This document shows, one piece after another, positions 1 through 64,000 of a DNA stretch of 64,000 bases. The notes below the pieces were generated by a model. It searched no databases. It was not told the DNA's origin and saw nothing but the letters and a program-made list of their open reading frames with translations. Source of the DNA: Emiliania huxleyi CCMP1516 (lineage: Eukaryota); contig NW_005202428.1 of assembly GCF_000372725.1 (NCBI RefSeq), positions 1,039,331-1,103,330 on the forward strand. Reading direction: 5' to 3'. The position numbers and the translations under genes were made by a program. The first letter of the stretch is position 1, and every line of letters starts with the position of its first letter.

Positions 1-642
1 TTAGAGAGCGAGAGGTCGGTGGGGATACGCGCACTCGCGAGGTGTTCGCTGTGTCGCGCAGGGAAGGGCACCACGTGGGGTGGGGCGACGCCGCTCACGC
101 GGGGGACTCTGCTCATGCCAAGCTGCAATAGATGTGAGAGGAGTCAGTCAGGCGCGGAGCGCCGCGCTGAAGCTTTTCTGTGTATTTTGTGAGAGCATTT
201 TGAGCATTTTGTTGAGCTTGAAGCTGTGAACCGCGCGGCGGTTGTTCTTGTTGTGTTTGAGGAATGAGGGTTGAGGGCATTCGATTTGAGCGTTTTGTCT
301 GTTCAGCTTATATCCGTATCACATATCAGCACACTCAGTCAGGACTCAGCTTACAGCTAGCTCTTGCGTCTTGGAACTGCAAGCTTGTTTTAATATTTAA
401 AGCCGTACACGTCTCTGCGTGAGCTGCTGTGTGCACCGTAACCACTGAGAGGGCGACGGGCTGACTGGCAGTCGAGACTGGTGCGTGATTAGAGTATCCC
501 TCCTCGTCCTCACACAATAACGGTCTCTCACAGTGAGTCCTGCCGGCTGTCGTGGGGGGTGCATGATCTTGGGTCGCGTGGGGGGATATGCGGGTTACCG
601 GTAAGATGCATCCGGGATGCCTTTGGTTGTGTGAGCCTGTCT

Positions 643-1891
643 TCAAAACGTATCCGGGCTGCGGGCCGGCCCATCCGTGAGAGGCGACAAAATCGGGCCG
701 CCCACAAGCCCACCAGTATTCCATGCGATCTCGCGGTTGGCGTCGATCGCCACCTTAGTCACCGAGGCCACCTCCCTAAAAAACGAGGTAGCCACCGCGG
801 TGTTGGCCTTGATGGCCTCCTTAGCCACTGAGGCCATCTGGTTAACAGTGTTGTTGCTCAGCGAGGTGCCGCCGCTTATAGCCTGTGGGGAGCGGGTCAG
901 GTCGAGTAGGGTGTGAGCTATGGGGCGGCGGACCGAGCGGTGAGGGGTGATTGTTAGGGCTCTGGCCAGGCACACCAAACCTGTCTCGCAACTGCAGTGC
1001 CTTCCTCGGTGAGACGGCGAAGGAGTAGTCGCGGTCTCGTGCAAGTTCGCACTCTTAAATAACTTCTCGAACGCCACGCGCCCCTCCTCCGCGATGGAGT
1101 CTTTCACCGAGGCGGGCGTTGCAGCTGCCGGCGCGAGAAAGCCTCCGGCCGGTGCCGGGGCTGGATCAGTGCTCTGCTGCAGCGCTTTTCTACAACGGCG
1201 AGTGAAGGTGCTATGCCATTCGTGGAAGTAGCAACCTCCACTGCCGCAGCAACAATAGCCCGCATCCGCCCCCTCGCGCGACGAGAAGCCCGCTGCTTCC
1301 GCCTCATGGCACGTCAAATCAGCCGCCTTGAACTCAGCACAGGTATATCCAGCGCGCCGCAGCTCAGTTGGCGAATAGCCTGCCACTCTCGCCTCGTGCA
1401 GCGAGTACCCCGCAGCCTTGAGCCCATCCACATAGCCCGCAGCCTTTGCATCTACGCATGTCATACCGCTCAGCTTCAGCGCTGTGTAGCCTGCCGCACC
1501 AGCCTCTGCACTTTCGTATCCGCCGCACTTAGCCTCAGCAATTGTGACCCCCATTGCCCGCATCTCTTTCAAGGACGGATGGCCTTGCTTACGAGCCTGA
1601 CCACAGGAGACGACTGCGGGCTGCGCCTGCAGCTGCTGCACCTGTAGCTGTAGCTGTCGCACCAGATTTACCAGCTCGGAATTCTGCGTCTCGAGCTCTT
1701 TGACAGGTCCGACATGCGTTGCTGGGCGCCTGCACAGTGGCTTCCGCCGCATCCATGGAAGCCTGGACGCGGGATTCCAGCGAGTGCACTGCCTGCTTGG
1801 TTTCCGCCTCAAGACGATTGCACACTTCGCCAGTCTCATCCACGCGCGCCACCCAGCGCATGCCCAACGAGCAGCTCAAGCGACGGTCCAT
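643..1891 (-). CDS. Hypothetical protein: N-terminal coiled coil followed by ~10-aa (L/A)xxAG[YF] tandem repeats; gene model uncertain, possibly chimeric at the 3' end
   Basis: ORF 643..1839 has VKELETQNSELVNLVRQLQLQVQQLQAQ and repeats AKAAGY/LKAAGY/ARVAGY/LRRAGY/AEAAGF; a second frame (1589..1891) supplies a plausible helical N-terminus. Confidence 0.4.
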
Positions 1892-2111
1892 ACGATGGGA
1901 CGCACGCGCAGTGCCTTAGTACGCTTATTTATTTTTCTGCCGCACCACTGTTTCCGGGTAGCGCCGGACGCTCCGCGGTACTATGACGCAGGTGACACTT
2001 CTGGCTCTTTTCTGCAGCTTTTGCCCTTCAACCTTCATGTGCCTTACGGGAAATTCGTTGTCAAGCGCGTAGGAGTACGTCCACTCTCCACAGTACCACA
2101 CCCTCCACACC

Positions 2112-3791
2112 CTAATAACCGCACACGCTCATATTGTCCACTCGCGGGTCGTAGATGGTCCCCCCTTGCGCCCTCACCTGCCTCTCCACCTCCGCGCCCG
2201 TCCGCCAGCTCTCGACGTCGCTCTCTGCCAGCACCTCCACCGAGCCGCCCCGCCGCCCGCCGATGAGCCGCGCGACCGGGTACCGCTGCATTGACATGTG
2301 CCACGCCTTGTCCGGTCCCGTCACAAGCGGCAGAGGAGCGGTGATGGCGTCGCGTGTCGGCGCGTGTGTCGGAAGGTAGAAGATCGCGAGGGGCGGCTCG
2401 GCGCCCTCGCTGGCGCGCGCGGCGATGAGGGCGCCAACCATCAGCGAGTAAGTTGAGCCTACGGGTCGCACGGTGGGGCGTGTCGCGCGCGGAGCGGAGC
2501 CCGCCACCGGCCGTGAGAGGGAGCGCCAAAGTGTCCGACAAGGTGGTGGCCGTGTGAGAGGAGCTCGAGGTCGCTCAACGCCGTGGGGCCGTCGTCAGGC
2601 CCGTGCTCCGCAAAGTACGTGCGGACCCGCCGCTCGGACGGCCTCGGGTTGCCCATCGTCTCGCACCCGATCCGGACCAGTGCCGCGGAGTAGACGCCGT
2701 AAGAGGCCCTCCGATCCGATGCTAGCAGCACCGTGCACCTTCTCCCGCGCACGAGCGCCTGCACAGCGGCCAGGACCGCGGGGAGGTACTCCGACCCGAG
2801 CATCGCCGTCGACTGGTGGCGCAAGTGCACGGAGACCCGCACGCCCTGCGCCTGCGCGGCGCTCCCCCACTCACAGCTTTGCAGGTGCAGCGCCTTCCCG
2901 TGGCGTGGTGCGCGAAACTCAAACATGGCGCGAAAGAGCTTGCCGTAGAGGAAGTGGACACCGCGACGAAAGAGCCCCGGGTCGGCGGACGGCGAGAAGC
3001 GCATCGCCGCTGCCTCCTGGGAGTGGAAGCGCGCACACGACGCGGAGGACCGCCCGGAACGGGGCACGCCACCGCAGCTGGCCAGCACGAGCGGAGCGGC
3101 CCTCTCCCGCGCGTCGAGCCGGGTGCAACCCGAGCCCTCGTGGTTTGAGAGGACGCAACCCTCAAAGTTGAAGGTGGTGCAGTTTTTACGCTCGTGCGGG
3201 CGACAAGCGGGGTAGGCGACGGGCCTGTCTGGCAGGGCAGATTTCGGCTTCTTTGCGAGTGTGAGCGCCTCGGCGACGGAGGCCTGCGGCACCGCAGGAA
3301 TGCCAAGCAGCCACGCCTATAGGCGGGCCGATGGCATGTTAGCGCCCGAGGGATCAAAGATTTGGCGGTGGTGCAAGCCGACCCGCGGGCTGTGGGTGTG
3401 GGCGAGAGTGGGAGTGAGGGCGATGATGGCGGTGAGGGCCTCGCCGTCGGCCGCAGCGTGCCCTCGCAGCCATAGTGCAGCGCATCGCTCAGCCGCGAGA
3501 GAGGCAGCCGGTTGGCGAGCGCAAAGACGGCATTGTTTAAAAACTGCGACGCGAGTGTGGGGGGTCAGCGCCGGTGTCGAACCACTGCGGACGGTGGGCG
3601 GGGTTCGAGTCCTGGTGAAGCCGGTTGCCGACAAACTTGCTGCAGCCCTTGTCAAACATGAGCCTCACCGTCGTGCCGGGGTGGAAGTGGTGCAAGCTAG
3701 CGGCGTTGGGGCCAGCGAGGGACGCGTTGAGGGAGAGCAGGCGGCTGAGTTCGGCCTTGAAGGCGGACGAGCGCCTGGACCTGGGAGGCAT
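2112..3791 (-). CDS. Putative alpha-1,2/1,6/O-fucosyltransferase-superfamily glycosyltransferase (NodZ/GT37-like), spliced
   Basis: Motifs in order: FVGNRL (GxGNRL-like), VSVHLRH (motif I), VLLASD (motif II), ALSDLELLSHGHHLVGHFG joined across a predicted intron to STYSL (motif III). ATG 3791, TAG 2112. Confidence 0.6.
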
Positions 3792-3918
3792 GCCGAACGA
3801 AGGGGGAATGTAGCGGGGCAGGGACGTGCGTTACGAGTTCCACCGAGGGAAGCGCGACTAGGTTTCTTTGTCCCTGTTGCCCCGCCTGGGCGACCCGTCG
3901 TACCGACCCCTCGAGTGC

Positions 3919-6182
3919 ATGAAGGTCCTCGCTGTCGCGGAGAAGCCCTCAGTCGCAAAGGAAATCGCCAACATTCTTTCGCAGCAGGCACGCCAGCCGC
4001 AGCGGAGGCAGCGGCTGCGCTGCTTCGGCGCACACACTAACCACCGGTTGCCTTCCCTCGCCCGCGCAGAGCTACCGCACCCAGCAGGGCCCGTCGCAGT
4101 ACAACAGGCTTTTCGAGTTCAGCACGCCCTATCGCGGCTCGCAGTGCCAGATGATTGTCACGTCGGTGGGCTGCTCAGTTCGGCAGCCGCCGCAAGAGCA
4201 GACTCTCCGACCGCGGCGCGCCACCTTCCCTGTTCAGGTGACGGGCCACCTGATGGAGCTCGAGTTTTGCGACGAGAGGCACGCAAAGTGGAAGCGGTGC
4301 GACCTTATCGAGCTCTTCGACGCACCGATCCGCCAGCGCGTCCCCGACGACAAGCGCGACATCGAGCGCAACTTGGAGCAGGCCCGCCACCGCCCTCGCG
4401 GCCGCCGCCATCGCCACCCTCGGCGCCGACCTCGGAGCCACCGCCGCCACCCTCGGCGCCGACCTCGGAGCCACCGCCGCCGCCCTCGCCGTCGCCGCCG
4501 CTGCCTTCGCCGCCGCCCTCACGGCCACCGCCCTCGCCGCCATCCTTACCGCCGCCGCCGCCGCCGCCGTCACAGGCTGCACGCGGCTGCCACGAGCTGC
4601 ACTTGTGGCTCGACTGCGACCGGGAGGGCGAGGCGCGCTGCGGAGAGCGGCGCGGCGCGGAGAGGGCGAGGCGCCGCCTGCTCACGCCTCGGCGCCGGTG
4701 CGGTGCCTTCAGGCGATCGGGTTCGAGGTGGTCGACGTGTGCAAGAGGGCAAACCCGCGCCTGCAGGTCCGCCACCCCGGCCACACCAGCTTCACCAGCC
4801 ACAGCCGGCCTTTGCCGCCCAGCCTTGCGGCTGCTGCGGAGGAGCATCACTTTCTGTCCGTCCGTCCGTCCGCGTTGGCGACGGGGCACACGGAGGCACC
4901 CACACGGAGGCACCCACACGGAGGCACCCACTGCTTTGCTCTACAGCTCGCTGCCTTGCGGCTCGCCGCCTCTCGACGCACTCCCCTCGCGCACACACAC
5001 GCCCACCACGACACGTCCGCGACACGTCCGCGACATGTCCTGCAGATCCGGCGGGCGCGCTTCTCGGCGCTCATCCCGCGCGACATCTTCCACGCGCGCC
5101 GCCCCGCCCCAGCCGAGACCCAGCCGAGACCCAGCCGAGACCCAGCCGAGATGCAGCCGAGATGCAGCCGAGATGCAGCCGAGAGAGCCAGTGTGCACCG
5201 CCTCGCCCTGGCATCCTCTTGTTTCCGCGCCGCCGTCGCCGCGCCGCTGAGGGCCGGGCGGAGGCCGTCGATACAAAGCCGCCTGACTCCCCCCCCCCCT
5301 TCCCCCCTTCCCCCCCCTCGACACAGGCGCTCGCCAACCTGGTCCCTCCCGACCAGCGCCTCGCGGACGCGGTGAGCGCGCGGTCGGAGATCGACCTGCG
5401 GCTCGGCGCAGCCTTCACGCGCTTCCAGACGCTCACGCTGCAGGAGCGCAGCACGGCGAGCAACCGGACTCCTCCTCGCGCCCCTCCCTTCACGCCGCAC
5501 CACGTGCGTGGTCAGGACCAGTACGAGGGGCTCGACGGCTTGCTCAGCTACGGTCCGTGCCAGTTCCCGACGATGTGGTTCGTGGTGCAGCGCGCGGCGC
5601 GTCACCCCAGATGCGGAACACCGACCCGTGTGTCCTCTGGCTAGCACTCTCTAGCACTCTCGAGCGGGCGCGCGCATTCGGCCGCATTCGGCCGTGTGCG
5701 ATGCTCTCGAATACTTTCGCCTTCGTGCCGTAGGCGCGCATCGACGCTTTTGTGCGCGAGGCCTTCTACGCGATCGAGGTGGAGCACCGCAAGGCGCTCG
5801 GCGCGCCGCTGGGGAGCGAGGCCGAGCCGCCCGCGGCGCCGGGCAGGGCGCCGGGCGGCGCGCCGGGCGACGAGATGGTCACCGCGGTCTTCAAGTGGAA
5901 GCGGAACCGGCTCTTTGACCGGCCAGCGGCGGTGCTCGCCGAGAGATGGTCAAGAGATGGCCGAGAGATGGCTGAGAGATGGGCAAGAGATGGCTGAGAG
6001 ATGGCCGAGGGATGGCCGAGGGATGGTCCAGAGAGAGATGCTTCCCCAGCGCCGCACCGCCCTCCTCTCACTCACAGGTGATGCTCTACGAGATCTGCGT
6101 CGAGCGGCGCCTCGCGACAGTGACAAAGGTGCGCCCCCCCTCCGCGCGTACGCACGCGCGCGCGCACACGCACACACGCACA

Positions 6183-6221
<39 letters not shown>

Positions 6222-9101
6222 GCTGCCCAACCCCGGTCCTCGCCACCGCCCCCTGCCACCGCCCCTGTCGCCGCCGCCGCCCGACGTGTCGGGGCTCGCC
6301 TCCGCCCGCCCACAGGTGGACGGCCACGAGAAGAGGAAGTGGCGGCCGACGCCGCTGCACACCGTCGAGCTGCAAAAGGCGCAGCGGCACTTTCCGAGAC
6401 ACTTCCGACACTCTTGGGACTCTCAAGAGGACGCGACACAAGGAACAGCGACTCTGCGACGCTGCCCTTTTGCCTCTCTCTCTCCTCCCTGCTGCCTCTC
6501 CTCCCGCCACTTGCCTCTCTTCTCCTTCCTGCTGCCTCCCACCCCGCCACCTGCCCCTCTCTCCCCCCTGCTGCCTCTCATCCCGCCACCTGCCTCTCTC
6601 TCCCCCCTGCTGCCTCTCACCCAGCCACCTGCCTCTCTCTCCCCCCTGCTGCCTCTGATCCCGCCACCTGCCTCTCCTCTCCTTCCTGCTGCCTCTCACC
6701 CTCCAGCTGTCGTCCAACCTCCTCCGCATCTCCTCCGACCGCACGATGGACATTGCCGAGAAGCTCTACCAGCAGGGCTTCCTCTCCTACCCGCGGACGG
6801 AGACGGACAAGTTCAAGGCGCGCGGCACCACCGTAGCACGCGCCTCGCGCCCCACCGGGCAACAAGCTCTTCCCGCCCGTGTCTCCTCACGGCGCACCCG
6901 TGGCGTCTGCTGCGACGCCTCCCGCCACGCGCCGGCGACACGGCCGCCGCCGCACAGTCTCCCACCCTCCCACCACGGCAGCCGCGCCGCCCGCAGGATG
7001 GGTTCGACCTCGCGGCCCTCATCAACGAGCAGGCGGGCCACCCCGAGTGGGGAGGCTTCGCGCGCGAGCTGCAGGCGGGAGGCTTCCAGTGGCCGCGCGA
7101 CGGCGGGCACGATGACCAGGCGCGCCCACCGCCCCTTCGACCTCCCTCTCCTCCTTCGCCGCCCTCCTGACTGCCGCCTCGGCCGCCGCCTCGGCCGCCG
7201 CCTCGGCTTGCCGCGCCTCCCGCTTCTCCGTCTCCTCCTCCCTCCGATCCTTCGAATGCGGCCTAGAGCGCTGACGCCGAGCCTCTACCCCTTCCTGCCG
7301 CCGGCACAGGCGCACCCGCCGATCCATCCGCTCAAGTCTGGCGCGCCGCTGCAAGGCGACGAGGCGCGGGTGTACGAGCTGGTGACGCGCCGCTTCCTCG
7401 CCTGCTGCGCGTGCGACGCGCTCGGCTTCGAGACGACCGTCGACATCGAGATGGCCGGCGAGCAGTTCAGCTCGCGCGGCCTGATGGTGCGCGAGCTCAA
7501 CTACCTCAAGGAGCGCCCGACACTTTCCGAGACACTCCCGAGACACTTCCTCTAGACCCACTCCCCTCGCACCGCCGTGTGCGTCGCACACGCACGACAC
7601 GTCCGCGACATGTCCGCAACGTGTCTGCGACGTGGCCTCCAGGTGTGGAAGTGGGAGCGGTGGAGCGCGAGGAAGATCCCGAGCTACTACCTCGGGGAGC
7701 AGTTTGAGCCGACAGCGCTCCACCTCCACGAGGGGCACACCTCCCCGCCCTCGCCGCTCTCCGAGGCGCGCGCTCCGTCCAAGGCGGAGCGAAGCTTTGG
7801 CCGCCTCGTGTCCCGCCTTACCGGCCGCGCCCCGCACGGCGGCAGGCGGAGCTCATTGGCATGATGGACGAGCAGGGCATCGGCACGGACGCGACGATCG
7901 CGCAGCACATCAAGAAGACGCTCGACCGCGGCTACGTCGAGAAGCGCGTGCCAAACAACACCTTCCACCCGCTGCCGCTCTCGAGGATCCTGCTCGACAG
8001 CTACACGCGGATGCCGCAAGCCTTCGACCTCGGCGTCCCCCACCTGAGGGCCGAGATGGAGCGCGACATGGCGCCCGCCGCCTCGGCGGAGCTCGCGCGG
8101 CGCGGCCGCGACGCGTGCGGCGTATGACGTGCCCCCGCGCATGCCGTAGGGAAAGGTCTGCTCCGGGCAGATGACGAGGCAGGAGTGCGTCGACAAGACG
8201 GCGCGCAAGAGCGAGGCGCTGCACCAGCCCTGGGTCGGCGTCTCTTCACGCGGCTCGGTGTGAACAGGTCGACATGATGAGAGGGCTCTACCGGCACGCC
8301 AGCGTCAACAGCCGCTGCCTCCACGCCGCCGCCGCTGCCATCCTGGCGCGGCCTGACGCCTCGAGCTGGGCGCCGCAGCGGCTGTCGGACGGCTCGCGCC
8401 CTTCATGTGGCAAGTGCCAAGGCCTGATGGACCTGCGAGTGCGGCCGCAGGGCGGCGGCGGAGGCGGAGGCGGAGGCGGGGGGGGGCAGCCGTATCGCGT
8501 GCTGCACTGCGCGCGCTGCCGCGAGCACTATGATGTGCCTGGCGGCGACCTCGCCTCGCATGGCCACCGCTGCCCGCTCGACCAGTTCCAGGTCCTGAGC
8601 GTGACCAACACCGCGACGGGCAAGACGCACCAGATCTGCCCAAAGTGCTTCAAGGACCCGCCCGCAGAGGCGACGGGCGGCAAGGCCGTGGACGGCCTCC
8701 GCTGCTTCGCCTGCCTCGCCGACTGCCCGCTCGCCTCAGGCTCGAAGGTGCTCCGGCCTTGCCCGAGCTGCCAGCGCGGCGAGCTGCTCTTCAAGGCCCC
8801 GAAGGCCATGAACGGGACGTTGCTCGAGTGCTCCAACTCCGGCGAGGGCTGCGACATGAAGCTCTACCTGCCCGGCGGGACCACCCTCCAGCGCCTCTCT
8901 GCCCAGCCGTGCGCCGGCTGCAGCCACTCGCTCCTCTCCTTCACCTTCAATCGCGCGTCACTCGAGCCGCGGCTTCGCATGCACCCGTACGACGCATGCT
9001 GCTTTTGCTCCGAGCCAAACCTGGCAGAGATCCTGCGAGACTGCAACGACACGGCGGACGGGCGGCGCAGGGTGGCACTGCTCTGCTCCCGTGATCCTCG
9101 G

Positions 9102-9145
<44 letters not shown>

Positions 9146-9902
9146 CGGCGGTGGCGGTGGCGGCGGTGGCGGCGGCGGTGGCGGTGGCGGCGGCTCTGCT
9201 GGCAGCTCCACCGCCCCCGCAAGCTTGCAGTGCATCGACGTCGAGGATGCTGCGGACACGGCCGCTGCGGTGGGGATGTTTCAGTCGATGCTTGGCGTCG
9301 ATAACGCCCGCGGGCGGAGGAAAGGCGGCGGGGGAAGGGGCGGCGGCGGCGGCGGCAGCGGTCGAGGCTTTGGCGCCGGCGGTGGCGGTGGCGGTGGCGG
9401 GGGTGGCAATGGCCGTGGCTACGGTGGCGGAGGGGGAGGGGGAGGGGGTGGCGGTGGCGGCTACGGTGGTGGTGGGAATAGCGGCTACGGCAGCGGGTTC
9501 GGCGGTGGACACGGCGGCGGCGGCAAGGGCGGCGGCGGCAAGGGCGGCGGAGGGGGAGGTGGTGGCAACGCGTTGCCCTCTGGCGGCGGCGGTGGCGACT
9601 GCTTCCGGTGCGGGCAGAGTGGTCACTGGGCGCGCAACTGTCCGCAGGCCACCCAGGGCTTCGCTCCGCCGAATGGCGGCGGTGGCGGCGGCCGGGGCGG
9701 GCCGGCTGCTGGCGGTGGCAAGGGGCGAGGCGGGGCGCAGGGGGATCGTGGCGGCCGAGGCGAGGGGCGCGGGGCTGGCGGGCGCGGCGCGGGCCGGGGC
9801 AGCAGCGGCGCGGCGGGGACGAGCACGGCCGAGAAGAGGAAGTGCAGCATCTGCCGTATGGAGGGCCACACCAAGAGGAAGTGCCCCCAGGCTCCCCGAT
9901 GA
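3919..9902 (+). CDS. TOP3A: DNA topoisomerase III alpha, many exons, with C-terminal C4 zinc ribbons, Gly/RGG-rich tail and two CCHC zinc knuckles
   Basis: MKVLAVAEKPSVAK (Toprim), HLWLDCDREGE, EIDLRLGAAFTRFQT, SYGPCQFPT, AEKLYQQGFLSYPRTETD (catalytic Tyr), AHPPIHP, GIGTDAT; CFRCGQSGHWARNC and CSICRMEGHTKRKC. Confidence 0.95.
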
Positions 9903-10373
9903 CGTCAGTGACGCGGGGAGAATGTACACCCACACGCGTCGACGTCCCTGTTTGTGTTCCGCGAGTCAGGAGTCTCCGCTGACCGTGGAATATTGTGATT
10001 TTTCTGTACGGTGAGGTGTCTCGTACGTTATGAACTGGTTATGAAGTGGCTGTCCCCTGTCCGGGACGCCGGAGAGATCGGGTTGGGTCTCCCCCGCCTC
10101 TAGCCCTGACCCGACGGAGACTCCATCACCCTCGCCCAGGATCTACAATGCTGTCTTAAGGTCCGACAGGTTTTCGGCACCGGGCACCGCCTCAGGATAC
10201 ATTTTTTTGTATGCGTCGTGCGGGGGCGGACCCTCGCAGATCACAGATCACACTCACCAACGGCCGGCAGCCGACCGGGAGCTAGCAGGCTGGGCTTAAA
10301 TTCTTTTGCCCTGTCGGCTGCCTCTGTGGTCGGATCCGCGAGCTCTCTGCTCGCGCTCTTTGCAGGGCCGGAA

Positions 10374-11554
10374 ATGCTCGATGCGCGCGAGATATTTGAG
10401 CTGCGTCAGCTCTGCACCGCCGCCAGCATGACGCAGGAGTCGCTCGGCAGCCTGCTCGACGCCTCCCTCTCGGTGCCCGTCCTCGTGCGCAGCGAGGCGG
10501 CGGCCATGGCGGCTGCGAAGCGGGCGGGCCTGGGCATGGAGGAGCGCGGCAAGCTGCGTGACGCGCTTCGGCGGCACAAGGAGGAGGTGCTCTCGGCGGA
10601 GGAGCCGAGGATCGTCGAGATTGACGATGACGACGCCGAGGCGCACCACATAGTCGCAGCGCAGCAGCAGCTCGCCGTGCTTCGGTCGGTCAAGCGGGCA
10701 GAGCAGGCGGAGGCGGCAAAGGGGGAGGAGGTGATCCGCAACGGCGCGGTGTGCGACCGATACCGCTGGACGCAGGAGCTGGGCGAGCTCACCTTCGCGC
10801 TCGAGCTGCCGCCCGGCACGGCAAAGCGGGACGTCGCCTGCCGCGTGACGAGCGGCACTGTGAGCTGCGGCGTGCGCGGCGAGGCGCCGCTGGTGAGCGG
10901 CGAGTTTTACGCGCGGGTGCGCGCCGACGAGGCGATGTGGCAGCTGCAGGATAACCACCGCCTCGTGGTGAGCGTGCCGAAGCTCGCGCTCGACCGGCTA
11001 CAGTGGTGCAGACACTTCCGAGACACTTCCGAGACACGTCCGAGACACCCCGCCTCGTCGCCCGCCAGGCCGTCTCGCACCCACCCACCGCCGCTGTGTG
11101 TGACACCTCGGGGGCTCCGCTCGCGCACGCCTACGCCGCGCCGCCACTCGCGGCACGACGAGCCCCCACGAGACCGCCTCGCCACGGCCCTGACGTCTGA
11201 GGGGATGTGCCCAGGTGGCCTTGCTTGCTGCGCGGCGACTCCGAGATCAGCACCGACACATGCGAGGAAGGGCAGGCGAGCAACCTGCTGTACCGGACGG
11301 CGGAGCGGCGGCTGCACGTGCAGAAGGTGGAGCTGCCCGAGAGCAGCGACCCCGGCCGAAAGTACAACCCCAAGGAGGCGGAGGCCGCGTGGAAGGAGTT
11401 TTTTGCGAAGTTTCCAGACCTCAAGGCGTGGGAGCTCTCCTTCTCGCCAAAGACGCGCGCGGACGGCTCCGTCGAGAGCGTCGAGGACCAGCTGGTCGAC
11501 ACGCTCAGCAAGGCGATGAGCAAGGACGAGGGAGGCTGGGAGAAGGCGGCCTGA
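10374..11554 (+). CDS. CS (p23/NudC-like) domain protein, 2 exons
   Basis: NGAVCDRYRWTQELGELTFALELPPGT...LVSGEFYARVRADEAMWQLQD...W|WPCLLRGDSEIST; predicted intron ~11006-11215. Confidence 0.8.
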
Positions 11555-12238
11555 TTCTCGCGCTTGCGCGCTGTCGTCGTGGAGTTGCGCGCTGCCGCCG
11601 TGGCACGCGGCGTGGGGGAGCGGGCCGGTTCGCCACAAGTGACGGAGACTCGTCTTGAAGAGAGCTATGAGTGGATGGCCGGGTGTATGCGCTTATTTCA
11701 GCGCCCCCCCGCCGCACGCCTCCCCGCTCCCCATCCACGTGTGCGTTCGAAGCGCTCGTGCGGCACGTGCTGAGAATGAGATATATTAAAACTAAAAATC
11801 GCAGATCGAGCGAACGACAACGAGATCAGCACAGACGAGCTGATCAGCGGAGTAGCCAGAACATGTGGCTACAAGCTCTGAGTACAAGCTTGAGGCTTGA
11901 GCCAAGCCATGAAAAGTACTACAAACTCGAGCGAGAATCGAGATTCGAGTATCGAGAGAGCGCCCCGGTGGCGCGAAGAGTAGTACCAGGAAGGGGCCAC
12001 GACACACACCGTGTTTGCGAGTTAAGAACAGTACCAACGACCCAGTGCGAGGGGCGGCATGCGGTGCTAGCTGGCAGCCTCGGCCCGGCGCCCGTTCGCC
12101 GTGCCATGATGCTGTGCGTGGGCCGGGCGGGGGTCGGCCAGTTGGCCCACACTTCTCATGCTGTGCAACTAGAGCGCTGCACTCTCATGCGCCGGCTTGA
12201 GAGTGTCAATGCCGCCCCGCCACTCTCTCCCGAGTCAC

Positions 12239-12985
12239 TCACTGGGTGAGGGCGCCATTGGCCTCGAGCCGCGCCTCTGCGCGGACCGCGCGAAGCTCCA
12301 TCTCCTGCGCCTTGGCCGTGGCGTCGGCCAGCTTTGCCTCGAGGCGCTTGACCCTCTCGCGCTCCTCACGCAGCTGGTCGAGCATTGCGCGGATCACTGC
12401 GTCGCCCACCGCCTCCGTCCTCGGCTCTGGCGCGGTGGCCGGGGTTGCCGGCTCCGAAACGGGGTACGCCTCCTCGGGGCGCTCGACGTACGGCTCCCAG
12501 CGGATTGGCTTCGCCTTTGCCGATGCGGCCTTGCGCGCGTCCGGGTCAGCCTCGCCGGCGCTCGGCGGGCGGGGCGGCTGCTCAGGAGGCTCCTATAGGG
12601 AGGGGGGGGGGGGCGGTGGAGCGGCGGGGGACGCGGAAACGGTGGTAGGGATGAAGGAGCCTGCATTGGCGCCGCCTCCTCTGAGTGCTCTGAGGCGAGC
12701 ATGTTGACCACGCCCTTGTACTGCGAAAGGGGGGACACGGGGCTCGGCAAGAGGTCAACGGGGTGAGCCGGCGGGCGCTGGTGAGTCGGCGGTGGCTAGA
12801 ATTGGCGGGAGCCCGCTGTATAAAACCTGATTTGGGCTCGTGTCGCCGGTTCCCGGCAAGTCCTCCGCTGACAGGTATGAGGGGCGGCGGCTCCTCGTCT
12901 TGGTCGAGGGGATGGAGGCCTGCCGGGCGTGGATGTCGGCCTCGGTCAGGTTCTTGGGCTCGAGGAGACGCGCAGCCATTGCCAT
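12239..12985 (-). CDS. Hypothetical protein with C-terminal coiled coil, probably spliced
   Basis: Minus-strand frames give MAMAARLLEPKNL... and AMLDQLREERERVKRLEAKLADATAKAQEMELRAVRAEARLE; stop at 12239. Confidence 0.4.
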
Positions 12986-13129
12986 CGTGATGGGCACACG
13001 AGACTGGGTGGCGCTATGATTAGATGAGGACCGGCGGGCGCCAAACCGCCGGCAGATCGTTTAGGTAAATCAACGGCCTCAGTGAACACGTATGCCTCCC
13101 ACAAAAAACTTCCGACGCCGGCGCTAGTC

Positions 13130-14746
13130 CTAACGACGTTTGCTGCCCAACGCCAACACCCCACCTCGTCGTCCTCCGCCTCTCCCTCCCTCGGCCTCGC
13201 CCCGGACCACCGTGGGTGTGGCAGCGTCACAGGAGCCGCACACGGTGCAGTTGTCAATCCTTCCGCTTTCGGGCAGGCCCCATACGGCAAACTCGGCTTC
13301 GCCATCGAACTGCACCGGCACGCCGCGCAGCTCGAGCAGCTCTAGTTCGCTATCTGGCGCCAGCTTCGCGGGCTGCTTGTCCTTGTTGGTGCCGAGCGTC
13401 TCGTGCTGTAGGACGTACTGCACGCGCGCCGCAGGATTTGGCTCGCCACGGTCCACCGTCCAGCGCTTCGACATGCCCTTGTATGCTGCGTGATTTGCCC
13501 CTACAAAGTCGCTTCGGATCGTGTCCAGCTGCCTTGGGAGGCACGGGAAGCTCACGCGGTCATTTGGGAGGGGCGCGAGCGTCCGCTCGTCGAGCGTGAT
13601 CCGCCCTGACCCGTAGTGCTTGTGGCGATAGCTCAAGGCCAGGACCCCGGGCGCGACCCTCGTAAGTTTCGAGATTGCAATGCCGACAAACCCCATTGAG
13701 CCGACTCCCCGGAAGAGCACCTCCTGGTCCCAGCCTGTGAGTTGCCTGCGCACCCATATCCCTTCCTCCAAGCGGGCAACGTAGATCTGCATGCTCCTGT
13801 TGGCATCATGCTTGTGGTAGGCAATCACAGGCCGACCGTACGTGTCGAAACTGAGCGGTGTGCCGCCGTTGATCAGGCCAGACCGCGTGGGGACCGGATC
13901 GACGACGAGCGAGCGGTTGGACAGGCGCAGGGGGAGCGAGACGGACTCGCCGGTGGCGGTCTCCCAGTGCACCAGGTCCGGGCTGCGCGCGTACGAGAGG
14001 TCGTGGTTGGTGTCGCAGCTTGCCCGATCCCTCCACAGCCATACCATGTGGAAGCGACCGTCAGGCCCGCGCCGGGGTTGTGAATTGTAGGCGCTGCGTC
14101 TGCCTTCACCATCGAGTAAGGGCCGCGCCATCATCCGCGACCAAGTCCGCGTCCTCGAGTGGTACCTGTTTACGACGATGATGCCCCTTCCTGGGTGCCC
14201 ATGGCGGTAGTTGAACAGGAGCGCCCCATCGCGTCCCTTCATGAAGTTTGGGTAGCTGACGACGCTCTCCTCTTTACCAGTCATGGGCAGACGCTCAAAG
14301 GTGCTGATGTTCCCTGGCTCGCGGCTGCGGAAGTAGATCAGCATCACGCAGTGCATATTGCCAGAGAGGTGAACGTGGCCGTTCCGGTCCACCGCCAGAG
14401 TGATGCTGTTGTGCGAGTCCCAGGCGATTTGTGTGGGGAGTCGAGCGTAGATCCACCTGTGGCTCGAGCGTAGATCCACCTGCGTGTCGAGAGTCCGCTT
14501 CGCTACCGTCAACCAGTGCGCGGCGTCATAGTAGCACACGTACTGGGCGGACCCAAAGGTGTACAGAAAGGCGGGGGCAGGGAAACTGCCAGGCACCTTG
14601 TCGACCACCAGGCGCTTGACTCTGGGAGGTGACGGTGGCCGCCTCCGAAACAGGTGAGAGGCGTGCCGGGCCTCGGGCGTGGACGGGTGCTGCGTGGGCT
14701 CGGCGCGAGGCGCGGGTCGAGCGAACGTAGCCCAGATGAGTAGCAT
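13130..14746 (-). CDS. BNR_4-type beta-propeller protein, PL42/GH145- or PL24-like polysaccharide lyase candidate; intronless
   Basis: QYVCYYD, WDSHNSITLAVDRNGHVHLSGNMH, SYPNF, LLFNYRHG, SAY, HMVWLWRD, TNHDLSYARSPD...W, GLINGG, PVIAYHK. Confidence 0.7.
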   Translation of the reverse strand: MLLIWATFARPAPRAEPTQHPSTPEARHASHLFRRRPPSPPRVKRLVVDKVPGSFPAPAFLYTFGSAQYVCYYDAAHWLTVAKRTLDTQVDLRSSHRWIYARLPTQIAWDSHNSITLAVDRNGHVHLSGNMHCVMLIYFRSREPGNISTFERLPMTGKEESVVSYPNFMKGRDGALLFNYRHGHPGRGIIVVNRYHSRTRTWSRMMARPLLDGEGRRSAYNSQPRRGPDGRFHMVWLWRDRASCDTNHDLSYARSPDLVHWETATGESVSLPLRLSNRSLVVDPVPTRSGLINGGTPLSFDTYGRPVIAYHKHDANRSMQIYVARLEEGIWVRRQLTGWDQEVLFRGVGSMGFVGIAISKLTRVAPGVLALSYRHKHYGSGRITLDERTLAPLPNDRVSFPCLPRQLDTIRSDFVGANHAAYKGMSKRWTVDRGEPNPAARVQYVLQHETLGTNKDKQPAKLAPDSELELLELRGVPVQFDGEAEFAVWGLPESGRIDNCTVCGSCDAATPTVVRGEAEGGRGGGRRGGVLALGSKRR

Positions 14747-14879
14747 ACTGTGGGTGCTCCCAGTGTGGCGGCGGTCGAGATCGAGTTGCCGAAGTGAGAG
14801 CCACTCTCGGAGGCTGCCTCCGTGCCGGCGCCAAGTTATTGTGACACGGACGTCCCCAACTCCGACGTTTCGCAAGAGA

Positions 14880-16748
14880 ATGCGCGAACTCGACACCTTC
14901 ACCGCGCTTGAGGGAACGGGTGGGGAGGAGCTTGCAGCGGCAGGCGCGATTGACCTACGCGGGCGGGCGCTGCAGGATGTCAGTCTCCTCCGCGCCTGCC
15001 CAGCCTTGCGGCACGCGGTGTTGAGTGGAAACATCCTCTCACGACTTGAGCCTCCTGGGCTGCTCGGCTGTACGCGGCTGGTGAAGCTCGATCTCTCCCA
15101 CAACGCCCTGAGAGTCCTCCCGGGCCGCTCTGAATGGGCTGCGCTCGCCAACCTCCGCGTGCTCTATCTGCACAGCAACCAGCTCGCCTCGCTCAAGGCA
15201 TGTCAAGCCCTCGCCGCCCTGCCAGCCATCGAGCGGCTCACACTCTTTGACAACCCGCTGTGCTCGCACCCGGCGTACCGGCACTTTCTTGTGAATACGA
15301 TCGCCCTGCGCTGCCTCGACGAGCGTATCGTCGCCGACGACGAGATCATCGAGGGCGTGAGCTTTGGGCCCGAGTCGCGCTTTTGGCGAGGCTCGCCCAG
15401 GCTTCACTTTCCGGTCATGGAGGAGCCCCAAGTGCAGTCGGAGGAACTGGTGGCGGTTTTCGAGAGGGCTCTCATCGCCGAGCTCGCCAGTCTAGCGGGC
15501 TCTCACGCACGCTCATCGCCGGTGCTCACTGTTCAGGGCCACGTCCGCCGCCGCACTGCCATCGCTCTGGTCCACCCTCTGCGCTCCGCCAAGAGAGCGG
15601 CATGCGGAGGCGAGGACACGCGAGGACGGCGCGAGGAGGTTGAAGCTCCGGTGTCGCCAGTCCCGCTGGGTATGGCGATGGCACTGGCCAGCGATGCATG
15701 CATCGAGAGAGCAGAGCCCATGCTTGCGCCTGTGCTCACGCCTCCAGACGATGGGCTGGCCACAGAGCGCGCATGGGACATGGCCGCATCACTTATCGCA
15801 GCCGGATGGCGCAACAGGCTCGCACTACGCGAGAAGCGAAGAACAGCCGACGCGAGGGGCGAAGAGCCGAATAGCCACTTGCAGGCGTTGCAGCTCGCCA
15901 TCGGCAGGGCTCGCGACGCGTCTACGATGGTGCCCACGGCGGCGCTGTTGCTGCCTTCTGCCCCGCCGCAGCAGCCGCCGCTGAACCTCGCCGTCGAGCA
16001 GATGGCGTTGGCGATGCTGATGCAGGAGCAGGCGCTCGGCGTCTGCGGCTTGCCCCCGGCAGTGAGCATAGAGGTGCCCGATGCGTGTCATCAAAAGACG
16101 ATGCAAGCGCAGCAGCAGCGGGAGGAGATCCTCTGGGCACAGCGCGCGGCGGCGCAGCAGCGGGCAGACGAGGAGCAGGCTCTGCGGAGCGCGCACAACG
16201 CTAGGGCTCGCGACGCCGCGGCGAACCGAGCAGTGGTTCATGCGCTGCGTGCGCTCCAGCGTAAGCCAGCGCAGATTCAGCCCTCAGAGGCGCAGGCTGT
16301 GGCGCTGCAAATCGTGCGCAACGATCACCTTGAGCAGCAGAGGCAGCGGACGGCGGAGACGCGTGCGGCCGAAAGGCGGGCCCTGGAGAGGCGTGGTGAG
16401 GATGCCCTGGCCGTGCGCGAGGAGTTGATGGTTCAGCGCAGGTCGGAGCGACGCCACCTCGCTCTTGCGTGCGCGGTGCAGCGCCAGGAGGAGGAGGAGG
16501 AGACTCGGCGGCGGTGGGAGCGCATAAGAGAGGAGCGGGCGCAGCGGGGGGCGAGGCTCGCCAAGCGCGACGTCGCAGGCGAGTTCGCGCGACGGCATGG
16601 GGCGCTGGGTCGGCAAATGCGGCAGGGCGAGCGGATGCGGATCTGGCAAGAGCGGCAAGCCCGGGCGGAGCTTGTCGTTGATAGTGCGCGACGGCTGGCG
16701 CGGGCTACTCGCGCACAGAGGAGAGAGCAGCGGGGGGGAGGAGGTTAG
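14880..16748 (+). CDS. Leucine-rich repeat + IQ-like + coiled-coil protein (LRRIQ3-like)
   Basis: LxxLxLxxN repeats (LVKLDLSHNAL, LRVLYLHSNQL, IERLTLFDNPLC), LRRcap YRHFLV...LDER, IQ-like VLTVQGHVRR and IAAGWRNR, long R/E-rich tail. Confidence 0.75.
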   Translation: MRELDTFTALEGTGGEELAAAGAIDLRGRALQDVSLLRACPALRHAVLSGNILSRLEPPGLLGCTRLVKLDLSHNALRVLPGRSEWAALANLRVLYLHSNQLASLKACQALAALPAIERLTLFDNPLCSHPAYRHFLVNTIALRCLDERIVADDEIIEGVSFGPESRFWRGSPRLHFPVMEEPQVQSEELVAVFERALIAELASLAGSHARSSPVLTVQGHVRRRTAIALVHPLRSAKRAACGGEDTRGRREEVEAPVSPVPLGMAMALASDACIERAEPMLAPVLTPPDDGLATERAWDMAASLIAAGWRNRLALREKRRTADARGEEPNSHLQALQLAIGRARDASTMVPTAALLLPSAPPQQPPLNLAVEQMALAMLMQEQALGVCGLPPAVSIEVPDACHQKTMQAQQQREEILWAQRAAAQQRADEEQALRSAHNARARDAAANRAVVHALRALQRKPAQIQPSEAQAVALQIVRNDHLEQQRQRTAETRAAERRALERRGEDALAVREELMVQRRSERRHLALACAVQRQEEEEETRRRWERIREERAQRGARLAKRDVAGEFARRHGALGRQMRQGERMRIWQERQARAELVVDSARRLARATRAQRREQRGGGG

Positions 16749-16940
16749 CCCCAGCCTCCCGCCAGCCTCCCGGGGATTGACACTACTATTCTAACACCCG
16801 CGTGCATACTAATACAGTCCGTGCCCACAAAAAGCCGCACCAGCCACAACTCTCTCTCTGTCTCTCAACCCTCAGCTGCGCTCTCTCTGGGCTCTGGCGC
16901 CTGGGGCAGCCTGGGCCTCGATCGCGGCACGCGCACGCGG

Positions 16941-16977
16941 CTCTCTCTCATCTCTCTCTCTCTCTCTCTCTCTGTCG

Positions 16978-17020
<43 letters not shown>
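16941..17020. repeat. (CT)n microsatellite
   Basis: Directly visible, slightly interrupted. Confidence 0.95.
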
Positions 17021-17023
<3 letters not shown>

Positions 17024-17042
17024 TCGTAGGTAGGTAGGTAGA

Positions 17043-17085
17043 AAGGTGAAGAACAGCCAGGCTCGGACTGGACACCAACGCGGTA
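17043..17085 (-). repeat. 43-bp dispersed repeat with tetranucleotide tail (other copy at 43809-43851, + strand)
   Basis: Reverse complement equals TACCGCGTTGGTGTCCAGTCCGAGCCTGGCTGTTCTTCACCTT at 43809; followed by (CTAC)n here and (CTAA)n there. Confidence 0.9.
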
Positions 17086-17360
17086 TGGGTGGACGCTAGA
17101 CAGATGATGACGACACGCACGAGCGACACACAGACACAAACAGGCTCACAAGACACACAGCCAGCTGGCTGCCACACACCCTGAGTAGGCGTACACATAA
17201 CTCAGGGCCACATCCTCCCTGTCGCCCCCCCCAGCACTCCAAGGCACCAGAAGAACAAACAAGGGCACAACAAACAACAGACAACAGGAAGTTTCCTCGC
17301 TCTTAGTGGAAAAGAAAAACCGCGTGTGTCCGGGACCGGACCCCCCTCGCTGCTGGAGGT

Positions 17361-19854
17361 ATGGCGGACGACGGACCTCTTGACGCGATGACGACGCAAG
17401 TTGGCTTTATGAATGCTCTCCGAACGGGCAACATTGTCCTCGACATGATTCTCTGCATGATCGTGCCTATTATATTCGGTGGCATTGGAAGTGTGTTTCG
17501 CGAGACGCTCCCGCTCGTCCGCAGGCGCAGCCTTCCCTCTACTGCCCGCTCACGCCGCGCTCTCTTGGCGTGACGTCCTCCGCTCGGTCGCAGGCTGCAG
17601 CACGACTGGCGTCACCGCGATCGGGTCGAGCGCGTCATCGAGCACAAGCGCCGCGTCAACAACTGGGGCTACAGCTTTGGCGCGCAGACGAGCGATCACC
17701 TCCTCCAGAAGGCGATAATGCTCTACCTGTCCAAGCACGACCCGGGAAAGCACAAGAAGGCGATCGTCACGCTGGCCAACCTCAAGGAGACGGGCGGGAG
17801 GCGCGCCGGCGACTCGGACGACGACTCGGACTGCTCCGACTACGGCGGCGAGAGCCTCAAGCGGCTCGAGCCGTCCACGCTGCCGCCCGAGGACGTCGAG
17901 GTCGAGGTCGGTGGTGGAGTCAAGCTGCTCAAGCAGCTGCAGGTGGACGGCGGCGGCGAGAAGAGCTGCACGACGGAGACGTCCACCATCATCCTCTCCG
18001 CCTCGGGCCCTCGGGCGGAGGAGGCGATCAACGCATTTATTAGCCGCGCTTTTGAGTGGTACCGCGTCAACGTGGAGCAGAAAAAGGACGAGACGCGGTA
18101 CTTCTTCATCATGGTGCGCCCTAAGGCTGCCGGCGGCGACGGCGAACCTCCGCCCGGCGCCACGAAGCGTCTGTACAAGCGCTACGCCCTCTCGGACGAA
18201 AAGACGTTCTCAAGTCTGTTCTTCCCGGAGAAGCCGAACCTTCTCTGTGCGCGTGCCCGACGGGATACCGCCGCCACCGCCACTGACACCGCCACCGACG
18301 CCTACAGCCACCGCCACCCAACCATCACAGCCACCCCCACCGCCACCATCACAGCCGCCGCCACTGCCACCATCACAGCCGCCGCCACTGCCACCATCAC
18401 AGCCGCCGCCACTGCCACCATCACAGCCGCCGCCACTGCCACCATCACAGCCGCCGCCGCCATCACGCTCACCGCGCGCCTTGTCCGGCCGCCGCAAGAT
18501 CTGCTCGACCACTTCATGAAGAAGACGGGCAAGTTCGCCGTTCCCGGCTTCCCGCACAAGCTCGGCCTGCTCCTGTACGGCCCGCCCGGCACGGGCAAGA
18601 CCTCGCTCATCAAAGCGATCGCGCACTACACGGGTGCGCCCCTCGCGGCGCACCCTCCGCTCCTCTCTCCTCGCCCCCTCCTCGCCTGTCGCCCACTCCC
18701 CTCTCCGCTCCTCGCCACTCTCCTCTCGCCCCATCCTCAGGGCGGCACATTGTGAGCGTGCCGCTCTCCAAGATCAAGACGAACCAAGAGCTGACCGACA
18801 TCATGTTTGACCAAGCCGCCAACGTCGTCAACACCGCAAAGAGCGGCGACGACGACTCGGCCGACTTTCCGCAATCGCTCGAGTTTGCAAAGGTGATCTT
18901 TGTGATGGAGGACGTGGACGCCGCGAGCAAGGTGGTGCACCGGCGGGCGCCTGCCGCAGCGGCCACTCGGACGGTCACCCGGACGGTCGTGCGCAATGCG
19001 ACCAACGCATCAACCGCGGCGGGGACGATGCCGAGCAGGCAGGCGACGGCGGTGGCGTCGCCTGGAGCGGCCTCGCCGTTGGAGGCGGGGGCCCCGCAGT
19101 GGCTCGCGCCGCTGCTCCCCGCGCGCGGGCTGTCGAGGCAGCCGAGCGGGAGGAGGGAGGCGGAGAAGGAGGCGGAGAAGGAGGCGGACGGCGCGGACGG
19201 CGCCGAGGCCGTGGAGAGCGCGGAGACCGGCGCGGTGGAGGAGGTGGAGGAGGTGGTGACGGTGATGGAGGAGGGGCCGCCCAAGAAGGAGGACCGACTC
19301 AAGTCGCTGCTGGAGGAGGAGGACCGGCGCGCGACCTTCCTAGACAGAGAACGCGTCGCTCATCACGCCCTTCAGACCGCCGTGCGCGAACACGCGGAAG
19401 CATGGCCACGGTATCCACACTCGCGGGGCTTCGGATGCGCGGCCGCGTGGGGTCTGCAGGCGCGGTGAAACGCGCGCTCCACCGCCCTGACCAGCCGCCC
19501 TCGCCTGCCAGGCTCGACCTCGCCGGGCTGCTTAACGTGCTCGACGGCGTGGTGGACAGCCCCAACCGCATCGTCATCATGACGACCAACCATCCGGAAA
19601 AGCTCGACCCGGCGCTCATCCGGCCCGGCCGCATCAACAAGAAGATGCTGCTCGGCTACCTGCTGCTGCCCGAGGCGGAGAAGATGGTGGAGCACTACTT
19701 TGGCGACATGAGCGAGTCGCAGCGTTTGAAACTGGGCATGATGTTCACCCCAAACGTCTTTACTCCCGCCCAGGTCGAGCAGCTCTGCGCCGAGCATGAC
19801 ACCGTGGACGAGTTCTTGCTGGGACTGCACACGCTCGTTGCGCAGGAGTACTGA
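17361..19854 (+). CDS. BCS1-like AAA+ ATPase with N-terminal transmembrane segment, multi-exon
   Basis: LGLLLYGPPGTGKTS (Walker A), VIFVMEDVD (Walker B), LAGLLNVLDGVVDSPNRIVIMTTNHPEKLDPALIRPGRI (SRH). Confidence 0.9.
18320..18467 (+). repeat. 21-bp intronic minisatellite (GCCACCATCACAGCCGCCGCCACT-like unit)
   Basis: About 6-7 tandem units inside a predicted intron of the AAA gene. Confidence 0.85.
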
Positions 19855-20169
19855 ACACGACCGCATGCGCAACCCACTTAGGCTTAGCGTATAGCGAGGT
19901 GAGAGCCCCTTTTTGGAGAGTTTGGTCTTATAATCCGTCAGATGCATGGTATTGGTTAGATGTGTGAAAAGTGTGCGCATTAACCATTATCCATTAAAAC
20001 AACTTTCAGACGAGAGCTCCGAGGCGCCCGAGCCGCGGGCGGCGGGTCAATTTACTCATACTCTGGTCTCTGCCAATCCCAAAAAAGTAGAGTATAGTGT
20101 AATCTGCTGGCACCTAAAGAGTATCAATCAAAGTGTGTATCGCGCAGCCCGCTGCCGTTTGCCGCGCGG

Positions 20170-21487
20170 TCACTGGTCCGGCGAGATCCACTTCTCCGGC
20201 GCCCTTGGCCGCCCCTCCTCCTCCTCCTCGCGGAATGGCTCGAGCGCCTGAGCGCGGTTCACCTCGCGCCCCGCGAGCGCCAGGAACTCGCGTGTCTCCT
20301 ACGGTGGCGAGCAGTGGACGTCTCACCGGCACCGCCCGGGGAGACCTGCCCGCGCGCTCTCTGGCGGCGCGTCACCTTGTGCGCGTCGGAAGTGGCGCCG
20401 CCGCCCTCCTCCTCCCCGCCGGCCGCCAGCCACGGGTTGCGCGCGCCCTCGCAGACGGCCCACACCTCGACGTGGTCGACGGCGAAGCCGGCCGAGGAGG
20501 CGAGGCTGTGCGATAGGTCGTACGTGGAGCAGGTCTCCTCCGCGCGGCCCGTGTCCAGGCTGTCCTCGAGCCAGAGGCCTGTCGCCGGGGAGGCTGGAGG
20601 TGCGATGCAGTGCACTCGAGCAGAGACCTCTGCCTTTCACTCTTGCCGGCAGCTCGCCCGACGCGCACCACCTCCGTCCGGCGCCTGATCTCGGCTGATC
20701 TCGGCTGATCTCGGCTGATCTCGGCTACGGCCGCACACCGAAGTGGCGCGAGTCGAGGTCGCCTCCAAAGGCGATGCCGTTGGGCAGCATCTCCCTGTGC
20801 GCGTTCATGTACACAAAGTTCGCGTTGGCGCCTGTGCTCGTCGGGAGGCTCGCGTCAGCCTGCCGCGTGTCCTCTTCTGCCAGGAGGCAGCGCCGCGCAG
20901 AGCAGGCGGCAGGCGCGGCACACGCGCCTCACCTCCTACCCTCGGCCACTCTCGGCCAATCTCGGCTACTCTCGGCTACTCTCGGCTACTCTCGGCTACT
21001 CTCGGCTACTCTCGGCTACTCTCGAGCGGCGCCGGTGGCTCGGTGGAGGAGGACGCCTCCCGCCCCGTCGGCGCGGAAGAGGAAGGAGTTGCTGCCCCCG
21101 AACCACCTCGGGCCCAGCTGCAGCGGCGCGGAGCTGTACCCTCCGAACCTCGCCCCCGCGCCGTCGCGAATCACGAGGAGGCACGGCGCGCGCGCCAGCG
21201 TCATCGCGCAGAGGCGCGTGAACGAGCTGCCGTCGCGAGCCGACGAGAAGAGGCAGCGCCAGCGCCGGCGATGCTCGGGAGGCAGCGCCGCGGCGAGGGG
21301 CCTACAGGCGTCGGGCGACGGTCGGAAGCGGGGGGGCGCACACCGCACCCGCGGCGCTGTGGCGGAGAGGGACGCCTCAGCTCTGCAGCGCTGAGCAGCA
21401 GCGAGCCACCGGGCAGCTCGGCCAGCTCCGGCAGCGGCTGAAGCTGGCGGTGATCGGACAGCCACGCGGCCTCCGCCAGCTGCGCTA

Positions 21488-21530
<43 letters not shown>

Positions 21531-22055
21531 AGCACCCGCAGCCCACGCAGAAAGCTCCGCAGCGCCACGTGAGCCGGCGGGCGGCGGCGGCGGAAGCGCT
21601 GCGAGATCTCCGCCGAGGAGCGGTGCGGCGGCTGCCTCCCATTTGCTGCCCGGGACGGTCGCCTTGAGCCACGCGCTGCCCGCGCTGCCAAGCAGCTGCA
21701 CCAGCACGCGCAGCCGATCCTCTTCTCCGCTTGTGCCGATGGCGTCTGCGGCTGCAACCAGGAAGAGCAGGCGAGATTCCGGCTGCTCACGAAGTGCGAC
21801 AAGACCTTGAACCACGGTGGCCGAGTCGAGCGCCGCCTCGCCACGTGCAAAGCCGCAGAAGAGCGCGCCGGCCAGCCGCGGCTCCATCGAAGCGTGCACG
21901 CCAGCCCACTCTGCCGCGCCGAAGACTGCGGGCTGGCTCGGGTCCTGAGCAGCGAGGAGGGAGGCGTTGCGAAGCAGCATGCGCTGCTCGACGCTGCTGA
22001 AGCGAGCGAGGAGCTCCGACTGCGTCGGCGGCTCATGCGAGGCTGTCTGGCCCAT
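20170..22055 (-). CDS. TLDc-domain protein (MEAK7/TLDC1-like) with N-myristoylation motif, spliced
   Basis: MGQTAS start; WRCLFSSARDGSSF, LLVIRDGAGARFGGY, WFGGSNSFLF, NFVYMN...PNGIAFGG, GLWLEDSL...CSTY...VEVWAV. Confidence 0.85.
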
Positions 22056-22379
22056 GTGTGCTGTCTGGCCAGCGGCTTCAGCGTCGACGAGTAGTCTGCG
22101 CCTGCCTGGGCGGCTTCAAGCCGGCCCGGGGGAGGGGGCGCAGCACCAAAAGAGATGCCTGCCGGCACGTTTTTTTTACAGTTGTATCGACCTGAAGCCC
22201 TCTCTCTGATCGTCCTTCCTTCCTTCCAATCCTTCCTTCCTGCTTGTGCACAGGTGGGACTCGTCCGTCTCCCATCAACTTCTCATAGCCGCCGGGATTC
22301 ATCCTTGTCTTCCGGACAAAAAGCGCCCGCCAACCGATCCACGTACCCTCCCCGGTCAAACTGACGAGACCGTCGCCCC

Positions 22380-22550
22380 ATGCCTGAGAACCCGCAGCGG
22401 GCTGGAGCGGTGCTGATCGACGGCAAGGGCATTGCCGACGAGACGATTGCTAAGCTCGGACGCGCCGTCGCGACTCTCGAGGTACCGCCTCTCCTCGTCG
22501 TCGTGATGGTCGAGGCGGCGCCTTCAGGTACGGGTTATCGGCGTTCATGA
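22380..22550 (+). pseudogene. 5' fragment of FolD/MTHFD (methylenetetrahydrofolate dehydrogenase/cyclohydrolase)
   Basis: 56-codon ORF not in the ORF track: MPENPQRAGAVLIDGKGIADETIAKLGRAVATLEVPPLLVVVMV..., matching the FolD start AxLIDGKxIA...PxLxVxxV; no further FolD sequence seen downstream. Confidence 0.65.
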
Positions 22551-23025
22551 TCTGGTACATTTTGGAGAGAAGGAGCTTGTTGTCGCGCTGAAGGGGCAGT
22601 CAGAGAGCGGAGTGAGATTACGATATGCTGGAGATCGTGATGGCAACCCTAAAACGCGACAGGAGGGATAGGGTGCAAATAGCGAAAACACGGGCTGCCT
22701 CAATTGTCGCGTTCCTCTCTGCCATGTTCTGAAGCTTCTTGCCAGCGCTCATCTTGACGGGCTTGACAGGGGTGAGGTCAATGGTGTGCTTCATGGTCCG
22801 TAGCCGCTCCACGTGCTTCCGGTGCGCGTGCTGGAGGTCGCGCAGCGCGGTTGCCTTGTTTGAGTAGAGCCCGACTGGCCGCTGGGGAAGACCGAGGTTG
22901 GAAGGGTAGGAGGAGCCCGGCATGCGGGAAGCGGCGCCGAGCGACTTTGAAGCAGATGCGAGGGATGCGTCGCCGGCGGCTGCTACCTTCGAGGCGGACG
23001 CGAGTGGCGGCTCGACGGCCGCCAT
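22525..23025 (-). pseudogene. CFAP97-domain (KIAA1430/hemingway family) gene, apparently 3'-truncated
   Basis: HRKHVERLRTMKHTIDLTP...KKLQNMAERNATIE, GC-AG intron, then RDNKLLLSKMYQIM; the expected SLN...ENxxxLxR segment was not found. Confidence 0.6.
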
Positions 23026-23555
23026 GGGGAAACTAAACGTTACAGATCCTCGCGGACACCCGAGCTCTAGCCTCTAAAGCCGTAGAGGGATACGTATCGT
23101 CGTTATTCTCTTCCCTATCGAAGAGCAACGAGCTTTGAACCATCGAGGTGTCGAAACACCACTCTGGCTCTCGCTCGACTCTCTGAGGCTGCAAATCTAC
23201 TCTCGCGAGCTGTGAACAGACGCACTTGCCTTCGGGGGCAAGTACCCAAATCCGCTAGGTTGGGCGTGCTTTCACAGCCTCACGAGAGTACTGCAAATCA
23301 GGCCCCCACGAGCCTCGTCTCGTGCATGATTGTCCGTTCCGCCTCTCTGCTCTCTCCCATCTGATCTCCATAAGTATCTCTGTGTCTCTCCTCGCTCGTC
23401 GTCGACGTCTGCTCTCACTCTCTCAAAGTCAAACAAACACCGTCCGGCCTGGCGTGTGGCGACACGACGTCACACACACGGGTCGGGGTCCCGCGTAACC
23501 GGTGCCGACTGTGCCGTACGCGTAGCTCCCAGACAAATCCAAACATGAGGGCGCT

Positions 23556-24524
23556 TCATGAGCTGGCGAGAGTCAGTCCGGATAGCCCTGCCAGCGCGTC
23601 TCCAAACGTCTCCTCGAGCAGCCTCACCTCTGCGAGCAACTCGTCATCGCCGCGCGAGAGGACGTGGGCCGACTTTGGTGCCATCTTTGGGTGGGCTCGC
23701 TTCGGCCGGTCGCCCCTCCTCGCCCCTCCCCAAGGGGCGACGGCGGTAGCGCTGCCCGCCGCCGGCTCACCGCCGCCGTGCCGCTTGGCGCGCGCCTCCT
23801 GCTTGACCTTCCTCCGGTGCTCCTTCTGCTCGAGCCGCCGCGCCGCCCGCGCCGCGTTCTTGGCCGAGCGGAGCCGCGAGTGCTCCTCTCCCGCCGCGTC
23901 CCACGCAGCCGCAGCAGCCTCGACTCCGACGGCCTCATCCTGCTCCTCCTCGCTCGGACAGACCCCAATCTCGGAAGGGGGCTCCGCCGCCGCCGCCCGC
24001 TCCGCCGCCTCCGCCTCCTCCCCCTCCTTCGCTGCTTCAGCCTCCTGCCCAGACTGCGCCGCCGCCGCCGCTACCGGCCGCACATAAAAGATAAAGCCGT
24101 TGCAACGGTGAGAAGGGACGTTTGCGAGGAGGGAGTCGATCGGCCGCCGCCCGAGGAGTAGGCGGAAGCGGGCGTCGCCGAGCAGCATCGCCCGCGTCGC
24201 GAGGGCGAACTTGTGAGGGTTGGAGCGCTCGCACCTCTCGCAGAGCCTCACTCGCAGCGGAGCGAACACATATGGCGTCGGCCGGCGGCACTCGCGGCAG
24301 AGCGTCGCCGCGTGCTTGCGATAGCGCTCTGCCGGAGCTGCGCCCGAATTTGGCGCGCCGGCCTGCTCACAGAGCCGCTCCCAAGCCTGCGAGCTGTCGA
24401 TGCTGGCGAGGCCGCGGCAAGTTCCGCCGGCTCTCGAGAGCGAAGCGCCGTCGAGAGCGGCGAGAATGCGGCCGAGGACACAGTCAGGGAGGTCTGTGAG
24501 CAGTGTGGCCTCGTCGCACAGCAT
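23556..24524 (-). CDS. F-box protein with CxxC...CxxC zinc-binding motif
   Basis: LLTDLPDCVLGRILAAL...TCRGL...WERLC; LCRECRR...LCERCER. Confidence 0.75.
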   Translation of the reverse strand: MLCDEATLLTDLPDCVLGRILAALDGASLSRAGGTCRGLASIDSSQAWERLCEQAGAPNSGAAPAERYRKHAATLCRECRRPTPYVFAPLRVRLCERCERSNPHKFALATRAMLLGDARFRLLLGRRPIDSLLANVPSHRCNGFIFYVRPVAAAAAQSGQEAEAAKEGEEAEAAERAAAAEPPSEIGVCPSEEEQDEAVGVEAAAAAWDAAGEEHSRLRSAKNAARAARRLEQKEHRRKVKQEARAKRHGGGEPAAGSATAVAPWGGARRGDRPKRAHPKMAPKSAHVLSRGDDELLAEVRLLEETFGDALAGLSGLTLASS

Positions 24525-24619
24525 TGCACCCACCGGCCGGTCTGGGCCCGCAGCTTTTACGCCGCGGCTTCTGCTCCAGGTCCCTTCCAAAATAAACCAA
24601 AACGAATCCCATATCGGAG

Positions 24620-24993
24620 AGGGTACGCGCCTCGATTTTCTTTGGCAGCAGCGGGTTCGACAGGTCTTCTCCGTGGCCTAGGCAGCCGTGTTCGCCCTTG
24701 CCCCAGGTGAAGACGGCGCCGTCCGCGGTGAGGGCGATGCTGTGCGCGCCTCCCAACAACGTAGCGACGACGCGCCGGCAAGCAAAGGCCTCGACCTCCT
24801 TGGGCAGCAGCTGGTCCTGCTGGTCGCCGTGGCCCAACTTGCCACATGTCGGCGGGGTCGCAGCGGGAGCGGGCGCGCAGGAGGAGCTCCGTGGGGAGGT
24901 CGAGGAGGCGGACGGGCGGCGGCGTGTTTGGCGAGGGAGCGGCGGTGGCGGCGGAGGCGAGGCGGGGCGAGCGGCGGCGCGGTGGGTGGACAT
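24620..24993 (-). pseudogene. Internally deleted F-box-like/RCC1-repeat gene fragment
   Basis: VRLLDLPTELLLRA in one frame joined directly to about 1.5 RCC1 repeats (GKLGHGDQQDQLLPKEVEAF...HSIALTADGAVFTWGKGEHGCLGHG) in another frame. Confidence 0.7.
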
Positions 24994-25242
24994 CGCGAGA
25001 AAAAGAAGCTTGCGGCAGGCCAAGAGAGGCGAGTAGAACATATACACATATATCCGAATCGAGAAAACAAGATTTAACTTCGCACCTGCTTGGGACCGGG
25101 ACTGGCGCGCACTTGCAGGTAGGTAGGTAGGTACTTGCACTATACTGGAAAAGAGAATTACCGCGCCGCGGCCCTGTCGACTGCCAACAGAGAACCCCGC
25201 TCGCGCAAGGGCCGTCCATCTCCCCGGCGAAAACATCCTGGC

Positions 25243-25863
25243 ATGAAGCGCAGCAGGTTGCGCTCCGACTGGGAGGAGGTCGTGGACGCGCAAACTGGGA
25301 GCACGTACTACTGGAATACTCGAACGAACGCAGTCTCATGGGATCGTCCCACGGAGGAGACGGCAACACCGCAGGATCCGACGGCACTGCAGCGTTCGGC
25401 GCATGAGCAACACGGCGGCAGGGGCGAGACACACGGCATCGGCGGCAGCGGCGGCAGCGGCGGCATCGGCGGCAGCGGCGGCAGCAGCGGTGCGAGCGGC
25501 GATAGCTGTGGTGGTGGCAGCAGCCGCGGTGGTGGCAGCAGCTGCGGTGGCGGCTGCGGTGGCAGCGATTATCCTGGTAGTGGCGGCAGCTCCGACCGCA
25601 GCAGCAGCAGTGGCGGCGGCGGCGGCGGCGGGAGCGCAAGCCACGGGCCGGGTACTGCGGCGGCCACCAGTCACGCCGGCCGTGCATCCGGCCAGCCTCC
25701 ACTCCTCGCGGCGCATCGCGCCCGCGCCGCCGCTCGCGCCTCGGAAGGCCCTGGCTGGTCGGACGACTGGTCGGCAGCTTCCCGCGCGCAAGAGTTGGAC
25801 GGCGGCTCGGAGCGGCAGGCCAAGTACCTGCGGCTGCTCGGCGCGGGGCGGAAGCAACGATGA
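25243..25863 (+). CDS. Small WW-domain protein with Gly/Ser linker and C-terminal SMAP-like motif
   Basis: DWEEVVDAQTGSTYYWNTRTNAVSWDRP; DDWSAA...SERQAKYLRLLGA. Confidence 0.75.
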   Translation: MKRSRLRSDWEEVVDAQTGSTYYWNTRTNAVSWDRPTEETATPQDPTALQRSAHEQHGGRGETHGIGGSGGSGGIGGSGGSSGASGDSCGGGSSRGGGSSCGGGCGGSDYPGSGGSSDRSSSSGGGGGGGSASHGPGTAAATSHAGRASGQPPLLAAHRARAAARASEGPGWSDDWSAASRAQELDGGSERQAKYLRLLGAGRKQR

Positions 25864-26070
25864 TCGGCCCCGATGAACTCTGCATTGCACTCTGCAATCT
25901 CAGGGTCACGGGCGCCGACCGCTCTCTCCAGCCTCCCTTGGCCTTGCTCCTAGGCCTAGCTAGGCGGCACCCTTTCTTAGGCACAGCCGGTGGAAAAAAT
26001 CAGCCGTTGAGCGTTGTGTGGGTTGACGGTTCGTGTTGTATCGCGATTAAACGCAAGCTGGGCGGCTCTG

Positions 26071-26520
26071 GGAGGGATGGGAGCAGGGAGGACCAGGTCC
26101 AGGACGGCACGCCGCCACCACACAGGGATTTTAAGGAGAGGAGTGTGGTGCTAGCCGTCGCCCACCCTAACCCTTGGTCGTCTGCCTCTTTCTATCTCCC
26201 TTCGCAGTCCCTCGCCGATTCTCGCTGCAACCTTCAAGCTTCATGCCACCTCGCGGTCGTCCCACTCTCGTCGACGTCGTTCTCCCTCCTGTCGCTTCCT
26301 CCTCTGTCGCGTCGCTCTCGTCTGCCTCGTCCTGCGACGCCGCCGCCGCCTGCCGATCCCTTGCTCTCGCGGCTTCTCCCGCCTTTCGGCGCAAAGAAAG
26401 AAAGAAAGAAAAGGGACAACCCAAGGGAGGGATGGGAGAACGGCACGCCGCCACCACACAGGGATTTTAAGGAGAGGAGTGTGGCTTTCGGCGCAATAAA
26501 ATAAATAAACAAAGTGCAAT
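26071..26520. repeat. Dispersed repeat family A, two tandem cores (other copies 46624-46890 and, inverted, 63413-63500)
   Basis: Core ACGGCACGCCGCCACCACACAGGGATTTTAAGGAGAGG(A/G)GTG at ~26104, ~26440, ~46642 and reverse at ~63415; ~240 bp shared between 26101-26343 and 46638-46871. Confidence 0.9.
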
Positions 26521-26655
26521 GGAAAATCCAAAATCCAAATCGCAAACATAGAAACCCAAACACACACAGCCACGTGGCATAGGAGAGCAGGAGGTGAAAG
26601 GAGGTCAGCACAACTTCCAAGGACGCACGAGCGAGAAGCACAGCAGAGCAGACAG

Positions 26656-28041
26656 ATGACGATCACCACCCAGCACACGACCGCCAACTCTCCGGCGCAG
26701 GCCGCGAAAAACCGAGTCCGGGGGCCGACGGTCGCGGCGCGCCGGCGCGGCGCAGTGGACGCAGCCCGGTTCGCAGCTTCGCGAGCTACGGGGGCGGCCA
26801 CGGCACGGCCCGGTGGCCGCCCCCGCAATGAGGCCAAGCGGTGGGCATCCGGCAAAAGCCGCAAGACGGGATTCGCGAAGGCGCGGGCCACCTTCCGCGG
26901 CGGAGGCCGCGGTAGCGCGGCGGCTGCGGAGAGGCACGACAGCATGATGACAAAAGCACGCTGGCGGGGCACCGAGGCAATCGCAAGGGAGACCCCAGCG
27001 GGCTCTTTGTCGGTCGCATCGATGCCGCAACGCAAGGACTAAGCAAATGACGCCGAGCACCACGGCAAGTTCCAGGTGTGGCTCCAGGCAGGCAGCTTCC
27101 AAGGCAAGGCGCGTGATGGTGCGGCGGTGCGGGCAGAGCACGCCGCTCCCTTAGGCTCACACGTGTGGTTGTCTTTATAGGAGCGGCAGCAGCGGGTGAG
27201 CGCGCAGTACGAGAAGCGGGTGCTGGGCTTCGATGCGTGGCTTCAAAAGCAGGGGTATCCGTCCTTCTGCAAGGTGGTGATGGAAAACGGCCTCGCCAAG
27301 CTGGAGATCATCGTTGATGCGGTCACCGGGCTTCCGCGTGTGTTTGCGGTGGAGGCGTGGATTGAGTTCTGCATCGGCATGATGACCGGCGATGTGGAGA
27401 AGGGCGGATGCAGGGAGCTGCGAGCTAACACGGAGCTGTACGCCACGGCGCTCCATGGCCGCTCGCAGGCGGAGGTCCAGATGCCGCTCGAGAAGAAGGG
27501 GAAGTTTGGGTGGGGGCCATACAAAGACGATCCCTTCAAGCTGCAGAGCATCCAGCAGTACGCGACGGCATTGCGCATTTGGGTCAAGGAGGAGCTGCGA
27601 CGCTGGCCAGGCGTGAACGTGGCCAATCCGATGTACGACGGGTGGACTGCGGCTGTGATGAAGTACGTGCAGAGTGAGCTGCCCGTAGCGCGTGTGGAGA
27701 AGCGGCTGCCGCCGGCGCTGACGACTGGCGTCTTCAACGAGATGATCAAGCACATCGACCCGACGTCGCAACGCGAGATGTCAGCGGGGCTGTACCTAGA
27801 GGGGGGCACTGTCCATGGCGATCGGGCGCACGACTACTTCCTTCTCGATCGGAAAAACGTGCGCAAGCTTGCTCCGACCGACGACGACCCGGACCAGAAG
27901 CCGGGCGTGATGATCTCTCACGAGTCGACCAAGAACAACAAGCGGCGCGAGGAGCGGCACAAGGGGCTTGCCTGTCCCACGTGGTGCAACCAGGAGGTGG
28001 CATTTACGGAGGATGGCCAGCTTGACGCGAAGAAGATGTGA
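26656..28041 (+). mobile_element. Spliced, 3'-truncated tyrosine recombinase gene (Crypton/DIRS-like remnant)
   Basis: SIQQYATALRIW...NP (core-binding domain), PALTTGVFNEMI, LEGGTVHGDRAHDYFLLDRKNV (box I Arg), ISHESTKN (catalytic Lys), LACP; HxxR and catalytic Tyr absent; in-phase intron predicted 27037-27180. Confidence 0.6.
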
Positions 28042-28199
28042 ATAAATAAAAACGGACACCTCTCTACTGTGAGATGGAATAAATACAACGGACATCCCAA
28101 GCTAGGGCTGGGTCGAGGACAGACACGTCCCCACCTTTGCAGGATTTTGCAAAAGCGAGGGGGGAGGGCGCATCGCCAATAAATAAAACGGGCACGCCA

Positions 28200-28270
28200 A
28201 ACGAGGGGTGGGAGAGGGACAGGGTCCCCACCTGCACGAGCAGGATCTTGGAAGGACGATCAGGGACACA
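28200..28270. repeat. Dispersed repeat family B (other copies ~46457-46506 and, inverted, ~61430-61490)
   Basis: GACAGGGTCCCCACCTGCACGAGCAGGAT(C/T)TTGGAAGGACGATCA seen three times. Confidence 0.9.
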
Positions 28271-28414
28271 GGGGAACGGGAGCGGGGAGCGCATCGCGAC
28301 ACGGAGGGGCAAGTCAGGCAGGGGGGACCCCGACGGGTTTCTTTCGCGCTGCATCTGCCCTCACCTCTCTGGTGGTCCTACCTCAGCGCTCCCCATCGGC
28401 TGGCTGCGACCGCG

Positions 28415-30183
28415 ATGCCGCTCTCCAAGGACGACGTCTCCGGGATCGAGACTGTCGCGCACTACACGCACGACGAGGACCAGGCCTACCTGATGCTCTA
28501 TGGTGCGCCCCGCTTCCCGCAGCCTTGCCGGGAGGGTGGGAGAACGAAACTGGCGCGCGTGGCGTTTGCGCACCGCGAAGAGAGGGCGGTGCGTCGAGGC
28601 GCCTTAGCCAGCGTCGCTGCGCGGGACGGCTTGGAGCCTGCGCGGCTCGGCGGTGGGATCGGTCTGGAGGGGCGAGTGGGGATAGCGCGGTGAGCGGGCG
28701 TTGCGCGGCGTCCCTTGCAGGTGAGGGCGTCTTCGAGACGATCCCGATCGAGGCTGATTACACGGTGACCGCCCGGTGAGAGTCCGTGTCTACCCTGCTT
28801 GCCACGCCCACGCCTCCCACCCACGTCCCTGCAGGTTGGCGACATGAAGCTGTGGCTCAACTTTCACAAGGGAAAGGCGCCGCAGCCGCCACAGCGCCGC
28901 CCCCGGCCGTCAGCGCCGCCTCGCCGACACACGCCCCGCCGACACACGCCGCGCGCGCGCACCATCGCCCCTGCCTTCCGCCGCCCTGCCTCCCGCGCGA
29001 CCAGCTCCACGCCTCTCGCTTCGCCTGAGCACGCCTTCGAACACGCTCGTGCTTCCTCTCCCCTAACCGCCGCGGCCCTCTCCTCCCCTCAAAGGACCCT
29101 GCGGAGTACGACCTTGTCGGGCCGAAGGGCTGCTGGAAGATGGGGGCTGGCTCCGAAGTGCTGGGCGACGAGGTCGTCATCTCGGAGGCGCATGCGCCGC
29201 TCCCACCCCCTCTAATTGCACGCCTTATCCCTGAGGAAAAATCCTTCTACTCTGTTGATTATAGGACTTTCCTTCGGTCTAAATCCGGACTGGAGGTCCC
29301 CCGAACATCCCTTGGCCAATTCAGGGTCCCAGGCCCCGTACCCGCAGTCTTCCGCGTCCTCCCCCAGTCCCCCTGAAGGGTTCCCCGGTGANNNNNNNNN
29401 NNNNNNNNNNNNNNNNNNNNNNNNNNNNNNNNNNNNNNNNNNNNNNNNNNNNNNNNNNNNNNNNNNNNNNNNNNNNNNNNNNNNNNNNNNNGGCCCCGCC
29501 GTCGGGGGGAGCGGGCAACAGATCCACCGCCCCCACGCCGATCCGAGACGAGACGAGACCGCTCGCATCGCTGTCTCACTCCCCTCGCTCGCCTCCGCCG
29601 CCCAGCTGCAGCCGTCCCCACCTCCGCCCTCGCCGCCCCCACCCGTCCCCGCCACCACCGTCGACGCCGCCGCCTCTCTACCACCGCCCTCCTGATCCCT
29701 CCCTCACCGCCACTGCCCTCACCGCCACAACCGCCACAACCGCCACAACCGCCACAACCGCCCTCCGTGCGCAGGTGATGGGTGAGCGGTTTGAAAACAA
29801 GTGGCTCATGCAGGTGACGAGACCTCCTCCTGACCCCCTCCGAGACCCCTCCAGGACCCCCCCCAGAGGCCCTCGCGAGACACGCGCGGGCCGGCCCGTC
29901 GCGAGGCCACCTCTCGAGCACCTGCGAGAGAGAGAGAGCCGCCACTGCGCCCGCGCTGCCACGGCCGCCAAGCTGCTTCCTTCCCACGGCTGCCTCCCCC
30001 GCCCCTCGCTCGCAGCTGTCTCTCTTCCCGAAGAAGAAGTCGGAGGCTTCGGGCCAGTGGGAGTCGACCTTCGAGACGATCGAGGAGTGGGTGCCGCCGC
30101 CGCCCGAGGAGGCGTGGGACGAGGAGGACGACGACGAGGAGAAGTGGAAGAAGGACGTCGAAAAGTCCGAGGCGGACAACTGA
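28415..30183 (+). CDS. Hypothetical small acidic protein, many short exons, spans the assembly gap
   Basis: Exon-like pieces MPLSKDDVSGIETVAHYTHDEDQAYLMLYG|EGVFETIPIEADYTVTAR|VGDMKLWLNFHK|...|VMGERFENKWLMQ|LSLFPKKKSEASGQWESTFETIEEW...DN* mostly bounded by GT...AG. Confidence 0.5.
29392..29491. other. Assembly gap (100 N)
   Basis: Run of N. Confidence 1.
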
Positions 30184-31695
30184 GTGCTTTGCAAGCGCCG
30201 ACGAGTGCCATGTTGCGCGCCGCGTGCGAAGGGGGGGGGCGCGTTCGCACATTCAGGATAGCGAGCGTATTGCGCCACAGAACTGCCAACCGATGGCGTG
30301 GCTACTGGCCAGAGTTGCGCACCGCCCACGGGCGCAACCGGCTTGGGTAAGAGGCGCATATGCAGCATGTGGTTGTTCTCTGATAGAATGTGTATCTTTC
30401 GAGCATACTCGAGTAAAATGTCTCATAAGCCTAGGGGTACCCTAAGCCCGAGGCGAACGCCGAGGTCTCTGTGCGAGGCCGAGGGGGGTGCGGGGCCGGG
30501 GGTCGCCCCGCTCGCTCCCGCACGGGCCGCACCGGCGGGACGCGGGGACACCAGCGATGTGTGCGCACAAGGACCCAACGCGCCTTGTACGCGTACAGCA
30601 CAACACACACAGACGGAAGAGAGAGCCCTGTCTCTCAAACTGCGAGTGCTATGCCGATGGTACACTCCGCACGCTAGACAGCCCTCTCGCACACCTTACA
30701 CACGTCACAACTCACATCGGCGCGCGTGCTCGGCAAAGATCAAAAACGGAAACCAATAGGAAGGAACCAAAATTCATAGCTCAACTAAGTGATTGGATAC
30801 ATAAGTGCCGATATGCTGTCCATCTAGCCGATCGGAGGAGGCGGCTATGCAGATCATGAGCTGTGAGCGTCAGGGCGGAGCACGGAGCAGGCAGTTGATC
30901 CGTCGACATCACAAGCCCCACCGTCGACGAGCTGCTGTAGCGGTCAAGTGATCGACAGCAGCAAGCGCGATGATCACGGCAGCGCGGTGCGCGGTGGTGA
31001 TGCCGCTGATGGACGAGCGAGGCATCCTTTGGAAGGATTCGTCGGACCTTTTACTTCTGTTTCCGGATAAATTGGTTTATTTTATGTATTTAGTTTAGGT
31101 TTGTTGTTGGCAAATCAGGACACAGAGCTCACGCAAATTCACAGTGGGAGGAAAGCGGCGAGTCGCATTTCCCGGGGTCCTTGTGGCGGGCCATTATACA
31201 TGTGTCTTGGTTTGCCAACAACATACCTAAAACTAAAAAAAATGTCATAGGTCTGTTGTTGGCAAGAGGACAGAGAGAGCTCACACACGATCACAGCTCA
31301 CACACGCACGATCACATGGACAAACAAACAATAAAAATCTCTCTCACATGGAACGAATCTAATACATGGAGAGGAAAGCGAACGCAGTAACGCGAGTCGC
31401 TTTCAATCGTCGATCGAATCTAATAACTAATGTGTCTTTCACACAAGCTCGTACTTGCACTAGTAAAGTAGGTAGGGGACAACGACCGGACCTTTTCAAA
31501 CTCGGTGTCGAACCACCAGCGACACGCGCACTACGGTTAAGGGAATGGCCAAAAGTGAAAAGAGGGGGGCGTGCCCTCCCCTGCCTTCCCCTGCCCCCCC
31601 CCCCCCCCACACCCCCACACACATACACCCTCCCCATCTCCTCCCCTCCACTGCCCTACCCTGCCCTCCCGTGTCATCCTAAGGCCTCTGTGCGC

Positions 31696-32694
31696 CAGGC
31701 ATACTGTGGTGCTGGGGGCACTTGGGATGATGACATTGAGGAGTTGCGTTTCTTCTTGCTGGTGGTCAACGCATGGCACACGTACAACGCCGAGGTGGTC
31801 GGCCCTGGTTTACCGGCAGTTGGTGACGAGTCACGCAGCAAATGGGGCATGTCACACCAGGCGTTGTTCGATTTCAATTTGCAGGTGTGAGTGTGTGATT
31901 GGTAGCATGAGTGGTAGGAGTGCACAGCCTCATGCTCCGCATGGTTGGCATGTATGGCAGATCGATGGGTTCTTGGGGTTCTTGGAGGACCAGATGGAAG
32001 TGCACGGCAGCGTGCGCGTGCGCGCTAGTTATCTTAGCCAGGTGCATTTGGCCCATTGGTGCTTCCCTTGGAAAGCACATCACTTCACGTGTCTGCCTTT
32101 GTGGTATGCACAGGATTCATTGGAGTCCTTATTCGCGGCGATCAGGCAAAACGCTGGTGGGGGGCGTGACGTGAAGGTGATGTACGCATGCCGGCCAGCC
32201 GAGATGCAGCGTGCCACCCTGCGGAGGACGACAGAGGCACGCAAGAAAGCAGCGAACAGTGGAGTCAACGATGAGGCGCCAACTACCAACAGGTGTGCAT
32301 CTCATGTGGCACACACAGCAAGTAGCTCACGTGCCAAGTCCCATCACATCATAATGTGGGGCATCTATGCTTGAATGTGCTGGACAGTTCCAAGAAGAAG
32401 CCCAAGCTAAAGGGGTCGACCGCGGGCCGGCGTTGGTGGTTCCGCACGCCCATGGGGTTTGACATGTCATGGAAGTCTCTTCTCAACAGCGGCCCTCGGG
32501 ACCCTGTTGCCATCTCATGGACCACCATGCGCATGATCCAACAAGCAGACCAAAGTAGGTTGCTCAAGGCATTCCCGCACATTTCACCACGTCATTTCGC
32601 TAGGACGGCGTTTGATAGAATGGATGTAGGGCTTGCAAGTGACATCTGTAGCGGGCGCACTGCTTGTGGGTTGCGAAAGTTGCGCGCACCTTGA
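31696..32694 (+). mobile_element. P-element/THAP9-like transposase remnants, intron-containing
   Basis: Spliced ...LFDFNLQ|IDGFLGFL...ASYLSQ|DSLESLFAAIRQNAGG (QDxLExxFxxIRQ catalytic-Glu motif) and ISWTTMRMIQQAD...FPHISPRHF...FDRMDVGLASDICS (GTP-binding insertion motif). Confidence 0.7.
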
Positions 32695-32987
32695 GACGTG
32701 TGAGGCCAAACACGCAGTCAGCTTGTCGTGGCGACTGGCGTGTTATTTTCTTTGTTCACTCGTAGCGTAGAGCGGTTGTGCAATAGTGTCCACATAACCG
32801 TATGAGCAGCTCGAACGATAGGCACCCGAGCAGATTGAGAAGTCAGCAAAAATATAGATTTAGATTGCGTTTCTAGTAGATTGAGCTTTGAGGCAATTGT
32901 AACTACAGATTATAGGTGCGCCTCGCGATCGCGCCTTGTCCGCGCCTCGATCGCGCCTCGACTGCGCGCCAACACCCCCTGAGTCTA

Positions 32988-33220
32988 CCCCAGGCCATTC
33001 TCCCCCAGGCGATTCGTCTCCCCCAGGCGATTCGTCTCCCCCAGCGCCCAGGCGATTCGTCTCCCCCAGGCGATTCGTCTCCCCCCTCCCCCAGGCGATT
33101 CGTCTCCCCCCTCCCCCAGGCGATTCGTCTCCCCCAGGCCATTCTCCCCCAGGCGATTCGTCTCCCCCAGGCCATTCTCCCCCAGGCGATTCGTCTCCCC
33201 CAGGCGATTCGTCTCCCCAG
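32988..33220. repeat. Minisatellite of 15-25-bp variants of CCCCCAGGCGATTCGTCT
   Basis: About 12 abutting units with no unique spacers. Confidence 0.9.
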
Positions 33221-34952
33221 GAAGACATGGCCAAGGGGGGCGACTTCCGTTTTGCAACTGCCTTTGCGCTCGACTGGTTCCGACGGGGCTAATTGCGACG
33301 GCATGTAGGTCTGCCCGAGGGAGCTCAGCTGATGAGACTTCGTCCTCCAGTAGCTAGCTCAAAGACAGCTTTGCAATGAAGGAAAACTCCCTCTTTGCAA
33401 TTGGTACGCATGTGAGGATGGACCCCACAAGGAGGAGCAAGTAGTTGACCAGCACACCAGACCTTTCGCGCCCTGGGAGCTGGGTGGGACAAATTGTAAC
33501 GTGTTTACAAGATCACACGCGCGCGCACACCACACACACACTCCGCGTTCGTCCGGATCGCGTCCCCACACCCGACTTGTGTGAGATGTTTTGTCGTTCG
33601 TGATGAGTACGACAAAACACCTCACGCAAGTCTCGTCTGAAAGTTCGAACTAACGGCGCTACGGACCATGCCACATGCCTCCACGCCCTGCTACCAAGAC
33701 ACGGACCAACACGCGGCTGCACGCCAAGTGCAACCGCGAGCGCGCGCGCCACATCCAGCCGCTCCCGCGCGGCAGGCGCAATCCTCCGCATCCGCGCCGC
33801 CTCCTGCGGCGCCAGCACGGCCAAGATTCGACGCGCAGCTTGACCCTGCGTGCAAGTCGCACGACGCTCAAAATGAGCGCCGAGCGTGTGCGCGGTGGGT
33901 GTGCTGGGATGTTCGAGGGCGGCGGTCCTGAGCTCGTCAGAGGTCGCGCTCGCCACGGTGATCACCGCCGTGCCCGACCCTGCCACGACAAGCGCGCGCA
34001 GGCAGCACAATCATGCAAGATGCATGACATGAGGGCGTGTCGCCTGGCGACGCTGCTGACTACTGAATGGGGCCAACTTGCAGCCCCTCCCGTCGGCTTG
34101 TGCGGCGTCGGATAGACGCTCCAACCAGCGTCATACACCAACGGCATCCCCGCCGGTGTATGACGCCAGTCGGGAGGTCACGACGAGCCCATCCGCGGCG
34201 CTGGCGCGGGCCGCACGAGTCGCGGGGTACGGGGCGTGGACCCTGAGTTGACCAGGGGTTGTGCGCTGGGCCCTCCTGCTCGGCTTTAGCCAGTAGACAA
34301 GTCTTGTCATCAACAGAGTAGAAGGATCTTACCTCGGGGCTAATGTGACCAAGCGCTGGTAGCGTGGTTTAACCTCACACCCATGGTCTCACAGTGTGCC
34401 GGCAGTCGCCGAGCAGTGTCGCTCACACAAGCCGCAGCACAAGTGACTGAGGGCCAGTGAGGGCGAGCCCATCGCTGTGACAGCTGTGGCAGCCGCACAG
34501 TAGGCTGTGTCAACTGTGCAGAGTGTGTGAGCAGCAGAGGAGCTGCTCTCCAGGCTTCAGGCGCAAAGAGCTGCATGCCACCGAAAGCGCTGTCGAGGTT
34601 CGCCGAGCGCGGCGCAGGTTGGAGGACGCCGTCACCGACGAGCGCGTTGGACTTTTCACTCCGGACAAAGACGGGTACACGCACACGAGCCGCGGTCGTA
34701 TACCCGTCTTAGCGGCGAGGCGCGGGACCGTCTGTGGCGAAGTGGGTCGCGTCCTCCGATTTCCTCAACTCACGGTCCGCTCCCTCTACTGAAAAGCGTT
34801 AGTTACATTACAGTCAGTGGGGAAGGGCCCTACTACTGAACCACCCAGGGCTGCACCTACCCATCTATGTGGCTGGCGCAAAGCGTTAAACTTAAAGACC
34901 GACTATACGTGCGTGCGGCTGCCATGTGCCGAGATCACAATAAAAACCGAGA

Positions 34953-36709
34953 TCAGAGGCGTATCGTATGCGAGAAGACGAGCAACCCCTGTGCGGAGCT
35001 GTTTGCGCCAGCGCGCCGTACGGTGGTGAAGAGCGTGTACCACCCTGTCTGCTCCGCGTGGAGAGGCACGTGAACGTGGAGGTGCGGCCCGAAACGAAAC
35101 TGGGAGTCATCTACGTTACGAGGGGACACCAGCCGTGGCTTCTCCTGAGCGCGCCCGAGCGCGCCATGGAGGTGCATGAGTTCCTCCGGCCCGCCGAGAA
35201 CGCCGTCCTCCGCGCGCCGCGGCGGCTGCCTCGCCAGCAGCACGTGGGCGGGAGCGCCGAGCCAGAGGGCGAGGTCGTCGATCGCCGCACCCTCCATCGT
35301 CAAGAAGAGGTACTCCACCACTGCTACGTCCGGGCTGTGTGCATAGACGGTCGCGTTGCTCTGCACGCACGCACCGCTACCGCTACCGCCGCCGCCGCCG
35401 CCGCCGCCCTCGCCGCCGCCAAGGCCGCCGCCAAGGCCGCCGCCAAGGCCGCCATGGCCGCACGGACGCTGCAGGTGGCGCATCGACGCGAGGAGCACCG
35501 GTGTTGTTTCCTGCTGCTGCAGCGGACGGACGCGCTGCAGCACCGAGGACAGCCCGTCCTCTGCTCCCTGCCCCGCATGCCGCGTGGCCGTGGAGGGCAG
35601 CCCGTCCTCTGCTCCGTGCCCCACATGCCGCGTGGCCACTGCAGCCGAGACTGGCCGGGCAGTGGGACTGCTCGTCCGACTCTGTGCGCCATCAACCGCG
35701 ACGAGTACCAAGATGGAGCTGCTCGGCACGTAGTTTGGCCGGGGCCTCGGAGGGCGGGTATGTTCATAGATGTGCCGCCACTCCGCCGCAAAGCCCGCCC
35801 TGAAGCGGTCGAGGTAGCTTCCTGCCTGCAGCCGCAGATCGGCACTGCTCGCATTGGCGAGGGCATTGAGCGCCGCCCTTGCCGGCTCGAACGCCGCGGC
35901 GCCGCTCAGGTTCGAGATGGCACGCCCCAGGACCGCACGCTCTTCAGCTGAGATCCACTCCCCGCCGAGGGCGCGCATGAGCACCTGCTCCATTCCCGTT
36001 TGAATCAGCGGCCCGGCGCGCTGCAGCCTTTCTTGGACGCGCGCGCCGCCCCCAAGGGCCGCGGCGACGACCAGGGAGGCGTGCACTCGCGAGGCGACCT
36101 CCGCTAGAGACGCTGGCCGCTCGCCCACGTATGGGTTCGGCGGCCCGTGGCTGTGCGCATTGGACTCGAGCGTGCACAGGTCCGCCGCGTCCGCGTTGAA
36201 CATGAACTCGACCGAGAGCGAGTACGGCTGGGCCACGGGCAGAGCCAAGTGCACCGTGAAGTGTGTCTGCTCGCCTTGCGGGGAGGCGAACGAGTCGGGG
36301 TGCGCGTGCGCGAACGCATCCATGTCGGCGCCAACAAAGACCATGTGCACCTTGGGAGCGTGAGGGAGGTGCTCCGACAGCTGGTCCCACCGAAGCCGTC
36401 GCCACTGCCGACGCTGCGTGCTGAAGACTTCAAGCACCACAGAAACGCTCGCCTCCGAACCGACTGGAACGGCGCGATAGGCCGCGGTGGTGTTCGCAGT
36501 CCATGCAGAGCCGCCAGCGGGCCCGGGTACCTCGTCCGTACCAACGAGCCGGGCACGCACAAAGTCGTTGGAATTGAAGCCGTGCGTGTTGCTCGGCGTG
36601 CACGCTTGCCGCTGACCGGCCTAGAGTCGGAGTCGAAGAGTTTGGTCGGGGGCAATCGAGCCGTTCCGAGCGGCGCTTGACTGCTCAGAACGAGTTGGGC
36701 AACCAGCAT
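34953..36709 (-). CDS. His-motif protein resembling bacterial secreted heavy-metal-binding proteins, two Ig-like modules
   Basis: KVHMVFVGADMDAFAHAHP and DLALWLGAPAHVLL...LMHLHG...GPHLHVHV...GWYTLF; ATG 36709 joins in phase via a short predicted GC-AG intron. Confidence 0.55.
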
Positions 36710-36860
36710 TTTAGTCCTGATCCTAGCGCAGCCACCAGTTTCTTCATTGGCGAGGACGTCCGAGTCGGGCGACTGGCGCCCGTGACCCCGCGGACCCCGC
36801 GACGCACGAGCCTGCACAGCCGCCGCCGTGACTGGAGCCAAACGCCTTTACAGCCGAGCC

Positions 36861-38078
36861 ATGATCTGTGATTGGCAGCGGCTCCCGCTCTTCCTCCTTT
36901 GGCTGGGTGCAGGGGCGACAAAGCCGCCTTGTGGAGAGTGCGATGCCGGGCTAGAGTGTGGCTACTGCCTCCAGTTGGTGAGCTGCACCTTTTGGGATGA
37001 GGCTTCGCCGTTCTGGGCGCCATCGCAATGCCACAGCCGGATGCACTACGGCGTCTGGTGCGAAGGGGACGGCCGCTGCGGCACCAAAGCGCCGGGCTTC
37101 ATGTCGAGCAGCGTGTGTGCTTCTGGCGCGATGTATGTGCGGATGGAATGCGATGTCATCCTGCAGCCGCCTCCCCCGCCGGGAATCTACTCGCGCAGTG
37201 CTCAGTTTGCGCTGGGACAAGGCGGCGGCGAGCGAGGACTCCCCGCGGATGCACCCGCCGTCGCCGTCGCCGTCACCTCTAGCCTCGCCAGCGCCGGCAT
37301 GGCAGTCGATCCAGAGCAAGTTTACGGGTTCGGTGCGGGCGATGCCGTGTCGATCATTGTGGTGGAGGCCATGGATGGGAGCGGCCCATCGGCCGAGGGC
37401 GTCGTGGCGGCTGCAGACAGCGACTCCTTCCTGGCGAGCGTGGGGAGCGAGCTGAGCGTGCCGGTGGTCTTCACAGCGAAGCCCGCCGTGGCGTGGACAG
37501 AGGTCCCCCCAAAGGGGCCGGGACCCACGTCGACGGCGCCGCCGCCGCCGCCGCCGCCGCCCTCGCCTGTCAACGTCCTCGTCGAGGCCCACCCTCCGCC
37601 CCCGCCGAGGACACCAGCCCCCGAAATCGGCATCACCTCGGAGTTTTACATGGCTTTGCTGCTTCCGCTGCTCCTCCCACGCCCATCGCGGCCGGTGATG
37701 TTTGCCCTCATCGTCGTGGCCGTGTGCTTGCCGATGCTCACCATCCTCCTCCTCCTCTGGATTTGCCCAGGCCCGTGCCACCTCGCAGTCAGCTCTGTCC
37801 CTAGCCCTCCTTTTGTCCCTCTGGGGCAAGCTGAGTGTCGCACCAACTGTTGGTGCACTAGGCGACGGCCTGACTCCCCGGGCGACATGCTGTGGCAGGA
37901 GGCGGCGCAAGACAGGCCGCAAGAAGGGCTGCTGCCCGACTCTGGCGTTTATGTGAGCGGTTCGGGGCTTCCGAGCTTTCGATTCCGTCGCGATGGGGGT
38001 ACCTACCGCCTCACGCTCACCCAACATCGTAAGCTGGCGTGTTGCGTGTTGCTCCGGAGTCCGGTGTGTGGATTATGA
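36861..38078 (+). CDS. Hypothetical type I membrane protein (signal peptide, Cys-rich domain, Pro-rich stalk, TM helix); 3' structure uncertain
   Basis: MICDWQRLPLFLLWLGAGA, CGECDAGLECGYC...WCEGDGRCGT, poly-Pro, VMFALIVVAVCLPMLTILLLLWI. Confidence 0.55.
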   Translation: MICDWQRLPLFLLWLGAGATKPPCGECDAGLECGYCLQLVSCTFWDEASPFWAPSQCHSRMHYGVWCEGDGRCGTKAPGFMSSSVCASGAMYVRMECDVILQPPPPPGIYSRSAQFALGQGGGERGLPADAPAVAVAVTSSLASAGMAVDPEQVYGFGAGDAVSIIVVEAMDGSGPSAEGVVAAADSDSFLASVGSELSVPVVFTAKPAVAWTEVPPKGPGPTSTAPPPPPPPPSPVNVLVEAHPPPPPRTPAPEIGITSEFYMALLLPLLLPRPSRPVMFALIVVAVCLPMLTILLLLWICPGPCHLAVSSVPSPPFVPLGQAECRTNCWCTRRRPDSPGDMLWQEAAQDRPQEGLLPDSGVYVSGSGLPSFRFRRDGGTYRLTLTQHRKLACCVLLRSPVCGL

Positions 38079-38424
38079 GATGTGGATTATCTTGAAAGCC
38101 AAAAATCGGCCTCGGACGCCTCCACCCTTCTCGCCTTCCAGCTTTTCCTTCCTGCCATCCTGGCTGTCCACTGAGCACTGTCCTGACTGGACCTGTGCTA
38201 AAGAAGTTGGTCGCCGTCTCCTCTGGAAAAGAGATAAAGAAGTCACCCTTTTCTTTTTCTAGCACCTGTGTCGAGCCTGTCTGCTGTGAGAGAGAGTTGT
38301 TTTCTTTAAATTCTTTTTCTAAACCCAACGAAAATTCTCTTCTGGAAATCGTGCTTAGCACGGACGCACGACGCAGCGCTTTCAACTTTTGCTTTCGGGA
38401 TCCCCCCGCGTTCAATCGCATGCG

Positions 38425-39608
38425 ATGCCCTGCGGGTACGATCTCGTACTCAGGGACCCGCCGTGCGCTCTCATCAAGCGCAGCAGCCTCTACTCCCCAA
38501 AGTGCAATCACACAGCACCGGCGCTTTTTCCACTTCTCGTCACCGCCACCGGGCGGAGCGGTGAGCCTGCAGCCATCACTGAAGTATGAATGAGTCCCAC
38601 CCTGAGGATCATTCTATTATACCCGTCTGCCCTCACCTCCGCCGCCCCCTCGCGTCCTGCTGCAACTTTCACGCTCAGTCACCCGCCCTGTCAGGCACGA
38701 GCTTCCTGGCAAGCCTGCTGCAGAGACTCGGGCTGCACGTGAGCCACGACAACAAAAAGGTGCGGACGGACGGCGCCGTCGCCTGGCCCCTCGCCTTCAA
38801 CGCCCAGCCCCATGGCGGAGGCGTCTGCATGTTTCCGCGCTTTGCGCACCCGCTGCGAGGCCCGATGGATAGCGAGCACCAGGCGAGACCGAGAGCCGAG
38901 ACCGAGCCGAGATTAAGCTGTGCTCTAGCGAAGCCCCTCCGCCTGCCCGATCGACGGTAATCCTTGCCCGCCCTCGCCAAGAATCTCCTCTTCCACCACG
39001 TCGCGCATTTGATCCGCTCGCCGCTTCCATCCATCGACTCACGCTTCAACGACGGCAACCTCGCCGGGCCCGTCGTTCTCGAGTTTCTGCGGTGCAACAC
39101 GGCGGTCAATGCGACTGCCGATTCGTCCCGCGGAGGGACCCTCCGCGAGACGTTGCAGCACTGGGTTCTGTGGAACACCTTCGCGGAGGCGACGGCGGAG
39201 CGGCATCTCGCGATCGAGCGGATGAGTGGGAGTGCGCTGCTGCCTTTGCTGCGCGAGGCAAAGATTGCCCGCTCGCTCACGGCGTTGCAGATCGACGAGG
39301 CGCTGCACCGGACGCCGAAAACGATGAACAGTGGCTACACAAAAAAGTCGGCCCTGCGCTGGGCCAACCTGACGGCGGTCGACCCCGACTTTGCTTTGAT
39401 GGCGCAGATGGTGGCGCTGCGGCACGGCTATGGGCTCGGCGAGAGCCAACTGCTCCCAGGCCTTCGGTCGGAGACAGGGAGGTGCCCGCAGCAGCACTGC
39501 GGCTTCAACGAGCAGGGAAAGTGGGCGTGCCACCTCGTGTGGTCTCGCCCGCGGGGACGGACAGAGATGCACGCGGATGTGAGGCGTGCAGAGGGAAAAA
39601 GTTCTTAA
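38425..39608 (+). CDS. Sulfotransferase-family protein, spliced
   Basis: Removing the GT-AG intron ~38561-38694 gives LLVTATGRSGTSFLASLLQRLGL (5'-PSB loop); later HLIRSPLPSIDS (3'-PB) and LQHWVLWN...LAIE. Confidence 0.7.
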
Positions 39609-40219
39609 GGTCTCGGGAGGACTCTTGGTTCCGAGTTCGTGTCTGTTTTGTTTTAGCGCAATACGCACGGGACTGACGCGCACTTGCACGGACCCACACA
39701 TGAGCAACATGAGGCGCACCACAGCGGTCAGCGCACGGGAGAGATCACGGGTACAAGGCGCAGGAGCGGTCTGGAGGGCGTATGTCATAGCGGTATGTCA
39801 CCGTTGTGTGTCGCCTGACAGCCCCCCGGCTGCGCCCTGGCGTCCGATGCCATCTTAATCCCGGGGTGGTGCTGCGTTGTGTGTGTGACTGGAAGGGCTT
39901 CTTGGAGAATTCTTTTACGTTGTATAAATAAATAGAGCAGTTGTCACCTCCAGGAGAGATGGGCGACGCATGTTGTGCCAGTGGGTGAAATTCTCAAAAA
40001 GGTGCAGCACTTCTAGCCGACATCGACAAAAGTCCCTCTCTAGCCCCGCGGCGAGCGGCCCCGCCGGAGGCGAAGAAAATTTCGCCATCTAGCGCTCGCA
40101 ACACACAGATTTGTGCATAAATCAACACACTCCAACTCAAGCTCAATAAAGACTGGTCTTCGGGGGAGTGACGGATAAAGGCGTGCGAAAGAGCTATGAA
40201 TTCGAAAGCAGCGAAAGTA

Positions 40220-40971
40220 ATGGCCCGCCGCAGGGTTTTGGGTCCCCTACGCCAAAGAACTCGAGGCCCAGGATTTCGGCGGGCGCGCCAACGAGGCACG
40301 CGGCTTCGCGCTGCCTGTATGCTCGCGCTGGTAACACCGTTGCTGTGGCCGTCTTCGTCCGTATTGTACACCGAGCTGGCGCCACAGCAGAGTACAACAA
40401 CGGCTCGGACGAGCTGCTCCACGGTACTACAATCATCAGAGGGCCCGGCAAGGTCCACGGCGGAGCTGGCGGTGGTGGCAGTGGTGGTAGGAACGAAGGC
40501 GCCGCTGTCGGCGATTCACCGCCGTTCGTTCCCGTCTCTCAAAGCAGGTTACACCGTCGATGCGCACATCGAGGCGCTCGTGGACGAGAGAGACGTCGCC
40601 TCCTCTTTCGTCCCGGGGCACTGTTCATGGATCACGCCGGAAGGCACCGCCAAGTACATTAGCCTTCATCTCTCCTACCGCCGGCCGGGAGTGCAACCGC
40701 CACCAGTGAGATTGTCCTCGACTTTGGCACCTGCGAAGTAATGAACAACAGGCAGTACGTCATATGGCGCTATGATAGCCCTGCGGTGGACGTCCTCGAT
40801 GCAGACGAGGCGGAGCTCATCTGCGCGGCGCAGATCGCCGACTGTCTCTCTCTCCCTGCGCGAGTAGTTGCACCACCCTGGATGAGGCATCTGGGCTGGG
40901 GCAGGGCCGTTAGTAGAGGAGGTGGACTGAGGGCGCGAGGCCACCAATCGTCAAAGTCTGCTGCTGGCTGA
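40220..40971 (+). CDS. Hypothetical protein or pseudogene
   Basis: Two adjacent ORFs with protein-like composition; no motif recognised. Confidence 0.25.
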
Positions 40972-41383
40972 CTGTCGGTCACTGACTGAGCAATGTCCCA
41001 ATGAGCAATCGCATCGGCGGTTTCACGCTCACAATCGGGTTACATCGAGGTCTCTGTGCGGGATGTGCTGGGGGGCTGCCCCCCAGTCGATTGCCGCAAA
41101 GTTCGTCGATGTAACCCTACCAGAAAGCTGTATTCACACCTACCCTCCCAGAAAAGAAATATCCCTGGTTTTGTCGAAGATCCGGCGGGTTTATCGGAGC
41201 ATCACCCCAGTGTGCTGTGCGCGCGGCCGAATTCCTTTATCCGCGACGTGGGCCGGACGGCGCCCCGTCGTCTGGACAGGTGAGCAGGTTTTTGCTCGCC
41301 TTCCCTGGGACTCTGTGCGATTTCGGGCCCGGAGTTGTGCGTTTACGTGAGAGGAGACAGGCTTGATTTACCCGAGGCATCGA

Positions 41384-41913
41384 ATGGTGCTCTGTCTCTT
41401 GCACGTCACGAGCGCAGTCGCGCCACTACTGGCCTCGAAGCTGCTGCGCCGCACCGCGCGAAGCGCAGTGGGGCTGCAGTATGGCAACTATGAGTCGGTG
41501 CAAGGCGTCGGCTATGAGTCGCCGCAAGGATACCTCGAGCAGCCGGTCCTTGCCCTGGACGGGGCCGTCGGGGTTACCGGCTTTGCGTACTCGATGCAGG
41601 CACACGACAGGTACCTGCACCTGCCGTACGTGCTGCGCTTGGGAGAGGAGCAGGTGCTGAGCCGCTGGAATATGGTGAGGCAGAAGCTCACGGTCTCTCG
41701 AGAGCAGTGCAAGGTTGCAGTGGCCGCGGACGGCGCTGCTTTGCTCCTCTCCACCGGCCGTGGCCCGACGATGTGGCGCTCGAGGGCGGCCTCGGAGTGG
41801 CCCTGCGGGCCATGGAACGCGCTGTACAACGGCCAGGTGCGCGTGATCGAAGATGGCGACCAGCTCAGCTTGGACTGCAACGACCCGGACGACGCGGTCT
41901 TCACCTGCCACGT

Positions 41914-41981
<68 letters not shown>

Positions 41982-42109
41982 GCTATGCCGCGCCACAAGG
42001 CCACACGCTGCCTGCCGGCTGGACGGCTGGGCTCGATGAGGCAACCGGCGGCACCTACTACTACAACGAGAGGACCGGCGAGTCGCAGTGGGAGTTCCCG
42101 CAGTATTAG
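41384..42109 (+). CDS. FHA-like + polyQ + WW protein with hydrophobic N-terminal presequence
   Basis: EQVLSRWNM...TVSREQCKVAV...IEDGDQLSL (FHA-like), Q22, LPAGWTAGLDEATGGTYYYNERTGESQWEFP. Confidence 0.7.
41915..41980 (+). repeat. (CAG)n coding trinucleotide repeat
   Basis: 22 Gln codons, one CAA interruption. Confidence 0.95.
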
Positions 42110-42400
42110 ATCAGGGCCTTGGCCCTGCGCGGCGGCCGCGCGTTTTCTTCTCTTCTTTACACTGACGGAAGAGTGAAATTATATGTGAATGTGCCGGTTT
42201 CCGATTCGTTTCCGATTCGTTTCCGCAGTTCCCCGTCCCTGACGAAATCTTTGCGCTCTCCTTAATTACATAGCTCATAGGCAATTATAACACCCGCGTC
42301 TTTTGGTTTTGCCTTTCTGACTCTGGACTCTGAGCACTGAGGTATCACTCTATCACATCCATTCGTCCGCTCCATCTCGACGACACGCTGCAATCGGCGT

Positions 42401-43755
42401 TCACGTCGGCTCCAACCCGCCCCCGGCTCCGCCCGCCGCCGCCAGAGCGCTGCTCCCGCCTCCCTCCGCCAAGAGCCCTCGTGCCAGCCGCGCCTTCTCC
42501 GCGTCCACGAAATCGAGCCTGCGATCACAGGTCGGATGACTGTGAAGAGACGGCTGTTCGCAGCGGTCCTTTTGCTCAGCAAAAGGGCCCGGCCCGCTCC
42601 CGTCCTCGCCACGAACCCTCTGCTCTCGTGCATCCGGAGTAATCTTGGGGTAATCTCGAGGGGAACCCTTGGCGATCTCGGGTCCTCTCGCGAACCTGTT
42701 TCGCCACGCCTCCTCCAGCAGCGCCGAGACGTGCGCCTGGCAGCGTGGACGCGGCGATGAGGGCAGCGATGAGGGCGGCGGTGGCGGCGATGAGGGCAGC
42801 GATGAGGGCGGCGACGAGGGCGGCGGTGGCGGCGGTCAGGGCGGAGGTAGCAAGGAGGAGAGAGAAGGCAGGGAGGAGAGAGGAGGCAGGGAAGGGAGAG
42901 GCAGGGAAGGGAGAGGCAGGGAGGGGCGAGGAGGCATGGACAGCGCGAGCCTTGAAGTCGTCGCGCTTGAGCGCCTACGGGTGTCAGCCGATTTCATCAC
43001 CAGGGTCTCATCCTTCGGCGAGGGCGGAGGCGGCGAGGGCGGAGGCGGCGAGGGCGGAAGCGGCGAGGGCGGAGGCGGCGAGGGCGGAGGCGGCGAGGGC
43101 GGAGGCGGCGAGGGCGGAGGCGGGCTCGGTAGCGGAGGAGGCGTCGAGAGCGGGGGAGGGCGGAGGCTGCGCGGTTGGTAAGAGCGGAGGCGCAGGCCAG
43201 TTGGCGCCTAGTGCAATCTCATGCAGTCTCGGAGGGTCTCGGGGCACCTCGCGGAAGGGCGCGAGCCGCAGCAGCTCGAGCATCTGCGGCGCGCGGAGCA
43301 GGCATGTGCGGTGGTTCTATGGCTCTGTGGACCTCGTGCCCGAGCCATTCGTGATCCGTGTGTGTGCACGTGTGCGGTCGTCCGTGCGAGGACGTGCAAA
43401 GAGGAGAGTGAAGACTGGCTGTGTGCCGAGCGAGCGCTGTCGCCGTCTGTGTGTGTGCATTCGTCTCTCATCCGAGCGGCGCGCATGCAGACAATGCGGG
43501 AAGGAGAGCAGCGCCGCGTACTCTGGCCGCCGCCAGTACTCGAGGTAGCCGAGGTACCGGCAGAAGGACTCGTCGTCGAGAAGCCGGGTCTGGGCAAGGT
43601 CTGCAGCGCGGGCACGGCGTGGGTGATTTATGGCTGCGAGGCGGGCGGTGGTACTCGGCGTGCGCACGGTGCAAGTAGTCTGGATTGGCGAGCCTTTGCA
43701 CGAACTCGAGCTCGGCCTCGAGCCGAGCGGTGGAAGCCGCGCTACGAACTGACAT
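42401..43755 (-). CDS. MED31: Mediator subunit 31 (SOH1), about 6 exons
   Basis: RLEAELEFVQRLANPDYLH|DLAQTRLLDDESFCRYLGYLEYWRRPEYAALLSFPHCLH|MLELLRLAPFRE|ALKRDDFK|AHVSALLEEAWRNR|... Confidence 0.92.
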
Positions 43756-43808
43756 CGGCCAGGGGAAAGGTCGAAATGCTCCGGCACGAAAAAGAAAACG
43801 ATATTCCT

Positions 43809-43866
43809 TACCGCGTTGGTGTCCAGTCCGAGCCTGGCTGTTCTTCACCTTCCTAACTAACTAACT
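43809..43866 (+). repeat. Second copy of the 43-bp repeat plus (CTAA)n tail, just upstream of the MED31 ATG
   Basis: Identical to the reverse complement of 17043-17085. Confidence 0.9.
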
Positions 43867-45091
43867 GTGTTCTCGAGGTTCTCGAGGTGGATATCCATTG
43901 GTGTGACGCCCCTTACGCGATCCACGCAGGCATATATGTTTTCTGGCGGCCGACCGTCAGTGCACGGAGTTGCCCCTTCTCAGACTGCCCCGGCTAGTTC
44001 CCGAGGTCGTCGGGTGTGACCCCTTCGTCCCCCGACCCCCGAGACCTAGCGCGGGTGGGTTGGAGGGGGCTCGCTGCAAGGAAGGGCGGTGTAAGTAGCC
44101 GATCCCCGCAGTCCGCCCCGTTCCTCCCCATCGGGCCGCGTGAGCGGCCTCGCCTGTCGCCTCGCAGATTCGTTTCTCGCGCCTGGGTCAGGCGCGCGGG
44201 GCATCCCCCGGGTCGCTCGACCAGCGATCCGAGGAGTGGCCGCTATGAGAGGGAAAGAGCGGGGCCCTCGGGGTACGCCTCCGTCCGGCCCCCTCCGAGG
44301 CGCGAGGGGGGAAGGGAATTGCAGGGTCCCCTCGGGCGCCTCTCTTCGGCCCTCCGCAATGAGTGTGTGTGTGTGTGTTTCGTATCAAGAATACTCAGAT
44401 CACTCACTGTGTGAGTGTTAGAGTTGTTTGGTATTGCTAAAAATCTCTCTCTCTCACTGTGCCAACGAGGGGCACAGTGCAACACACCAGAGACCACACA
44501 GCCGAGAACACGTGTGTTCTCACATTTCACACCTCGAAAGTGCTGTCATGACTCATCTCGCGGTTGTGACGCGGTTTTTGTCACCCCGCCCCGTCCACAC
44601 GTTGGTCGTGCACGTATACAATACGCAAGCCCGGCCCCGGAAAAGAGGCTGCCCCGCGTTCCGAACCGCGCTCCCGCGGCTCACACGATATGGCTCGTGT
44701 GAGAGGCTGAGATTATTAGGTCAAGCTTAAGCGTTTTAACATTTAACGCGTCCTGCCACCGCGCACCGGGGACCCCCGCGGCCGATAGCAACAAAAAATT
44801 GCGAGCAACGAGCGTCTCCCCGAGTCCAACGAGTTTGATTAGGATGATCACGAGTACTGATGGGATGATCACGCACACCATCAACCAATCTCAAGCACCC
44901 ACGCACCGCCAAGGCAAGCGACCGCTCTATAAATTATCTGTCCGCCCGTGGGGCGAGTAGTGCGGCAAAGTTAGGCGGAGGGGCGCAGCGGGGCCGCATG
45001 GGCCAGCCGCGGGACAATATCATCCCTCCGCGTCCACGCATCTGGAGTTCACAAGGCACGCGCAATGCAGCGTCGCACGCGGCCGACGCCC

Positions 45092-46384
45092 TTACTTCGC
45101 GGGCGACGCCTTTGGCGGCGACTTTGGCGGCGGCACTCCCGACTTCGCCGGCCATGCAGGCCACTCCTCCAGCGCCGGCGCAGTCCCGCCGTACTGCGCC
45201 GGCAGCTGCGCCGGGTCAATCAGGCTGTGCAGGTGCTCTCTCGCGCGCTTGGGCTCCCCCGCCGAGATGATTTGGACCTTCGCCTTGGTCTTCTCGTCCA
45301 GCCACGCGCTCACGATCTTCCACACAAACGCGAGCGATGCGGGCGCGTTGATGATGACAAACCCGCCGAGCCGCTCTGGGTAGTGGTCGGCGTCGATATT
45401 TGCCATGCTCTTGAGCACCTTGAGCGCCACCCGGTCCATCTGCGTGGGCGAGAAGCCCTTGGCATCGCAGATGATGAGCCACTGCTCTGCTCCAACCTCG
45501 TTCAGCCGGCGTGTGTACTGCTCGTTCACCCACCTACCAGGAGAGCACGAGGTGTGATAGGCGACTTCGCCGTGTGCACACTTGACCGGCAATATGCGCG
45601 TCTTTTCGAGCAGGCGTGTGGGGGCAGGTGGTAAGGTGGGGGGGGGGGGGGGGCACCAGTTGTAGTCGCAGAGCTGGTCGAGCGTGATGTTCGTCGAGTT
45701 GAGCAGCCGCGAGAAATAGACGTGGCCAAAGTGCTTGATGATGACCGGGCGGCCTCTGCGGTCGAGGCAGGGCGGGTTTTCGTGCGGTAGGAATGCCTTG
45801 AGCTTGGCCACCTCGCACCCGAGCACCGCATCCGCGTCCTCGCCGCTCCGCTCCTCAATTCGGTGCTTCCGGCGCCACGCCAAATCAGCCTGCAACCGGA
45901 GGCGGTGCCAGTGAGGAAGAAGAGTACGAAGTCGCCCAGGGGAACGGGGGGGGGGGGGGAGACGGCGTCACGCGAGGCGCGGGCGGGCAGGGGAGGGGCC
46001 CGCAGTCGATGCCTGCAGGAAGTCGGACGACTTGCCCACGTGGAGCTTGCGGGCTCGCAGCCAGCGGAGAAGGTCAGCGCGGCTGAGGTGGGCGATACAC
46101 TCGCCCCGCCGCTCCATCTCGGCACGCAGCCCTGCGAGCGCCCTCTCCTCCGGCGTATCGGGCACGGCAGGGCAAGGTCTTGCAGGCGGCGGCGGCGCGA
46201 CGCTGCCGGCATCCGAGGAAGAGGGTGCCGAGTCGGTCTCGTCCAATTCCGCGGCGACCACGTCCAGCTCGAGTGGCTTAGCAACGGCCACCGACGTCGC
46301 CCCCGCCCCGTTAACGCCCACACCCAGCGGCTGAGGCGTGCCATTCTCCTTGTGCGCCTCTGGAGATTCCGCAGATGGGGGCAT
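45092..46384 (-). CDS. CRAL-TRIO (SEC14-like) lipid-binding protein, 3 exons
   Basis: DLLRWLRARK...LAWRR, LDRRGRPVII, IICDAKG, HYPERLGGFVIINAP...VWKIVSAWLDEKTKAKV, QLPAQYGG. Confidence 0.92.
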
Positions 46385-46923
46385 CTAAAACAAGAAATTA
46401 TTTCTCACGCAGCCGGTTTATAAGTAAAACGGAGAGGCCAAGCGAGGTCCGAGGAGGAGGACAGGGTCCCCACCTGCACGAGCAGGATTTTGGAAGGACG
46501 ATCAGGGGGACAGGTGGGTGGGCTCTCCTGCTCCTGACAAGGGCCAGTGAAAGAAAGAAAGAAAGAAAACAGACAACGCAAGGGAGGGATGGGCAAGTAA
46601 AGAAAGAAAGAAAACAGACAAGCCAAGGGAGGGATGGGAGGACGGCACGCCGCCACCACACAGGGATTTTAAGGAGAGGGGTGTGGTGCGCTAGCCGTCG
46701 CCCACCCTTGGGCGTCCGCCTCTTCCTATCTCTCTTCGCAGTCTCTCGCCGATTCTCGCTGCAACCTTCATGCCACCTCGCGGTCGTCCCACTCTCGTCG
46801 TTCTTTCCCTTGTCGCCCTTGTCGCTTCTTCTTCTGTCGCGTCGCTCTCTTCTGCCTCGTCCTGCGACGCCGGGATGGGCAATAAATAAATAAATAGAGC
46901 AGTCATCTCCAGGGAGGGATCGG

Positions 46924-49339
46924 CTTGGAGCACTTGGAGCACTTGGAGTGCAGTCGGCAACCTCACATCCAGGGCCGGTGAGCTGAGAAGCGCATCCAGC
47001 GGGCCGGATGATCGGCATCGGGCTACGGGCTAGAGAGCCCTGACCCCTAGCTAGGGGGGGGCGCGCATTCGCAGGGCAAGGGCCTTAAAGTAAACACGGG
47101 TCTCCGAGGGTTAGTTCTGCGCTTTGGGTGTCCCCTAGCGGCGGAACGCCCCCTCTACTCGGAGCTAGAGAATACTCTCCGAGGGTTAGCCCCGCGTACC
47201 AGGTTTCCCCTTAACTGCAAGGACGCCCCCTCTACTCGGAGCTAGTGATACGAGAATACGTACCGCCCCCACGCGCAGTACCTGTACTACTCGACGATAA
47301 CACAAGAATACGCAGCTTGCGAGACGCCTATAAAGAAACAGCGGGGTAGGGCTTGATCTCCACAGGCTGGTCGTATCCAAGCGCCGCTGAGCTGACTCTC
47401 TGCAGGTCCCGGCGCAGCTCCTCCTCATTGCCATGGTCTCTCGGCAGCGGGACTATCACGACACCGTCATGCTGAAGGTTGATGACCGCACGGCCCGTCG
47501 CGCACGCCCAGTTCCATTTGGCCGTCCTGGAGACCGCCTCCAGTTCCGAAACCACGTCCGATTTGAGCGTGCGCGCCGGGTCGGTCGCCCCCCCAGGCGG
47601 GTTCACGTTCGTCTCGTGCAGGTTCCAGTACCCCACAGTCTCGTGCAAGTCCGTCAACTGTTCGGCGAGCCATTGCGTACGGAGCGACTGTTGCCGGAAT
47701 AGTTCCCGGACGTGGAAGGTCTCGCCCCCCCCCAACGCGATCGGGCCCTCTCCCAGCGACCTATCCTCCGGGATGTCATTACGGGTGCGCCACGCGGAGT
47801 ACGTGCCATCCATCTCGGTGGCGCAGAACAGGCCTTTGACTGCCTTCCTAGACACGGTTGGCTCCGCTCCTGGGAGGAGGGCCGCTCCCACTGCCACAAG
47901 CACCTTCTCCCTGGTCTCCCCCCGGAGGAACTCCGCCGCTAGCTCTCTGTGGACTCCAATCACCGCGAGGGCCGCCCGCGCATGTGCGGCTCCGTCGTCA
48001 AAGTCGAGGCCAAAGCGCGCCAGCGCGGTGCTTCGGATGGGTCTCGGGAGCCGGAAGGGGTCCGCCGAAGGGGTTGTAGCGTACTCCCTCCCCCCGGAGA
48101 GCCAACCCGCCGCCACCATGGCGTCCGTGCGTCTCCCGTGTTCAAACTCGATGTCCACAAACCCCGTCCGCGGGTCCGGCCCCGGTCTCACCCTCTGGAG
48201 AAAAGCCCTCACCACGTCGTGGTGCGTTTGGTTCGCGAAGAAATGCCGGTCTCGCCGAATCACTCTGGCCCCTGCCGCCGACGCGGCGTACGCCTCGAGC
48301 GCCCCTATGTCGATAGGGCACCGAACCCTTCGGGTGACCGGCCTACCTTCTCGTCGGATCCTAGCATGTTCCTCCCCCCTGAACATGTCATTGAGCAGCT
48401 CGGCCCTTGCCTTCCGCAGCCTTTCCCTCGCCTCGGCCACCTGCTCGTTGGTACATGGCGGCCTCCCCGCCTGCTTCCGTTTTTGGTCCATGTGTCCCAG
48501 CCGGGTCACCGCCTGTTGGTACAGCCGCTCCACCCTCCCTCGGGATGGCGTCGCGTGGACCACTACATCCCCGAGGACGCCGAAGGCATGCCTCGCCCTC
48601 ATCACCCGCGTGACCTCGTCTAGGAAAACCACCGAATCATAGCCAGGCGTGCGGATCCGGGGAGGAGGCTCGTGGCGGATTTGGTTCGGTTCAGCCCTTC
48701 CTTCGACTCGTGCCGTCGGCTGTCCCTCCCCCGTCTCTGCTCCTCCCCCGTCTGAGGCTCGCGTGGCTTCCTCCCTCCGTGCTCCCGCCGGCGGCTGGTT
48801 CTGCCGTACAAGGCCCCGCAGTTCTTCCGCAACGATCTCTCGGTGTCCGAGCTGGTCACCTCCGTTGCCCTGCATGCCCTCGCGGTCGACGTGAGGTAGC
48901 ACCTCCTTGACCATCGCTTCCGCTAGGTCCGCGAGATCCCGCCTCCCCACAAATCGTAGCAGCTTCCTCCCCGACGGGTTCTTGATTCCGGCGAGCCTCT
49001 CCGGTCCGTCGAGGTCGTCGGCCTGTAGGCGGGGGGTCTACTCAAGTGCCTGCGTGAGTGAGTGTGGAGTGGTGGTGTGACGTGTGAGGCGTGCAGTGTG
49101 GTGTTCATTAGCTCCGAGTAGAGGGGGCGTCCTGCAGTTAAGGGGAAACCCGGTACGCGGGGCCAACCCTCGGAGACCCGTGTTTACTTTAAGGCCCTTG
49201 CCCTGCGAACGCGCACCCCCCCTAGGGGTCAGGGCTCTCTAGCCCGTAGCCCGATCCCGATCATCCGGCCCGCTGGGTGCGCTTCTGAGCTCCCCGGCCC
49301 TGGATGTGAGGCTGCCGACTGCACTCCAAGTGCTCCAAG
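46924..49339 (-). mobile_element. Putative mobile element: PolA/TV-Pol-like ORF between ~230-bp inverted repeats with (CTTGGAGCA)n termini
   Basis: 49109-49339 is the near-identical reverse complement of 46933-47244 (left arm has a ~70-bp internal duplication at ~47101-47175); third copy of the end at 55056-55457. Confidence 0.8.
47328..49023 (-). CDS. Family-A DNA polymerase-like protein (TV-Pol-like palm/fingers), N-terminus missing or spliced
   Basis: GREYA...FRLPRPIRSTAL (GR / LPRxIR), LDFDDGAAH (motif A), RKAVKGLF....DG (motif B RxxxK), TLKSDVVSELE, VINLQHDGVVI (motif C), VEIKP; frame stays open to a CTACAG acceptor-like site at ~49023, first ATG 48914. Confidence 0.7.
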
Positions 49340-50132
49340 GGTAAAGTTCGGCGGCTATGATAAACCGAAAGTTGTCGTAAAACGCGGGCGAAAGCAAAGC
49401 AGAGGGCGGGCGCTTTTTGCCGCAGCGATGCCCGCAGCCTGTCGAGCAGCTTCCGCGGCGCACATGCGCCGCGGGGTTGAACGACAGCCGCGCCTCTCGA
49501 GCCACCCGTGCCACGCGCGGCGACGCGCACCCTGCGCGCCAGTCGGCGCACTGGCAGTACTGCACCAGCCAGCACGGCGTGGAGCAATGCATCCAGGGCA
49601 TTGTGTTGGGCGCCAGCCAGCATGCCTCAGCACAGAGCAAGAGCGCATGCTGCGCACCCTGGCGCAGCACCAGCTCGCCTCCAATCAGGCACTCTCACCA
49701 CTGCACAGCCGCCCACGAGCGCCCGCAGCTGCACTGCTCAACGCTCAAGCTCAGGAGCCTCCCCTTGTTGTCGCAGCTTTGTGCAGTGCAGCGTGCGAGC
49801 AGCGCAGCGCCAGGCAGACCCGTGGCACGCCCGGGCGGCTGTGGGACGGAGGCCCGCCGAGCGAGTGCGAGCCGCATCGGCGGCCATGTCTCCCGCAGCC
49901 GCGAGCGAGCGGTGCAAAGAGGCAGCGTCGCGCATGCTTTCCGTAACGGTTCTATCGCTTTGCAAAAATTCTTTTCGTGATCATTCTGTTCGCGCGGAGG
50001 AGGAAGGCAGTTGGCAACCTCCTCCAGCGTCTTGACGGAGTGCCCCCAGCCCGGCGGGAGGTAGAGCAGAGACCCCCGACAGCTGCAGCGAGCGTCCGGC
50101 TCGGAGACCACAAGCGGACTGAAGAAACCAAA

Positions 50133-53100
50133 ATGCCCGACCCCACCGCTGTCACTGCTCTCGTGCGTGCCCTGATCGAGGCCGAGGTGCCTGAGCTCCC
50201 GCCCGGAGACGAGCGCGCCTTGCGTCTGCTGCGGTACGCCTTGCGCATCCTCGGTTCCTCGATGCCGAGCGCGCTGCCATCGGCATCGCAGAGTGCAGAG
50301 CTTGCGCGGCGGCGGCTGGTGCACGCGGGTCGCACCGAGGACGCGCTGGCGCTGTCGCGGCGGCTGCGGGCGCTCGAGGCTTGCCCGGGCGCGCGGAACC
50401 TCCCATGTGTGCTCCACCTCCTCACCTGCCTGATGCAATCGCCGCCGCCGGGCTCGCTCGCGGCGTTCGCCCGCGGCTCGCTCCTCGAACGCACTGGCGG
50501 ACGCGCCATCGAGAGCGGCGGAGCTTCGCGCCCCTCACGCGCCGCCGTGCCGCTGCCATCCCGTCGCGCGCCCTCTTGCAGCGACGGAATCGGTCGCGCG
50601 GACGCGTCTGCTTTGCAGCACGCTGCTGCCGCCGCCGCTGCTTCCGGCGGCGCTGCTGCTACTTCCGCCTCCGCCGCGCCCGCGAGGACGGGCTGGCGCG
50701 CGGGCGCAGGCAGCGGCGGCGTCGTCGGCGAGGAGGCTTCCGAGACACTCCCGAGACGCTTCCGAGGCACTTCCCCACCAAGACCTCCCCAGACGCCTCC
50801 CGTCCAGGCGCTCGTCCGCGACCTGCTCTACGTGATGCAAAACATCGAGGGCAGGCACCTCAAGTGGGACGACAAGGCCGACTCCTTCCTCTTTCAGCCC
50901 GCCGAGCGACCACGAGGCGGCCCCCCCTTGCCGCAGCTGACGCCCGCCGCCGCCGCCGCCGCCGCTTCGCTGGCCCCGGGAGTCGTGCAGGCGGTGGCGA
51001 GGTTGTGTGAGATCGGGTGGATGTACCGCGCCGTCTCCGCCTTTGTCGCCGAAGCGCACACGCCGCACACCTCGGGGGGCGGCGCAGGGCTCGTCGCGCG
51101 TGCGCTCGCCGCGTCGATGCAGGCGGAGCTGATCACATCTAGTGGCGTACAGAGTCTAAGTATGTAACATCTCGCGCGTCGTTGCAGGCGGAGCTGAGCG
51201 AGTGGCTGCGGCTGCTCGCCGTGCTCGAGTCGCAGCGGCTGCAAGGCCTCTCCCTCCAGCTGCCCGCGTGTGGCGAGATGTTCGAGTCGATTCTATGATA
51301 CAGTGCATCATGAGATTAGGCCTCTCCCTCCTCCAGCTGCTCGTCTGGGGCGAGCCTCCCCTCCAGGTCACTCTCGGGAGAAGCCGCGCCGTCCCACGCC
51401 CGCTTGCCTGATGGCGGCCAGAGTCGTGCTAGCCACCTCCGAGCCACTCCCTTGCGACCTCTGCCTCCGCCGACGCCCTCACCAGCTGCCTCTCCGTGAC
51501 CCCCACCTCACGCCCGCCTGGCCCGTCCCACGCGCGCAGCGCTTCGTCACCCTCGTCGCGGTCGTGCGAGGGTGCAGCCACCTTCGCGGCGGCGCGATGA
51601 CAGTCGGTGTCGAGCGGCTCGGCCAGCACGGCGACCCGGCGGTGGAGGCGTACGTGCAGCGGCTGCTGCGCGGCGCGTGCGCGCCGCTGCTCGAGAGCTT
51701 GCGTCGCTGGCTCACGGACGGAGAGCTGGACGACCCTTGCGGCGAGATGTAGCCGAGATCTCGCCGAGAGGTCGCCGAGAGGTCGCCGAGGTGCACGATC
51801 CTGCCCCCCCCCCCCCCTCCTCTCAAACCCGCGGCAACCCCCCCCTTTCATGGGGTTCGATCGTTGATGACTCAGGCGAGTTCTTCATCGAGGCCCGCCC
51901 CGCGCCGCTCGCCGAGCTGTGGGAGAAGCGGTACGCCCTTCGGCCGCACATGCTGCCCTGCTTCCTCTCGCCCAAGGCCGCCTCGCGCGCCCTGCTGGGC
52001 GGCAAAGCGATCAACTTCATCCGCCTCGCCTGCGGGGAGGGGCAGTGGACCTTCGACGCGGCCGCCGCCGCCGCGAGGGGGGGCGCCGCCGCCGCCGCGG
52101 CCGGGCGGCACTTCGGCGCCGCGTTCGAGCCTCGGACAGTCAACTTGGCGGAGCGGGCCGCCGGCGAGGCGACGCTCTCTGCGGCGATCGAGTGCGCGTG
52201 CTCGCGCGCCAACGAGAAGCTGGTCGAGCTGCTGCTCGGCCGGCACCGGCTGCAGGAGCAGCTTCCCCACGGAGCACTCCCGAGATCACACCCGAGATTG
52301 CCCGAGGCTGTCTGGAGCTCACCCGAGCTCACCGACCTGCAGGAGCACCTCACCCACCTGAAAGAGTATCTCCTGCTCGGCAAGGGCGACTTTGTGCAGG
52401 CGCCGCCTCATCTCGGGCGAGTCTCGGCTAAGACTGGGGGGTATTGGCTGATCTCGGGTGATCTCGCGTCATATCGCGTCATATCGCGTATTCTCGCGTG
52501 ATCTCGGGTGATCTCGCGTGATCTCGGGTGATCTCGCGTGATCCCGCGTGATCTCGCGTGATCTCGCGTGATCTCGTGCAGGCGCTGATGGAGCCGCTCT
52601 TGCCGCAGCTCTCGCGCCCCGCCTCGCAGCTGCACCGCCACCACCTGCTTGGGCTCGTCGAGTCCGCGGTGAGATGAGCCGAGATGAGCCGAGATGAGCC
52701 GAGATTGCGCCGAGATGAGCCACTTGCCCGGGCTCGTCGAGTCCGCGGTCCGCGGACTGCACGCCCCCGCTCGGCGCTGGCCGTGGAGCTTTGCGTGAGC
52801 CTTCTCGGAGCCACCCGCAGGTGCGCTCCTGCACCTCGCCCGGTGTCGCGGCAGGGAGCGGGAACGTCGGCTCGAGCGGCGGCGGATCGGGTTGGGCCCG
52901 CGGCGGCAGCGACTCGGAGCAGCTGCTGCTGCTCGCCCACCTCGGCGTCCTGCTGAGCAGCTCGCCGGGCGAGATGCCGCCGAGATGCCGCCGAGATGTG
53001 GAGACCACACAAGACACAGTCCCGCTGAGCAGCTCGCCACCGGCTCTCGGCTGGCCGCCCCAGTGGGCCAACCTCGCATGCGCCGAGGAACGAGCCGACT

Positions 53101-53887
53101 AGGCGCCACCGGCTGGGAGGCTTTCTCGCTCGACTACCGCGCCGACCCGCCCGTGAGCGCAGTGCTGAGCGCGGCCGCCGTCGGCGAGTACCGGCGTGTC
53201 TTCACGCTGCTGTGGCGTCTCAAGCGCGTGGAGCTGTCGCTGTCCGCCGTCTGGCGCAGGCACACCACGGCGGCGCGGCTGGTGCGCGCGCTCTCGTCCG
53301 ACGCGCTGCTGCACCGCTGCCACCTGCTCCGGCACGAGATGGTGCACTTCGTCTTCAACCTGCAGTACTACCTGATGTTCGAGGTGATCCAGTGCTCGTG
53401 GGAGGAGCTCGTCGCCGCACTCGCCGCCGCCTCCGACTTGGACGGCCTCATCGGCGCGCACTCGGCCTTCCTCTCCGCCGTCGTCCAGAAGGCCATGCTC
53501 GGGCCGGAGAATGCGCCGCTGCTCGAGGCGCTGGACGCGCTCTTCGAGACGATCCTCCGGTTCGCAAAGTCGCAAGAGCTGCTCTACATCCACCTGCTCG
53601 AGCAGCGAGCCGCCGCCAAGCAGATGGCGGCAGCCGCCGCCGCAAACACCGCCGCCGGCGGGTGGGGCGCGGCGGGCGCGGCAGAGGCGGAGGCGCTGCT
53701 CGCCGAGGGGGACGCGCCGCCGCTTCAGCCGCACTTTTACGAACAGCTGCGCGTGCACGCCGCGCAGTACCGGCAGCAGTTCGCCGCCTTCTTCGCGCAG
53801 GTGACGCGCCACGCCTCGCTCGACCTCACGTTCCTCTCCTTCCGGCTCGACTTCAACGCGTACTACGAGTCGCTGGGCGGCGCGTAG
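50133..53887 (+). CDS. TUBGCP3: Gamma-tubulin complex component 3, many exons
   Basis: LVRDLLYVMQNIEG, LCEIGWMY, HGDP, WLTDGELDDPCGEFF, GKAINFIR, YLLLGKGDFV, GWEAFSLDY, EMVHFVFNLQYYLMFEVIQCSW, FLSFRLDFNAYY. Confidence 0.93.
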
Positions 53888-54265
53888 GGCCGCGGTGGAG
53901 AGGGGTTCGTAGTAGGGTCGGAGGGGTGTCGCTGTGTCGCATGACGATAGAGGGATAGAGGGCCGGAGTCCTATATTCCTAGATTCGCGCGACGCAGCGT
54001 TAGAACTTCAAGTTGAAAAAAAAATGAAGCAGCGGCACGCTCGCCGAGCGCGCGCGAATCTCACAATTCACATAGTCTGAGGGTTACAGTAGAGTAGGTT
54101 TCTGGAGCCTCGCCCTCGGGTGCTTTTACGCTTTTGAGATCGGGTCAGGGAGGGGAGAGTGCGACTTTTACCACTTTGGTCGTCTCGGAGCGCCCAACTG
54201 TTAGCATTTTTCAATTTTTTCTTCGGCCCGCTGCGCGCCGGGTGCAGACCAGTAACGAGTAAGTA

Positions 54266-54337
54266 CTTGAGCACTTGAGCACTGGATAGGGTCGATTCCG
54301 CGTGGTACGGGACCCCTCGATCGTCTCGCCCTCCCTC
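54266..54337. repeat. 72-bp dispersed repeat starting with (CTTGAGCA)2 (other copy 63738-63809)
   Basis: CTTGAGCACTTGAGCACTGGATAGGGTCGATTCCGC(G/A)TGGTACGGGACCCCTCGATCGTCTCGCCCTCCCTC, one mismatch between copies. Confidence 0.9.
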
Positions 54338-54533
54338 GCAGCTATCGTCCCGCAAACGGCAGAAGTAGTTCCTGCACACTATGCCTAGAAAAATGCTGCC
54401 GCTCGCCTCGAAAGCGCCCGTGTGTGTCCAAACACATGTTTGTAGCGCTCAAGTTTGTAACACATAAGGGCGCTGCTGAGCACGAGGCTGAGGCGCTGAG
54501 GCGCTGAGCCCGGGGCTCTTTGCGGCGGCGGCG

Positions 54534-54680
54534 ATGCGAAAGGTCCAAAAGGATCTGGTGGCGATGAAGGTGGTGGAGCTCAAGGAGGAGCTGGGCGAGC
54601 GTAGCGAGGCCGTCTCGGGCAACAAGGCGTGGCTGCGCCGCCGGCTGCACGCCGCTATAGTGAGCGAGTATTTGGAGACC
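54534..54680 (+). pseudogene. SAP-domain coding fragment inside the TIR element
   Basis: LVAMKVVELKEELGERSEAVSGNKAWLRRRL fits the SAP consensus LxxLxVxELKxxLxxRGLxxSGxKxxLxxRL. Confidence 0.75.
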
Positions 54681-55055
54681 GCGCTGCGGGCGCCGCCGGA
54701 GAGTAGAATGTCCAAAGTTTTCGCGCGCGCCTGCGGTGACTTTTACCATTTTGCCCCGGGCGGGTCCACTTTTGTCGTTTTGCCCCAAATATCTACCCCC
54801 GGGCGTGCTTTTAGGATTTAGCGTTTTGACCCAAATCGGCCGAACTGGGATACCCTCAGACTATGGCGAATCACTTGACACTTCGCCAGTCAGTCCCTCC
54901 ACGCCCACTCATCGCGACGCCGTCCTCCCCATTCATTCAAACATACGCTAGCAGCCATTCATTTTTGCGCCAGGAGAATTTGTTAGGAAAGTCTTTTCGC
55001 TCGCACATGATGTTAGTGCCAGTGCGCGCCAGTCCCGTTCCAAGTGTTGTGCGAG

Positions 55056-55457
55056 GGAGCACTTGGAGCACTTGGAGTGCAGTCATTAACCTCACATCCA
55101 GGGCCGGGGAGCTAAGGAGCGCACCCAGCGGGCCGGATGATCGGTATCGGGTTACGGGCTAGAGAGCCCTAGCCCCGGGGGTGCGCGTTCGCAGGGAAAG
55201 GGCCGTAAAGTAAAAACACGGGTCTCCGAGGGTTAGTTCCGTGTACCGGGTTTCCCCTTAACTGCAGAACGCCCCCTCTACTCGGAGCTAACGGACGACT
55301 AACATGTTTTCTTTCTTTTTCTACTCGGAGCCAGTGATACGAGAATACGCACATGTTACGAGAATACACACTGCCCCCACGGAGTACCTGTACTACTCGA
55401 CGATAATACAAGAATACGCAGCTTGGAAGTTGCAGACGCCTATAAAGGAAAAACAGC
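55056..55457 (-). mobile_element. Truncated copy of the Pol element: 3' end only
   Basis: Homologous to 46927-47342, from the GGAGCACTTGGAGCACTTGGAGTGCAG terminus through the region of the ORF stop codon. Confidence 0.85.
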
Positions 55458-55966
55458 AAGCTAAAGCTTTCGGCGGCTAAAAAGCAAAGGACGGGCGCTT
55501 TTGATCGGCAAAGCAAAGTTGGAGTAACGGCGACCGCGTCGTCACAATGCCAGTCGCCTGTCGAGCAGCCTTGGCGGCGCGCATGCGCCGCAGGGTTGAC
55601 CGACAGCCGCGCGCCTCGAGCATCTCGCTCCACTCACTCGCGGCACGACGCACCCCCCGCGCGCCGGTCAGCGCAACAGGAGTATTGCGACATGCTGCAC
55701 AACGCGCAAAGGACAGCACTGAGAGGTTGGCGCCAGTCGCCCACCAGCATGTCTCAGCACCGCGTGTGAGGGAGCATGCTGCGCACGCTGATGCAGGAGT
55801 CCTGCCAGAATTCATTCGCTCGACACCTATCTAGATATTGCTCACGCCGTCGAGCACGGCGTTCAAAGCGACGCGCTCACTAGAGTGTAGTGTTGGGCAC
55901 TGTCAGAGCGGTGTTACGACACCGATATCGTCTTAACGACGCCAACGTGCACGCTGGCAGTCTCCA

Positions 55967-57494
55967 ATGTCAGAGCAGAGTGTCAAGCCGGTCGTCGTGA
56001 TCGCAGTCGGCGTCATCGCAAGCATGTCTTTCAATACCGGCTACGACATCGGTATAATGTCGTCCGCGAAGAGGCTCATGGCGCTCGACCTCGACCTGAG
56101 CCCATGGCAGGTTTCCGTGTTGGTCGGCAGCCTCAACATTGTCACCGGCCTCGCCAGCCTGCTTAGCGGCGTGGCGGCGGACACCCTCGGAAGGAAGAGG
56201 CTCATCCTTCTCTCAAGCTTCATCTGCACAGTCGCTGTGCTGCTTATGGGAGCCGCCAGCGGACCGAACGCCTTTGCGATGGTGATGCTTGGGCGCACCT
56301 TCAACGGCATTGGCACCGGGCTGGCTCTGCAGGTGTCCCAATGCTTCGTCGCAGAGATTGCGCCGAAGCATATCCGCGGCTTGCTCGGCGCGTCGTTCGA
56401 GCTGTTCATCAACATCGGCGACTCTCGCCGTGTCTATCCTGCCATCCGTCTCCGAAGCTCGCCTGACCATGCACGGTTCGCTGGGTTTAGGCATCCTGAT
56501 GGGCTACATCGGCGGCTGGGCGCTCTCCGGTCTGCCCGTTGGCACCGCCTGGCGGCTGATGATTGGGCTGGGCGCTGTGCCGCCCGCGGTCGTCCTGCTC
56601 GTGATGCCGTGCATGCCCGAGTCGCCGCGCTTCCTCCTCGGAGCTGGCCGCGCGGACGAGGCGGAGCGAGTCTTGTACCGGATCTACGCGCCTGCCGAGG
56701 CGGCAGCCGCCCTGCAGGAGATGCAAGAGGAGGCGGCCAAGCACGCCGGAGCTGGTTCGGGCGCCGGGCTGCTCACGACGGCACGGCTGGTCCTCTGTGC
56801 GCCCGCGCCACGCACGCGCCAGCTCGCGCATGCCGCGCTCATGACCGCCTTCCTCCAGCAAGCCTCCGGCGTCGAGGCGGCGACCTACTACACTCCCGAG
56901 GTCATGGAGGCTGCCGGGGTCGAGGACGAGGCGTCGCTGCAGCTGGCCACGATCGCCATGGGCGCCGTCAAGGTGAGTGTGATCGGTGTCGCCGCGGCGG
57001 TCGTGGACCGGTGCGGACGCAAGCCGCTCCTCGTCGCCTCAAACGCGGGGATTGCCGCCGCGCAGCTCCTCCTGTCTGCCAGCTTTGCGTCCGGCGGCAT
57101 GCTGTGGGCCGCCCTGGCAGGCCAGTGCATCTTCATGGCAACCTTCTCCGCCGGGGTTGGCCCTTGCACGTGGCTGCTCATCCCCGAGTCCTTCCCGCTA
57201 GCCGCGAGGGGCGTCGGCGTCGGCATCGCCACCTTCATCAACCGCATGGCCGCCGGGGGGATCGCGCTCGTCTTCTCCTCCCTGATCCGCACCCTCACCC
57301 CCGCCGGCACCTTCCTCTTCTTCGCGATGTGCGCGGCCGGGGCCGCGGCATACACCTCGGCGTGCGTGGTCGAGACGAAGGGCCTCTCGCTCGAGGAGAT
57401 CCACTCGGAGCAGCCGCGTTCGAACGGTGCCGCGGCTCGTGCTCCTGCTGCCGCGGCGGACCCTGCCAGGACTGTCCTAGTCAGGTCCGAATGA
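55967..57494 (+). CDS. MFS sugar porter (polyol/monosaccharide transporter), 2 exons
   Basis: GYDIGIMS, ADTLGRK, AEIAPKHIRG, PESPRFL, QQASG...YY, VDRCGRKPL, PESFP..ARG, VETKGLSLEEI; GC-AG intron ~56420-56490. Confidence 0.93.
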
Positions 57495-58002
57495 GTCCCC
57501 GGGCTCAGGGCGCGGGCGGGGGATCGATTCGGCTTTTTTGGGAGGTTCGATGTGTTTTTTATGTGTTTTGAAAAGGGAGCTCGGCCGTGTCATGATACAT
57601 GATTTGATATGATGTCTCACATATGTGTGTATGTGAGAGAGAGATTTTTATTAACCAACAAGAAATCACGACTCTCACAGTGATTTGGGCTCGGCAGCTT
57701 GTCAGCCCTCAGCCGAAGCTGGGGCCGGTCCCGTAGCCGAGAGAGCCCGCGCCTTGTATGTGTCGCCAAGGCCCAAGAGGGCCTTCGTCGCGCCGCGCTG
57801 CCAGGGCTCGTGGATTCGGTCGCCGCCATAATTGACTGGGCGGCCGAATTCTTTTCCGCTGCCTTTTTTGTGGTGCTAGTCCTTTCGAGTCTGCTGTGAG
57901 CGGAGGGCGAGAAAAAAATCGAGCCGCGAAACTGGTCGTTGGCGCGTTCAGCCCACTCGCGCAAGCGCGCCCCACCCTCTGCCGCCCTCCGCTCCCATTC
58001 GC

Positions 58003-59820
58003 ATGCCGCCTCGCCGCAGAACTCGCAGCCCCGCGCCACGGGCGCGGCGCGTCCCTGCAAACCCGGTGCCGCAAGAGCCGGACGGCGCGCCTGCTGCCGC
58101 CGCGCCCGCCGCTACGCCTGCTGCCGCCGCGCCCGCTGTCGCGCCCGCCCAGCGCCCGTGGCTGCGGCCTCGCCACCGCCGCTGGCTCAAGCACGGGGCA
58201 ACGAGCGTTCTCATGTCCGGCGTGATGGTGGCCACGCTGCTCACGGCGGGCGCAAGCCTCTCTCTTGCCGCCTCGATCGCGTGCCTCTCGAGCGTCGCCC
58301 TCTGTGCGCTTCTCTCGCCATCCGACGCAGCAGCGCCGACGGCCGACCCCATCGACACCGGCCTCGCCTGCCCAATTTGCTTTGACGTGCTCGTGGAGCC
58401 GGTGACGATGAGCTGCCAGCACAGCGTCTGCAAGGGCTGCCTGCGCCGCCTCATCGACGCAACCCCCGAATGGGAAAGCGTGCGCTGCCCGAGCTGCCGC
58501 TCGCCGCTAACACGGGAGGTGCCGGCGGGCGTCAACACGATGCTCCAGGCGCAGGTCGAGACCCGCCACCCCGCCGAGCTCGCCGAGCGGCGCGCGAGCG
58601 AGCGTGCGGGCGGCGGCGGCGGCTCACGGGTTACGCTGTGGGAAATGGTCAGACAGCGGCTCGCACCCGGGCCAGGTCTGGGATTTCTCGGCGCAACACT
58701 CGGCTATATCCTCTTGTTCTGCTACTTTACCATCATCTTCGTCGCGACGCCGCTCCTCGTTTCCGTGCGATACAGCGAGGTGTGGGTCGAGCCGCGCAGC
58801 GGCATGGCATGGACCCGTTCCTTCCTTCTTCAGCTTTGCACATGCGCGTGCGCGCTCTGCCCGCTCCGGGACCGTTGGTCGACTGTTTTTGCCGTCGCCA
58901 GCTGCCGCCTCTTTGCAGGCCTGGGAGGCAGCACGTCCGCTCTACTTGGGCCAGCTGGCTTGTTCGCTACCCTCACTTTGCTGCGTTGGCTGCCGCCAAC
59001 GAAAGGCATCCTCGGCAAAGCTGGGGCAGACGCAACAGCCGCAGTTGGCATCGCTGTTGCGCTGACCATCTCGACCGCGCACGCAGTGGCAACGCAGCCG
59101 CTAGGACAGGCAGACCCGTGGCTGCCTCCCGGCGCCTTTCTTGCTGTTGCTATCTTACAGCGATTTGGCGATCCACTTGAGGCACACACCATTGGAGGCG
59201 GAGCCGTTCACCTTCTCCTCGCGGCCGACGCGTTGCTTCTGCTCTGGGCCATGGAGAAGCCGCCGTTGTGGCTCGTCAACCTGCTTGTGCTCCCCGTTGC
59301 ATTCTTCCTGGCGATTTGGCCCGCTCCTGGTTGCGAGTTTGTCGGGTGCACCTCAGGACAACCCACCGAAATCATCATGGCGTTGCTGCTCGGTGCCTCT
59401 ACTCTGACGGCACTCGCGATGGCTCTCCTGCAATGGCCGCAGGTGAGTTGGCAGTCTTCAGTGCCCCTTGCGTGGTGCGCGTGGGGATATTTGAGCCAGG
59501 TGCGCCTCTGCGGAGCGTGGGTTGACCCCCTTTGGAAGCGTCTCTTTTACGCGCTGCAGCTCGTCGCGCCCATCGGCAACATCGCGCTGAGCGTTTGGCA
59601 AGACACGCGCGTCGCCGAGGTCTCGTTCTGGGGTGCTGCTGCTTCGATTCTAATGCTCTCCCACGCGGTGGACCGCTCTCCCGTGCCGCTGTACATGCCA
59701 GCTCGCGTGCGGGCGGCCGCGGACCTGTCACAGGCCACTGGCAACGCCATGATTGCTTGGCAGCTCCTCGCTACGCTGCCCTCGCTCTGCGTGCTCTGGA
59801 CCGCCGCCCAGTCTCTCTGA
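58003..59820 (+). CDS. RING-HC (C3HC4) multi-pass membrane protein, putative E3 ligase
   Basis: CPICFDVLVEPVTMSCQHSVCKGC...CPSCR plus many hydrophobic segments. Confidence 0.8.
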   Translation: MPPRRRTRSPAPRARRVPANPVPQEPDGAPAAAAPAATPAAAAPAVAPAQRPWLRPRHRRWLKHGATSVLMSGVMVATLLTAGASLSLAASIACLSSVALCALLSPSDAAAPTADPIDTGLACPICFDVLVEPVTMSCQHSVCKGCLRRLIDATPEWESVRCPSCRSPLTREVPAGVNTMLQAQVETRHPAELAERRASERAGGGGGSRVTLWEMVRQRLAPGPGLGFLGATLGYILLFCYFTIIFVATPLLVSVRYSEVWVEPRSGMAWTRSFLLQLCTCACALCPLRDRWSTVFAVASCRLFAGLGGSTSALLGPAGLFATLTLLRWLPPTKGILGKAGADATAAVGIAVALTISTAHAVATQPLGQADPWLPPGAFLAVAILQRFGDPLEAHTIGGGAVHLLLAADALLLLWAMEKPPLWLVNLLVLPVAFFLAIWPAPGCEFVGCTSGQPTEIIMALLLGASTLTALAMALLQWPQVSWQSSVPLAWCAWGYLSQVRLCGAWVDPLWKRLFYALQLVAPIGNIALSVWQDTRVAEVSFWGAAASILMLSHAVDRSPVPLYMPARVRAAADLSQATGNAMIAWQLLATLPSLCVLWTAAQSL

Positions 59821-60435
59821 GGCGCTGCTCCGAGCGCTGATCGCGAGCGGGTGCACTCTCGACGAGCCACGCCGGGCCCCTAAATTGCACCGGGGAGAGA
59901 GGGCGCTGCCTTTCTCCCGCTGCGCTAGGCGTGGCAGCGCTGCGTGATCGCGCGTGGCACCTGCGCCAAATACAGAATGCATTGGCATGATACGTTTCTG
60001 TCGTCGTCAAGGCTGTCGCCTTGCCTTGCATGAGAGATGTCCCGCGCGGTAGGGTTGTGCGCGGACGGCGTCTCGAGTCGCGTTACGCACCCCGCCGCGC
60101 TGCCTGTCGAAGAACCGAATGTGCACACCGGCCGGCGCGTGAAGGGTGAAGGCCGTCAGGCCGTGACCGCCGTACCCCGAGAGAAGGATTTTGAACTGTG
60201 TTCCCGCGGCTTTCGCGCTTTTTCGCGTTTTTTTGCTGGCACTTTGCGCTTCCGCTTGGTCCCCCTCCTTCGGGATTTGCATTTGGTGTTCTTACTGTAT
60301 GTGTACGGGGCTCTCTACTGAGACGTGGTGGAACGACGCACTCTCTCCCCTCTCATGCTCTATTCGTCTTTACTGGACACCACGCGCGTGCGTTCGCAGA
60401 TACGTAGGGTCCTAGGGAGCGTACACGATGCTCTC

Positions 60436-61212
60436 TCAAGACTCGAGATGGCGGTCGCGCAAATACTTGCCCAGCGCGTCGAGGGGCCGCGAAAAGTCGG
60501 GCAGCATCTTTGACACCGTCCTCATCGCCTCCGCGTCGCTCGCGCCGGAAGGTGCGATGGCGGCGACAAAGGCGGCGCGCTGCGGCGCGGCGTTCACCGC
60601 GGCGGCAAACACCCCCCGCACCAGCGCGTTGTGGTGCTTGCGGAGCGAGTGGGCGTAGCCAGCGGTAACGCACTCCTTGAGGGACGCCTGCAGCGGCTTC
60701 ACCAGCTCGAGCAGCAGCGCCTCGATTAAGCGCAAGGCGCGGCAGAGCCAGAGCAGCGAGGTGCATGCGGAGCCGTCGCGCCGCGACGCCTTCTTCGCAG
60801 CGGCACGGCAGCCCGGTCCGCCGCCGAGCGCCTCGAGCTCCGCATCGCACATCTGCTGCAGCGTCGCGCCTGGTGTGTGGAGTCGCCAGAGCGAGTCCGC
60901 GTTTCCGAGCAGGTCCGACTTCACGATGCCCATGCCAGGCAGAGCGTCGAAGATGGTGATCAGCGTGTACGCGGCCGAGAGAAACTCGCGCGCCGGGACG
61001 CCACCCGACGACGGGCTCGCGCGCCGCAGGGCCTTGAGCGTGTCAGGCATCTCGTCGAGCAGCGGCCGCTTGAGCTTGACCCTTGGCGGCGGCCCCGCCA
61101 CGCCGTCGCCACCGCGGCCGCTCAGGGCTCGCGGCACGGTGAAGGCTGCGGCGGCTGCAACGGCCAACACAAACGACGAGCGTGGTGTTGGCACGTCGAT
61201 GCTGAGTCCCAT
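60436..61212 (-). CDS. Glycolipid transfer protein (GLTP/HET-C2 family) with N-terminal hydrophobic segment
   Basis: FLSAA...IFDAL...VKSDLLGN, SACTSLLWLCRAL, YAHSLRKHHNALVR...AAP.R. Confidence 0.88.
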   Translation of the reverse strand: MGLSIDVPTPRSSFVLAVAAAAAFTVPRALSGRGGDGVAGPPPRVKLKRPLLDEMPDTLKALRRASPSSGGVPAREFLSAAYTLITIFDALPGMGIVKSDLLGNADSLWRLHTPGATLQQMCDAELEALGGGPGCRAAAKKASRRDGSACTSLLWLCRALRLIEALLLELVKPLQASLKECVTAGYAHSLRKHHNALVRGVFAAAVNAAPQRAAFVAAIAPSGASDAEAMRTVSKMLPDFSRPLDALGKYLRDRHLES

Positions 61213-61614
61213 CGCCAGCTGTTATCGCCGCTGGCGCGGGCTTCTAGAATCCGCAAGTGGACAACTTGAGTGGCGCGGTTGGTGAAGAATTCTACAGCGC
61301 ACATGCCCAACTCTCACAGCAGACTGGCACGGTGAAGAACTCTCCACAGCACGGTTCGCTTCGTCCACCGAGCACCGCGCTGCGAGCCTGTCGTGTCCCT
61401 TGTCAGAAGCAGGAGAACCCCCGGTGCCATGATCGTCCTTCCAAAATCCTGCTCGTGCAGGTGGGGACCCTGTCTTCCTCCCATCCCTCGTTTCTTGTCT
61501 GTTGGCGTCTTTCTTTCTTTTGATCGTCCCCCCTTTGGCGTGTGGGGCCGCGTTTATTATTATTTTCCACCTTCATGTGAACAACGAAAACGAAGCTACG
61601 CTTGCACCTGCGCC

Positions 61615-61723
61615 TTAGAGACACGACGTGGACACGACCGAGCACGCGAGCTCGTCGGACGTGGGATCGTTCGCGACGGCGTCAAGCTCGTCGGACTCCG
61701 GCTCGGTTCTTGTGCTCGGGGCC

Positions 61724-61760
<37 letters not shown>

Positions 61761-63233
61761 GTGCGGTGGCGACGGGCTGGTTGTAGAGCAGCAGCGAGCC
61801 GAGGACGAGGGCCATGCCCGAGAGAAACAGGGCCGACGGCGGCGAGGCCGTCACGATGGACGTGACGGCGCACGTGAGCACGATGGCGCAGGCCGCCGCG
61901 TACATCTTGACGATGTTGTCGGCGTGCTTCACCACCGCGGCGACGAGCAGCCCGCCGAAGGCGGTGCTGGCGACGACGGCCCAGACGAGGGGCGAGAAGC
62001 CCTGCAGAGGGCCTCGAGCGACGATGGCAGAGCGGTCGGCGAGGAGCAGCAGCGCCGCCTGCGGGATCGAAAAGAGGCCCAGCTGCACGTTGCGCATCCA
62101 GAGCGAGGGCGGCGGCGGCGGCGGAGGCGCGGAGGTCGAGGCGCCCGGCGGCGGCGCCGCCTCCTTGAGCACCTACTCACGCGCGGCGTGGCGCTCACCG
62201 TGCCGAGACTGGTCGCGGTCCTCTCCGTGCGAGTGCGCGGCCTTCTCGAAGTAGATGTTTGCGAAGCCGGAGAGGAGCGACGAGCTGAGAACGGCGGCCA
62301 CGCCGAGCAGCGACCTGGGGGATGGGCACGGGGATGGCCAACTGCAGCTCGAGGTTAGGGTTATGGTCACGGTGGAGGCAGCAGGTTGGGATGAGAATGA
62401 GAATGAGGGTGAGGGTGAGAAATGATCGGGACGGGCTGCTCTCCCGGCCGCACCCGCCCGCGGGAGGCGCGCTGCCCGCGGCTTCGCCGAGCTGGACGGT
62501 GCACACGCCGAGCGAGAGGAGGAGGAGCGCGAGCCACTGCGCAGGCTCGAGCCGCTGGCCGAGCAGCCGCACGAAGAAGAGCGCGGTGAAGAGCGTCTTG
62601 GACTGCGACCACAGCTGGTGACTCGTCGCCTACAGGGCAGGCTGCGAGAAGGCTCACCGGGCCATCCTCGAGAGGCGACCGAGCTGGTGGCTCGTCGGCC
62701 GAGAGGCGGGAGAGAGAGACAAACAGCAGCCGATTCTGAAGCAGGTAGCAGAGCGCAGGCACGGCCATCTTTGCCGTATCGCCGACCCGAAGCAAGCAGC
62801 GCCGCACCGCCGCCAGCATCGGCCGCACACCGCCCTCCTCTCTCGCGATGAGGGCGAGGCACAGCGGGAGCTTAAGGCACTCCGAGAGGAAAACGGCCGC
62901 GGACCCGAGGTAGAGCGGTGCGCCGTCTGCGGCTGGTCTGCGGCTGGAGGCGACCATCAGAGCAGTCGCCGAGTTCTGCACCACGAGCAGGGTCAGGACG
63001 ACCCAAGCGATTGGCAGCCCCACAAACCGACGCGGCTTGGCCACGTCCGGGCTGGCAGTGGCAGCCATGCAGGTCTGACCTAGCCTCGATCCGGCCAGTG
63101 TGGTGTCCAACGTGCAGGCCTTGCCTCGGTCGCGACGGGCGGTCAGAGCTGGCTGGCGAAGAACAACTGCACCGCACGGAGGCGGCGACACAAGCGCTAC
63201 TGCGCAACCGAGAATTGGAAGCATCAGAGTCAT
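61615..63233 (-). CDS. SLC35A-type nucleotide-sugar transporter, spliced, with N-terminal presequence
   Basis: LLVVQNS, AVFLSECLK, AVPALCYLLQN, SQSKTLFTALF, QW.ALLLL..GV..VQ, SGFANIYFEK, LWMRNVQL, GGLLVAAVVKHADNIVK. Confidence 0.92.
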
Positions 63234-63412
63234 CGCTCTGCACGGTATCAGAGGCGGTGCTTGCTCGAGCGTACGAGCAGCGCTGCTCTAGCAGCAGAGG
63301 CCGCGGTGCTAGGCTGCTAGCAGGGCGAGAGAGCAAAGCCGATGCTGTGCAAAATGACTTCCGAAAAAGAATTTTACCGGTTATGTTTTTTTATTTTCTG
63401 GCGACGGCTAGT

Positions 63413-63500
63413 GCACCTCACCCCTCTCCTTAAAATCCCTGTGTGGTGGCGGCGTGCCGTCCTCCCATCCCTCCCTTGGGTGTCCGTGTTCTTTCTTTCT
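63413..63500 (-). repeat. Inverted copy of repeat family A
   Basis: CTCTCCTTAAAATCCCTGTGTGGTGGCGGCGTGCCGTCCTCCCATCCCTCCCTTGG followed by (TTTC)n. Confidence 0.9.
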
Positions 63501-63737
63501 TTCTTTTGATTTTCTTTTTACGATTAAGGGAAAAGATTTTTTAATCAACACGACACTAGCGGGACTGGCGCGCGCTGGCACTGACACATGCACATGTGCA
63601 TGCACATGCATACACACCATCATCGAAAAAGAAAGTGCGGCGACTTGCACACACACAAGGAACACTGCAGTGAAGCAGTGAGGAGATTAGACTTGGGCCC
63701 GCGAGCCTCCTATTTCGTGTGTGTCACACACTCACAC

Positions 63738-63809
63738 CTTGAGCACTTGAGCACTGGATAGGGTCGATTCCGCATGGTACGGGACCCCTCGATCGTCTCG
63801 CCCTCCCTC
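63738..63809. repeat. Second copy of the (CTTGAGCA)2-terminated 72-bp repeat
   Basis: Matches 54266-54337. Confidence 0.9.
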
Positions 63810-64000
63810 ACTGGTGTGTTCTCCTATTTCGACAAGACCAGCGCTGAGCCACAGGCTGAGGGCGCGGAGAGCCGAAGTCGAGCGAGTGTTATGGCCGCCC
63901 TCCCCTCACTTGGCAAGGTTGGTGAAGTGTGGGTGCTGCGCCCTTCGCTTGGCCGCGAAGCGCCCTTTCATGATGGGGGCAGCTGGCGCTCCGCGGTACG

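What the first reader, a model, noticed from the sequence alone, without database searches (positions are those of the whole stretch)
46924..49339. Candidate undescribed mobile element encoding only a family-A (TV-Pol-like) DNA polymerase, with long inverted repeats and tandem-repeat termini
Seen: one long minus-strand frame (47328-~49023) lies between ~230-bp near-identical inverted arms, each ending in CTTGGAGCA units of variable number. The protein carries GREYA..LPRPIR, DFD...H, RxxxK.LF and LQHDG in the order of PolA motifs A/B/C. Established: TV-Pols are divergent PolA-family enzymes of phages, virophages and transposon-like elements, usually linked to a helicase; the common eukaryotic TE classes rely on RT, DDE, YR, HUH or protein-primed PolB enzymes. 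Inference: no such enzyme and no TSD is visible here. The ORF looks cut at its 5' end by an inverted copy of its own 3' end, an architecture that recalls Penelope-like elements or fold-back self-priming replication. This may be a PolA-driven copy-out element. I do not know a named TE class that fits.
Basis: partly seen in the sequence, partly recalled or inferred. Interest (0 to 1): 0.9.

Follow-up and report, generated by a model that had tools for sequence, protein, structure and literature searches.

The report
Retrotransposons carrying a second DNA polymerase
This is a broken, nested copy of a giant algal copy-and-paste retrotransposon whose protein carries, besides its reverse transcriptase, a domain predicted to be a second, virus-like DNA polymerase, which likely writes the second DNA strand that other such elements leave to the host.

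Summary
The ORF, arms and PolA motifs are real, but this is not a PolA-only element. The 569-aa frame is a chimera: 52 aa of one protein joined to 507 aa cut from a roughly 4,800-aa LINE polyprotein (APE endonuclease, RT, then this domain), likely in Emiliania huxleyi. The 'inverted repeats' come from nesting: 47349-49339 sits, reversed, inside another copy of the same end family, between 4-bp GGTA duplications.

The better finding is the domain. It is predicted to fold as a family-A polymerase (Z 13.5), closest to virophage TV-Pol-helicases (E 4e-9), with both catalytic aspartates in 50 of 50 near-complete relatives. It has 575 clusters and sits inside at least three kinds of RT protein: this LINE, L1-type LINEs (often right after RNase H) and Penelope-like elements. 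Its tree rejects one origin in the Penelope-like group (p=5e-5). Ten literature searches found no description. Likely role: element-encoded second-strand synthesis after target-primed reverse transcription; untested.

The parts
46924..46948 (-). 3' tail of the host copy: 2.8 units of a 9-bp repeat
   Evidence: highest summed contig depth of the arm lies here
46924..47348 (-).
   Evidence: second copy at 55056
47345..47348 (+). Left copy of 4-bp target-site duplication (GGTA)
   Evidence: contigs that pass 47348 continue into 49344+ in 4 of 4 runs
47328..49037 (-). Chimeric 569-aa open frame (first ATG at 48911; stop supplied by the host copy)
47349..48870 (-). Piece of the LINE pol polyprotein (about aa 2480-2990 of P0102; downstream of APE and RT)
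47349..48635 (-). Complete PolA/TV-Pol-like domain (frame aa 135-563): R317 at 48089, D347-D348 at 47999-47994, K401 at 47837, D524 at 47468
48869..49026 (-). Piece of a second, ~1,450-aa protein (P0046/P0050), inferred ORF1 of the family; joined to the pol piece by a 2-nt overlap
49027..49339 (+).
   Evidence: three other records run from ORF1 sense into this end (P0047, P0052, P0054)
49340..49343 (+). Right copy of the 4-bp target-site duplication
49344..49940 (-). Continuation of the host copy (right end approximate)
   Evidence: joint 47344->49340 in 3 of 4 runs; aligns to 55460-55800, score 273 vs shuffled maximum 88
55056..55800 (-). Second, diverged copy of the host-type element without the insertion (right end approximate)

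Best explanation
The window holds a rearranged, nested copy of a giant non-LTR (LINE) retrotransposon whose single pol protein carries, after its endonuclease and reverse transcriptase, a domain predicted to be a family-A (TV-Pol-like) DNA polymerase that likely makes the second DNA strand of new insertions. Steps: (1) shown: APE, RT and the PolA-like domain lie in one ORF; (2) established for LINEs: APE nicks, RT copies the RNA from its 3' tail (TPRT); (3) inferred: after the RNA is removed (by the adjacent RNase H in many relatives, by the host here) the tethered PolA domain extends the upstream nick over the cDNA and fills the 5' junction; (4) shown: this copy lost most of the element, keeps its ORF pieces inverted relative to its tail, and sits in another copy between 4-bp duplications; inferred cause: a 5'-inversion (twin-priming-like) event with template jumps. 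Odds: LINE-derived and PolA fold ~0.93; catalytically active polymerase ~0.8; second-strand/junction synthesis as its job ~0.55.
For: RT (Pfam RVT_1 E 2e-11 to 3e-10) and APE (E 2.9e-6, above cut-off) in the same ORF as the domain: P0010, P0102; DNA check L001, one 1,962-aa frame. Fold: AF2 model pLDDT 67.7; all 48 listed Foldseek PDB rows are family-A DNA polymerases (best E 3.2e-4); VIA Z 13.5, rmsd 4.0, 268 aligned with Pol theta, 12.9 with T7; best viral match Zamilon virophage replication protein E 4e-9 versus DNA Pol I rows at E >= 5e-3. D347, D348, K401, E500, K507, D524 in 50 of 50 and R317 in 46 of 46 near-complete domains of median 32% pairwise identity. 575 clusters at 50% identity. 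Same domain C-terminal in L1-type LINEs with Pfam RT (P0096, P0099, P0277/P0278); RNase H upstream in 10 of 40 carriers scanned; inside Penelope-like proteins at two different positions. RTs of P0102 and P0096 share 25% over 174 aa, their PolA domains 43.5% over 441 aa; AU test rejects one clade for the 6 Penelope-borne domains, p=5e-5: the module was moved and kept. PMC13486585 (passages) states that how the first strand gains a second is not understood and relies on repair machinery.
Against: No activity was measured. The model is of middling confidence (TM 0.38-0.42 to Pol I). The 50 domains were selected by a profile that holds these motifs, so some conservation is built in. dN/dS versus L001 is 0.25 for the domain but also 0.26 for the linker: selection acts on the whole ORF, not shown to be specific. 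LINE RTs can copy DNA themselves (established), so a second polymerase is not required. 118 of 150 listed relatives are under 400 aa, so most contexts are unknown; 12 of 146 had long flanks with no recognised retroelement domain (one later showed RNase H). No RNase H was detected in the E. huxleyi-type protein. The internal priming site shows no complementarity to the target end, which a textbook twin-priming event often has. The pol piece is tied to the tail family only by this window.
Confidence: 0.58

Rival explanations
1. The domain is a primase-polymerase: it primes the second strand de novo on the cDNA (or amplifies free cDNA), so no second nick is needed.
For: TV-Pols were predicted to be primase-polymerases (PMC2579912, parts 1-2 of 3 read); virophage TV-Pol-helicases are the best structural matches.
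Against: That primase role is itself a prediction from helicase fusion, and no Walker A motif was found in 150 of 150 listed relatives. Position +5 of motif A is Y/F/H in 50 of 50, a bulky residue that would favour dNTPs (inference from recalled steric-gate rules). The 4-bp TSD implies two nicks.
Confidence: 0.15
2. The domain works like Pol theta: it joins the cDNA end to the upstream target by microhomology and patches, rather than copying the whole strand.
For: Pol theta ties for the top structural rows; this copy has three internal junctions, one with a 2-nt overlap, and ORF1-to-tail deletions recur.
Against: Rows within 1 Z are tied with T7 and Klenow, so the rank says nothing specific; RT template jumping alone explains such junctions (established).
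Confidence: 0.15
3. The domain is a passenger or non-catalytic nucleic-acid-binding module, one of a pool of accessory domains swapped among retroelements.
For: The polyprotein also carries unrelated extras (SANTA E 6.5e-12); accessory ORFs are known to be shared between LTR and Penelope-like elements (PMC5408684, passages); dN/dS is not lower than in the linker.
Against: All metal- and nucleotide-binding positions are invariant across 50 domains at 19-71% identity, unlikely without catalysis.
Confidence: 0.09
4. One reading: an autonomous PolA-only element with long TIRs that copies itself out by fold-back priming.
For: This copy does hold the whole domain in frame with an ATG, and the 3' break falls exactly at the domain's end.
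Against: No contig in the 5 runs laid is listed as bridging either ORF junction (contigs show presence, not absence); the arms belong to two different copies; TSD flanks only the inner part; all long relatives at >=90% identity are RT polyproteins.
Confidence: 0.03

Closest known systems
APE-type non-LTR retrotransposons (L1/Tx1 LINEs, reported in the haptophyte Tisochrysis lutea, PMC5963040 passages; long multi-domain LINEs such as Dualen/RandI, recalled)
   Same: APE + RT polyprotein, tandem-repeat 3' tail, short TSD, many short tail-side copies; L1-type carriers match human L1 ORF2p at E 6e-18.
   Different: A second, family-A polymerase domain in the pol protein; ~4,800 aa; the RT of this family is only 24-25% identical to the L1-type carriers, clade not assigned.
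TV-Pol family (Iyer, Abhiman, Aravind 2008, PMC2579912) of virophages, Polinton-like viruses and bacterial mobile elements
   Same: Minimal PolA core without proofreading exonuclease; invariant Arg, two Asp, RxxxK; best viral structure matches are virophage replication proteins.
   Different: Fused to RT/RNase H/GIY-YIG instead of a D5/SF3 helicase; carried by RNA-intermediate elements; 10-16% identity to the viral matches; 0 relatives in IMG/VR.
Naiad/Chlamys Penelope-like elements (Craig et al. 2021, PMC8557442)
   Same: Other carriers of the domain have an N-terminal GIY-YIG motif and a Penelope-type RT; Chlamys are known to take inserted accessory domains (PHD, SAP; section 9).
   Different: That paper's main text never uses the word 'polymerase'; the window's own element is an APE LINE, not a PLE.
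Accessory ORFs shared between retroelement classes (DEDDy exonuclease, GDSL esterase; PMC5408684)
   Same: One module exchanged between unrelated retroelement classes.
   Different: Here the module is a predicted DNA polymerase fused in frame within pol.

Membership tests
Non-LTR retrotransposon (APE-type LINE) | Non-LTR-type RT in the same ORF | tested here: met
   RVT_1 above cut-off in P0010, P0102, P0108; L001 single frame
Non-LTR retrotransposon (APE-type LINE) | APE endonuclease upstream of RT | tested here: met
   Exo_endo_phos 27.6 bits vs cut-off 24.5, aa 1036-1191 of P0102; weak match to L1 EN, E 0.007
Non-LTR retrotransposon (APE-type LINE) | Simple-repeat 3' tail and short TSD | tested here: met
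   9-bp units, 4-bp TSD; orientation from three ORF1-to-tail records
Non-LTR retrotransposon (APE-type LINE) | One contiguous full-length element linking ORF1, pol and this tail | not testable with these tools
   No whole genome held; no fetched locus spans pol and an arm
Named LINE clade (L1/Tx1, RandI/Dualen, other) | RT phylogeny against reference clades | not tested
   No reference RT set at hand; only pairwise identities and PDB sequence hits
Family-A DNA polymerase | Palm-fingers-thumb fold of Pol I type | tested here: met
   (Z 13.5, rmsd 4.0, 268 aligned), on a predicted model
Family-A DNA polymerase | Catalytic Asp of motifs A and C, motif B Lys | tested here: met
   50 of 50 for D347/D348, K401, D524; R397 in 35 of 50
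Family-A DNA polymerase | Template-dependent DNA synthesis | not testable with these tools
   needs biochemistry
TV-Pol | Minimal core: helical thumb, hairpin Arg, two Asp, RxxxK, no proofreading exonuclease | tested here: met
   features from PMC2579912; R317 46 of 46; N-terminal helices in the model; no exonuclease family in Pfam scans
TV-Pol | Linked to D5/SF3 helicase or to resolvase/integrase/transposase | tested here: not met
   no Walker A in 150 of 150 listed relatives (118 are short fragments); long carriers hold RT, RNase H or GIY-YIG instead
TV-Pol | Branches inside TV-Pol in a sequence tree | not tested
   only structural ranking and an atlas lead at 0.84 to DNA_pol_A, 44% of members
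Penelope-like element (window copy) | PLE-type RT with GIY-YIG | tested here: not met
   the parent ORF has APE and a non-LTR RT
Penelope-like element (other carriers P0121, P0124/P0263, P0127, P0128, P0114) | N-terminal GIY-YIG and telomerase-related RT | tested here: inconclusive
   motifs read by eye and self-built profiles; atlas 0.92-0.96 to HTH_animal/RVT_1 clusters; top six Foldseek rows are telomerase RTs but at E 0.02-0.35; no Pfam RT hit
Polinton-like virus / virophage | Capsid, packaging ATPase, viral context | tested here: not met
   no related locus in IMG/VR; neighbours are host genes
TIR DNA transposon / fold-back element | Both arms belong to one element, TSD outside the arms | tested here: not met
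   TSD lies inside the left arm's element

The most novel reading that the evidence does not exclude
A widespread, undescribed set of marine algal/protist retrotransposons, spanning two LINE lineages and Penelope-like elements, has repeatedly captured a virophage-type family-A DNA polymerase and uses it to complete integration itself: two-polymerase retrotransposons that do not rely on host repair for the second strand.
Probability: 0.45. Interest if true: 0.93.

Novelty: new variant of a known kind. Interest (0 to 1): 0.8.

Why it matters
How target-primed retrotransposons get their second DNA strand is an open question (PMC13486585, passages) and a limit on R2/LINE-based gene insertion. Elements that carry a separable DNA polymerase domain make the step directly testable with two point mutations, and could supply a natural RT-RNase H-DNA polymerase fusion for genome writing. 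It also links virophage/Polinton-like virus replication proteins to retrotransposons, and shows a ~430-aa polymerase module moving between LINEs and Penelope-like elements.

Tried and rejected
Whole-genome copy count: no genome held. Pfam, PHROGs and PDB sequence searches do not detect the domain. IMG/VR: nothing by protein, alignment or end motif. GTDB: one chance 20-mer. Rfam and tRNA scans of the arms: nothing above chance; the inserted 3' end folds no better than shuffles, z 0.53, so no ribozyme or hairpin primer was found. RNase H, a CCHC knuckle and a Dam-like methyltransferase downstream of the domain, a DnaJ-like reading of the N-terminal helices, and 2OG-oxygenase/LOTUS motifs in ORF1 were seen by eye only; Pfam and a self-built RNase H profile did not support them. 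Splicing as the cause of the ORF1-pol junction was rejected: the acceptor side lacks AG. No contig bridges the window's private junctions in the listed rows; this shows no absence. Contig depth falls from tail to ORF, as 5' truncation predicts, but summed contig depth is no copy number and was used only as a hint. An RNA-run contig of 6,738 nt covers the pol piece but does not show transcription. The wide structure search was not obtained; the 36-row careful tree did not finish, so a quick tree and an 18-row careful tree chosen from it (other rows left out for time) were used. Earlier scan notes: none. Literature: 10 searches found no retrotransposon-encoded PolA; Repbase, subscription journals and supplements were not seen and could hold one.

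Full report
Observation. The frame 47328-49037 (-) is open for 569 codons. The arms 46933-47248 and 49101-49339 are inverted (118 nt at 96%; 88% over 244 nt; the left has an extra ~75-nt duplication) and end in 9-bp units. The neighbours are ordinary eukaryotic genes, CRAL-TRIO and a gamma-tubulin complex component. Relatives named for Emiliania huxleyi at 81-99% identity make that alga the likely host (inference); no whole genome was held.

The ORF is a fragment. Residues 5-56 match a separate ~1,450-aa protein (P0046, P0050; 94-100%), residues 57-563 match a much longer ORF that continues on both sides. P0010 has a non-LTR RT upstream (RVT_1 E 2e-11); P0102 (3,766 aa) has SANTA, APE (aa 1036-1191), RT (1840-2034) and then this domain (about 2559-2987); locus L001 shows RT and the domain in one 1,962-codon frame of DNA. 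Overlaps of P0108, P0102, P0055 and P0106 put the whole protein near 4,800 aa (offsets).

The arms are a nesting effect. Contigs that pass 47348 continue with the sequence of 49344+ in 4 of 4 runs; the joint 47344->49340 is seen in 3 of 4 runs; a second copy at 55056-~55800 has the same order without an insert. GGTA stands on both sides of 47349-49339. These contigs are other members of a multi-copy family, not proven orthologous empty sites. Three stored proteins (P0047, P0052, P0054) run from ORF1 sense into this end family heading for the tail, so the repeat units are the 3' tail. The insert thus has its tail at 49339 on the + strand and its ORF pieces inverted: a 5'-inverted, internally deleted insertion (mechanism inferred; no complementarity at the internal priming point). 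The link between the pol gene and this tail rests on this window alone, and no listed contig bridges its private junctions.

The domain is predicted to be a family-A polymerase. Sequence libraries miss it. An AF2 model of aa 135-563 (pLDDT 67.7, pTM 0.60) returns only family-A DNA polymerases in the 48 listed PDB rows (best E 3.2e-4), Z 13.5/rmsd 4.0/268 aligned with Pol theta and 12.9 with T7 (tied). Among viral models the best is the Zamilon virophage replication protein (E 4e-9, TM 0.49), with a Qinghai Lake virophage helicase/primase/polymerase at rank 15 and named Pol I rows from rank 20. Of 152 sequences profiled, 50 cover the core; D347, D348, K401, E500, K507 and D524 are in 50 of 50, R317 in 46 of 46, R397 in 35 of 50, at median 32% pairwise identity. 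These are the features listed for TV-Pol in PMC2579912 (parts 1-2 of 3 read), but the helicase partner is missing (0 of 150 with Walker A). It works like a TV-Pol core; membership is not shown.

The domain is widespread and mobile among retroelements. A profile finds 575 clusters at 50% identity (327 at E <= 1e-10; 150 listed). Most listed are fragments (118 of 150 under 400 aa). Of 146 classified with self-built profiles, 13 had LINE-type and 9 Penelope-type neighbours, 12 had long unrecognised flanks, the rest were too short (seeds match by construction). Independent Pfam support: RNase H upstream in 10 of 40 carriers, and RT plus the domain in P0096, P0099, P0277, P0278, P0099 matching human L1 ORF2p at E 6e-18. 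P0121, P0263/P0124, P0127, P0128 and P0114 show an N-terminal GIY-YIG motif and a Penelope-type RT (by eye; atlas 0.92-0.96; telomerase RTs as top six weak rows; no Pfam RT hit), with the domain at two different positions. The window's domain groups (100/100) with P0096 (L1-type) and P0114 (Penelope-type); one clade for the 6 Penelope-borne domains is rejected, p-AU 5e-5 (18 of 36 rows). P0102 and P0096 share 43.5% over 441 aa in the domain but 25% over 174 aa in RT. Purifying selection is clear (dN/dS 0.25, p 2e-11) but equal in the linker (0.26).

Mechanism. TPRT by APE and RT is established for LINEs. The remaining step that needs a DNA-templated polymerase is the second strand, which PMC13486585 (passages) calls not understood and dependent on repair machinery. 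An intact PolA core tethered to RT, often directly behind RNase H, and kept through several moves between element classes, most likely does this (0.55-0.6). Rivals: de novo priming (0.15), Pol theta-like junction joining (0.15), non-catalytic passenger (0.09), PolA-only element (0.03). None was tested at the bench.

Novelty. Ten full-text searches (listings) found no retrotransposon-encoded PolA. PMC8557442 (term search and section 9) lists other Chlamys accessory domains and never says 'polymerase'; PMC12220804 (passages) treats TVpol as a virus gene and nested retrotransposons separately; PMC5408684 (passages) is the precedent for accessory ORFs shared between classes; PMC5963040 (passages) reports L1/Tx1 LINEs in a haptophyte without such a domain. 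Repbase, subscription journals and supplements were not seen. The names Dualen/RandI, twin priming and the steric-gate rule are recalled.

Noticed in passing
window 54266 and 63738 (+): A second end family with 8-bp units (CTTGAGCA)2 followed by a near-identical stretch at both places, parallel to the 9-bp tail; possibly the end of a related element.
   Followed up: no
window 46450-46923 and about 63420-63500: Extremely high-copy purine-rich repeat, often joined to short pieces of the tail family in run contigs.
   Followed up: no
window 49344-49940 and 55460-55800: The host element's inner part has a Cys/His-rich minus-strand frame (49239-49694) with no Pfam hit; the element may be a ~1-kb non-autonomous partner of the LINE.
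   Followed up: partly
window 47349: The 3' break falls exactly at the end of the PolA domain, and the fused frame has an ATG at 48911, so this copy could make a stand-alone 527-aa polymerase; P0065 also leaves the family sequence at this point. Chance or hot spot unknown.
   Followed up: partly
P0102 aa 2-88; P0046/P0050: The pol protein begins with a SANTA domain (E 6.5e-12; as in the centromere factor Mis18BP1); the ORF1-like protein has HxD..H oxygenase-like and LOTUS-like motifs by eye only.
   Followed up: no
P0096 about aa 1640-1760; P0127 aa 653-676: Other carriers hold further extras: a SET-like stretch by eye, and a Nup98 GLEBS motif (E 6e-8).
   Followed up: no
window 45092-45967 (-), 50134-53887 (+), about 55970-57490 (+): Host genes: CRAL-TRIO protein, gamma-tubulin complex component, and a sugar-transporter-like frame (by eye).
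   Followed up: partly
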